Below are positions 1 through 64,000 of a stretch of DNA of 64,000 bases, in pieces. The notes below the pieces were generated by a model. The model did no database searches and was not told the DNA's origin. It saw nothing but the letters and a program-made list of their open reading frames with translations. The stretch lies in assembly GCA_964106915.2 (NCBI GenBank), contig OZ066914.1, one strand, 5' to 3'. The number at the start of each line of letters is the position of its first letter. Within the stretch, counting starts at the first letter, position 1. This DNA is from Podarcis gaigeae (Eukaryota). The position numbers and the translations under genes are program-made.

Positions 1-3000
1 TTGCTTCTTGAGATATTTTTACAAATGAGTTAAAATAGCCATGTTGACATGTGAGTAGGATTATTCTGGAAGTCAGGCAAGCTCATATTTTTGTATTACC
101 TGCTAAATTAGCTGGTAAATGTCAATACTGAAAATAACTGATATGGTTTTTGGATCTGATTTTCAGCTGGAGTTGTAGCTATGTAACGCAGAGCAAGCAC
201 GCTCCTGATAACAGTGACCTGTGTCATTAATTATTGTATGTTTCATGATGGAGAGGTGTCCTGATAGAATAGCAGTGAAATAATGGAGACGAAAGAGGGA
301 GGTACGTCTGCTGCAGAAGACACAAGCTGTCTATTAAAGCATAGTGGAACCTCTGTGACAAAACACCCAGTGAAGCAGAAAACTGACCCACTTAACTGTT
401 GGCATAGAACTTTGAATTTGTTAAGTGCTGGCATGATTCTATGATACTTGAGGTTTGGAAATAAATCTTAATAGTTTTAAGTTCTAAGTGAACTTTGAAA
501 ACTGTATGCTTGCAACAGAACACTTGAAAAGTAGTTTATACAGTCTGACACGTGAAAATTTGAGGTTAGGTATTTAAATTTTAAAAATTAAGATTCAATC
601 TATTTGGATGTAACTGGGCTCTACCTCGGTTTTATAATTTATACATCAGATTGTGTGCATGCATGACTACCACAGCCCTATGCCTATCCTTTGGAATCCT
701 TTGAAAGTGGGGGCAGCTTCAAAGTGGGTGAAGACATTTCTTTACTACTTGCTACCTTGAGTGGAAGGGAGGGGGAAGGAGGAGGAGCCACTGTCTCACA
801 CACACATACATCCTTATATTGGGGGGCTGCTATAGCACCTAGTTCCTTAAAAGCAACCAAGACTGATTTTCTGGGAGCAAATTAAAGTCCTTATCAAATC
901 TCAGCTGTCTGATTGAGAAAAGGAAATGCTATAAGCAAGACAGGATACACAAGGGAGAATTACCTAAAGGGAACTTGCCTTGGCTATATTCTCTGACCAG
1001 CAGGCAGCATTGGAGTTCTGGTGTTGAGTGGCGTGGAACCTGCTTCATGGCAGGTTTGAATCTATGGAGTGGCCCCAATTTCCTAGAAGTCTAGGAGGAG
1101 AAAAGGGAGCTGAGTATGAGACTTGCTGAATTTCTCAGTCATTATTACAGAGGTGATTATAGCTGATAGCCTCATTTTCACTGCAAGCTATTTGTGGTAA
1201 GAATGTATTTCTCCTTTCCAATCTGTGAAGCAAATTTTACATGTAATTGTTAGTTGTGCTCAGGGTTCTGTGGTAGTTAATGAGTGATCAGAAGAGTTAA
1301 ATGCCATCTTGGGGAAGTCTCACAGTGGTCAGGAAATGACAACATAGAATTCATTTGTTTTAAAACCTTAAATATTTATCTAGAGTAGGGCTTTCAGAAT
1401 TTCTTGGCAAGGTCTCATTCCAGATATTCAAGCTTTGTGCGAGCTTCTTTTCATCTCCAAAACCCAGTAGCTTCCATTCTACCTTGAACTTTAGTAAGGA
1501 AAATCTTTTCTGGAGTTTCTGCAGAGGCATTGCATCAATACAAAGAAACATCTCAATACTGTACAAAAATAGCATGCAAGTAAGTAGCTTTTGATGGCAT
1601 ACAGTGTAACAGAATTGTATATACTCACTTTGTAATTCAACTTTTAGCACATTTTATTGGTGTAAATCACTTGGACCCTATATATTCATAAGTACCTATA
1701 GATCATATTTATGCACCAAACAAAAGCAAATTTGTTTTCCCAGGCTTTTAAGAATTGCAAAGTAAGCTCCCCCTCCCCCAACTTGTATAGTAAAATCAAA
1801 CTGCTTTATTTAAATTGTCTGCTGCAGCATTACTTTACTTGATCACATTATAATATTTTTGTTTTGTACTACTCTGCCCAGGTAATATAAAATCACATTG
1901 AAGATGCAGGATGTAAAATTATGTAAATATGACTTCCTACACCACTAATTTTTTTGGTGTAAATTATTGCAGAGGTAGCCAACATAGCATTCCATTTACC
2001 CCAGCATAGTTAATGGTCTGAGATGATGGGAGCTTTAGTCCAACATTTAGAGGGGGGCACCTCTTGTCTGATCCTGGTGTATTTGGTAATGTTAGGCATA
2101 AAGACAACATAAGGTTTATGAATGAATCATATGTGAATGTATAAATTTCTAGGGAGCAGTCCAAACCCAAGATCCACTGTGTTGAGCAGAGTTTGAAATA
2201 GGCAGATCTCTGGCTCAGGTGGTGCTCAGCTGTTTGAAGCCCTGATTATGGTTGATCTAGAGAGATGCCAACATAAGCCCTCCATCCTGACTCAACTGGC
2301 TGAGCCCAAGGTTGAGGTGGGGGTAAGTCCCCCACCCGTAAAGGAATCTTCTGGGCTGGGGGCAGGGCAGGGGAGGCTTAAGTCACTCCAAATGCTATTC
2401 ACCTCAGTCACATGACGTAGCAATCCAGCAGAAGCGGGTGGTGTATGTCAAACTGTATTTTAAAAGCTTGTTTCCCCTCTGCCAGGTTTGGGCTGACTAA
2501 TCTAGCAGAATGGAGTTTGGAATTAGGGTAAATTACACTGGCATAATGCTGGCTCCTTGTAGTTTGGATTGCTGTTAGTTTTGGAATAAAACATTTTAAC
2601 TTGGGCACAATATCTGGGAAAGTGTAATAGCAAGTTGGCAGTAGCTATCATTGCTAAGAGGACTTGTATAACAAAAGCTATCGGTAATGAAACATACCAA
2701 ATGGATAGTTCTTGCTGGATTTAATAGTCTCATCAAGTGATGGGTGAACTTGTCCCAGTGAGGCTCAAAAATTGAACAGTCTTGGAAAATAGCTGCCTGG
2801 TGCTCATTTCAGATTATCAACCCCACCCTGTGATATCGCCGGAAAATGATCAGGTCCAGTCACTCTTCCACAAGAGTCCAAATGTTGGGGTGTTGCAAAA
2901 TGTAGTTACTGACATGGGTCAGTAGTGTGGGAAAAGTCTACTTTTCTCCATTCCTTGCAGCTCTCTAGCAGCATGCCAGACATTTGGGGAGAGAGCTGGG

Positions 3001-4202
3001 AGAGTAGTCTTGCTTCACTGCTGGAGCAACAAAAATGTAAGAGGGAGCTTAGAACCAGTGAAGGGTGGTTGAGTTGGAGGCAGGGACAAAGGGAGGACTT
3101 AGGTTCCTCTCCAGCTTAGATTTTAGACCTGAATGATTGCTTTGTACTGAGGCTAGCAATTAAGCTTTTCTTGGGCTTATATCCCAAACACTGTTTGGAT
3201 AAGTCTGATAAATCAAAAGTCTCACCCTAAAGTGCATTTGCATGGACTAACCATTTGTCAGTTAACCCTGTTGGAAGAGAATACTGCAGTGAGTTAATTT
3301 GGTGGAAATAGTAAAGCAGCCCATTTTAAATCAAGATTTACCGTAAGTCTTGCATTCCATGTGTCCTCTTACAATCCACTTTCTCATTATACCATTATAC
3401 ACTTTTATTGTTGAGTAGTATGTTTTACTACATTTCTGTATGAACCTGTACAAAGACATTATAAAGTGTTTCATTTTGCTGACTCCAAGCTAATACTAGT
3501 TTAACTTCTGAGGGCATGCTTTCATAACCATTCTTTTCTGAAATGTTTGTCCTACGAGCAGAGACTTTATGACCTTTCTGATCGCTTCATTAAAAAAGGG
3601 ATATAGTGTCAATACTATGTTGTCAGGGGCAGTTCCTGAATACTTTTATAATGCCTTACCTGTTATTGAGCAGTGTGTGGCTGCTAATATTCAGTAGAAA
3701 TATATATTAACTACTAGTTTCACCACCATCATGCATAGTTTTGACAGACATTGCAGTACAAATAATTTTTAAAGTGGGTGGCTTCCCTGTATCCCAGGAG
3801 TTACATGGGAGTGAGATATTCCTAATATATGGTGAGACAGATAATTTAGAGCTTTAAAGGTCAAAGCAACATCTTGAATGGCATCTGGAAACCAGCAACA
3901 TTGCAGTTGCTGCAGGTACTGTTATGTGACCCTGCTATCCTGTATCAGGCAGGAGGCAAGTTATTGCATTTTGTCCAAGCGTAAATTTTCCAAATGCTTT
4001 AAGGCAATCAGATGCATGTTGTGTAAAGATTCCTTCTGTCTAGATATAGCAGACTGAATGCAGATAGTAAAAGACTTGTGTTGGCTATATCTCTCACTCA
4101 TTTAACTAATATCAGAGGCAGAGCCAAAATCTCTCCTGGACTGCAAGCATAATTGACAAATGACAACAGATTAATCAAATACACCTCACTGTCCCCTGCA
4201 AT

Positions 4203-4321
4203 ATAAGGGTCTGGTGACTTCTCTTTCAGTGTATCTGAAGAAGTGTGCATGCACACTAAAGCGTATACCAAGAACAAACTTGGTTGGACTCTAAGATGCT
4301 ACTGGACATTTTTTTTATATA
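4203..4321 (+). mobile_element. Penelope-like fragment with a degenerate hammerhead (4231-4268)
   Basis: gtatctgaagaagtgtgcatgcacactaaagcgtatacc...gatgctactgga; 13-bp TSD TGTCCCCTGCAAT at 4190-4202 and 4322-4334. Confidence 0.75.
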
Positions 4322-5041
4322 TGTCCCCTGCAATCTGAGGACTAAAATGAATTTTATCTGTATTCTGCTTTAGCCAAAGTACAGCTATCAGACCTGAGAT
4401 AAGAACTAAAACAGACATTCATAGATTTGATAAAAATGGAATTGTCTGATTGACAGGGTAATGATGATAACCCCATAACAGACCTATGAATCATGCCATT
4501 TAGCAATTTCATAGAGATGTTCAAAGGGGCAAGGTAGATTTTTGAAGCACTCCTCTTATTAGCTTCTAGGAAGCTGATTCATTTGCCCACCCCCACACCA
4601 AAAACGACCTGCAAAACAAATAACAACAACCTAAGATGGAGCCAGTTATACCTGCTAAAACCTGCAGATTAATCAGTAGAACTGACTATTCCTAGTATCC
4701 AAGGTTGCTGGGGAGAGGTTTAATACAGTCAAGTTTTTCCTCCTGTTAATATTTTAGATGTAGTGTATATTGGTCAGGTTACCTGAGTGTAATTCAGTGC
4801 TGCACATGTGTGGTCAGTTGTGCCTGTAAAATTGGGAAGCAGATCAGGGTTTGCTTGGCAGATGTGAAGTTCTGTGCCATCTCCAAGGAAAGGGAGTCTT
4901 GGGATGTGTATCAAAACTCCTCCAAAATGATCATTCCGACTGACTTAAATGCCATGCCTAAGACCTCCTGTGTCACTCTAGTCAAATGCCAGGCACAAGA
5001 CCATTTGTCAGAACAGTCCAGAAGCCTGATAGGAATTGAGT

Positions 5042-5161
5042 GGTAAAAGGTAAAGGACCCCTGGACAGTTCAGTCAAACCTGACCATGGGATGTGACGCT
5101 AACCTTGTTTCAGGCCGAGGGAGCCGGTGTTTGTCCACAGACAGCTTTCTGCATTATGTGG
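5042..5161 (-). mobile_element. Sauria SINE, 5'-truncated 3' fragment
   Basis: ggtaaaaggtaaaggacccctgga...caggccgagggagccggtgtttgtccacagacagcttt matches the copy at 60252. Confidence 0.8.
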
Positions 5162-5432
5162 TGGAGTGGCTGATGGCATAAAGATTCAAAGTTGACTGTA
5201 TTCTGCAGTGACTGCCAATACATAAAGAATATCAGCTCCCTTTGAAACACCACCCTGGTGCTGCACCAAGTACATAGCCAGAACCAATGGTCAATATATA
5301 TGAGGTAGGCAGCCTCCTACCATATGAGGTTATGAAGTCCTGCTGCTTTGTTCATTACTGATCTTGCATGACAAGCTAGAAAAGGATTAGTTCCATCCTT
5401 TTGACTGAAGGGATGATTGAAGTGTTTCTTAG

Positions 5433-5544
5433 TTCACATGTCTGAGATCAGTGCTTTTTTCTGAGGTACTCAAGGGTACACAGTACTTGCACACACAAAC
5501 CCAACCAACGTTAACAGTGTGGCATTTACTGTAGCAACTTCATG
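5433..5544 (+). other. Candidate NUMB 5'UTR exon (donor confident, acceptor uncertain: 5433 or 5466)
   Basis: Near-consensus donor CATG|GTGAGT at 5544/5545, about 7 kb upstream of coding exon 1. Vertebrate NUMB has non-coding 5' exons. Confidence 0.35.
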
Positions 5545-7524
5545 GTGAGTAACGGCACCCCCCTTTTATTTTCTTTTAAAGCACAGTTTGAGATGCTTTT
5601 TACTCCTAATACTCATGTGCCATTCACTTTTCCAATTGTGACCCTCTTGATTTACGGTACTTCTCATGCATGTTGTTGGCTAATTCCTGGTTCTGTTGAA
5701 CTCCCTGAAGTGATTTCTGTACTTGAGCGGTAATCCTCACCCTTAAGGGCTTTAAGTCCCCTTGCTGCAAGAGAGATATAAGAATAGAATGTTGGGCTCC
5801 CTTTTTAGGCTGTTTTACAGTAATGTGTTTTTATCCAATCATATCTAAGGTTCCTGCTAGCTGAGAAACCAAGAGTTCAGTTGTTCTGGAACTGAACTTC
5901 ATGGCATAGATGCTAGCTGAGCATTTTCTAGGATCCTGACTTCTGAATTCAAAGCTCTTAAATAACTTTTAAAATCCCTGCAAGGAAGCTGGAGGGGCCA
6001 GCCAGATGGAAATGTCAGGCGCCAACCTGGCACCCAGAGATCTCTGCATGGTCAGAGTTGGACACATGCCAGTCGCAAAGTGTGCCTGGCACCTGATTAA
6101 TTTTGAACACTGATTTGAGGCAAGTAGCAATTGTTCCAAGAATCTTAAGTTGTCAAGTCCTCTGTCCAAGCTACACTCCATAGGTGGATTGGTTGCTAAC
6201 GATTACCAGTCCACAAAAGAACTTTGTACTTACTTACCAAGCTGCCTGCTGCAGATAAAAACATGTATTCAAAGGACAGGTAAAACTTTACACCAACCAC
6301 ACACACTGCTCCAGTTCCGTTTCTCCTGGATAAATATGATTGGCCTTTGTACCTTGAATATATAAAGATAAAACTTCTGCGAGGACTGAACACTTGTTCT
6401 AATGGAATGATTTGATTTTACCACTTCTGTTTTTAAAACTGATGAATCTCTCACGTACAACTTTTTTTCTCTTGCTTTTACTTATAAAAATTCCGCTGTG
6501 AGAAGCAGTATTCTAAAGTTCCAGTTCCAGTTTTATTCACTTGGGAAAGTTTGAAACTCATGTGGTGGTAGTGAAATGCATTTTAAGATCTTTTTTGTGG
6601 CAGAGGTTTTCATAGTAAAGTCATGGTTTAAGGGTCAGCATACACTTTAGAACACCCAGATACACTTTTTGAGTTTGTATCTGATTTTAAAGGTTAATGG
6701 AAACACATGGCAGACTAAAGAAATCAAAGCCACAATTCATGCTAAAAATAGTTAGCTAAGCTGAAATAGACCTTAAACCTGCAGTTTTCTATAGGTTGCG
6801 CCCATTTCATTTGGAACAGATGCTCTTGCTATATGCCTGGACAGACTGTGTACCATGAATAATGCTCTTTTGCGCAGGGCTGTTTTTCATGCCATCTGAA
6901 CATGGACTTGTGGTGTGTTTCCCGCCTAACAAATCACAGGCGATAGTCAATGTTTGTTCTTGGCTTGCTGCTTGTGACTTGATAGTGGGCTTTGGGAGCA
7001 CAATGCACAGCTCCCTACCGTATGAGAACCTGCATATTCATTAGGTGAGCCGAGCATTCTTCTTGTGCTTGAGGACATTTGGTTTATTGCTCTCCAGAAG
7101 CAAGTTCATGATGGCAGATTTATCTAATACTATTTTTCATTTCGTAAGGAAATGAAACGAACTCTAAGGATAAATACGTCTGCCCAGCTGCCTTCCATTT
7201 TCCTTCTGTGGCTGATAGGAGGGGTTTGTGAGGGCAGAGTTTGAGTGGAACGGGTAGAAGAAGCTTGAAGTGTGTAGAGCTGATGGAAGAAGGTACAATG
7301 GGAGTGGCTTGGTAGAGGGAGCAGGACTCGTACTATTCTGACTCCCTGGAGGCACCAGTTACCCCTGTCCAAACCCTTCTGTTGACTTTGGGTGTGCAAC
7401 TTACACACATTTAACTTCTGCACATTTAGCTTTATGCACTCAGAAATTGTAAAAAAAATTAAAAGGGGCAGTTGTCTGGGGAACAAAGTATTTGGCAATC
7501 CCGTCAGCTGTTGAACCTATTGTG

Positions 7525-7769
7525 CAAGGGTAGGCAAACTAAGGCCCGGGGGCCAGATCTGGCCCAATCGCCTTCTGAATCCGGCTGGCGGATAGTCCTG
7601 GAATCAGTGTGTTTTTACATGGGTAGAATGTGTGCTTTTATTTAAAATGCATCTCTGGGTTATTTGTGGGACATAGGAATTCGTTCATTGTTTTTTCCCC
7701 AAAACATAGTCCGGCCCCCCACAAGGTCTGAGGGACAGTGGACCAGACCCCTGCTGAAAAAGTTTGCTG
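7525..7769. mobile_element. Non-autonomous hAT element, OC1/OposCharlie-like
   Basis: CAAGGGTAGGCAAACT start; 3' region GGTCTGAGGGACAGTGGACC...AAAAAGTTTGCTG typical of this group (recalled); right TIR eroded. Confidence 0.65.
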
Positions 7770-10700
7770 TTGTGTTTTGGCTATACACAATTTTGGCTTT
7801 AGCGCGCGCTCCCCAGAACGTAACCCTTGCACAAGTTGAGGGCATGATCCTGTTAAAATGTTTCTGAGCAAAAGTTGCATGGTATGTTGATAACCTAAAG
7901 CAGAGAGAATGTCTAGTAACTAGTGGTAAAAGCAATAGAGTTCTTACATGTATTGTTCCTGTTAAGTTCTTAACAGCATGCAGCTGTTTGGCTTTGGCAA
8001 GCGGTAGAACTCAGGGTGTGGTTCTAAAATACACAGTCTTTAAGTTATTGGCACTACTACAGCTTTTTCTTCTTTAGAATTCAAAACTGAGCATGCCTTT
8101 ATGTTTAAGTCTCTAAAACTTCAAAAATGTGTGCCATCAAACGGCAGCAATCAGTATTGACTCTTGGATCATCTCAACCTGTAATGATAAGGAAGAATAG
8201 GCTTGTATTGTTACTACAGTTTTTAAAAGAACTTTTATGCTATTATGTTTCTTACAGAAGATGCATAAAATGCTAAATAAAAGTGTGTGCCATAGAAGAG
8301 CTTTCTGTAAAACCTGGCAGACTGAAGAGTAACAGATTTTTATCATATATAGCTTGGGCCAAAAATGAATAGCTTTTTTAAAAAAGCTACTTGATGTAGA
8401 GATGTGAAAGTTTTGCTACAACTTGTGGCTGGAAAGGGGATCAAGTTAGGCTTGTATATAAGCCTGAAAAAACGAAGACAAAAAGCAATTAAAAGTTTTG
8501 TTTTCCTTTGTAAAATCTGGAGCTTGTAGCAAACCATCTGTTGACCTGGAATAACCCCTTAATTCATTTAAACCATTTTTGTGTGCACATTAAAGAAGTG
8601 TCTCTGAGGCTGTAAGTTTCCCTAGACTACTTTTCTCTATGTTTCGTCGTCCATTCTTTCCTCCTGCCTACTGAGACTCACTGAGTCCAAGTTAAATGTT
8701 TGACCTTTTTTGTAACTATTAAATCATATGTCCTGGGCTAGTCTGCCATTTTACTACTTGCCTAATTATTTGGACAACGAATGGCAATCAGTTTTGAAAG
8801 TAGTTTGGCAGCACTAGTATTACTTGAGAGGAAGACCAATGTTCTGCTAGTGAAGGGGATGTGGTGTGCATTTTTAGAAGTGCAGATAAAGGAAAAGGTG
8901 TCGAATACTTAAGAGTAGTTATGATTAAAAGTAAATCAAAGTTGGTTGAAATCCGTAATCTTTGGTTTCTGTTGCAGTACATAATGTTTTCTTGTTCTGG
9001 AGTTCAGGGAGTAGTTTCAACATAATTTGAAGAAGCTGCTTTGGAGTTACATGAGATGTGTCTTAAATTGTTGCATTTTGCTTAATGGACTATGCAGATA
9101 TGCATTTTTTAAAAAGTGAGAGAGGAATAAGGTGAAAAGAGGTTGATGGTATTCCAGAGGAGGGAGTATTCTATCTAGCTGTTCACGAACTTAGCATCAG
9201 TACTCCTAAGTAACAGGAAAATTTCAGCTTCTTATCGTGAGAGAACTTGGAAAAATATATGTGCTGCTTCTATGTTTCCTTTGTTTGTGATCTTGCTCTG
9301 ATAGTTTCAGTTCTTACATGTCTAGTTGTGACTGAGAATTTAACTTGGTCAAGCTCTCAAATCCTATTCAACACGATTGTGGTGGTAATAGATCAGCTGT
9401 TCCTGTGTTATGGAAGGATAGTTCACTGGACTTCAAACTCCAATAGTTCGTATCATTCATAGCCTTGACACCTCTATCTGAAAAGCCAGGTTGCAGAGAT
9501 AGGTGTAATCCATTTTTATCACATCCATTTGCTATAATCCTCCTGTTACCTGCCAGTTCACTTTTTAAAGCTTTAAAGCTTATTGATGAGCTCTATGTGT
9601 CCCTTTTGTTGAAGGCTGTGACCGGTGGATATCCAAACTTCTCAGTTCAAATGTTAAATATTGCACAACTGTACTGTGTTGGTAATAACCTCAGATATTC
9701 TTACAAGGTCCTGGTTCTAACAGTGTCCTTTGTGCTGACACTGCCTCATTTATAGTTCTGTCCATGCAACACACATGAGTGGCAAGGGCATGTTGAATCC
9801 CACAGTTAAGAAGCTTCCTTTACCTTGTGATTCACTAACTGAGTAATCTTAACTGTGTGCAGGTGCAGAGTTAATTTTCCTCTTGGACTGGTGCAGCAGA
9901 GAGGCCCATATTGGGTAGCTCTAAGGAAGATGGACTGGTTCAGATCCAGTGGATCCCTAGATGGCTCTGCTCATCTCCAAAATACTAATGGAAGTTTCAC
10001 AACAGCCTGCAATTTGGGGTGCAGCAGGGTCTTTTTGCAGCAGCAAAGGGAAACCTCTGTCAAATCCCAGCCCCTACCAGCAGCATATAATTGTTCTTCC
10101 CATCCTCAGTAATAGTATCTTCTGGCCCCCAGGCATTTCATGCTGACTGCAGAAGTCATAATATATGCACTGTCTTCTGAAGCTGGGTGACGTATTGATT
10201 CAGGCCTGATGCACACATATCACTAAACCATGATTTGTTCAGCCACAGTGTTGCTTGTTTGGCTGCTCCACCCCCATAAGCTTGGAAGAAACAAGCAGTG
10301 CCTTGTCTGATTGTCTGTAAGATGACTTGTGATTTGAACATGCCACAGTTGAAACAAACCATGGTTTAGCATTCTGTGCAGACGCAGCCATTGTGGGTGG
10401 AGAGAAACCATTTAGTATATGCTAGGCAGTTCTGTATTTGCAGAAGGGCAATGCCTGTATCTTCGCTATGGAAGTTATCTGGGGTGTATCCGTTCATCTC
10501 GGATAACAAGGCATGACACAACATGTGCCTACTGATGAATTAGAAGCCAATGGAAAAAAAACTGCCCGTTCATCTTCCTTCTCTGAAGGCTTCAGTCTGA
10601 GCAGTTCAGCAGCTATGTTAATAGCTTTCAATGAAACAGTCTGGTCTCTGAGCAACAAACAGTCTTTCGGCAGCTTTGACCAGGTGCCATTTGATAAATT

Positions 10701-12517
10701 TGCTTCATAGTTTGTTCACCTTGGAATATACTTGAACTTAACAGATGAATTCATTGTGCCTTGACATGTTTAACATATTCTGCTAAAATGTTAGGCTTGG
10801 GGGGCGGGGTTCTGTTTATTACCGTAAGTTGTTTACCAGCATGTTGTTAAAACAGATAGGTTCAAACATATGTGCTGTTAAGATACTCTTCATAACAATC
10901 ACTTGTAATAGCTTGGCTTCTACTCCATACGATGCAATTGTTATAGTAACTGAGAGGGTATCCTATCATTTACTGTACAATTAATGATCATTTGTTGCCA
11001 ATTATATTTTAGTTTTATTGGTTTGGATTGCAATGGCTGCAGAGCTATGGTGCTGAAAGCACTTTCAGGGACCAACCTGCATCTTTTAATAATAAGATAG
11101 GTTTTCACTTCTGGGGTTCAGACACTACCAAACTGTGTACCAAAGTTGCTTCCTGTGCTGTGAACTTCCTGTCATCAGATCATGAAAGGCACCCCAGGTA
11201 ATAACTAGGAATTCATACGTGGGTGGAAGTGTTTGCTTTGGCAAGCAGCCTTAGTAACACCAGCATACCCAGGATGCTGGCAGACTGCTTTCAATACTTG
11301 ACATTGCTGGGATACTGAAGAGTAACTTACTGGCTTGCTAGAAGGTAAATGTACCATCTGAAAAAGTCAGTGACAGGTTGTTTTGAAATTCATATTGGGT
11401 TTATGTTCACCTTAGTCCTTCAGTAATGTTACATAACCCAAAAGGGTTATCAATTGCATCCATAAATCTTTTGTTTTAAATAATTAACATGGGCTGAATG
11501 GCTAGGTAAAGGTAAAGGGTAATAGCTATAAATAGCTATAAATGCATTCTAATATAAAATAGCCTAAGTACTGAGGTAAATACTAATTTCCATAGATTGC
11601 CAAAATATAAATTTCATTAGCTATAATGTTTGTTGCTTAATTCATTAAGGAGTTTAGCAGGTCAGCTATGAAGCTATTCACAGTGGTGACCTCTGTCAAG
11701 CTTCATATTTTGGTATTGTGCTGGTCCATGCTTTTTTTGTGGGAAATAGTGACTTTGAACGTGCAGAACTGTATGGGCATCACTATAATGCCAAGCATTA
11801 TAGTGATTTTCTGCTCCAGAGGGTATTCTATGGTGTCTGAACATGTGTGGGTGATCTCCACAGAGGCATAATAGATCTTGTGTTGTATAGGCAAAGACTT
11901 AAGTATGAGGCTTGAATAGCATTTTAGAAATAATTTGCAATACAGTATTGGAGGCTTTAGAAAATGTAAGCCTTTCTCGCGAACAGGAATGGCAGAAAAC
12001 CTACGTGCTTATGGAAGGGGCATCATCTTGTGTCAGGAGATGAAAATGGAAGTGGAAGATGGATCAGTAATAACTTGAATATGTGAAACAATAGACAATT
12101 TGAACATAGCCGCTTAAACTGGTCCTGAAGCACATGCCACAATGCTTTCCTTCGCTCTCCCCCCAAGGTATCCTCTTAACTACTGCACTGACATGAAAGG
12201 AGCACATTTCCATGGGTTCATCCAATTATATACAAGATCAGCATCCTGGGCTGCTGATTCTATGGAAAAGAGACATGCAATTGGCCTCTGTGCATGTGCT
12301 TGTGAGCCTTCCAAGGTTACATAAGCACCATGGGATGCACCAAGGGATGAACCCATGGAAAAGCCTTCACCATGTTAGTGTAATATTAAAGGACTGCCTG
12401 AGCAAGCCTTTTACCATGTTGGAGAAATATGGTAGATTGGTTCATTATTTATATTGAGATCCGAGTTCAATTATCATTTAAACCTTGTCCTTTTTTGTAG
12501 GGCACAAGAACTGAGCA

Positions 12518-12643
12518 ATGAATAAATTACGACAGAGCTTCAGAAGAAAGAAAGATGTCTATGTCCCTGAAGCAAGTAGGCCACATCAGTGGCAGACAGA
12601 TGAAGAAGGGGTTCGGACTGGCAAATGCAGCTTTCCTGTTAAG
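12518..12643 (+). CDS. NUMB: NUMB coding exon 1 (exon starts 12501; ATG 12518): [42 protein letters not shown]
   Basis: Acceptor ttttttgtag|12501; in-frame TGA two codons upstream of the ATG; donor AAG|gtaaat. Confidence 0.97.
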
Positions 12644-14479
12644 GTAAATATATTTACTCGTTTAAGAACTGCAGCAAACTTCTAAATCCTGTTTGTGTTT
12701 GGATCATGCTAACAATAGTTACGTGGAACAATGTTTGTATTTGTACAAATCCTGTTTCTTGTCTATGCACACATTTTCTTTATAGTTCTTCCTGTATGTA
12801 AAATATCGCTGGGGCTGAATAAAGAAATGTTGGTTAAAGAAAAAAATCTTACAAGTTTTACTTGTTTAAATTGGCATACATTTGCACATGTATAAAGCTA
12901 TAGTCTGAAGAATAAGCATATTTTGTTATTAAATTATACAGTAGGCATCTTAAATGCATTTGTTATATAGGGAAAGAGTAATGTATCTTTAAAGGTTAAT
13001 TGGAGAACCTTTTAATCAAAAGGGTATTCGTTGATTGATCAAAGTACTTAAACCTTACATCATGCAGCCATAATTTTTTAAAAAAAAACTTCCAAGTGTC
13101 TTCCATGCTAGTCAGATTTTTTTTTAAAAAAAAAAGTTCATTATAGAAAGTTGCTAGCTAAGGCAAGAGTGTGATTTACACTTTTGGAACAGTGTTAAAA
13201 ATTATTGTTCTCTGTTTCTCACAGCAAGTCTCACCCTTTAGTGGATAACTAATTTTTTCATGCTGCTTAGTAGTGTTAAGCACTACTTTAGCAAATAGGA
13301 ATGGCTGTTTTAATGGTTCTCATAGATCTGTATTGTGTGTCTTTGAGTTGCTTCAACAGAGGAGGTAGCAGATTAAAGAAAGAAAAAGCATTGTGCTTTT
13401 TTAATCTGTTTAAGTGGATACGAAATAAGCGATCTTAAGACAGGCTAGAATATGAAAAGAGTAGGCAACTCTGATGGTAAGAGGCCTATGTCTTGTTATG
13501 ATGCTTGTACTGATCCATATTCTACACTGGTGCAACAGTATTCTTACCAGCAGCTCACAGTCATGGCTTTTATAGCTTTTGTCCCAAACTACCTCTTTCC
13601 ACCTTATGTTGGTGTTCGCAATCAACTGTATCAGGTAGCTCTTATTCCATTTCTTGCAGGAGTCACACACATATGGAATACACACAAGAATGCAATAAAT
13701 AATTTCTCTAGATCTAATGGGGATACTTTTGTTGCAAACTGACTGCTTACAAAGCAGATATTCAGTAGAAAAGTGTTTTTATCAGTTATCCAGGCTAATA
13801 ATAAAGGTAAAGGGACCCCTGACCATTAGGTCCAGTTGTGGCTGACTCTGGAGTTGCAGCGCTCATCTCGCTTTATTGGCCGAGGGAGCCGGCATACAGC
13901 TTCTGGGTCATGTGGCCAGCATGACTAAACCGCTTCTGGCGAACCAGAGCAGCACACGGAAACGCCGTTTACCTTCCCGCTGGAGTGGTACCTATTTATC
14001 TACTTGCATTTTGACGTGCTTTTGAACTGCTAGGTTGGCAGGAGCAGGGACCGAGCAACGGGAGCTCACCCCGTCACGGGGATTCGAACCGCCGACCTTC
14101 AGATCAACAAGTCCTAGGCTCTGTGGTTTAACCCACAGCGCCACCCACATCCCATAGGCTAATAATAGTACAGTCTTACTTCCCCCTAAATTCTATTTTC
14201 TTACACTTGTTTTGTAGGAGAGGTGGTTTTCTTTTGTATTTGCCTTCCCTACTCCATTAAAGTAGGACTGCATTTATAGAAGTAGAGCTGCATTTATAGA
14301 AATTAAACTCTTTTCAGTAAGTAGAATGCTTACTTTTTCATCTATGTTTAGTACACAGTTTCAGCTGGCTTGATGTTTGACCTTTGCAGTACTGCCTTTG
14401 CGGTACTGTTGGTGCGAGATAAGCATTCAGAAGTGGTAAAGTAAATGTTAATCTTCTGACTTGCGGCAAATGGTATTAA

Positions 14480-14515
<36 letters not shown>

Positions 14516-17500
14516 TACTATTATTATTAAAAAGAAGACTCTATTTCCACTAATGTCATTTATTTGTCATTGTGTTTATAAACCTCACTGGAACATTAAA
14601 TAGGTAAGTAAATGAGGAGACTGAAGATGCATTTTCCAGTGTCAGAATGGGTACCTCAAACTGAATATCACACACCCATACCTGAACAGAAATATAAGAG
14701 CATGGTTTTATAGAGTACCGAGAAGCTTTATATAGCAAGAAGATACCTGCTTTTTTGCTTTTTAAAAACAGCAGTGGAAGTCTTGCTGAATAGAAGAAAT
14801 TGGAAAGAAGTTAATGGGCATTTGTGAAGACCCCCAAATTGCAGAAAACATGGATTTGGTTTGGCTTTCTTTACTTTTTCAAAGAAATACAGTCTTGCAT
14901 AAAAGTCAATCTACAGTTTGTAGATGCTTTGCTGACCTCTTTGAGGGTTGGAACCTTGAACTTATTCTAAGAGTGGTGGACAAATCATACTACTAAATAG
15001 CTGTGTTTGTGGCATGGCATTGGGAGGATGGGACAATTTCCCCCGTCCCTCAGTGAGGATCACTTTTGGTTCTGTGGCTGCTGCTTGCAAATCTTTCTAT
15101 TTGATCTACAAACTACAGTGTAGAACTCTTAATTCTTGACGTTTTAAGCACATGAGGTGTTCAAGCTACCAGTTCTAAATGGCACTGTTCTGTAATAGAA
15201 TGGTAGCCATAACATGGAGACCTATCCTACTTGCATTTGAATAGACTTGAACATATGAACTTTGCTGAACTGGGTACTGATGAATTGAAATTATTCCACT
15301 AGTACCAACAATTGCTTAAAATTGCATATCTTCTCTCTGCCTCATTTTTATTGGCGTGGGATGGGGAAGAGTTGGGTTTTCTCAAGCTTATGAGATAGGT
15401 GTAAGAACTCAAATAATTTCTGTAACACTCTATGCAATTAGGAACTTGAGATTTCATTCCTATTAGAAATAGGGCCTTTAGAATAAATCAACTTTATTTA
15501 ATCTTGACACCTTTTTCCTTGCCTACTTGCATGAGGGAAATTGCCAAGCAAAGTATTTAGATCAAGCCTATATAATTAGTAACAATGCCATGGTGTTTGG
15601 GAATGTATAATAGTTTGTATACTGTAGTTCCTTGATGAAATATAACATCCCTTTTTCAGAATGAAGACTGCCCGGACATACAAAGTCATTTTGTATAACA
15701 CTGCAGCAGTCATGTTCCTGTGTATTAGCCCCATCCATAACAGCCTGTTAAAAATGAGGAGCTGGTTCTAGAGCCTTGTTTAAATAAATGACTTGTCAGT
15801 AGTCGGCATTATATTAGTTTTATCTATGATATAGTACATCATAACAAGTAGAATTAGACTGATCATCCAGAGAAGATTCTTCAGTATTATAAATTCTAGG
15901 ATTAATGGAAACCACAAAATCATTTGTTGTAAGGAAAGACTGTCTTAACCATGTCTCAAGACAGCACTTGGAAGGTTTGCTATTTATGGACTTGGGTGGA
16001 AGGGCGATAAAATGGCAAGATTTCATTGGCCTGAGGACAGTTGCTGTGCCTGGTGATATGAAGATCTTTTAAATCCTTCTCACAATCCTAGCTGCAATAA
16101 GGCCTGTTTAAAAATCACATGGCTGTGTTCTGAGTCATAGTTTTGTCCATAGACTTATATTTTGTCTGAATTATGTTGAGAGTGTATAGTATGTGTGAAA
16201 ATACTGGACTACTTAATCCAGCTGATACATGAAGATAAATACAACTACAAAGTGCTGGTTTAGTCCAGTATTCTAATCGGTGCTTTTCCCCTCCACTCTC
16301 CCTTTTAGTATCTGGGACATGTGGAAGTAGATGAATCAAGAGGAATGCATATATGTGAAGATGCTGTGAAGAGACTGAAAGCTGTATGTATACTTATTAA
16401 AATATTATTTTAAGTATGCAATTGTTTTCTATTTACAGAGGTTTTTGTAGGGGAATTTAAATAGCTGCCTTAAAGCAGAGCTTATGATTACAGAGGCATA
16501 CCAGTACAAATTGGAAGAAGAACTAAAACCGTTGCTCTGTCCTGATCAAAGTAGCTATTCTGTGTTCTTAAAACAGTTCAGAAAGACTTAGGCTTATTGC
16601 TGTGTTGTTTTTTTTAAGGAGACCACTCTCGGAAGTGTGCTATTTGTGCTTCAAACAAATGCCGCTATCTTTATATTAAGCCGGTTAGCTTTTTGGATAG
16701 TTATTCTCTGGTCTACATGGACTGGGGCTGCCATAGCATGTATGTGCTTAGAGGCCTTCACTTTACTGCTGTACTTAGGTGTCCAGATGGTTAACTGATA
16801 CTAGCTGTATAGAGTGTTTACTCTTCCTGATACCTGCTTCCACTCATGACTGAAGATGGGGGAGAACTGGAAAAACCTCTCTTGAATATTTGTAGTGATC
16901 AGATTCCTCACTAAGAAGAAAAACATGCCATATGAGATCTTCTAAATTAGGGGCAGGGAAACTCCGGCCTAGGGGCCTATTTATACTCCAGCCAAGCCAT
17001 GTCCACCTGCCCTACACCCGATGCATACACCATCAGAAGTGGAGCAGGTAAAGGGGGGTAGTTGGGTGAAAGGGACTTTTCAGGCACCCCCAAACACTGT
17101 GCTTTCTAATCCCTGATTAATAGCTGATTGCCATGGCTTAGAAAGCCTTTTGCATGCTTTGCAAAGGCAAAAAGGATCACCTGGTATCATTGTGACATCA
17201 AGTGATTGACAGGAGATTGGGTCCGCCTACCTGAACCTGGCTTGGCAGGGTTCCGGCCCACTAGCTAAATTCTGTTCTGCATCCCTGTTTTAAATGGATT
17301 AGCTGACTTTTGACACCCACTGATTACATTTTTTTAGTTGCTTTTGTGTTCTTCATTGACTGCATCAATAAATCTTAAGCCTACTACAAAATACTAAAAG
17401 GATTTTTAAAAGGTCCCCTTGCAGGTGAACATAGTGACTTCAGACTCAAACCTGTTGTTTCCTTCTCTCAGTCACAACAAGAAGATGAAAAAATGGGCAT

Positions 17501-19350
17501 TGAGCTTTTGAACGAACTCCAGTGATCTGATTAGATGCCATCCTCAATTTCTCCTTGTTCTTAGTCTTGAACATTTTGGAAGATGTGAATGCTATACTCC
17601 ACAGAGCATTTCAGGGCAGGAAGAAGTCTCAGACTTGTTAGTATAAATGATGCTCTCCATATTTATTTATTTTTTTGGCGGGGGGGAGCAAGCACATTGT
17701 CAAATTAGTTAGATGAGTGTCTGGTACAACTAAATACAAAGTGATCGATAAAACTATCCCCCCCCCCCCCGATTTCTGAGCCCAAAGAGACAGATGTTTT
17801 AAAGTTGTGCATATAACACATTTGGCACATTGCACACTACATTTCTGAAATCAAAGAACATAACTTCAGTCTTTGAATTCCCTGTTCATGTTCATAACTT
17901 AAACAAAATGGTTGTGTACTATATCCAAGGAAGATCACTCTGAAATAACAGTCACTTGAAAACACCTATTACACACAGACGGCACACGGAAATCACAAGA
18001 CCATGGGCCTTCCTTGTGTGGCATTCAACACAAAAGACTTCTATTTTTACTGAAATCTTAAGCTCATACAGCTTTCACTTATAATATTGCTATAGAGATT
18101 AACTGATTCTGTCAGACCATTTGTCAATAAAGCCAATTGATATTGACTTTAGTGCTGCTTTTCTAAAATATTGATGTATTTCACTCCTCTCAAGCCACTT
18201 CTACTGATTACTGAGGAGCATTCTCATATTGAGACTTCAAATGTCAACCAAACATCCAACTGTAGAGATCATTCTTAAGTTGCTGCTTTTTGTTTCTGTT
18301 CATAAATGTGGATTTTCTTTGTTAGTTTATACCCAGGATTTTGTTTTGTCGACGGAACTTCCATTTTCACAGGGCAACCGTGTCTCTTCCAATACAGTAG
18401 AACAATTTCCTCTCAGAACAAGTCATAAGTCATTCAAGGGCAGTTGAATCTTGATGTATCTATCTGGGTGTAGCAATCTGATGTTGTCAAAACAGACTGA
18501 CTTGTGTGTGGTAAACTCTTAAATGGCCAAACCCGGTTTCTCCTTTTCTGTGCTCTTCAATGGCCGCAGTAAATTGTCTTCACTGGACGTGCTGCATGCC
18601 TCAGATTTGGATAATTATACCAAAAAGATTATGTGAGGAAGTGCTCCCCCAAAGATATAAAACGTTACTTTTTCTTTCTTTTTTTAGGACACACTGCCTT
18701 TTACTTTCAGTTACGGAGAAACACATATCCAAGCTCACTAGAGGAGGGGTGGGAATAATTAAGTTTATATACTTTGGTTGTCACGGTTGCTGGAACATGG
18801 AATAGTTTCATTAGTCTTATTCCTAACTCTATTTAGAATAGTATGAATTGACAGAATAAAATACCGATGTACAATTTTTACCACAATGCTTTTAAAATGT
18901 AGCTTTCCTCTTGACAAACAGCATTTTACCTGCTCATCAGTAAACTGTGTTGGAAGCTGCCTGTGTCTTGTCTCCATCCTCTTTCATTTAGTTAAAATTG
19001 TCTTCAGTGTTAGTGTCTTTAACAAGTGTTTTTTTGTTTTGTTTGCAAATATGATACATTTGTTAATGTATTTTCTTGTTTTAGCAGGTAAACGAAACTT
19101 AATAGTGTTTGAAAATACTAGCGTATCTGAATATTAACTTCCATAGCTACCCTAAAATCCATTTTGCATGCTCTCTATCATTAATACTTTTTCTAGAACA
19201 TCTAAATTTTTCCAAGTTAACACCTTTTGAAAATTAAACCTAATTACAGTTTCTTAAGCAAGGTACCTTATGGACCTCCTGAACTCTGGCATATCTTCTG
19301 AAGGCTTATATTGATATTTAATGCTTAACTTGGCAGTGGTGGCATATATA

Positions 19351-19388
<38 letters not shown>

Positions 19389-20291
19389 AGATTGATTATA
19401 CATTTTCAAACTGGCAACTTAAAAAAAGGGAAAAAGGAATTCCATAACAAATCTTAAAGTATGTACTCCTATAGCATTTTTTTAACCTACTGCAGTTCTA
19501 TTTTTCTTACTGAGATTTTTTTTGTAATAAGCTATCTTGAAGTCAGTTTTAATCATTTAAGGCAACAATATTAAGTTAGATATTTCACCACCCAGTGCCA
19601 TGTGTTGAAATAGCTGATAGATGGCAGAGAAGGGGCATAATGTCTGTAAAGCCTGCTGTTACTTTTAGAGCCTTAAGTATCAAAGATGACCACAGATGTG
19701 GCCTTGTATCTCTTATACATATGAAGAATCTGCTGCCGCCATGTAGGAAAACATTCAAGATCAGCAGTTCACCATGCAGATTGACTAACTTTCTCCAAAC
19801 CGCCATAAACATTTTGTACTGGAGGCTGTGAAGCTTGTGAAGCAAGCCAAAGCCCATAAATGGCTTGCTTCATGGCAGTCATCACAGGAGTAATTTAAAG
19901 CACTATTAATCCCATCCCTTAATTTTCAGTGAAGATTGTCAGGAAATATATATCTGGGCTTTTGTTTGTCTCTGAAATGGATAAATAATTTTAACATTGC
20001 CTGTGAAATATATCTTAAAGCTGCTGCATTTGATTGCCATCAAAATGTGTAATACTCCCACTTCGCTGATTGTGCTTGTCAAATCTACCACGTTTGCTAT
20101 ATGTATACTGCAAGATGTGTATGAAGTGTTCCTGTTCAGTATACACATTGTTTATTTGGAAAGCTTCATAAACTGCTTAATCACAAAACTCTAAGCACTA
20201 TATACATATAATAACAGTGAAGAGAGAACTCTTAGGTGATGCAGATAGTTTACTTGTAAGTTTCTGAATGGTTTGTGTGTGTGGGGGGGGG

Positions 20292-20329
<38 letters not shown>

Positions 20330-23300
20330 AGTAAGAAGCCAAAATCTAATATGGAGCTTCTACAGTGAAAGAATCCACATTCTAAAACAAAAGAAACTGT
20401 GGCATAAATATCCCCTACACTTTCTACTAAATCTGCTTTACAAAATACTGTTGGAAAATCATGATGGAGGGTATATGAGCTTAAACACAAACACACAAAC
20501 ACCTTTTCTAAGCAGGCTTTTGATAAGGACTGGAAATATGCTCCCCAAATTATTTTCCTTTTGCTGTCATGCTATTTGAGCTCTGTTAATTAACTCGAGC
20601 TTTTCAAAATTTATCTAATGTGCTAATTTCAAGTCATCATCATCCAATTTGGAACATCTCCGTGTCTGCTGCCAAGTTTGGCTTGTAACCTACTAAAAGC
20701 TAAAGGGACAAACAAAATGAAGTCTACAACATTGTGCATGAAATTGGGTCTGATTTTTCCTTTCCTTTCCACCAATTTCAGAGCTATGGCCTGTCCTAAT
20801 AAAAGCCCATGTAATGCTTTCTGTGTGCATTTTCATGGGACTTTCCATATCTGCCTGTCACATCCTCTATGGATAACCTTAAACATTCCCTACTTTCCTT
20901 CCAATCCCCATTTTTTTGTATGTATGTGTTGGTTTAAAACCCTGGGACACTTTAGCTACCTACAGTAATAGCATTCGACTTGTCCCCCCTGTTCCTCCAG
21001 GAAAGGAAGTTCTTCAAAGGCTTCTTTGGAAAAGTAAGTTTAATGCCTTGTTGTGTTTGTGCTGTAAGGAGTTACATCCCCAGTATAACATTGCTTTGTG
21101 TCAGGAGCCCTGTTCAGACATAGTGTCTGAACAGGAAATAGCAATTGGTGTTGAGTGCATAGGGCTGCACATGCTGGCACTAGCGCAAACAGCCCTTCCC
21201 TGCCTTCTCAGTCCCAGGCATTCCTGTGTTGAGCAGAGAAGGTCTAAAGGGAGCTTCTACCTGTCTTAATCTGAATGTGAATGGAACCTTTCAACAATCA
21301 CACAACCTGGTTAATGTACTCATTGACACTTCTATTTGCATTTAAGCAAACATGGATAGGAGTCCCCTTTAAGGGAGGGGGCAGGATTAAAAACTCATAC
21401 ATTGTCTAATAATGAAACATATGTTGTAGATAGCTTTCCACATTTACTACTCTATTTTTGTGATATGCAAATAACATGAGAAAACGTGGTAAACTTATTT
21501 GTATAACATTCTTGTTTATAAAACCCAACAACAACTGCAACAACAACAGCGGGGTTTTGGGGGGGATGGGGGGACAGAATGAGCTCAAACCATGAGAGAG
21601 AGAGTGTTTTTAATCTAAATTTTAAATAATTAAATGTGCATTTATTTTGCTAGAAATTTGCTGTAATTTTAAAAACATTGGCATTTAAAATTGAACTAAA
21701 AACAGAGAGAACAAAAAATATTTTCTTTACAAAATCCCACTGAGTGTAAATCTCTGGAACATGCTGGCATTGTCTCCTGTCTCTGGTTGAAAGAGAGTGG
21801 ACAACAGCAGGCAGAGGATCATAAAAGGCTGTACCACACCCATTCAGAGCTGTGTTTCTCTGTACATTAACTGTCTGTGTTGCCATACTTATTTGTGTGT
21901 CATCTCCTATACGATTATGCCAGGACACAATTCTTTCAATCTGCATTGAGAAATTGGTGAGAAAGTTGCAGTTGCTGCCAGACATTTTTGCAGCATGCCA
22001 GAAGTTAAGGGCAACAGCTGGGAAAGCCTCACATGTCAGGCAAGGAGCAAGGTACCTCATGAATTACTTGCCACTGTTCACACACTTTCTTCCTTGCTTA
22101 GTTTTAAAGGTCATAACAGACCTATGGGAAAGGGTTATTCCCCCTCTTCCAACTTATTTGCTTCTATATCCCCCACCTCACCCCAGAATGTGGAATAAGG
22201 TGGAGGGATTGTAAATGGACAAGGACCTGGAATAAAGACTAGGAATAAATTTCCCATGAAACTCACAAATAGTGGGTTTAGATAGTGGGCCAGTCACTAT
22301 CTCAACCTAACCTGCCTCACAAGATTGTTGTTAGGATAACTTTGGGAAATGGAGAGAGTTGTTAAAGATTAACACATTTATTATGGCATAGACCTTTTTG
22401 GGCTGGAGTCCACATCACTAGAAGCTTTACTCTTGGTAATCCATTAAGCTTACACAATAATACTGTTATATCCTTGAAACCAGTTTCTCTTGTCATAGCT
22501 GCTTAGGTAGTAAACTATAGACAACACACACTTCTTGTCCAACTAAAAAGGATCTTTAAAAGGTTTGCTAGAGTCATTAACTGGTTTCATCACTTCTAAT
22601 CACTACCTAGAATCCTAACATGCAGATAGAAAACCACAGGCTTGGAGACCTAAAATATCATCTAAGCCAACCCTGTAATCCTCTAACAATACATTTTCCG
22701 TAGTCTTGAATGTGCTACTGGGCTATTTATTTTTTCATTTTCTGCTGTGAGCGCTGACCAGTTGGCTACCTCCTTTGAAAATATACCACAGCACTTAATG
22801 AGTTCATGGCAGTGTTGAATCTCAAAGTGAGAATCCCTAGCTCCGTATTTTAGTCACTGTATCAATCTAGGCCGCCCAATTGTTCAGTCTGTGTTCTCTG
22901 CGTGTCTCAAGTGAAGAAAGAAGTAGTGGCTCCGGTAGGCCACTGCTAAATCATCGAAGAAAAATTTATAATACTATCATGTACTTTTGGCAAAAACTCA
23001 TTTTTAAAACTACGAATCAATAGCTACATCTTACTTCAACTATTAAACATATGCTTCTGTTAAGGCATCCAGGTGAGACAGGTACACATCTAGTATGACA
23101 CTTCAAATTGTCTTAATGCCAGCACTACCACCCCTGCCCTGAAACTAAGCGTATCCTTCTGTGAACTCAAGAATTGTAGGTGTGTAATGAATCTGAACAG
23201 CCGGCCCATTCCTGTTCATCCCAGCAAACACTTTGTACTGAAATACCAAATAAACAGTATTTAAAATCATAAATGTTGCTTGGATTATAATACCACACAT

Positions 23301-26300
23301 GGAGAACATGACCAGCTAAACTGCATCACATCAAAATATGACTTCAGTAATCTTAGCACTTGTTATTTAGTGTAACGTCTCCAAGACTCTTCCAAACAAT
23401 CAATAGGGTAGCTGTGAGGAACTTTATTAGCCCTAGGCCAGTATCAGTAGTGAGATCTTCTCTGTTGATAAGGGGAAATGGAAAAAGGAATAGTGATATG
23501 TATGCTTCCTTCTAAAATGTCAGAGGGGTTTTGCAACCCACTCCTAGATAGTGGGATTGCCGCATCTCCAAAGAAGGGAACAGGCTTCAGGCAATAGGCC
23601 TGGGACATTTGAGAATGGGAATTGTAACAGGAATTTTGTTGGGGCTTGAAGTATTTGCCATCTTGCTTAGCCTATAAAAGATCCCATAAGTCACTCACAT
23701 ATTTATAGCCTAACTGTTAGAGCTGAGTCCAATCAGGATGTCTTACAAAGCATAAAAACACAATTGTTGGCATCCATCCGTCTGGAGAGATGATGGAGTG
23801 CACTTCTGGGAGTGAAGTCAAACTGCTGTGTTAGCAGCACCCAAGTGCACCCTTGGGCGCAAGCCTGGGCAGTGTGTATGGAGGTCCTGGACTGCCCAGA
23901 CCACAAGACCCCCCTCTCAGCCTTGCTGATGTGGTCCAAAGGAAAGCAGAGCAACATGTTTGGCACCAGCTTCAGTGCAGGAGTTGCCAGAGGGAGGCAT
24001 AGAAGGCACTATCCAAGTGTCCTAGGGTTTACTCTTTAGCCTTATCTTCTCCTGAAGATATCCTGCAGGCAGTGGAGGTCTAGGATCAGTGTTTCCCTTC
24101 TGCTAGATGGGCTACCTTTCCAGGTTGATAAGCCCCACCTGCCCCTCAACTCCCTCTATACTATGTGCAGAAACGGCCTTCTTAACAGTTGGACCACTCT
24201 TAGTTTTGTCTGCTCAGTCCTCCAGAGCCTTTCATCACGTGCAAGGGAAGTCCCTAACTCATGAAGGCTCTGAGACCCTTCAGCTACCCCCCCCCCCCAG
24301 TTTAGCTGACCAGTCAAAGCCAGCGAATGCATACAGTACACACGAACACATTATGGGTCATTTGAAAGTTGCATAGAATAATAAGAGTTGGAAGGGATCC
24401 TGAGGGTCATAGTGTCTAACCTCCTGCAATGCGGGAATCTTTTTTTCTGAATTGTTTTTATTAATTTTCCAAATTATTACAAATCAAACCAAATTAAATT
24501 AAATTGGAATATTTTTGCCCAGTATGGAAGAGCCCATGGAACAGATTTAGGGGGTATATGGTGGGGGGACGGGACAAAAGTTCCGTTTCGCAAGGAGAAA
24601 TGGAACTACTTCCTTAATCCTATGCTGACTACGATCCTGTAAAGTACTTCCACATGTGATGGTAGTGCTACCGCACGAGATACGGGACAGAACATTGGGC
24701 TGATGGGAAGACAGACTTAGAATGCTTGTTGCTAAAACTGGCAGCAAAAAGGCTACTTGTGGTGTAACTCCTTAAGCGTCAGTGTTAACTGACAGTTTAT
24801 TTGGTGTTTAAACAGGTAAAGAATTTAAGCTTGAATTCTTTGCCTTTATTTGAATGTATTAACATACTTGACTCATCCTGTTCTATTCTTTCCCCCCTTC
24901 CTTTTGCATTGTGTTCTTGAAAGGCTGGCTTCAGCTTGATTCTCTGGAGGTTTTGTTGTTTGGTCTGAATATCTGGCTTTGGGCACTCCTACTGAAGTTG
25001 GATATCATCTGCACACTGACTTTTGTGCTTCTTGGAAAGAGGAAGTCTGCATTCAGCCTTATTGACAGCACAGCAGTAATACTGTGTTTCTTTTTTTTTT
25101 CTTCCCTGCAAGAGCGGAAAGAAGGCAGTTAAAGCCGTCCTGTGGGTTTCAGCGGATGGACTCAGAGTTGTTGATGAGAAAACAAAGGTTAGACACGGCT
25201 GGGTTTGGAGCCATCATAAGCTGTACAGATAATCACTGTAGTTCTCACTGCTTCTTCTATTGCAGGGGTTTAATAACTTCATACATGCCTAGTTCAGCGA
25301 ATGCAATATGCTAATTACATATGGCTCAAATTTTATTTGGCTTTTTCTGCCTTTGTGAACTTAGGCCCTTTGAATTCTTGTTTTGCTTTGTTTGCTTGAA
25401 AAGTGTTTTTTTGTCATAGCAATAAATAGGGAGAAGGCAACAGTTTCATCCTGTTCTTTCTGTCCCTGCAGAAAAGCTGAAAGAGATTAAACTGCATACA
25501 GATATGTGATTGATCTGAATTTCATTCTTGCTGCATCCTAAGATTTTGAAAATCTGTGTGAGAATTGTTGTTTTTGTTTGTTTTTACATTGGTTATGGCG
25601 TGTATTTTTGTGTTTTTATATTGTAAACTGCCCTGCGATCCTTGGATGAAGGGCAATATTAAAAAAATAAGTAAAATAAAATATTGCAGTGAGAAATGAA
25701 TAAAATATGTGAGGAAGGTATTATTTGAAGGCTCTAGAAGCCAGTGCAATTCAAATTAATTCTCAATCAAGGTTTTCAATCTTTAAAATATCTCTAAGGC
25801 ATTACTGAAGGGAGAGCATTAAAATTAATGATTTGTATATCGCTTTATATGCTAATTCGTATCCCGAAGGTGCATATTTTAAAAACTGCATATGGCTTTT
25901 TAGTTGAATACCCAAATGTGTCCAATCCTATTTTTAGTTTTAAATGATGTTTGTGTGATATTTGTGCCATCCTATTTTATTGCAGGAGGGTTACAGTTAT
26001 TCTTTTAAAATTGGCAGCCCAACTTGTCCCTTTCCCCAGTAAGCACACAGAGATCAGAGGGAGTCTTGCCAGTGACTTCAGTAGGCTGGGGGTTCACCTA
26101 TGTTCTTTGCTCTCTGCTCCTCTCTTTTTAAAAAAGTAGTAATAGATGGAGGTATCTGCAGAGGGGAATAACGCCAACCAAGGACAGGTTTGCATCCGCT
26201 GCAGCTGCCATTTAATGTCAAATATAAGGAGGTTCTGTGATGGATCATACCCTGTAGTGGCACTGTTTGGGATGCTACAGATGATACAACTCTGTCTCTC

Positions 26301-29300
26301 TGCTGCCTCGATCCTCTGTGTTAGTGTGGAAGGCAGATTCATCCCAGGGACAGCTGTGGAAATGATGTACATTGAAGCGTAAGGAAACTGTTCCAGCAAT
26401 GATTATATTTATACTTGTGACTAATACCCACTGTGCAAGTCCAGAGCCCCATGCAGGTTCAGAGTCAATTTGATGTGTTGCGTAGTGAAAGAGAATAAGA
26501 TGCGAGTTGGCAAGCTAATGATTCAAATGTTGGGCATGAGCCTGCTGTATAGATGTCTCCGATTCTCAGCTCCCCACTTACAATATAGAGCTGTTGTAAG
26601 GGCTACTGAGGCCCCAAACCAGATGTGTGCAGATTTGGTAAACATTAATTTGCCACTTTCATCGTAAAGTGGAGATGAAGAATCTATATGCATTTTTTTA
26701 AACAAAAAAGAGTACAGAGGGGAAGCGATTCTTGGCCGCCTTCCCAGAATTCTGCTTGAAGACCCCCCCTCCCTTATTAACTTTCAGTATCTGAGACAGC
26801 CTGAGGGACAGAGGGTTAAAAGCAGCAGAGCAGAGGTAAAGCAAGGGAGGTGGAGGGTTGCACTCCCACCCCCACTAAATTTAATGACAAAATACTCCCC
26901 CAGCACCCCCCATTGGCAGCGGCATCTTTAGCAAACATGTGCATATCTGGTTTTTGACCTGAAGATGTATGTGAAATGCTTTGAATGCACGTAAGCCCTT
27001 ATATGGGGATGCGGGAGGCGCTGTGGGTTAAACCACAGAGCCTAGGACTTGCCGATCAGAAGGTTGGCGGTTCGAATCCCCACCACGGGGTGAGCTCCCG
27101 TTGCTCATTCCCTGCTCCTACCAACCTAGCAGTTCAAAAGCATGTCAAAGTGCAAGTAGATAAATAGGTACCACTCCGGCGGGAAGGTAAACGGCATTTC
27201 CGTGCGCTGCTCTGGTTCACCAGAAGTGGCTTAGTCATGCTGGCCACATGACCCGGAAGCTGTCTGCGGACAAACACCCGCTCCCTCGGCCTATAGAGCG
27301 AAATGAGTGCCGCAACCCCAGAGTTGGTCACGACTGGACTTAATGGTCAGGGGTCCCTTTACCTTTACCTTTTAAGCCCTTATATGAAAGTCAAGTGGTG
27401 TTGTTATTATGCCTCTTACTATTATAGTTTTATCTAAGTCAGGAATCAGAAGCCTATGGTCCTTCAGATTTTGTTAGACTCTAGCTCCCATCAGCTTGAG
27501 CTAGCAGGGCCATTTGGCAGGAGTGGTAAGGGTTGCACTACAGCCGCATGTGAAGAGCCAAAGTCCCCCCCCCACCTGATTTAAGTCCTGTGCTTCCAGT
27601 GGTTCACCTGACCTCTGTTTCCATAAACTAAACTCTCTAGAGCTGCTGATGTGATATATTTAACTATTTTAAAATGCAGCTGAACTTTGCCACGGATGCT
27701 TGAGAGCCAGTTGCTGCTTAATAAACAGCTTAGCTTAAAGATGCCAATATTAAAGCTGTTATTCTAAACTCTGCTACTACACTCTATAATGCTTAATGGT
27801 AATATTTCAGCTCATGTGGGAAATTGATTGTAATATTGCCCCTTGGTGGTTGGATGAATTAGTACAGGTCTCCAAACATTGAATCTCAAATCAGTACAAT
27901 AATTTTGGGGATACACTTGCACAGAGCTTTGAAGAGAAGCCAAAGTTGTTTTTTTAAAACAAAAAAAAATTCCTTCCAGTAGCACTTTAAAGACCAACTA
28001 AGTTAGTTCTTGGTATGAGCTTTCGTGTGCATGCACACTTCTTCAGATACGCATGCACACGAAAGCTCATACCAAGAACTAACTTAGTTGGTCTTTAAGG
28101 TGCTACTGGAAGGAAATTTTTTTTGTTTTGACTATGGCAGACCAACACAGCTACCTATCTGTAACTTGTTTTTTTAAGTCACCCCTTTAAATATGTAGTA
28201 TATATGTGGAAATATATAAAGCAAATATATCTGGCAGACTGAAAGGTACAACTTTGGTATTAATCTGATAGAGGGAAGAAGGAAATCTAGAAATGTACTG
28301 TGTGGTATATTCCATGCTCCTGTAATGATTTGAATTTCTTATATCATCTTTCTTGGTTTTTTCCTTTAGGACCTTATAGTTGATCAGACAATAGAGAAGG
28401 TTTCTTTCTGTGCTCCGGACAGGAATTTTGATAGGGCATTTTCTTACATCTGTCGAGATGGCACAACACGACGCTGGATCTGTCACTGCTTTATGGCTGT
28501 AAAGGACACGGTAAGCTGCTTTTAGGATCACAAAAAAGGAAGAGGCCATTTCCAAATTATGTCACTTGTCTAGAGAAATTTAGCTTTCTTGTGGCAATCT
28601 TGTCTTTTAAGAGCAGTGCATTCAACAGGCTCAGATATTTGAAACTGGAATGTTAAAATGCTGTAGCTAGTGTAAATCATGTATGTTTCTTAATACAAAC
28701 AAGGAACCTAATGTGCTTACAGAGCATGGATTGCCATTTTAAAAAATGGTACAGTATCTGCATTATGGATTTTATAGCACCAATATTTCAGTATATGAGC
28801 TGACTGAACAGCATTAACACCTGGCAGCTAAAATATATATTTAAAGTCTTAATCCATGTGTATGTCTCATGTCTCTCATAACCTGTGCTTTATCTGGATG
28901 TAATAGTTCTGAATTCTGCTGACCAGAATTTGTACAGAGAAGGGAAGCTTGCACTGAGTGCCAGCTATTATTTGGCAATGTTTGGAGGAAATATGTAGTT
29001 CCATTTTGGTTTCTAAATGACGCAATATCTTTTCAGGGAGAGAGGTTGAGTCATGCAGTTGGCTGTGCGTTTGCAGCCTGCTTGGAGCGAAAGCAAAAGA
29101 GAGAGAAGGAGTGTGGGGTGACTGCCACCTTTGATGCCAGCAGAACCACATTCACAAGAGAGGGGTCTTTCAGGGTTACTACAGCAACTGAACAAGCAGA
29201 AAGAGAGGAAGGCATGAGGCAGATACAAGACACAAAAGGTAATGGGGTACAAGTCTGGCTATTGGGAAGTTCTTAATCAAACTACCATTTTACCTGGCCT

Positions 29301-32300
29301 GTCATTTTAAATAAAAGTGAGATTATGAACCCTACTGCAAAATAACTTCATTATACCTTTTGATAAGGTTTTGGACCTAAAATATCCTCAGTAGGCTCCT
29401 GAGAGCTTTGGATTTTGCAGAAACAGAGATATAGTGTGTTGTGTATTCTGCGAGTTAGATTGAGGAGGAGGGATTAGTGTAACTCATTAATTTCCCGTGT
29501 TTCTGAGCTTGATTTGTCTAATATAGGCATGGAGAACCTTTGACCCTCTAGAAAGGGCTGTGCTACAACTTCCATCATCCCTTGCCATTTGGCCATTCTT
29601 GCTGGGACAGGTAGGAGTTGTAGTTCAGCGATCTCTGGAGGGCCAACATTTTGCCACTCCTAGTCTAATACTTTGGTTTCTTAAATACTAAAGGAGCACC
29701 TGCAGATTTCATGGCCTGCAGCACTTCAGAGCCAGTGATCTTGGAAAAAGTAATAATGATTTACCTAGTTGGTTAAGAATAGAAGCTGTCTTAACACATA
29801 GACTCTCAAACAATGGTTGCATCTTCATGACAAGATAGAGCAGATAATCTTTTAGTACACTTACCGTATTTTTCATCCTATAGGACGCACCTCGTTTTTT
29901 TGGGGGGGGGAATGAATAATAAAAAAATTATTCCCCCCCCAGCCGCGGCTGCTGCCCCAAGCCTTGCACACACCGGCCCGAAGCACAGGGCGCCTTCTGG
30001 AGGGCGCTGCGTGCTTCGGGCGGCATGCTGCCGCCCCAAGCCTTGTGAGCCCGCGGGAACTCCCACCGGGCTTGCAAGGCTTGCGGATAGCTTCCTGAAG
30101 CCTGGAGAGCGAGAGGGGTCGGTGCGCACTGATGCCTCTTGCTCTCCAGGCTTCAGCGAAAGCCTGCATTCGCCCCATAGGACGCACACACATTTCCCCT
30201 TTATTTTTGGAGGGGGGAAAGTGCGTTCTATGGGGTGAAAATTACGGTATATTTTCACTCTTGACTTCGTAGACATGTATTTGCCCCCTACATATTAGGT
30301 TCCCCCCACCCAGCCCTTTAAATAATGACTGAAATTGTTAGTTTCCTTTAGAGGTATGTGGGGCATAGGCACCAATACAGTTGGGAAGTGTGTAAATTAA
30401 GAAGTGGAAGAAGGCGGCAGGTCTTGGAGCTATTCTCGAACAAATCATTTAAATGAGCTTCTCTGTCCCATATCTTGGCGTACTGTTGCTTATTTCACCA
30501 CATTTAATTCAAATATGCCTGGAAAATGCTTAATGTAGAACACAATATTCTGATAAGATGTTTGCAATTTTAGTTTCATTATCTGGAACGACACACTGAA
30601 GACCAGATTCTACTACCTGGTCCTGCTAGTGGAAGCCTGCTCAGGGACTTCCACTACTGCAATGGGGGCTTTCCCCTTCTCTCCACTCCTTGCCCACCCA
30701 CCCCAAATTGGCTTGTTGGGGGGGGGGGGACTGGGGCAAACTGCAATACAGTATGTGAGGGAAGCTTATTCCATTGGGAAAGCAAGAACGCTTAAACTGA
30801 TAGGATTTTTGAAAAAGCGAAGCACTGAATTGCTCCCTATACATTTCTGTCAAATCTCTGACAGATCAATGTGCAGCATCTCCATGGCTCTTTGCTATGC
30901 AAAAGCCATTCATTAATGGCTTATTATTTTGTGTGATGTCTATGAAATGTTCAAACAGATAAAAGACTTAAATCCAGCTCTAGAGGGCCATTTGTAGTGA
31001 ATTCGAGCATAAACAATAGCAAACAACCAAACCCACAGCAGAGTATTTCAGAGGGCTTAAAATCTTGATTAAAAGCAGCAGCTTTAACTGCCTTCCTAAA
31101 CGCAAGCCGTGAAACCAGTGCAGATCTCTCAAGGGAGTTCCAGAGGTGGGGGCAGCTACAGAAATGCCCCTGTCGTATGTTATGGATACCTGAAGGGACA
31201 CTGAGAGGGGCCTCTGTGAAAGATCTACGTTCTCAGGCAAGATTATATGGAAGGAGGAGGTGGAGGAGGCATTTCAGGTAATCTGGCCACAAGCCATTTA
31301 GGTCTTTATAGGTAAAAATGAGGACTTTGAATTGCATTCAGAAAGGAATAGGTATCCAGTGCATTTGTTACAAAAGGGGAGTAACATGAGTCCTATACCC
31401 CCTATACCCCCATAAGATGCCTAGCTGCAGCAGTCTGAACCAAATGACATTTCTAAACAGTCTTCAAAGGCAGCCCCATTTAGAGTGTGTCAAGATGAGA
31501 GGCGATTTGCTCCATCCTGATCTTGAAACAACAGAGCAGTAGCAGTGAAGGCGGAAAATGGAATTAATAACGAGTCATTATTATCGTTGAAATGTTTGCT
31601 AAACTAACCTGGATAGATTAAGAGACTAGTTAATTGTACCGAGCACTGTCTCTCCAATAGACATGATAAAAATGCAAAAAACAATTACTGTAGAANNNNN
31701 NNNNNNNNNNNNNNNNNNNNNNNNNNNNNNNNNNNNNNNNNNNNNNNNNNNNNNNNNNNNNNNNNNNNNNNNNNNNNNNNNNNNNNNNNNNNNNNNNNNN
31801 NNNNNNNNNNNNNNNNNNNNNNNNNNNNNNNNNNNNNNNNNNNNNNNNNNNNNNNNNNNNNNNNNNNNNNNNNNNNNNNNNNNNNNNNNNNNNNNNNNNN
31901 NNNNNNNNNNNNNNNNNNNNNNNNNNNNNNNNNNNNNNNNNNNNNNNNNNNNNNNNNNNNNNNNNNNNNNNNNNNNNNNNNNNNNNNNNNNNAATGATAA
32001 AAAGGTCTCTTTAGCCAATATCCCTGTATTAACTTTTTCCTGCTATTTTTTCTCGCAGTTGAAACTGATGTGAAAGCGGCGGTGTCAAGTGTTGTACCTG
32101 GCAATACAGCCCCATCACCAAGTTCCCCAACCTCTCCTAGTGCTGAGGTTGCATCCTCTGCTGACAAAGAGTCAAATAACCCCCATGCTATCCCACGAAG
32201 ACACGCTCCCATAGAGCAACTAGCCAGACAAGGCTCGTTCAGAGGTTTCCCTGCTCTTAGCCAGAAGATGTCCCCATTTAAACGACAGCTCTCTTTGCGA

Positions 32301-35300
32301 ATAAATGAGCTCCCTTCAACGGTGCAGAGGAAGAGCGACTTCCCCATGAAAAACTCAGGTAGGGCAAAATTTATCCCCATGTCCTTAGTACACTTGGATG
32401 CAGCTTGAGCTCACTTGATCACCACATTTGAGAGAGATCTCTATAAAGAGATGTTATGATCCTCTACCCCTCGTACCTTCACTGTTTCTTTCTTGAAATC
32501 TCAGTGTCAGGCACCAATTTTGTTGTTTGCTCTGCACCAAAGTGTACTTACATTGTGACCTTAACTTCTATAAAATTTCCTCTGTATAATATTTCTGTGT
32601 TCCTCCATTTTTTAATGGATTTTGCCAACTGGCAATTGTGCCTTGCCAGTTGGCAAGTCAAACGGTCTTCCGGAATGGATTACGTTCGACCACCGAGTTT
32701 CCATTGTATTATACATACCTAGCCCAATAATATTTACTATTGTTAAATACCTTTACAGTTTGAATTACATGGAACACATTCAGAGATAGAAATGTATGGT
32801 CTGAACGTCAGGGCCATGAGCATCGTGGTTTAAGTTGACATATTTTAATTCATGTGCTTGCACAGAGGAATGAATTAAACACTTCGTTCTTGTGGGGGGG
32901 GGTTGTTGTTAAGTATTGCTAAATTAGGGCCGGTCCAATATTGCATGGCCATAGAAATATCATGTGAGTGGGGGGAGGAGAGAAGTATGTGCCCTGTGCA
33001 TTCAGTTGACTGCATTCCTGTGCAATTTTTATTCTTATTTTCAGTTCCTGAGGTTGAAGGAGAAGTGGATAGCATTAGTTCCCTGTGCTCCCAGATTACA
33101 AATGCATTTAGCACACCGTCGGAGGACCCTTTCACCTCTGCCCCTATGACAAAACCAGTCACTGTAGTTGCACCACAATCTCCTGCTTTTCAAGGTGTGT
33201 CCTCTCTTAAGTTTGGGTGCATTCATGGTGTTTGCTACATATGCAATGCTGCTTTCCTCCACCGCCATTGCTTTAATGTCTCTAAGTGTCTTGCAAGTGC
33301 CTTGTTTGTCTCTGAAGTCATTATGCTTTGCTCATTTTATATGCTTTGTAGCCTTTTCCTCAAAAGATGAGGACCCATCCAAAACTATTCAATTAATTAC
33401 ATAAAATGGTTTCAAAGAGAAGATCACATTTTTAGCCTTGAAAACAATTGGTGTGTTGATTTAAATGAGGTACAACTTCAAAGTTTTGATAGCTTTGCTC
33501 AAAGTAACTTAAGACTGGATCCTTGAGACCAATAGTAATCCCAACGAATTTTGGTGAAATACAAAATGTGATTAGAATTTCAGGTTGTGGAGTAGAAAAT
33601 TGATTTCATTAGCCAGAATATCTTTACAGTTCCAAGTTGTTGCACACTTTCTCAATTCAAACCACACCCTTAGTGCTCAGGAAGTAAGAATGTCGCTCAT
33701 GGTCAAGCAAGTAATAATAAAAATAGTAATAAATGGGGAAGAAAGAGGAAGAAGTAAGAATGTGTGGAACGTGAAGTTCACGTCCTTTGGTTTTTCATGG
33801 ACACTTTAAATTTAAGCATGTGGGTAGGATAGTAGAAGTCTGTAATTAATGGCTTTGAATTTTTGGTGCAGATGAACTAGTTTAACTGTTTTGATTAGGT
33901 TATAAAAAAACAGATTGGGTTACATTTGAGTATAAAATGTGGAGGTCGTTTTATTTGCATTCTGCTGGGGAAAAATAGTTGAAAATTACTTGGTTGTCTT
34001 AACACTTGAGTCAACAGGAAATGTAATTTGCATCGTAGAAAATGTCAGTAGATTAACAGTGTGAAAGAGTGGCTGAGATGTTGATGTGTGTTGCATGTTG
34101 GCAGAAATCATACATTTATTTTTAACATCCCAGTCACCTGCATGCCTTGCATGAATTAACAGCATTGATGTTGTCTGCTCCCATTTTAGTTAATGGCACT
34201 GCCTCTGCCTTCAGTGTGCTTACTGCTAAACCAGCTCAAACTACTGTAGCACCCACAGCAATACCAGTTCGTGAAACCAATCCTTGGGCTCTTGCCCCTG
34301 CTGCTCCAGCTGCTGCTAAAACTAGAGCCGCAGCCACTCTTTCTGGTAAGACTGGGCACAGATCCTGTGTGTTGCTTTCAGAGGGTTGAAGTATGTGGTG
34401 CTGGATTAGAGGGATCTTTCATCTAATGCATTGCTTGGGGATTTTTAATATCCAAAGCCATCTGGTTTGAGGCAAAGCAAAGGAATCCATTTATTTTATT
34501 TACAGCCTTTCTGTTTCACTCTTTGCTACAAAAAGCAATTCCAGAGAAGATAACAATAAAATATGCATAAAGCAAGGCAGAGGAATTGCAATTTGAAGAG
34601 AGAAAAAAATCCAGTCTGGCATTACATTCCTGCAAAGGCCTGGGCAAATAGCCAAGTCTTTACCTGGTGCAGGAAGCGCAACTGTGTCTGCACCAGTCTT
34701 ATCTTAGAAGGGAGAGAGTTCCAAATCTGGGGTGCCACCACCAGCAAGGCTCTCCCTTGCAGCATCACCAGCCAGGGACAGTTGTAGGAATAATAATAGG
34801 TGTTCAAGGATGTTTGAGGTGCAGCTTTGTACTTTTACTTCAGTATCTAGGGAAACGTTTAGATGGCTTGAGAGAGGATAAGAATTTACTGCAGGAGCAA
34901 GACTACTTTAGTAGCCAGGATACATCTGCCACCATTTGTAAATTGAAAGCTGGCACTGTAGCAGGGCACATGGGACTTGTCAACCTGGGAGGGTAGCCTG
35001 TCTAGGAGAAGGAAAACTCTGATCCTAAACCTCCTCTGTCCTGTGGGATATCTTCGGGAGAAGAAAAGACTTAAGGCATAAATCCTACACAAATCCAGAA
35101 TGGAGTTCCTAAGACGGTTGGATGGTGCCTTGTATGCCTCCTTCCGGCAACTCCTGCAGCCAGGCTAGTGCCAAATTTATTGCTCTGCTTTCCTTTGGGC
35201 TATATCAGCAAGGTCAAGAGGGGGAAGCCCAGGGCCTCCATCCCCATTGACCATGCTTGCGCCCCAAAGAGGTCACTTTGGTGCTGCCAATACAGTGGTT

Positions 35301-38300
35301 TGACTTCACCCCTGAAGTGCAGCTCATAGTTACTCTAGCAAGGGATGAATCTACTGATTTGGGGGCAGCTGTACATGTAATGTACCAGACATGATCACTG
35401 TTTGCATACCAGTACTTCCCAAACATCCGTACAGTCTTGAATGCATGTATGCATGCATTTTAGCAAGGGTTGCCAGATACATTTACCCGGTGGCATAAAA
35501 ATGCATGTATGTCGTACCTTGCTGCAGTGGAAAACCACAGGTTTCCAACTGGTTGTGCCAGCTGTGTCTGGCTGGACCTCCACATTTCTGCTTACCATGG
35601 GCAAGTAGCTTAGACCTTTGGCATAGCATGATGCCCAAGTGCACAAAGATCCCTCCCTGAAGTTCTGCATGAATTGCGCAGAACTTATGGGAAGTGTCTT
35701 TTTCACACTGTACTTTGGTTGGCTAAAACACCTGTTGCTCAGTGCAGTATGAGATTCCTATTTCACAGATCAGTGTTGAAGCATTTTTTGGAGCACGTAG
35801 AAGCAGCATAAGACTTGCGCTGCTCCTTCTCTAAACTACAGAGCAACATGTGACCTACCCAGAATCCTCTGGCATGTGTAGAGGACTTGGGCAAAGTAGA
35901 GAATCAGTGGTGAAGTCCAGCGATGGCTGACTACTGAGCCAAGCCAAATTTGTACACCCTTTTTTGGGTCAATAAATGTTCATATTTACTGCCTCCACTG
36001 TTGAAAGCAGTGTGCTTCTGAATAACAGTTTCTGGGAATAACACATGGGGAGAAAACTGTTGCACTCAGAACCTGGTTGTAGGCTTTCCACAGGCATCTG
36101 GTTGGCCTCTGTGAGACTAGAGGGGCCTTTGGTCTGATCCAGCAGGACTGGATTTGAAGCAGAGACCTTTCAGAACCCTACAATGCTGTCTGAGGTTCTG
36201 TAAGCCAGAAGGCAGGGACAGAACTTCATGCTTTATGGAACCAAGCATACAAGTTTTACCACTGAGATATAGCTTCTCACCTGATGGCACGTGAGGCCAC
36301 CACCTTGCCAAAGATAAGTAGGCCTGGGTCTGGTCAGTGCCTGGATGGATAACAGCCTGGGAACCAGATATACACTGCCTTGGACTCACGATGGAAGGAA
36401 GGCAGGATATAAATGTAACAAAATTAATGAAAATAAATAGTTGGAAGCAAAGACCCAGAAGCAGCTCCAAGGTGAAGCATCAAAATCTGCTTAAGTTGGG
36501 GATTGTTGGACAGTAGTAATATGCCCTTTCAGATTTGAAGAGTAAAGAAACTCAATAGAGGAGGAGGCAGGGGTTTAGCCTTTGCAGAGAAGAGGGTGGG
36601 AATAAGGCATGATCCAGAAAAGAAGTATTAAGTTGAAATAAGTTAAAAGAAACTGAAATGTTAAGTATTGAATATTACAGAGCAATTAGACAGAGGTTAA
36701 CAGACTGAATTGCGTAGAAAGCGTAAGCAAGGAGTATAAGTGAAGGAAGGGAAAGAACGAAAGCAACAAGCTGTCAGTAAGTACAGTTTCAAACTCTCAT
36801 GCCAGTTTTGGAAATGGTGAATTCCGAGTCATAGAGTTTATTTATTTAGCAGCCAGTACAGATATCACACGCTCAGGCTTGTAATTGGCGATTGGGCCAT
36901 TGCACACCATGTTTGGCAATCTCCCTGATTCCAAAGTGGGGTGCATAAATTCCCCAGTGCCTGTTTGGAATGTCATGTACCTTCCCTTATTAGCCTTTCA
37001 TTTGGCCTAGGGCGGGTGGAGATCCTAAAGTCTGCGGGCCAGTCTTGGCCCTCTAGGTCCATAATGCCGTTTTGGGCAGGTCATACCCCGCCCATGCTGG
37101 TAAAAGCAGGGCTTGACCAAAGCCATGTTATTGATCGCCCAAAGTACCTGAAAACTAGCTGTGCAGAGCCAAGACCTAGCATTGAGCATCAATCATCTGA
37201 GTGATTATTCTGAGTCAAGCATATCAGAGAGCTGCCTGCAGTGCAGATGCACCCAAACTCTGTGGTAAGCAGGTTCATTCCTTCTATTCGAGGAAGGGGT
37301 GACCCCGATTAGTACTGGACTCAAGAGAGCAATTGGGTGCTCTTTGCAGCAGTTTCTCCCACCTGTAATTTGACTGGTGGAAGGGGCAAGCCGCTTGTCA
37401 TTTGTGATGCCGTGTGACTGACAGGATAGCCCCCATCCACCTTTCAAAGTTGGCCTATTTCTAAGTTCTGGCTCCTGGAGCCAATAAAATAAATCACAGC
37501 CCCTGGCCTAGGGGCTGGCAATCTGGTACATTCTTGTAGTCCAGTTACCACGGCTTGCACTTTTCCTTTACTGAGCTTTAGAATGAGGAGCTATTCTACT
37601 GAAACTGAATGAGTGTAAATATTTTCTACTTTGAAAGTGGGACTGGATGTTGTAAAGTCTGTCTTTGGGCATAACTCCAGTATGAACAAGTGCAAGTTCA
37701 CATTTGTCCGATTAATCAAACCTGCTATATTAGTTGTTATATATTAGTTTCATAACAGCAGTTATGACCAGCCTGATCCAATTATGGTTGGAAACTGGAA
37801 CTTCTTCAAGGTCCCTGTTAGATCCTTTATCAAGCAGCAGCGATTAGAAACAGGATGAAGCGTATCCCTTGCTGAGATCTTACCCTAACTTCTGTTTTCC
37901 TTCATAGGTTCCGAGTGGAGTACCAACTCAGGAGCTGCCTCACCGAATCTGTTCCAGGCGAACCACAGACGTACTCCCTCCGAGGCAGACCGCTGGTTGG
38001 AAGAGGTGTCCAAAACTGTCCGGTCCCAGCAGCCACAGCCGCAGCCCCAGCCACCTCCAGCTCCCCAGCCACTCCTCCAGCCTCCTGTGGCTTCTCAAGC
38101 AGCCCCAGCTTTTCCAGGCAGCACCTTCATTGCATCTCAGCCTGTGCCTGTCGGTGTGGTCCAGCCCATGCAACCAGCGTTTATCCCGGCTCAGCCATAC
38201 GCTGTCGCAAACGGAATGCCCTATTCCGCCCCAAGCGTGCCGGTGGTTGGAATCACCCCTTCCCAGATGGTAGCAAACGTGTTTGGCACGGCAAGCCACA

Positions 38301-38623
38301 CTCAAGGATCCCACTCTCACCAGTCGCCTAGTCTTATAAAGCAGCAGACATTCCCCCAGTACGAAACTAACAGTGCTACTGCCAGTCCTTTTTTCAAACC
38401 TCCTCCCCAGCAGCTCAATGGGTCGGCTGCTTTCAACGGTGTGGACGCTGCCAAATGGCCCACAGAGGACAAGCATGTACTGCCGCCTGCAGCTGCCCAG
38501 CAGGTTGATCCATTTGAAGCGCAATGGGCGGCACTGGAAAGCAAATCAAAGCAGCGCACCAACCCGTCTCCGACTAACCCTTTCTCGAGCGAATTGCAGA
38601 AGACCTTTGAGATTGAACTTTAA
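12518..38623 (+). CDS. NUMB: NUMB endocytic adaptor protein, complete spliced CDS: join(12518-12643,16309-16383,21001-21033,25113-25187,28370-28510,29037-29238,32059-32358,33045-33194,34190-34345,37908-38623) = 1974 nt, 657 aa
   Basis: Manual exon assembly with GT-AG boundaries and consistent phases. The protein starts [25 protein letters not shown], contains the PTB domain, RQGSFRGF and RQLSLR phospho-motifs and DPF/NPF motifs, and ends FEIEL*. All are recognisable as vertebrate NUMB. Confidence 0.98.
13804..14155 (-). mobile_element. Sauria SINE, full length
   Basis: tRNA-like head, (ACCTTT)n tail on the - strand; TSD AGGCTAATAATA at 13792-13803 and 14156-14167. Confidence 0.92.
14480..14528. 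repeat. (ATT)n microsatellite
   Basis: Seen directly. Confidence 0.95.
16309..16383 (+). CDS. NUMB: NUMB coding exon 2 (PTB): [25 protein letters not shown]
   Basis: ccttttag|TAT ... GCT|gtatgt; 75 nt, phase 0/0. Confidence 0.97.
16948..17287. mobile_element. Non-autonomous hAT element
   Basis: TAGGGGCAGGGAA...TTCTGCATCCCTG termini; 8-bp TSD TTCTAAAT/TTTTAAAT; internal similarity to 37013-37505. Confidence 0.6.
19355..19384. repeat. (TG)n microsatellite
   Basis: Seen directly. Confidence 0.95.
20294..20326. repeat. (GA)n microsatellite after a poly-G run
   Basis: Seen directly. Confidence 0.95.
21001..21033 (+). CDS. NUMB: NUMB alternative 33-nt PTB-insert exon: [11 protein letters not shown]
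   Basis: gttcctccag|GAAAGG ... GGAAAA|gtaagt; matches the known 11-aa PTB-long insert. Confidence 0.96.
23764..24321 (-). mobile_element. Non-autonomous RTE-clade-derived element
   Basis: Minus strand has an RTE-like 5'UTR (CTAG..GAAGGGAAACACTGATCC) and an RTE-like 3' end (AGACGGATGGATGCCAACAA), with no ORF; homologous to 34961-35327. Confidence 0.6.
25113..25187 (+). CDS. NUMB: NUMB coding exon (PTB): [25 protein letters not shown]
   Basis: Long poly-T tract, tgcaag|AGC ... AAG|gttaga; 75 nt, phase 0/0. Confidence 0.95.
27006..27372 (+). mobile_element. Sauria SINE, full length
   Basis: GGGATGCGGG...B-box GGTTCGAATCC ... ACCTTTACCTTT tail; TSD TAAGCCCTTATATG at 26992-27005 and 27373-27386. 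Confidence 0.93.
27440..27578. mobile_element. Degenerate copy of the palindromic hAT MITE family
   Basis: Same length and core; TSD ATCTAAGT/ATTTAAGT. Confidence 0.6.
27958..28165. mobile_element. Penelope-like element terminal (pseudo-LTR) insert, inverted arrangement
   Basis: Inverted arms 27957-28034 and 28051-28128; 12-bp direct repeat TTGTTTTTTTAA at 27946-27957 and 28166-28177; same family as 4203-4321 and 55269-55330. Confidence 0.8.
28013..28050 (-). ncRNA. Minimal type I hammerhead ribozyme motif (PLE-associated)
   Basis: Minus strand reads GUAU-CUGAAGA-A-GUGUGC-AU-GCACAC-GAA-AGCU-C^AUAC: core boxes, helix II, palindromic AGCU in place of helix III, helix I GUAU/AUAC. Confidence 0.7.
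28370..28510 (+). CDS. NUMB: NUMB coding exon (PTB): [47 protein letters not shown]
   Basis: cctttag|GAC ... ACG|gtaagc; 141 nt. Confidence 0.97.
29037..29238 (+). CDS. NUMB: NUMB coding exon: [67 protein letters not shown]
   Basis: ttttcag|GGA ... AAAG|gtaatg; overlaps ORF 29046-29276. Confidence 0.97.
29524..29662. mobile_element. Older copy of the palindromic hAT MITE family
   Basis: CTACAACTTCCATCATCC...GGAGTTGTAG core; exact TSD GTCTAATA. Confidence 0.75.
29864..30247. mobile_element. Tc1/mariner-superfamily (Tc2/pogo-like) GC-rich MITE
   Basis: TIRs CCGTATTTTTCATCCTATAGGACGCAC / GTGCGTTCTATGGGGTGAAAATTACGG flanked by TA on both sides. Confidence 0.8.
31080..31490 (-). mobile_element. 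Degenerate L2-type LINE fragment
   Basis: gggagttccagaggtgggggcagctacagaaatgccc...cttcaaaggcagcccca pattern, as in reverse-oriented L2 3' regions. Confidence 0.45.
31696..31992. other. Assembly gap (297 N)
   Basis: Run of N. Confidence 0.99.
32059..32358 (+). CDS. NUMB: NUMB coding exon (NumbF region): (V)[10 protein letters not shown]...[49 protein letters not shown]
   Basis: tctcgcag|TT ... TCAG|gtaggg; 300 nt, phase 1/1. Confidence 0.96.
33045..33194 (+). CDS. NUMB: NUMB coding exon: (V)[49 protein letters not shown]
   Basis: ttttcag|TT ... CAAG|gtgtgt; 150 nt. Confidence 0.96.
34092..34153 (+). promoter_or_regulatory. Cluster of three TGCATG RBFOX elements upstream of the NUMB PRR exon
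   Basis: TGCATG at 34092-34097, 34139-34144 and 34148-34153, all within 100 nt of the 3' splice site. Confidence 0.8.
34190..34345 (+). CDS. NUMB: NUMB alternative PRR-insert exon (mammalian 'exon 9/12'): (V)[51 protein letters not shown]
   Basis: cattttag|TT ... TCTG|gtaaga; 156 nt, symmetric phase 1; conserved PVRETNPWA motif. Confidence 0.94.
34600..34765 (-). mobile_element. L2-type LINE fragment
   Basis: Minus-strand [21 protein letters not shown]...[10 protein letters not shown] resembles the L2 ORF2 C-terminus. Confidence 0.6.
34961..35327 (+). mobile_element. Second copy of the RTE-derived element (partial)
   Basis: GTCTAGGAGAAGGAAAACTCTGATCCTAAACC...GGCAACTCCTGCAGC...TTGCTCTGCTTTCCTTTGG; reverse complement of about 23790-24147. 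Confidence 0.6.
36000..36148 (+). mobile_element. CR1-type 3' fragment
   Basis: GGCATCTGGTTGGCC..TGTGAGA...GGCCTTTGGTCTGATCCAGCAGG squamate CR1-like tail. Confidence 0.45.
36295..36438 (+). mobile_element. 5S rRNA-derived SINE (SINE3-like) with an L2-type tail
   Basis: 36311-36363 aligns ungapped to the 5S internal promoter region (40/53 by hand against recalled consensus); tail GGCAGGATATAAAT...AAATAAAT. Confidence 0.6.
37013..37505. mobile_element. Non-autonomous hAT element
   Basis: Exact 8-bp TSD GCCTAGGG at 37005-37012 and 37506-37513; ends CCCCTG. Confidence 0.6.
37908..38623 (+). CDS. NUMB: NUMB terminal coding exon: (G)[35 protein letters not shown]...VDPFEAQW...[16 protein letters not shown]
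   Basis: ttcatag|GT; overlaps ORF 37997-38623; DPF (alpha-adaptin) and NPF (EH-domain) motifs; TAA 38621-38623. Confidence 0.97.
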
Positions 38624-39900
38624 GCAGTCCCGTGGCTTTGTGCTTAAGTCTGTATGTATGTATGTTGGAATTGGATTGGGTGGAAGGGGGGCAGAGGGGA
38701 CGAGTGAGCAGCATATGCGCCATTGCTGGTGTCCCCATGGAATCAGTGGGCATACAGAGAGGGAACAATTGGGGTGGGGTGGGGGGAGACGCTCCAAGCC
38801 CCAACCACACAACTATTGGGAAATCTAGGAAATGTCCCTGGGCCGCTTGCGTTCCTGCTTGGGAGCTTCAATGGCAAAGGAAACCTCAAAAGGGCTGAAG
38901 AAGGGAAATGAGCCCTGAAGCCCTTTCCTCGCACAGAACTTCAGAAGACCTCGTACGATGAGAAGCAAATTAGTCGCCACTATCTTCAGGAGGTGTCTGT
39001 CTACCTTCCTGTGAGCGAGCCATTCCTCTGAGTGGGGGGAAAGAGGGAGGAGTAGCCAGGGGGATACAAGCTCAGCTGGGGAATGGGAAGAAGTGAGAGC
39101 TGCTTGGCATATGCCATCTGTGGAAAAGGATGAGCTTCCATTTTGAGTAACACAATAATTATTATATATAAAATAAAGCCAAAATCTTTATTTTTATGCA
39201 TTTTAGATTATTTTAAATAGTTCTAGGTAATAAAAGTGGAATGAGTTGTAAGTAATCTTGCCAAAGGTATAAAAGGGGGTTGGATGTAAAATTGTACATA
39301 AGATTGATTTATCACTGATTCTTACGGTCAGTAATATGAGAGTAGAATGGGGAGCAGAGTTATTAGCTTGTTCTTGTCCTATCATTGTAAGTAGCATATT
39401 GCAACAACAATCATGAATCATGACCAATTCAAAAAAAATCACAGTAGAGTAGTATTAAGAGCAGTATTGTCTTGGTTTAAAAACAATGGGTAAATTCTAT
39501 CTTTTTAAAAAAAGAATTCAAACTAGATCATATTGGAGTACATATAGGTTTTTTCATATACTGCTGCAGTTTCCTTGTCTTGAATCTGTTTTAACACTAC
39601 TGTGGTAAGTTGACTGTAATCATATCTACAATCAGGTCTACTTAGGAACCCATTTTATGTGCATTGAATAGAATTTAGATTTTATTTTTTATTTTTTAAA
39701 AAAAGCTTTTTCCCACTGTTCTATGTGAAAGCTTGTGGCTAGACTGCAGCTATTCCATGTTCTTCCTTCAGCAAATCATAAAAATCCATCTCATTTTTAA
39801 TTTTACTCGTAAAACTTGGCCTTACAAGCAAACGTAAGTTATATATTTGTACTGATTTATAATCTGCTTTAACAGAAATAAATGTTGGTAGTAGATAATG
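38624..39900 (+). other. NUMB: NUMB 3'UTR (approximate end)
   Basis: AU-rich sequence after the stop codon; AATAAA at 39172, 39229 and 39877. The last is followed by GT/T-rich sequence. Confidence 0.7.
39877..39882 (+). terminator. Probable NUMB polyadenylation signal AATAAA
   Basis: AATAAA followed by tgttgg...tgtggctttttg downstream element. Confidence 0.65.
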
Positions 39901-41275
39901 TGGCTTTTTGAGCAGGTTTCCTTGTCCTTTTCCTGCAGTGTCTGTACTTCCTTGAATTTGAACACATCTGGCGCATTCCTGATGTAGCAGGCTGCCACTG
40001 CCATTCGCATTTCCGTATGAAATTGATTACTTGAAAACTAGAACTTAGACTTTTGAACACTTGGTTTGCTCTTCCTTTATTTGGAGTTCTTGAATGCTGT
40101 GAGCAGAGTCACTAGGTTTCTGTGTGTTGCATTTGAGAAATATGGTTCTTTATGTGCCTGCTTCTGATCCCAAACTGTATGGCAATCTCTTTTTTGTTTA
40201 GTGGTTGTTACCGCACTCTACTCAGAGGTAACCCTGGAGAGCATTCTGTGCTTCCCATGCAGCTTTATCATTCATATTCCTGTCATTCCAGAACTGATCC
40301 ATTTGCAGGGATAGAGCTGTTTGTTGCTGCAGCATGAAAATGATTTGGCATGGTCTGTGATAACTGGCATCATCCATAATTCAGAACTCTGCCTGACTAC
40401 ACAATTGTCACTGGAAAACAGTTGATGATTAGGCTATTTTGACTTTGCAAGATTCAATAGAAAAGTAAGAAAAAGCATGAGTCCCTATACTAAACTATAA
40501 CTGCATCAAATGTAAATACATGCTTGTTTATGAGAATTTGGAACATACCCTATTGCACCTATGTACAAATCCATCCCACCTCTTTCTCTTATTCTAGTCA
40601 TAAGTTCTGAAAGTATAAACACACTCTTAACAAAGCTGCCACCAACTACACAATCTGTTGTTAACCATAGAACTTTTGCACAAAGCCTCAAGTAATTAGG
40701 TAAGGATTTCCATAAGGTGCTTTTGCACAGTAAATAGGCAGTTGCTAACTGTACATGAATTTGGACGCAACTCCTCAGCATTTTAGGAACACATTCCAAA
40801 AAGCGATTCCCTCAGCTATATATGCTACCCAGCTGTTAAAATCAAACATTGGTGTACTCCTTCAGCATTTTTAAAAATCATAGCAAAACTACACATTCTG
40901 CCATTTCAGGAACCTGTGTCATCATTTTATAAAGCATTAATACAGAGCTGACTCCATTTCCCTGCTGTGAGAAGCCAGACCTGGAATGCCCCCCTATGTT
41001 TTTAAAGCTGCAAATACAGGGTGCCTGTGCATCTGTATCAAGATTACCATTCATTGTGGTGCAGATGGAGCATTGCGCTGCTAAATCCCAGATTGTGTCT
41101 TTCCTGAGAATTGTATTTTCATTGTTTCAGATCTATAAAATTCCTGTGAATTGCATAGGATTCTTTTTTCAATTTTTGATTGGATAAATATATAATTCCT
41201 TGCCTGGTTTTTATATGGTAAATCTTTTGAGTGTGCCTTCCCTCTTCCACAGGAAACAAATTCTGAATACAAACC

Positions 41276-41315
41276 ATTTCAAGGAAATCTAAACTATTTC
41301 AAGGAAATCTAAACT
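41276..41315. repeat. 20-bp exact tandem duplication ATTTCAAGGAAATCTAAACT x2
   Basis: Seen directly. Confidence 0.9.
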
Positions 41316-42965
41316 ATCATATCCTTGCTGCATTGAAAATATGCAATCACTGAGTTTGCTTGCACCTTTGTTTTTCAGCTGGGGGAAAAAAAAACTTGTG
41401 ACATAATTGTTCCCATAGCACTCAGCTGTTCAGTGGCAGGCAATATGCATTGATCATATAGTTTCTGTCATCTAAACATTGCCTGTGTTGTAGATGCTGC
41501 TTTTTTAGAGGAGCAATAGATCCATGTTCTCAACAGTCTTAAGTGAAGCTGTTCCCATTGGGTAGTCAGATGATGTTGAGAACAAAGGCTGACTTATGAA
41601 CACTAATCTCTGGGATAAAATGCCAATGCATTTTTCTTTCACTCTTCTACAGTGGCCGATTTTTAACTGTTCATAGCCCTGAAGCTCACAACAGTTTGGC
41701 TCTTTTATATCAGCCTTTAGCTATTTGAAAACTGAAAAATAGTGCGACCTGAAAAAATGCAAGTTGCAGTGTGGAGCACTCCTGCCCGGTACAGGCTTCA
41801 ATTGTAAACCTATTTACCTGGGAGTAAGAACTCAGTGGGATATGCTTCTTAGAGATGTATAGGATTGTGCTGTCAGGTATGTTGCACTCTAGGTTACTCA
41901 AGTCTAGTAATCATTCTCTTGCACATGCCCACACATTCTGCTCTATTAGCATTCCATGATTGCAGAATATTTTCTTTTGCATAGTTCCCCATAACAAGTT
42001 CCACCTGTTTTGCATGGGTGGTAGGTAACAGTTTGGCTACACAAATGCATTTGCAGAATTGTGATTGCTGATATTATGTTAGTGTGTGGTGGTGGTGATC
42101 CCAATTGGTGCATCCTTTCATGGATGCTGCTCATTCCAATATTTCTGAAATTAGATATCTGGGTGTTTTGGAAAGAGAAGCTACCCATATAGTTAATCTA
42201 TCCCCAAGCCTAGTATGGTGTCAGTTGTCACACTAAATGCTTGTTGTATTCAAATGCTGTTGTATTAAGAAAACCTTTTAGTAGATCTGGGAGCTGCTTC
42301 ATTAGTTTTCCTGCGAAACTGTTCCATAGAGTGACATATTGGAGTTATGGTTTGTGGCTAGACTTGGGTTTTCCTATAAACTTGGAAGAGTCTATTGACC
42401 CTTTTATGTGTGGGTAGTTTTGCGCATAATTCTTTCCATCCTAGGGTCTTGAAAGAGCATAGTGCTGGTGCTTGGCTGTGTGGGATCTCCATGCAAGCAG
42501 GCTTTAAGGCAGATGTTATTGCAGTTGGTCATAATACAGGGATCCTGGAACTGTGATTTACCGTGTACATTCATGTGCTTTGCAAATGGGAAAATGCGCG
42601 CCATTTCAAGAGCAAGTGGTGGTGGTGCATTAAAACGTTTCTTCCATGAAAGCATTGGATGACGGAAAGTTGACATTTTATCAGCCAAGATGCTGTTATG
42701 CTTTAGACTATAGAAGATAGAATGTGAAAGTTGTTCATGCTGAGTGTCCCTATAAACTGTGTTACAGTTTGCATGTGGATAACTCCTCGGTGGAAAACTT
42801 TACTGCAGGCTGCCCCCCGGGGTCACCCTGAACAAGGAGGGATATGACAGCTGCATAAACCCAACAAGGCTGCCTTTTTCTCCTTTTAAGTTCAGTACAG
42901 CTTTAGCAGAGCGCAGGAGCAGTCTTAAGGTAGAAGCCATTCATGTAGCCTGCCATAGCCTAGAA

Positions 42966-43311
42966 TAGTGGTTCCCAAATTGTGCTCTGCAGACCACTGG
43001 TGGTCCACAAGCTTCATTTAGGTGGCCTGCAGTGTGTCTGTGGTTTAAGAGGGCACATCTACCACAGTAAATATACTGATTTTTCATTGCGTTCTTTATA
43101 TTTTATTTTATATTGCATTTTATTGTATGACAGAAGTCAATTTGTAATACAATAAAATACAATAAGCAGGGGGGGCGGAATCAATATACAATGAAAAATC
43201 ATACCGCATCTAGCTTGGTGTATTACAATTGCTACAGCAGGCAGAAAAATCATAAAATGAGCCATGAGGAAACTAAGTGGTTCTTGGACGTGGAGAGTTT
43301 GGGAACCATAG
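42966..43311. mobile_element. Non-autonomous hAT (Charlie-like) element
   Basis: TAGTGGTTCCCAAA...TTTGGGAACCATAG TIRs; TSD GCCTAGAA/GCCTTGAA. Confidence 0.7.
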
Positions 43312-44407
43312 GCCTTGAATTTATTCCGGGACTGTTGCACTGTAGGCCACTGTGCTTGTTTGCAAACTACTGAAATGACACAAAATCAGACTAACGAAAA
43401 CGTGTCCCTAAAAGTTAGCAAAGAGGACTACTGGGTGGTAAATCATGGCTTTACCTTATAAGTACATCTGTTGGTAGTGGGTTGAACTGAATGTCAATGT
43501 ACAAAAGTATACATGTGCTTCCTGTTAAAGGCTTTGGAAAGGAAATTTCATTAAAGTTCAACTTGTAGGCATAATTTTTCCTCTGATTAAGAACTATGAT
43601 GCTTCTTCCCATTCCCTCCACATGACATGTAGACTTTTTACTTTTGGGTTCTCACAACAACTAAGTGACTTGCCCAGATTACTGGGATATGGAACGTACA
43701 GGGTTTTTCCCCCCTTCTGCCTGTGGTTTGGGATCCCATCCTTGTTTACATAATTTGTTTATACTGCAGTAGCAATTTCTAGAGATCAATAAAGTTGACT
43801 GCTTTGTGGCCTGGACGTAAAAGCTTCCCTTACCCAACATGACCTTTCTTGGCATCAGTGGTTATCCTTAGATGTTACACATTCACATTGTGATCTGAGA
43901 GTAATTTTTCTGAGAAGAATCAGAGCCCTGGCTAGCTACACATAGGAGATACCCCATATACTCTGGCATTGATATGCATGAAGAATCCCAGAACTTCACA
44001 ACAGACTTTGTTCTGCGGGAGACTTGGAGTACAACCCTGTGCATATTTACTTGGAATTAAGCCCCCCCCCCCCCCCCCGGTGTTCAGAGGGGCTTATTAC
44101 CAGGAAAAGGGCTACAGAATTGCAACCTTATTTTCTCAGGAGTATCGGAAGTGCAAGGCCCAATCCAAATTCCTATAGTTCTTCATTTCAGCAACTCCCT
44201 TGCAGCTCTAATACTAAGCATTGTTTGCATGCTGCCAAGGCCTCTTCATTACAGCTGTCTGTATCTGTAGTGAAGCAAATCCACTTGGTCCAATTGCGAC
44301 TCTTGAAAGTTGGAAAGGGTTGAGTGATTGTAGGACACTTGTGATACCATAAGGGAAAGACTGACGGTCAACCTGCCAACTTTCCACAGACATGTGAGCT
44401 CAGTGGC

Positions 44408-44413
44408 TTTATT
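44408..44413 (-). terminator. Candidate PAPLN polyadenylation signal AATAAA
   Basis: tttatt on the + strand, about 370 nt past the PAPLN stop. Confidence 0.5.
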
Positions 44414-44780
44414 TTTGTGTTTTAGTCTACTTTAAAGGTGAGTGCTGCTTGTTATCATTAATCAGCCTGAAGGAACCTTTCTTCCTTGCTTTTTGACTCT
44501 TGTCCATATTGCTTGTTAAACTATGTTAGAAAAACAATCCCTTGTTATTTCTTTGAATGGGTAGGTCAGCCAGCTGTTAGACAATCAGTGTTTGTGTTGC
44601 AAAACACCACAGAAAGCTTAAGAAAGGTAGAAATTTGGCTACTGCTACCTATTCTCTCCACTTCCCAGTGTGTGCCAGTGTGTGCTTGAGTAAAGAAATA
44701 TGGGATTTCTCAAGCAATCAGGACTGTAGATCATAAACTTCCTTCTTCTGGAGCAGGACCACATTATGGGAAAATGAGGT

Positions 44781-44929
44781 TCAGCCCTGGTGGTGAGAAC
44801 AGCTGGCACAGCAGAAGCTAGAGTAATACTCATTATTGCAGAGTTGAGCCTGTATAATCAGGTCACAGTTGGCAAGGTGTGGTTGGTCAACACATTCCCT
44901 GCTTGGGTCCAAAGGGAGGCGTGCAGGTA
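44781..44929 (-). CDS. PAPLN: PAPLN terminal exon, PLAC domain: (V)PARLPLDPSRECVDQPHLANCDLIIQAQLCNNEYYSSFCCASCSHHQG*
   Basis: ctcctgcag|TA; PLAC CC.SC motif; TGA. Confidence 0.95.
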
Positions 44930-47900
44930 CTGCAGGAGAAGGAAGAGAGAAGAGGACTTGAACACAGTTTGTTTCATGCAATCATCTAATACTACAGAAG
45001 AATTTACTTCCTGCACTAGAGGCTAGAGTACATTCTGTGTTCTGCACCTTGAACAAATGTGATAAGAATCCATAGCTTAGGAGATATTCAAAGGCAGAAA
45101 TGAGCAATAAGCTCTGTTTGATCTGCCATGTTCTTAGCAGTTGCCATTTTTAGTAAGAAACTATCCCCTAGGCCAGAGATTTCCAAACTTTTCATGTTGG
45201 TGACACACTTTTTAGGCATGTATCATTTTGCGACACAGTAATTCAGTTTTACTATCAAACCGGAGGTTAAACTAATCCCTTTCCAGCCCCGGGAAGAGCA
45301 CAGGGAGTGTTTGTGTGACACCTACACACTGCAGCTGACACACTAATGTGTCCTGACACACAGTTTGGAAAGCTGTTCAGTCTGAGAATCACCAAGCAGT
45401 TGTTACCTACTATAAGGGCAGGTTGAAATTAGTTCAGCCCTTAGCTTTTAATAACTGAAACTGAATGAACTTGACCTTGTATTTTTTCCCTCCTCCACTT
45501 CTATACAAGCAACATTTTGTTTCATTTTCAAAATAAGGTTTGGCAATTTTAGTGGTATATGGTGGTAATCAACTAAGTTTTACTCAAGCCCATTGCACTA
45601 TCTAAAATGTAAGTTGAATACCACCCCTGTAGCACAAAAATTGCTGAACCTAAGGAGATGGTTCCATTTGCTACTCCCAACACCCCCTCTGGAGCCAAGT
45701 TTAGGGGTGCACCGGGGGGGGGGGGAGAAGGCCATTGAGCTACTGGAAGCCTTTGTGCAGAGTTTCCACTGAGGGGAAACTGGGCATGATTCAACAAATG
45801 AGTCCCATTTAACACAGTGGTTTGGGGCAGCTCTATAGTTTGCCACGTACAAGCTCATTTGTTAATGTACAAACAACATTTTTCTCCAGCTACTAAACAT
45901 GTTTGTCCCAAACCCCAAGAAATATAGTTTTACTTTAGTTCCTAATTTATAAGGAAGTAGAACAAGGTAGTCATTACCTACTGGTCCTATATCCCCCTCC
46001 AATGGAAATGCAGCATAATTCACTTCCTACTGGTGCAGTTGTGTGCATTGTGAATGCTCATGCTGGCCTAAGGTCAAAAGCTTCAGGGCATTAAAGATAA
46101 CAGTGTTATCTCTTACTTTGGCGTCCTAGCAAGTGGTATGGCACAGGGCTACTTGCTACTGAACATGAAAATTCAGTTTCAGCCATACTGAAGCATAACG
46201 TAAAGCATAAAGATAGTGGTAAAACCAATCAGGGCAGTTGTGTTTAAAGGGGAAAATTAAACAGCACAGGCATCTGAAATGTAAATTAAGAACCCCACAA
46301 GTCTGCTCCAAGGGGAACCCGATCCTCCTGGGAGATGCATTTACCTGAGGCCTAAGAGAGGCTAGCATGTGTTCATAGTGTTCAGAATGGAACACTACAA
46401 TTGTGGAGTCTTAGCTGGAAAGACTGTAGAGCATACATACCTTCTGGCCTCTTCCGGATAAGTTTCAGCTCTGTACTAGCACTGACAGAATTACTGCCAC
46501 TGTAGGCATTGCAGGTGTAGGACCCCTCATCACCCGACTGCACATTATATATGAATAGGCTTCCATCCTGGGACGTCTGGACATGATGGCCATCGGCTCT
46601 CACCGGAACTCCATTCCTGAGCAGAAAGAAATGCCTTCGTTTTGCACTTTGAAAGAGAGAGGCCTTTCACTTACTGCAGACCCCAGGAGAAGGAAACACA
46701 GGCAGACACATAAGTGTTTTAACAAGCCTACATGAACAGAGACCACATTCTCAACAGCTGAGTTGGGATTGAAGAGTAAAGTAAACCTGGATACACCATT
46801 GCTGTGGTAATGCAAGTTTTTGCTTGCCAATTCATGTCTCACTGGAATTGAAGGGGAAAGGAAGGGAAGGTAAATTCTGCAGCTCAGTTTTTCCTTTTTT
46901 TACCTTGACCATCTTATGTTCACATTGTTGCCTGTCACAACACATTGAAGCTGAGCAGTCTCCCCCTCTGACACAGAGAGGCTGGGCAGCAGGCCAGTGA
47001 TTCTCAGCTCCCCTGAGGAGGAAAAGGGTATTGTCAATCCCAGGAAGAGTCCACGCAGGGGGCCAAGCCAATTCCTTCAGGAACGGGGCTGTGAATGCCG
47101 AGCTCTGAATACCCAGCGCTGACTAACTACCCAAAGCTCTGCTGCTTGCATGAACTTGGCCTCTCGAGCTGGACACTAGCCTACTGTAAAGTGTGGGAAA
47201 GGAATCTCAGCGCCATTTTCCACAACAGGATCCTTTGTCCAGAAACCTTATGATGTAACCATCAACCTATAGTTAAAATGCCTCTTTCTTCAAGGCTCTT
47301 CTTTAGCAGCAAAAATATGAACTCTGGTCTTAGCAACAACAAAAAGCAACAACTTTGTTCAGTCACAGGAGTTACTTGTTCCCAGAGTTCCATACAGTTG
47401 AAGATTTAAACTAGTTTGAAAGTTGAAACTGCCAAAACTGCCCTAGTCTCCACCCCACAAAAAAAACCTTATGAATTTTGTGTGGTCTTCTAGCCTCTCA
47501 TCTAATTTGAGAGACCTTAACTCATTAAACCAGGAGGGCTGCTTTTGCGCTGTAGTCAAACTGGCTTATGTAGAGTCAGACCACAGGTCTACCTAGCTCA
47601 CTCTTGTCTACACCAGGAGCTGCTAACCTCCTTTTGACCCATGGGCACATTCAAAATATACTGTGGGCACCATCCCCTCTGGTTGCTTTTCTTCTTCACC
47701 CCACCCCAGCAGTCAGCGTCCCCTCCCTTCACAGATGAACAAAAATAAAAGGCGCTCTCTTGCTCTTGGAGTTACGGGTAAAGTAGAATGGATTGAATGT
47801 GTATGATTGTACAGTGGTACCTTGGTTTACAACCATAATCCGTTCCAGAGGTCCAGTTGTAAACCAAAACAGGTTGTAACCCAAGGCACGCTTTCGCCAA

Positions 47901-50900
47901 TGGGGCCTTCAAAAATGGGTTGTAATAATAAAAAAAAATGGGTTGTAATCCAAAAAAGGGACCCACACTTCCAGGTTTGACATGGTTGTAATCCAAAACG
48001 GTTGCAAACCAAGGTACCACTGTACATGGGATCCCCTCAAAATACATCCAATTACCCCTTTATAGTAAACATTGCACATCTGGTGATTTCCATTACTACA
48101 AAAACATTGATCCAAGGCATGGATCCTCTTGGTTTTTACACAGTGTGACAAGAGAACCATTACATCTGTGTACACATGTGTCTAATGATTTGGTTGTGGT
48201 TTTGAGAGGATCTCTTACAAAAATTATGAGGCTCTATGTTTTTGTACCATGGCCTTACTGGAAAGTCAATGGAGGTAGATATGATCTGTGACCTGATGGT
48301 GGGAAATAATGCAAATTGGAGAGGATCTGTTTTGCTGGATTCAACTTGAGTGTTTGTGCATGTGTCTGTCTGTCTCCACCCTATTTTGTCCTCCCGGCTG
48401 CTCTGATTTCCTCCTCCTGGATTGCTCCCTTTTCTTTCCTATCTTCTTGGTCACTCTGTCTTCTATTCAGCTACTCAGGTGCTGATCCAGTTCCTTGAAA
48501 AGGCTATGGAATTGAAAGAGGAAGTGGGAAAGAACATTGCTTTTTCAACTTCCTTTTTCAGCTCTATGCCATTTCCAGTGGTGGCAGTGGAAGAGAAAGG
48601 TAATCCCCTTCACCATCTCAATATGAAAGGGTTAGTGAGCAGGGGAAATGCTCAGAGGCTTTGTGGGCACCAGGGGAAGTCTTGAAGAGGGCCACATTGG
48701 TGACCTCAGGTCTACACTAACCAGCAGCAGCTCTCCAGGGTTTCTGATGGAAATCTGTTCCAGCCTTAGATGCAGGGACAGAGCCTGGGACCTTTTTACA
48801 TGCAAAAGCATGAGCTCTAACTTGGTGCTACTAACGATGAAGCTAAATTTGGGCACCTCCAGTGTGTCAGTATTGTGTGGGAGTGATTCAGTTGCACGCC
48901 AGAACTTTAGCTTTGTGCACTTAAAGTGGTTTAAAGAGCTCCGTTGCCCTAGCAAAACAATTTTTATTTTTAAAAGGGGAATCAAACCTTTTGCAGCTTG
49001 GAAAGTGATGGGGAAAGGCCTTGAAAAGTGTGATATGAATGAATTACTGATGGGAATGTGTGTGCAACACCCCACAAGCAAAACAGAATGAATGTTTATT
49101 GTCATATAACCGCCCTGCAAACAAATTGGAACAAATGGTCCATGAAGGCTGGATATAATCAAACCTTATTTGTGCAAGCAAATCAGGATGAATGCTCATC
49201 TGGAGGGGCCCACATGGCCTCATCATCATTAGCACCAAGTACTAATAAACATGTTGCTGGCTGCTTGAAACAGAACTGTCTGAGGCTGCTTTGTGTGAGT
49301 GGCTCAGTTTGGGGTTGGTTTTTTAAAAACACATCACTGCAACTCCCTCTCATTTTCAAACTATTTCAGATAACCTAAATACGAAGGAACCCATTGTTTG
49401 AAACACACAAATATCTCCCACTCCAGATTGGTTGTAGGTGCGTATTGGCTCTCAGCATTGTTCATTGGCCTGATGCTTGGTTTAACAGCAGCGGCACAAA
49501 TTGAGCATTTCCATTTACCTCCTGTGCAAGTTCACCCTAGTCCCCCCTTAATATCAAAGCAAGATCTATCTTCCTTCGCTTTTTAGTACCTCTAGGTATG
49601 ATCTGGACTCTCCGCTGATCCTGATCCCGGCCATTGGAAGCAATGCAGGTAAAGAAGCCAGCATCTTCAGAGGCAAGGCGACTGATAACTAAGGCACCGT
49701 CAGACTGCTGTCTGTGCCTGGAAAGCAAGAGAGGAATAGCGACTATGAGTCTTAATGAGAAGGAATTTATTTGCATCTAACTCAATGACTTATTTGAGAG
49801 AGGTTACATTGCTCAAAGCATAGTCTGAATGCAGGTACCCTTACTGTGCCTCCACATCTCTCTCTCAAAACTTGTTTACGACCTCTGAGGATCAGCTGTC
49901 AAGCCTGTCTGACTGCTGCAAAGTGAACAACAACCAAAGAGCAGTAGTCTCTCTTCAAGCTCATCCTTTTGAATTCAGGCTTGTACAGTGCAGGTGGGCT
50001 TCACCCCTTTTATCTGTAAAACCAGGAACCAGGCAGAGGGTCTTCTCAGTAGTGGCACCCACCCTGTGGAATGCCCTCCCTTTAGCCAGATGTCAAGGAG
50101 ATAGAATTACATCTGAAGGCAGCCCTCTATTGGGAAGTTTTTAATGTTTTTAATGTTTGCTGTTTTACTATGTTTTTATGTGTGCTGTAAGCCGCACAGG
50201 GTGGCTGGGAAAACCCAGCCAGTTGGGCGGGGTACAAATAATAAAATTATTATTATTAAAATAACAATTACTTTTGCTGTCGTCTACTATGTAATGACTT
50301 TGAAGAATTTTAAGTCCTTGGTTGTCACAAGAACCAATTTTGGTTAAGTGGTCACAACAGTTTTGTCACATTATTTCAGTGAATTTGGCAATGAACTGGA
50401 TGAACCAGAATAAGGACCGAGTAAGTCACTAAATGTGGGGTAAGCAGAGCAGGTATGTACCATGTAAGGGCAGTCTTCTTGATGGAGGTGACCTCTACTT
50501 CCCCAACCTCCACCACAAGGCTATGCAAGGACCATCTTGCCCTGAAGGGAGGGGAATTCCCTGCCATCTAGTTCCCAGAGTTACAGCTGAGGTGGCCTCC
50601 CCCCAACCAGGAGCGAATGAAGGCGTTGTGACACCTGGGGTGGGGCATCACTACGTAGGGTGCATGTGCAGCGGTGCTACGTGCGACGCATGCGCCGTAC
50701 ATAGCGATGCCACACATGCGCTGTACATAGAAGTTTGCCACCGCCCAGTGCCATACGGACGGTGCCGGGATACTCTGCTCGCAGCTGCAGCCACGAAGGG
50801 AGGATCCTCTACATGTGGCTGCAGCCGCAAGCAGAGTGCCTTCTTGTCACCTCCCCAGACATGGCACCCAGGGAGCACTGCCCCCCATTGGAACACCACT

Positions 50901-51612
50901 GCCCCCAACACTGCCACCAGGCTACCTAAGGACCCACCTTGCCCTCAGGACAGGAGAGAACTAGCTTTCAGAAATTTTGAAAGGAGTCACAGGCTGAAGG
51001 GAAAATAGTAGGTAGCTACAAAATGGGAGTTGTAATTAAGACTTTGGGTGGGGAAACAGAAAGAGAAGGGGGTTGCTCAGATAAGGTTTTGCTAAAATGA
51101 AAAATGAGGATGGAGAATGACCTGGGGGGTTGGCATCAAGAGAAATGGGGTGTGGCCTCAGATGAATACGAAAAGCTATATTGTCACAAAGAGTGCCTAC
51201 AATAGTGAAAATGTACGTTAGCAGAGGATGTGCCTTTAAAAACAGTAAAAATTGTAACAAATGCTTGTCCCTAATTAACCTAACAACGTAGCCCTGTTGG
51301 TCAGAGTGGTTTGAGCTGTGTACCCCGGCATTGAAAGAAGAAGATGGGAAAGTAGAAACACATTAGTTGTAGCTTACCTTGGAGAGGAGATGGGCTGTCC
51401 GTCTTTCTGCCACTCAATGGTTACAGAAGGCAAAGCCTCTACACGGCAAGGCAATCTGACTCGCTCCCCGATATTGGCATCAACAATCGAGGGTTCATTC
51501 TTATACATTTTTAACCTGGAAAACAAATTTACAAGTGTTCTAGCTCTGTATTTTGAATCTGTGTAATGTAATCAGAACCTTTCTCTTGACTTTTCCTGTG
51601 AACAGCACCTAT

Positions 51613-51653
<41 letters not shown>

Positions 51654-54600
51654 GCAGCGGCTCCTCATCTTGATTTGAGCATGAATGGATTACTGCAGAG
51701 GCCTGCACTTAAGACAGAAGCTGCAAACCAACTAGGCGAGTGCTTTACAAAATGCGGGCTTGTATAAACACATCTTCCTTAAGTACTCTCTTGGCTGCAA
51801 GCCTAGAGAAATGCCTTTAGCCACAAGAATCCACAGTAACAGAATGTTCTTTTCAGTGCCATCCCTGTAGCCCAAGCCTGCCTGGTTCTGTATCTTGATT
51901 TCTACAAAGGGCTGGAGGAATTTCAGTGGAATATCACTGTTTCACCATGTAGCTATTTGAGGATCTTCACTAGCCACTCCTTTCACTCCAAAGATAAAGA
52001 ACCTCAATGCTTACCAGAAAAGTACCAAGAGGTCAACTTATTCCCATTCCCCTCCCATGCTAGACACTCCCAACTGCTTGAACTATCAGCCGGCTAGAGA
52101 AAGTGGGAACTGTATGAATTAGGAGGGCAGTTTTATTTTGGTAAACTGCTTTGAGAAAGCAATGTGTCCTAAAGGGGCAGGTTAGAAATTCATCAAATAA
52201 ATAATAGCCTGCCGAGAACCACTCCTTTTGTTCTGGGAGGTGCAGACAGGTAGCAGCAACTGGCAAGAACTGCCACCATCCACCCATATGACTCAGAATG
52301 GACTGACTGCAACTACGACTATGGCCATTACGGAAACAGTGGACTAAGGTCTCTTCAACCTCCACCACAACTGACAGGAGATTAGGACTGGCATAAGTTT
52401 TTGGTCAAGTCTTGCTTGTGGGGAAAGAGCAGGAGACCTACTGGACCTGTTCCAGATTCTGGAATGTTAACACTTGTAAAAACTTATGGGATGGACTTCT
52501 AAACATGACGGCAACAAGCTGTCCCCCCCTCCCAAGGAGGCTGCTGTGAATATTCCTGAGATGAGTTGCGATATAGCTGTGATTTCATACCCTGAAGCTT
52601 CTCAAAATAGTTCTCTTACCTACTCACAGTGCTTAAGGGCCACAGCCTGGTTTGACACACTGTGGAGAACAGAGGTATTATATTTGCTGTTAGCTTTACC
52701 TGTATGTTGCCTGAGGAAGGTTGACAGGAGAGGCATGTGACTGCCCAGTACTAAGTCCTGAAACAAACGCTCTGTGCTGGTGATTTTGACCATGAATCAG
52801 CTGATTCCCTGCTCTCTGTGAAACATCAGATCCAGGGATTTCTAGGGAGAGAGAATTCTGAATAAGATTGCCCTTTGCCATAAGACTGCACAGAAAAATC
52901 AGCAGCTGACTTCACATATCAGAACCAACTATCTATCTGCTCACTTCCTTTAAAACAGCCAATGGGAAATCTGTCTGTTTCTCACCCCAGTGCTAATTGT
53001 AAAAGTATGCTTTCCCCTGCCAGAAGGAACAGTTTACAAGGGGAGCCCACTATAAAATGGTAACCCAATCCGGAGTATGTGTATTGCTCGCAATCTCTAG
53101 CAGACAGTCTTGCCTGGAGTGAAATGCCCTTCATGCAAGGTCCAGTAACTCTGCGTGCTCTGTGCAAAACTACCCAACTGGGCCCTTGAATGTACAAAGA
53201 CCCCCCCCCCTCATTTATGAGGCCAGAGTTTAAATGTGCCCTGGATCAGGCAACAGCCCAATTCCTACTAGAAATTGAAAAGTGCAGCTCCTCCCAATAT
53301 GGCTAAATTAGAGGTGGATGGGAAGGAAAATCGGAGACCTTGCTTACTAAAAACTTTGCAAAATTATGATAGAGCAGAACTCCCTCAAAGACCTACCACC
53401 ACAGAGAAGACAGGGCTAGAATAGAAAAGATGTTGCTCATTCAATCAACAGAAGATTGAGAGATGCTAGTGAAGTTGTAGATGGATGTTGATAAAGTTGT
53501 AGACAGGGTGCTGGCGTTTTGCACCTGTTTCGCCCTGGCAGTCCAAGTAATAAAGAGGCTGCTGTTTGCCCCAATTGGGGCCCTTTTACTGGGGCTTGCA
53601 GGTAGCACACTCCCAAGGTAGTTTTCCGAGCTTCTTCAGTGGTCTAATCTCAAAGCCTTGATACATGTATTGATATTCAATTTCATAGAGAATACTATTT
53701 CTTGGCTTAAGAGACTGATTTGCTGACATCACAGGGTTTTATTAAACTAACTTTTACTCAGAGTAGATCCATTAAAATTAATAGGCCTAAGTTGCCCGTG
53801 GCCATTCATTTCAGGAGATACAACCCATAGCATTTTTATTATACCAAACAGATTATTATTACAAAGTTGGCGTTTTCCTTATGCCCGGCTGTTTCAGTTG
53901 ACAAATGGACAAAGGTATCTCAAGTATTAAAACAGAAACAACACCTCACCTTTGATCCTCAGCACAATTTTCCTGTGTTCTACCCTCCCATTCGAAATTT
54001 TGCACATGTAGGTCCCAGCATCCTCAGCTCTGAGCTGGCTGATCACCAAGGAACTGTCAGACTGGTAGGTATGCCTGCAGGAGGAGAAATGAGAGCATTT
54101 GACATAGATTGCAGACGAGCTATAAAGCAGCCAATGCCTGTTAACAGTAACTTTTTATTTATTTCTCTACTGGGGCAGTGCCTGGTGGAATCTTAAACGA
54201 TGTGGCGGACTTCTGATCAGTTTTTCTAGTAGTTGCGTAGGTGGGACCCAGTGAATAATGCAAGAAAATACATACACGTGAGGGCTGGGGGGGGGGGGGA
54301 TGCTTAATTTTCATGTCATGCACAAGAGCCACAGAAGTCCATTTTGCTCAGTACGTAATTTTTTGCACTGAGCAGTCTGATATCAGTCAATAATCTTTAA
54401 TACTAACAGTAATCTCAGTTAATACTAACAGTAATCTCAGTTCTCTGAATGCTGTCCTTTTGTAACAAACTCAGCACCATTCACACACACAAGAGGGGAG
54501 TAGCAGTAGGCTTGAAGGAGCCCCAAAGTTTAAAGAAGTACAAAGGAGTCTTTAAAAAAATCCTCTGTGTGTGGAGCAGGGCAGGGTGTGGATTAGAAAA

Positions 54601-57600
54601 CCAAGGCAGTGAGTGGTAGCTAGTGTGTGCGTCAGAATGGAGTGCAGTGGCTGGAACCCCGAGCAGCGCTCCACACTGCAATATTCTGTTGCAGGCCACA
54701 TATAATATAGAGAGAGCTTCCACTGGTACTCATCAAAATTTCTGTGTCTAGGAATTCTAAAATATAAGACTCATGTCAACGTCCTCCACTCACCCAAAAG
54801 CTTCTGTGATGTTAATAGGTTTCAGTAGGGCGGGTTCCACCACAGGGGTGGGTGCCAGGGGTCAAGCTCACCTGTCAGAGGACACTGGCCGCCCATCCTT
54901 CTGCCATTCAACTCTGGAGAAGCGGGAACTGCCTGCCTTACAGAGAAGACGGATGCTTTGTCCCAAGCCTGCCTCCACTGCTGAAGACTCCGATCCATCC
55001 AAGAAGACCCTGAAAGACATACTGTAGTTAGCCCAAAGTTCAAAGGCTGCTCTGAAAGGACAGGGTGGTAAATGCATAACTGCTGATAGAGAGAAAAAAC
55101 ACCTGACGCTTTTGCAAGGGCAATAGAGTCTGGAGTAACTAATAATAGCATTTTACCCTGTGGGTCCATGTTAGGCAGAGCTGGAAGCAGTCTGCATGTT
55201 GCTAAAGCAAGGAAACAGTGGGAGAAGAGTCTTCTGCAGACTGAAGAGACAGTGCAAACCGACTGGGGTGCTACTGGAAGGAATTTTTTTTGTTTTGACT
55301 GTGGCAGACCAACACAGCTACCTATCTGTAACTGGGGGAGAAAGTTAAACCTTCTGCATCACATGCATACCAGACCCAAAATTCATAAACACACACTTCT
55401 CTGGAAGACCAGTTCTTGACCCAGAACAATCTTTATCTAGATGAAGGGCCAAACCATGTTGTCATATCCAAATGCCTATCTTTATAATAGGGGTGGGGAG
55501 TCTTTGGACCTCCAGATGTTGCTGTACTATAACTCCCAACAGCCACAGCAAGCCAATGGCCAAGGAAGGTGGGAGTTGAAGTTCAGCAACACTGGGATGC
55601 GGCAAAGGTTCTCCATTCCTGCAGTAGAGTGTTCAAGAGCTGGGGCCTTTTAGCTAACTGTCTTTTGTTATCCAAAAGGCCCCAGTAAGAGTTTGAAGTT
55701 ACTCGCAACAGACCACAGCTGCCAGGCATTAGAATCCAGCACGAGTCAGGAGAGATACAGCTGACTACAAGTCTGTTAGCAGACACAACTCATTCACATC
55801 CCTTTGTGAAGTCAGTGGTTGTGGGTGTACAAAAATGAATGCACGGCCACTTTAAAATTTAAAAAGAAAATACTGGTACTGGGTAGCTCACATTCCCAGG
55901 GGGTGGAGGGGATTAGTCCTGTGTCAGGCTTATATTGGAATCCTTTATGATAGGTTGTCTGTCCTCACCCTGCAGCAAAACAATCTCATGCTGCAGAAAA
56001 CAACGCCTAGCAGAGACGCCTGCTATTGCAAAATATTACCTGTTTAGAGAATGAGGGAAGGAAGAGCTTGCTGAGGCTTGGCGCTCAAATCCATTCACTA
56101 CTGATCCATCTGCTGCAGATTCTCTCCTCCACCCTTGATGCTCACGGTGAACTGTCTGCCGCCTCTCAGAGTGTCCAGAGACCACAGTTTCCCCTAAACC
56201 ATGAAGGTGGTTTGCTGGATCCTTCCTTCTTTCCCCCATTCCTTGCTGAGACTCAGGCAGGCTATCTATAGTCATGGTCCTTCCCCAGCCTCTCTCCCCA
56301 TGACGTAGCAATGAGTGAGTTTCTGAGTCAGTGTGTGCATGGAAAGCCCCACCTCCTCCTCCTCCTCCTCCATGGCTATGACTCGTGGCTCCTCTTGCAG
56401 GCTGCTGTTGGTGCTGCTCCTCTGCAACTCCTCCCAAGTGAGAACTAGAGTGGATGTTAGGAACTGCAGCATGGTGGTGGTGTCCCACATCACTCCCTCC
56501 CACTGATCTATGGCAAGTTTTCATGCACTCCTCTTCAGAAGCAAAGTTGTTGTTGTTGCCGTGGCAGCCCCCATACCAGAACCGATTGCATTTCCCAACG
56601 TCATGTACAAAGTACCAGCGCGTAGTCCAATCTGAGCATGGGCCATGGGCGCTGGGCAGCAGGCAACCGATAGGATAAGCTAATAGGAAATGTCAGGAAA
56701 GAAGCAGTTGTTATAGATTAAGCAGATACACAAATCTTCTTCTGACCACATCCCCACTCAGGGCTCATCCATGCTTCTCTTTGTCCCATGCCTAGAAAGC
56801 ATGGGTCTGAGTGATTTTCCCCTCTGCCCCACTCCTTTCCCATGGAAAACCCGCTCTTTAGTGTTAAATCGGAACAAATGTCAATCTGGAGAAAACCCAA
56901 ATTGCCATTTGTTCTGAATGAGCTTTAAAGAGCAGGTGCCCCGGGGCGGAGGGAAGCAGCAGGACAAGAGGAAGTGTGATAAACACAAAGAGCAGGTTTT
57001 CCAGGAGCAAGTGGCAAAGTCCTTTGGAGCCACACCTAGAAAGCACAGGATAAGTGGGAAACTTCTCAGGCCCAAGCTTTCTTGGCATGGGACAAACAGA
57101 AGTGTTCATGAGCCCCAAATCGCTGTTTGTCTGTAAGATGCTCAGTAAATAAACCCAGATGACAATATGGATCAGGAACTTGAAGCCTGCTATCAATCCT
57201 TGCTCATTCACTACAGGTTGCTTAGGCACAGCAAAACTATTTTCTACTGTGTGATTTTGTTGTAGTCTTTTTCAATAACTGTGTGTACAGCTAGTACAAG
57301 TAAACAATAAAGTCAGATGTGTACTAAAGCACAGACCAGTCCAGGATAGACTGTGCAAAGAATGTTGCCCTATTCATGGCGCAAGGGCAACTGGAGAGTG
57401 TTTTCACTCTGGGAGGAGGTATCAGATAAGAAGCAGTGGGATAACCACACACTCTCTCAGACTTGCCTACCCCTCACCACATACCATTCCCATCCTGTCA
57501 CTACTGCCCAGGTCTCAACTGTTGGAAAATCATGCCAGCGTTCCTGGCAAAAAGGATGCTATGGCAGTACAAAGCAGTCACTGGAAGCTTAGATAAATGA

Positions 57601-60600
57601 GTCTGGGGTTGGAGGGGTCTCCTGTCACAGTATTCTGCCTCAGCACCTGAAAAAGCCTAGCAGGGGGCCAGGCATTATGAGAGCAGGTGTAAAAAAAGGC
57701 AGCAAACGTCATTTAAGATCAGATCTTTTTTTAAAAAAAAAAAATCATAACCATTTTCTAGAATTCTTTTGAGAAAGCTGGGACAGTTAGTTTAAAATAA
57801 TTTGCACTTAAAAGTTTGCATTATGGATTTGCCCTTAGAGGGGAGTCAGGATTCACGTTATCAGAGGCTCAGTTCTGTCTCTGTATCAAATGGCGCTGCT
57901 CACAAAACCAGGCATTGTGCTTCAAGGGTATGTGGGTGAGCACTTCTAGGTTGGGCCTATGCCCATCACAGCTTGCAGAAGCCAACCAGAAGTAGCCGAC
58001 TGTGATAAACAATGCAGCTTTGAAAAAGACGGCAAGGTGCCAGGTGGCTTCAAGGCTGCAGTCGCTTGGTCCCTGGCCCTGTCCATGCTGTTTTCCTTTC
58101 TGGGAAACTGTGCTCAAAAGCCATTCATTCTTCAGGGTAGCTGAACAAGAATAATTCGATAACAGAAATGTGTTAAGTGATTCCTTCCTGTCAGGAACAC
58201 TGAATGCAGAAGCCCCATAAAACGGAACTGAAATGGTACTCTGATTATTTAATAGGCATTTCTTACAAAACCAACAGAATTCAGAGACTGGGATCTTAAG
58301 GGTGGATTTCAGACTGATTCTAAATTCTGGCCAAGGGATTGTTGCCATTATTATTATTATTATTATTTGGATACTGGGTTGTCTAATTAATTAATTAATT
58401 TTATAATGAATGATTTTAGAATGTTGTTTGTGCTGTACTTTTGTACTGTTTTATTGTTGTTAGCCGCCCTGAGCCCGGCTTCGGCTGGGGAGGGCGGGAT
58501 ATAAATAAAATTTATTATTATTATTATAGCTTACAGTGCCATGAAGAAGGATGTGAAGTGATTCTGTTCACGTTGGCATAAAGCAATGGGTAAACCATCT
58601 TTCAAAACCTAAGGATCACTTACGTTGGCTGGGTCTATTGAGGCATCCATCCCCCTGAGGCCCAGAAGCCGAAGCAACGTTGTCATAGCAGCAACCATAC
58701 GTAGAAACACGACACTCCTCCGCTGGCCTCTCCTGGGACAGAACTCGGCTCGCCTTGGACAAAGCCAGAAGTTACTGAGATGGTCTCATTACTGAGATGG
58801 TGTAAAAGATCTCATACCACAAAACCAAACCCATAAACAAATCCACAGGAGGAGCTAAGACCAACCATCCCTTTTTAAGCACCTGATGGGGCAACTTTGA
58901 CAGGTAATGAAAACATGCACCAGAATGTTTCTCTTTGACTTGGGATAATTGCCACTAACAATTATAAGCAATATTGGGAGAAGGGGAATTGTTTCATAAG
59001 CTGTTCCAGTGACATGCTAAGGAAAGAAAAATCTTTTTTCTTCTTCTTTTGCTTCAGGCTTGTAAAGTTGACCCCTTGCCTAGTGTGAACTAAATGGGGA
59101 CCATCAGCTCAGATAATACAGGAAACCCAAGAGTCTGCCCACCTATGAATAAATTGGATGTTTCTCCAGATGGCCCGAGCAGCTGGGCAAAGCTCCCACC
59201 CACTTTGTTCTCAAAACACCCACCATCAGTATCCCTGGGAACTGAGCCCATGCACTTTGCTAAAAAATGCAGTAGATAATTAGGTGTTGCAAATGCAATC
59301 CCCAGCCACTGGAGAGGGTCCTACTACTGCTTGTGCTTAGCAAAGCAGCTGGGACAGGATCCAAGCATGATTGCCAGAGGCAGCTGCAGGCCCAGAAGTG
59401 GTTGAAGGAAAATAAGGAAGAAAGTAGATAGACAGATAGATCTATCTACTATCTATCTTGTATATATTGTGGTGTTTTATGTTGATCTTGTTCTGTGAAC
59501 CGCCTTGAGACTTCTGGGTATAGGGCGGTATATAAATACAATAAAGAAGGAGGAAAGTAGAGGGACTATGGCGTCAGAGCTAGGGCTAATGTCCAGGGTG
59601 CCAAAAAGCCAAAATACTGCTTGTGAGTCCAGAATGGACAATGGGATGCTACAACTCAGTGGCTGCTATCTGGACAATACTCTAGTCACCCACCATTGAT
59701 CTGAAAATTTATCATAATATACACTGCGAGCAATCTGGTTCATCCAGTACTTCTGTTTGTTTCCTGTGAGATACAGATCCCCCTGAAGGTCTAAATGTTT
59801 ATCATTAACTCCAGAGAAACATTTACAAAACGTTGTGCTTCAAATACTAACCCAGCTTCAATGGTGTTTCTTGGGGCATTATGGACTGCACAATTACGGA
59901 TTGGGCAATATGGTCCCTATATAATACTGAGCTGTGAACCAGAAGATCTCACATGACTTTAAGCAAGCTAGTCTTCCTCTCTCACACACATCCTACCTTA
60001 ATGTGTAACTGACCTACTAGAACCAAGTGTGTGATTTTGTGTGTGTAGTAGGTATTACTGTAGTATTATTACTCATTACACGATGTATGCAATACAATCA
60101 CAATGTAACTGCAATGCCTCAAAGTCATCGCCTGAAAGAAGAGACATATTTAGATCCCTGAAAGGAGAAGATCATCACAGGTTTAACTGAAAACCAGAGC
60201 CAAGATCCAAAACTTCTAATCTAGCACACTGTTGGTATAATACAGTATAAAGTAAAGATAAAAAGATAAAGGACCCCTGGACGGTTAAGTCCAGTCAAAG
60301 GTGACTATGGGGTTGCGGCACTCATTTCACTTTTCAGGCCGAGGGAGCCGGCATTTGTCCAGACAGCTTTCCGGGTCATGTGGCCAGCAGAACTAAACCG
60401 CTTCTGGTGCAACAGGACACTAACAAGTGCCAGAGAGCACGGAGCTGCTGTTTACCTTCCTGCCACAGCGGTACCTATTTAGCTACTTGCACTGACATGC
60501 TTTCGAACTGCTAGGTTGGCAGGAGCTGGGACACAGCAACGGGAGCTCCCTCCGTCACGGGGATTTGAACCGCCAACCTTCTGATTGGCAAGCCCAAGAG

Positions 60601-62538
60601 GCTCAGTGGTTTAGACCACAGTGCCACCCGCAGTATAAATACTGACTACTGTTGAATTATTTCACCTAGAACATCGGGCATAAATATTTCCTATGCTTAG
60701 GTGTACTCTGCAACATAATAGTGCATTAGTGGTAGATTTATACTGGACTGACCACACATCATTCTGGTTTACTGCAAGGCTTCTCCACCCTTATTGCATT
60801 ATTGTGTTACAATGCAACAAAAGCAGGGGAACACCCTCTACCCCACCACTGGTAGAAAAAGTTATAGGATTTCATTAGGAAGATGCAGTATATACACTGA
60901 TTGGAAATGAGGCTGTATGTCCGACCCAAAGCATTTGAAGATGCAAACAGTATTAAAGCAAGATTGCGTATAACCACCCAGGTACCATCATGAGTACAAA
61001 TCATTATGAATTCACAACAAGAAGGATGTTTGGAGTCACCCTTACTGTTGGAGCAGCAACAACAGGTTCATTCCTGTTCACATAAACATCACTGTAGTAT
61101 TGTGGGCACCCTTCCTTGTTTGGTCCCTGAGAAGGTGATATTCCATCAGGACAGCACCCATACCTATACCAGGGGAAAAGAATGGAAACCAATATTGGTG
61201 TAATCTGTTCAAACAGATCTGCTGTCTTTGCTGGCAGATTAAATGGATTTAACCAGCTTGTCTTACCTGCTCTGATGGCAAGTGTCAAATGGGCAGCCTT
61301 GGCCAAAAGGACCAGCGGCCACAGTCTGGCCATCTGAACAGCAACCATGAAGGCTCTGGTTGCAGTCTTGAACTTCAGTTGTTGAGGCAACATTTTGATG
61401 GGAATTGAAGTGGCGGGACACTGAGGATCCTAAGTAAGACTCCCATTGAAGGGGCAAGAAATTGGAGTCATGATCTCCATTAGGCTGGACTTGGTGATGA
61501 GTAGTAGAACCAGCTTGGGTTATTCGTTCATTTGCAGAAGCTGAAAAACATAATATCTTATAGCATGTACCCACAGTTACAGGATCACATCTAGAGTTAA
61601 GCCCAGATCTATGGTTATATGTCAGGGCCTCTCATTCTGTCCTAGCAGGACAGGCACTTCAAGTTGTATTCAACTCATAGTTGACCTACTGAAATTAACA
61701 GTCACAGGTCTATTCAGAGTAAAAATAAGTTGACAGTGCCCTTTCATAGAAATTCCTCACAACTGCTTTTTGTTCCTGCATTATGTTAGAGTCTTCCATT
61801 GCCCCTGTACATATGTGTTTGTGTGTCAAGTGTGTGTCTCGGTCAAGTGTCTGTGATTTTCTATGTGCTAAGGGTATGTGACTACTGTCTGGCCCTGTCC
61901 ATTTTGGGGAGAAGTCCAACACACATTTGAAACTGGCCTCAACAACTATCAGTATGCAGGATCAGGCAGCATCCCACCAGGATAATGAACCACAAAAAGC
62001 TTTCCTAACCCAGGGGCCCTCTCAGAATCTGCCCTAGAAATAACACTGAATAAAGCAGAATTCATAAAGCAGTTTCACATTCCTTAAGGAGGGAGGGACG
62101 TGAGGCAAAATTTCAGCGGGACCCACTGCCAGGCATCGGAGATTAGCAAGATGTGTGGTGGTAGAGGAGTGGTTCTGGGCTCCTGGGTTAGGTTTGACTC
62201 CCTATCTCCATGTTTACTACTGCTTTCTTTTCTAAGAGGCATACCATCATTTCAGAGTCAGGAAAATGAAAGACAGACACTGGCTTGGTCCAGGGTCCAT
62301 CCCATTTCCCATCTTTCCCTCAGAGAGCTGTACTCTACATACATATGGGCCACAAAGACTCTTAACTTTTTGTAAAGCTATTCTAAAGGAAGGTACAAAA
62401 ACAACAACATAAACATTGGAGAAAGAAAGCAAAGTTCAGGTAGTTTCAAACCTATGGTGCCGTGGTCAGGATTGTATCGGGTCAGCAAGGTCTGGCGGTT
62501 GACATCATAGCCTGCAGAGTCTTGCATACTGGGAACCT
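44781..62538 (-). CDS. PAPLN: Papilin, 3' partial spliced CDS (13 exons in the window, ~783 aa; TSP1/ADAMTS-like N-terminal exons lie outside the window)
   Basis: Exons join in frame with GT-AG boundaries and give EVPSMQD, GCCxD repeats, a Kunitz domain, 3 Ig domains and C-terminal PLAC (CVDQPHLANCDLIIQAQLCNNEYYSSFCCASC). Convergent with NUMB as in mammals. Confidence 0.96.
45174..45375. mobile_element. Non-autonomous hAT MITE
   Basis: CAGAGATTTCCAAACT...AGTTTGGAAAGCTG inverted termini with internal GACACA repeats. Confidence 0.6.
46441..46616 (-). CDS. PAPLN: PAPLN Ig3 C-half: NGVPVRADGHHVQTSQDGSLFIYNVQSGDEGSYTCNAYSGSNSVSASTELKLIRKRPE
   Basis: ctgctcag|G ... GAAG|gtatgt; DEGSYTC motif. Confidence 0.95.
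46904..47012 (-). CDS. PAPLN: PAPLN Ig3 N-half: (G)ELRITGLLPSLSVSEGETAQLQCVVTGNNVNIRWS(R)
   Basis: ctcctcag|GG ... CAAG|gtaaaa. Confidence 0.93.
47812..48022. mobile_element. Tigger/pogo-like MITE
   Basis: TIRs CAGTGGTACCTTGGTTT / AAACCAAGGTACCACTG with TA TSD. Confidence 0.85.
49590..49717 (-). CDS. PAPLN: PAPLN Ig2 C-half: HRQQSDGALVISRLASEDAGFFTCIASNGRDQDQRRVQIIPR
   Basis: ctttccag|G ... AGAG|gtacta. Confidence 0.94.
50021..50257 (+). mobile_element. L2-type LINE 3' end
   Basis: GTGGCACCCACCCTGTGGAATGCCCTCCC...GTAAGCCGC...GGGCGGGGTACAAATAATAAAA(TTA)n. Confidence 0.65.
50608..50901. mobile_element. GC/CpG-rich interspersed repeat, probable non-autonomous DNA element
   Basis: Abrupt CpG-rich block in a PAPLN intron with CAGG...CCACTG-like ends; boundaries approximate. 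Confidence 0.4.
51378..51515 (-). CDS. PAPLN: PAPLN Ig2 N-half: LKMYKNEPSIVDANIGERVRLPCRVEALPSVTIEWQKDGQPISSP(R)
   Basis: ttttccag|G ... CAAG|gtaagc. Confidence 0.94.
51617..51649. repeat. (AC)n microsatellite
   Basis: Seen directly. Confidence 0.95.
52700..52841 (-). CDS. PAPLN: PAPLN inter-Ig linker exon: (E)IPGSDVSQRAGNQLIHGQNHQHRAFVSGLSTGQSHASPVNLPQATY(R)
   Basis: ctccctag|AA ... ACAG|gtaaag; phases 1/2 bridge the flanking Ig exons exactly. Confidence 0.85.
53950..54074 (-). CDS. PAPLN: PAPLN Ig1 C-half: HTYQSDSSLVISQLRAEDAGTYMCKISNGRVEHRKIVLRIK
   Basis: cctgcag|G ... AAAG|gtgagg; DAGxYxC motif. Confidence 0.94.
54398..54441. repeat. 22-bp exact tandem duplication TAATACTAACAGTAATCTCAGT x2
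   Basis: Seen directly. Confidence 0.9.
54872..55009 (-). CDS. PAPLN: PAPLN Ig1 N-half: VFLDGSESSAVEAGLGQSIRLLCKAGSSRFSRVEWQKDGRPVSSD(R)
   Basis: gtctttcag|G ... ACAG|gtgagc; Ig C...WxKDG motif. Confidence 0.92.
55269..55330 (+). mobile_element. Penelope-like 3' end fragment
   Basis: Near-identical to 28101-28165 (tgctactggaaggaattttt...gcagaccaacacagctacctatctgta); flanking direct repeat ACTGGGG. Confidence 0.7.
55488..55621. mobile_element. Degenerate copy of the palindromic hAT MITE family
   Basis: CCAGATGTTGCTGTACTATAACTCCC...GGGAGTTGAAGTTCAGCAACA core. Confidence 0.6.
56040..56679 (-). CDS. PAPLN: PAPLN Kunitz exon plus long low-complexity linker: YPIGCLLPSAHGPCSDWTTRWYFVHDVGKCNRFWYGGCHGNNNNFASEEECMKTC...PHSLN(R)
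   Basis: BPTI/Kunitz six-Cys pattern with FWYGGC.GN.NNF; cctattag|CT ... ACAG|gtaata; 640 nt. Confidence 0.93.
58347..58527 (+). mobile_element. L2-type LINE/SINE 3' tail
   Basis: GTTAGCCGCCCTGAGCCC...GGGCGGGATATAAATAAAA(TTA)n; similar tails at about 25540-25682 and 59460-59545. Confidence 0.55.
58624..58753 (-). CDS. PAPLN: PAPLN exon: ASRVLSQERPAEECRVSTYGCCYDNVASASGPQGDGCLNRPSQ (alternative in-frame acceptor at 58732)
   Basis: GCCYDNVA motif; donor CAAC|gtaagt. Confidence 0.88.
60252..60630 (-). mobile_element. Sauria SINE, near full length (different subfamily variant)
   Basis: Homologous to the other copies; TSD CAGTATAAA at 60243-60251 and 60631-60639. Confidence 0.9.
61046..61163 (-). 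CDS. PAPLN: PAPLN exon: YGCCPDGISPSQGPNKEGCPQYYSDVYVNRNEPVVAAPT
   Basis: ggtatag|G ... ACA|gtaagg; 118 nt. Confidence 0.92.
61267..61540 (-). CDS. PAPLN: PAPLN exon: (A)SANERITQ...QDCNQSLHGCCSDGQTVAAGPFGQGCPFDTCHQS(R)
   Basis: gtttttcag|CT ... GCAG|gtaaga; papilin Cys-rich repeat. Confidence 0.9.
62452..62538 (-). CDS. PAPLN: PAPLN exon: (E)VPSMQDSAGYDVNRQTLLTRYNPDHGTI
   Basis: ctcattgcag|AG ... ATAG|gtttga; 87 nt; VPSMQD recalled from papilin. Confidence 0.8.
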
Positions 62539-63173
62539 CTGCAATGAGATTAGTATCCATAGGTTAGAAACATTGAACTAAGATCAACATCAACAACTGG
62601 GAATACCTAAAATCATCTGTGTCTTCAGCAACTAGGTGAGCAGGGTAGGGGCAGAGCATAGAGAATTGTTCTAAATTATCCTCTAACCCAAAAAAATCCT
62701 GCTTTCATGGAAATCAGTGAAAGGAAGCTTCAATTATATGTTTTTTAATGTTGTGGTGGGGTGGGGTGGGGGGAATGGAACTTCAAGACATGTGAAAATG
62801 AAGCTGCAAAAAGTCACCTCTGCAGGCTTTCACACCCAGGGCTTGAGATGTGAGATGTTGTTATTATGAGGCAAAAATGCACCAACACAGAAACAGAAAT
62901 GCAAGGAGAAAGGACCTACTTTTATTACACTTTTGAAACAGAGAAGCACCAACTGGATTATTGCTGAGTCTGTATGACTTGACATTGGGGGCAGATTTTA
63001 GGGCAGTTCCAAGATGCTGTTCTGTACTGCTTTATGTGGTACCATAATATTAATTGATTTCAATAAGAAGCAGACTAATAAAGATGTTGAGATTTTTTGG
63101 GGACACACACACAAAGTTGTTGAACTTTTTGAGCTATTTTTAAGGAGGATTGGCAAAAACGACACTGCCAACA

Positions 63174-63240
63174 TGGGTTGCCATACGTCCGGATTTCCCC
63201 TGAAATTTTGCCGGGAGATTACAGGCATATGGCAACCCTA
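63174..63240. mobile_element. Very short hAT (Blackjack-like) MITE
   Basis: GGGTTGCCATA...TATGGCAACCC inverted termini. Confidence 0.55.
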
Positions 63241-63499
63241 ACGGATACCCTAGCACACCCAGACAATAAGCCTCTTGCTTTTCTCATCATTGTTCTGACA
63301 GCTTCCACAGTTTGATTAGGTATATGTAATTTGTAGCCAAAAGAACAGAGACAGTTCACATGCATTGAAGGAAGAAGTTCCCAGGGTCAACCTCTGGCAT
63401 CTCCTTTTTTCTTTTTCTTTTTAAAGAGCAGTTAGCAGGGAAACGGAAAGGCCCGTCTCTTCATCAATAGGTATGAAAAGGCCCGAGAAACCTCTAGAC

Positions 63500-63637
63500 C
63501 AGTGGTTCTCAACCTGTGGGTCCCCAGATGTTGTTGGACTACATCTCCCATCATCCCTGAGCTCTGGCCTTGCTAGCTAGGGGTGATGAGAGTTGTAGTT
63601 CAACAACATCTGGGGACCCACAGGTTGAGAAAGGCTG
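63500..63637. mobile_element. Young palindromic hAT MITE (SPIN-like terminus)
   Basis: CAGTGGTTCTCAACCTGTGGGTCCCCAGATGTTGTT...AACAACATCTGGGGACCCACAGGTTGAGAAAGGCTG; exact TSD CTCTAGAC. Confidence 0.85.
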
Positions 63638-64000
63638 CTCTAGACCTTGTTGCTATCCTGATTACATCTCAGTGATTCCAACATTGAGCAGGGAAGACCC
63701 AATCTGCTGCGGCCAGCTTGGAGGCTCCTAGGCCCTCTTGCACCCCTGATGGCATAATTTAATCCACTGTATAGATCTCTGGAGGGGCCCATACACAGTT
63801 TATTACTGGGTCCTCCCACCGTTGGCTGCAGCTCTGACCATCTTTGGCTCAGGCCCCCAACTGATTTCTCCCATGGGTCAACGGGCCTTTGTTTAACAAA
63901 GAGAAGACGTTGCCCACCCACGGTTTAGGAGCAGCAAAAGAAAACAACACCCAATGCTGAATCTGTTACGTAAAGGTGGTGGTACTATGCATTCTAACAG

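Follow-up and report, generated by a model that had tools for sequence, protein, structure and literature searches.

An intron of NUMB in the lizard Podarcis gaigeae holds a long hairpin, and the minus strand of this hairpin reads as a hammerhead ribozyme. The locus raises the question of where such an insert comes from, by which mechanism it was made, and whether it does anything for the gene in which it lies. The window, i.e. the whole stretch of 64,000 nucleotides that was analysed, was taken as the starting point, and the insert was then compared with its relatives elsewhere in the genome, with DNA and RNA sequencing runs, and with the published literature on Penelope-like elements (PLEs).

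Structure of the insert and its hammerhead motif

The preliminary description of the window had reported near-perfect reverse-complement arms with a 16-nt spacer, a 12-bp target-site duplication (TSD) around the hairpin, and a location about 200 nt upstream of the NUMB exon encoding the PTB domain, all of which was borne out. The arms (27956-28034 and 28051-28129) are 79 nt long each and 97% complementary, the spacer is 16 nt, the duplication is exact, and the exon starts 204 nt past the insert (Table 1). A long stem had been expected in NUMB-sense RNA, and the predicted fold of the plus strand agrees with this (-140.6 kcal/mol, z -22.8, with 0 of 200 shuffles equal or better). Presence or absence across relatives was checked in DNA contigs: two related organisms lack the insert, a single contig in each joining position 27945 directly to 28166 (DNA runs X17 and X20, contiguous record coordinates). 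The 220 bp are therefore a true insertion plus one target copy, which confirms the 12-bp duplication. Contigs of DNA run X15, which may be the assembly's own sample, cross from both flanks into the insert. The 220 bp were gained in the Podarcis gaigeae lineage, and the insert is young.

Table 1. Features of the insert and its surroundings (leader coordinates are counted from position 0, the first base of hammerhead helix I)
Feature	Position	Strand	Basis
Target-site duplication, left copy, 12 bp	27946-27957	+	Exact repeat of 28166-28177; empty-site junction of relatives
Tailless arm, leader positions 0 to ~+93, complete to the predicted start site, junction without extra C	27956-28050	-	97.9% identity to the pLTR of copy L077; end classes
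Hammerhead motif of the minimal type I kind; cleavage would fall between 28017 and 28016	28013-28050	-	Core by inspection against the minimal-hammerhead features in the available text of PMC4209133; putative ribozyme
Hairpin loop, 16 nt; minus strand carries the helix I 5' strand together with the CUGAAGA box	28035-28050		Inverted repeat and fold
Tailed arm, paired part, leader +16 to ~+94, begins within helix II	28051-28129	+	98.3% identity to the L077 pLTR over +16..+130
One-sided 36-nt tail between two putative RT start sites; element ORF begins with the ATG at 28134, its first 10 codons lying in the tail	28130-28165	+	Same codons open the ORF N-terminus of long copies
Target-site duplication, right copy	28166-28177	+	Exact repeat; empty-site junction of relatives
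NUMB PTB-domain exon, host context outside the insert	28370-28510	+	Pfam PF00640; 47/47 residues identical to two PDB Numb chains; plus-strand spliced RNA reads

The bases of the hammerhead core on the minus strand (28050 to 28013) read exactly as first written: a 4-bp helix I, then CUGAAGA with one additional A, followed by helix II, GAA and the palindromic AGCU, with the predicted cut after 28017. All core features of the minimal hammerhead are present (C3-U-G-A-N-G-A9, G12-A-A, U16.1-H17, helices I and II, palindromic helix III), and their agreement with the features in the available text of PMC4209133 upholds the assignment to the published minimal type I kind. The metazoan PLE hammerheads of that source likewise have a short helix I, a long helix II, an extra base between positions 9 and 10.1, a G10.1-C11.1 pair and a palindromic helix III, and pairs of motifs on opposite strands are noted there as well; here, unlike in that text, one copy is truncated within helix II and the other lies enclosed in a stem of 79 bp. 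The sense arm had been described as truncated within helix II and lacking CUGAAGA, and the plus strand from 27601 to 28400 indeed holds no CUGANGA box.

A search with covariance models did not recover the motif. An Rfam scan of the window at E<=1 returned 7 matches and no hammerhead family, which is a weak test for a minimal form without helix III, and the ribozyme call therefore rests on inspection of the core. Matches of the hairpin to microRNA-like families were sub-threshold and were rejected as matches of shape only. Two other palindromic repeats (63527-63610 and 55515-55593) received weak Rfam mir-5408 scores far below threshold, and are presumably members of a small palindromic transposon family. 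The same intron also holds a tRNA-derived SINE-like repeat (~27007-27365), which we take to resemble Sauria SINE, and the window contains a run of 297 N at 31696-31992.

The further proposal that ribozyme folding competes with the hairpin in antisense RNA fared badly. Such RNA would make the complementary arm first; in the predicted folds, forcing helices I and II costs 36 kcal/mol over the free fold, with a helix I pair probability of about 1e-25, and in nascent antisense prefixes the hammerhead fold costs 29-36 kcal/mol. The hammerhead is predicted to be locked away inside the hairpin, where it would be the element's own passenger. Two 40-nt copies of the motif are predicted to co-fold via both palindromes.

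The parent element and a family of stubs

The 36-nt one-sided tail with its ORF codons, the membership in a large family and the lack of an Rfam hammerhead match were absent from the preliminary description; the Penelope-like origin, which it had proposed, was substantiated by related long copies with reverse transcriptase (RT) and GIY-YIG domains and a pLTR layout. The parent is an endonuclease-bearing (EN+) Penelope-like element. Long copies carry ORFs of 921-966 aa, with frames above 900 aa in 4 of the 6 examined; in the ORF of L163, RVT_1 scores 45.5 bits (cut-off 29.6) at residues 438-586 and GIY-YIG 25.0 (cut-off 22.6) at 808-856. The order pLTR-ORF-pLTR is found in L166 (pLTR -233..+130, ORF of 921 aa, pLTR -299..+98), and L163-L165 have shorter 5' pLTR pieces. 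The element ORF starts 99 nt past position 0, and the insert is therefore made up of two head-to-head copies of the leader, the tail of one holding the first 10 codons. Copies L163-L168 are mutually 98.6-99.5% identical and four of them have open frames above 900 aa, which indicates that the family moved very recently or is still mobile. The frame of L163 has a Cys motif at aa 784, after YIDD (565) and before GIY-YIG, which marks a Cys-rich linker, as is described for Neptune and Nematis in the available text of PMC8557442; with the vertebrate host, this motif would make the parent Neptune-like. Two other pieces of the same family lie in the window on the plus strand: an older single pLTR piece at 4201-4306 (-30..+75, 90.6% identical), in which the GAA box and the palindrome of the hammerhead are altered, and a short tailed stub at 55267-55333 (+64..+130, 97% identical), for which no inverted partner was found.

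Units like the insert are abundant. Of 2,690 candidates, 40 were scored, each of which matches almost the entire unit at 93-100% (self included), and a genome-wide search for the exact junction pattern gave 1,775 matches against 0 for the reversed control. As 10 of the first 100 junction matches were double counts, these suggest about 1,600 loci, which is a lower bound because exact matches alone were counted. A further 2,889 exact copies run upstream past position 0, into the TATA box and the ORF end.

Siblings of the insert were sampled from the 100 junction matches listed. Ten were left out (6 duplicates, the NUMB-intron locus, L003 and the last two), and from the resulting 90 loci 4 duplicates and 3 loci without a mappable second arm were dropped, leaving 83. 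All 83 come from a single contig, within its first 50 Mb, and the proportions of end classes given below apply to this sample alone. To be selected, a unit had to have one arm that extends to 0 and to include +26..+41 in both, which kept arms beginning at the ribozyme cut (+34) out of the sample; elsewhere, +34 was the arm start in 0 of the fewer than 20 inverted partner arms mapped in 44 loci.

One arm ends at about +131 and the other at about +94 in 79 of the 83 siblings, the remainder comprising 4 units with no tail and 0 with two tails; a single tail is likewise found in 20 of 21 longer inverted pairs. Duplications of at least 8 bp (range 8-18) flank 72 of 79 siblings and 4 of 79 mismatched controls. 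At the junction between the arms, microhomology (22), blunt joining (16) and extra bases (41) all occur among the 79. Since junctions vary between copies, each unit was made anew and does not spread as a unit. In L130, L149, L059, L057 and L050 the inserts at the junction (16-59 nt) consist of the final bases of the cDNA in several short repeats, as if RT had run off the RNA 5' end and re-primed repeatedly, which is reminiscent of telomerase-like realignment or of templated insertion by Pol theta.

The NUMB-intron insert is an ordinary stub of this large family and is not special to NUMB. Neither do the units resemble other compact repeats: the fixed ends, fixed TSD length and copying as a unit that characterize MITEs and non-autonomous DNA transposons are replaced here by variable TSDs, variable junctions and a one-sided tail, and the non-LTR retrozymes of a 2026 preprint (10.64898/2026.07.22.740005), which in its available text treats tandem units, are head-to-tail arrays with hammerheads, whereas the unit here is single and head-to-head.

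Mechanism of insertion

The reading favoured here, with a probability of about three in four, is that the insert is a young, dead-end Penelope-like insertion in which two head-to-head leader copies were reverse-transcribed from both nicks of one staggered cut. Its observed components are the parent element, a fixed 5' end, 3' ends fixed at two points some 37 nt from each other with a tail on only one arm, the variable junctions, the duplications of 8-18 bp and the empty sites of relatives. The remaining steps would be as follows. The pLTR promoter would produce a capped sense RNA beginning at helix I of the hammerhead; RT would begin within the leader RNA, at +94 and +131, onto the two nicks; one cDNA would reach and run off the RNA 5' end, often with an added C; and the second would usually halt early, in or before helix II, after which the ends would be joined. 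A single RNA, or a single source locus, is the likely origin of both cDNAs.

The +94 and +131 ends match two internal RT starts mapped in vitro for Poseidon_Ac (PAc) of the green anole, for which both strands were cut and extended (PMC11167929, available text). In that element, as here, the two starts define the tail, the hammerhead lies at the junction of pLTR and ORF, and its cleavage is unnecessary for insertion. The PAc ORF begins at helix II, in contrast to 99 nt past position 0 here, and the Cys-rich linker of the P. gaigeae element is another difference; inverted genomic stubs, their 5' ends and the alleles of their arms are not analysed in the available text of that paper.

The same layout is in part familiar from EN+ Penelope insertion units, which comprise, in the available text of PMC3846280 and PMC8557442, an inverted 5'-truncated pLTR, a one-sided tail of 30-40 bp and one TSD, and these three elements are all found at the NUMB-intron locus. 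Head-to-head pLTR pieces, a one-arm tail (36 nt here) with the first ORF codons, a TSD around the whole unit, and TATA and Inr-like motifs in the pLTR are shared; unlike those units, the stubs have no ORF body, and a minimal unit is mass-produced with a fixed 5' end and an excess of C. Searches of openly available papers listed none that describes twin priming or a signature of the cap in stubs of PLEs; the supplementary figures of PMC11167929 may show similar stubs. The layout of inverted pLTR, tail and TSD is already known and the locus is an ordinary member, the signal that the family carries on mechanism being modestly interesting.

The relation between the two arms bears on how the second one was made. 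Completeness was confined to the tailless arm in 57 of the 79 siblings and to the tailed arm in 12, both arms being complete in 9 and neither in 1. A variant at +46 was present in both arms of 40 units, in neither arm of 38 and in one arm of a single unit, so that the arms agree in 78 of 79, whereas rare variants were common to both arms once and one-sided 21 times. The identity of the arms therefore arises at insertion and not by later conversion, and gene conversion was ruled out as its source. Among the longer inverted pairs, 4 of 20 are discordant at +46 (p 0.006); one of the four, L174, has no clear duplication and may represent two insertions. The concordance could also come from bursts of single source loci. 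The two +46 alleles may differ in age (0.19% vs 0.39%, p 0.05).

The strongest competitor, though improbable, is that the second arm results from self-priming, by fold-back on one template, which would be either an antisense RNA, as proposed in the available text of PMC3846280, or a single self-folding cDNA. The head-to-head layout and the palindrome at the junction, to which that text draws attention, speak for it; the shared allele on both arms would be accounted for, and the 12 inserts in which the tailed arm alone is complete fit. A fold-back of the cDNA should, however, leave the tailed arm as the complete one, yet the tailless arm alone is complete in the majority of siblings. An antisense template leaves unexplained why the ends fall at the sense-strand start site with an extra C, and the discordant long pairs carry different alleles on what would be one template. 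The data favour a capped sense template over the antisense template of PMC3846280, and the two-nick origin of the arms is retained.

The case for a capped template comes from the 5' ends. Of 87 full arms, 81 end at 0 to -3, which is 30-33 nt downstream of the TATA box at -33. Among the loose ends listed for three DNA runs (87, 104 and 76 contigs) and for 4 of 4 RNA runs, position 0 likewise ranks with the strongest, and these runs are independent of the selection of the sibling sample. Among ends followed by untemplated bases, the first such base is C in 17 of 22 at position 0, as against 2 of 22 truncated ends at which C could be scored (p 9e-6). RT copies a cap as C, and the untemplated base resembles such a copied cap; from the sequences, a capped RNA start at position 0 would be expected. 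Against the cap, the 45 of 87 ends that lie at -1 to -3 are not enriched in C (2 of 22) and must have arisen in some other way, for example by re-priming or microhomology, and the NUMB-intron insert itself has no extra C. In the four raw RNA runs aligned to the pLTR no pile-up of starts or ends is listed at position 0, which speaks against both the start site and the cap; nor is one listed at the ribozyme cut, an absence that carries no weight on cleavage.

It would be conceivable, though unlikely, that position 0 is a splice acceptor or a place where RT stalls at the hammerhead, with the two-cDNA model otherwise kept. Acceptor-like bases lie just upstream (pyrimidines, then CAG ending at -2), 40 of the 87 ends fall at -1 or -2, and an intron of D. 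virilis Penelope ends at helix I (PMC4209133, available text). Against this, no constant upstream exon appears among the 41 junction inserts, the 2,889 exact copies read through position 0, and the TATA spacing and C excess fit a transcription start.

The origin of the arms at two nicks can be carried one step further, tentatively and at somewhat less than even odds. The approximately 1,600 leader hairpins may be a fossil record of Penelope insertion in which a dimer of the element protein would bind one capped sense RNA at two start sites and copy it onto the two nicks left by a staggered cut; the copy nearer the cap would run off the 5' end, with the other stalled behind it.

RNA editing, NUMB and the meaning of the family

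The stem had been put forward as an ADAR substrate, and this stood in part. In X23, an RNA run of a relative, 24 of 37 changed places are A>G or T>C, compared with 6 of 28 in the DNA run of the same label, which is from another individual. Among the rows listed, six arm sites are strand-specific as expected of A-to-I editing and stay below 0.3% in the same-label DNA; at 28086, for example, 0 of 69 reads are changed on one strand vs 53 of 141 on the other (X23). A strand-biased difference that is not A>G was found as well (28125 G>A, 3/200 vs 91/208), which means that private variants of expressed copies can mimic editing. The X23 reads derive from sibling copies, the source organism of the RNA runs being without the NUMB-intron insert, and when RNA runs were placed on the pLTR at 85% likeness, older subfamilies hid any editing signal. 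The reads thus look A-to-I edited at the level of the family, and belong to siblings of this insert. More than 40 K hyper-edited sites are reported for lizard Penelope in the available text of PMC5625713, where these elements and a palindromic frog Harbinger are, as here, self-folding repeats in pre-mRNA that serve as ADAR substrates; Penelope editing is given there without a stated structural reason, and head-to-head stubs would supply one.

It is very unlikely that the insert is a working regulator of NUMB, as an antisense ribozyme switch, a small-RNA source or a splicing element. The stem is very stable, the minus strand has a complete hammerhead core, RNA of the stub family has an editing-like pattern, and at 28117-28140 a T-rich stretch with AG after it looks, by eye and unscored, like a cryptic acceptor. 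However, two relatives do without the insert, sibling inserts are only 0.2-0.4% off the reference, and the hammerhead fold is predicted to be strongly disfavoured, even in nascent prefixes; according to the available texts, single minimal hammerheads failed to cleave in vitro (PMC4209133), and the ribozyme of the anole PLE required its protein (PMC11167929). Nothing supports a NUMB-specific role for an insert that is young, absent from two relatives and one of about 1,600 alike, and nothing here shows an effect on the gene. NUMB pre-mRNA would form the stem, which would probably be edited as sibling copies are and would most likely be functionless.

Two last readings, namely that the hairpin is a MITE-like element or retrozyme spreading in one piece, or an artefact of fold-back in the assembly, would suit the many similar units and their long terminal inverted arms, and can practically be dismissed given the copy-specific junctions, the variable duplications, the one-sided tail, the clean empty sites in relatives and the X15 contigs (possibly of the assembly's own sample) spanning both flanks.

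As a young transposon stub in an intron, the locus is of little weight. The family is a large natural data set on PLE insertion, and a prediction follows from each of three features, i.e. the C that resembles a cap, the allele shared by the two arms and the bias towards a complete tailless arm. The stubs also seed ready-made dsRNA stems in host pre-mRNAs. If the reading of a protein dimer on one RNA is true, the question of sense versus antisense template would be settled, and one mechanism would explain the inverted pLTR and its tail as well as the heavy A-to-I editing seen for Penelope in lizards.
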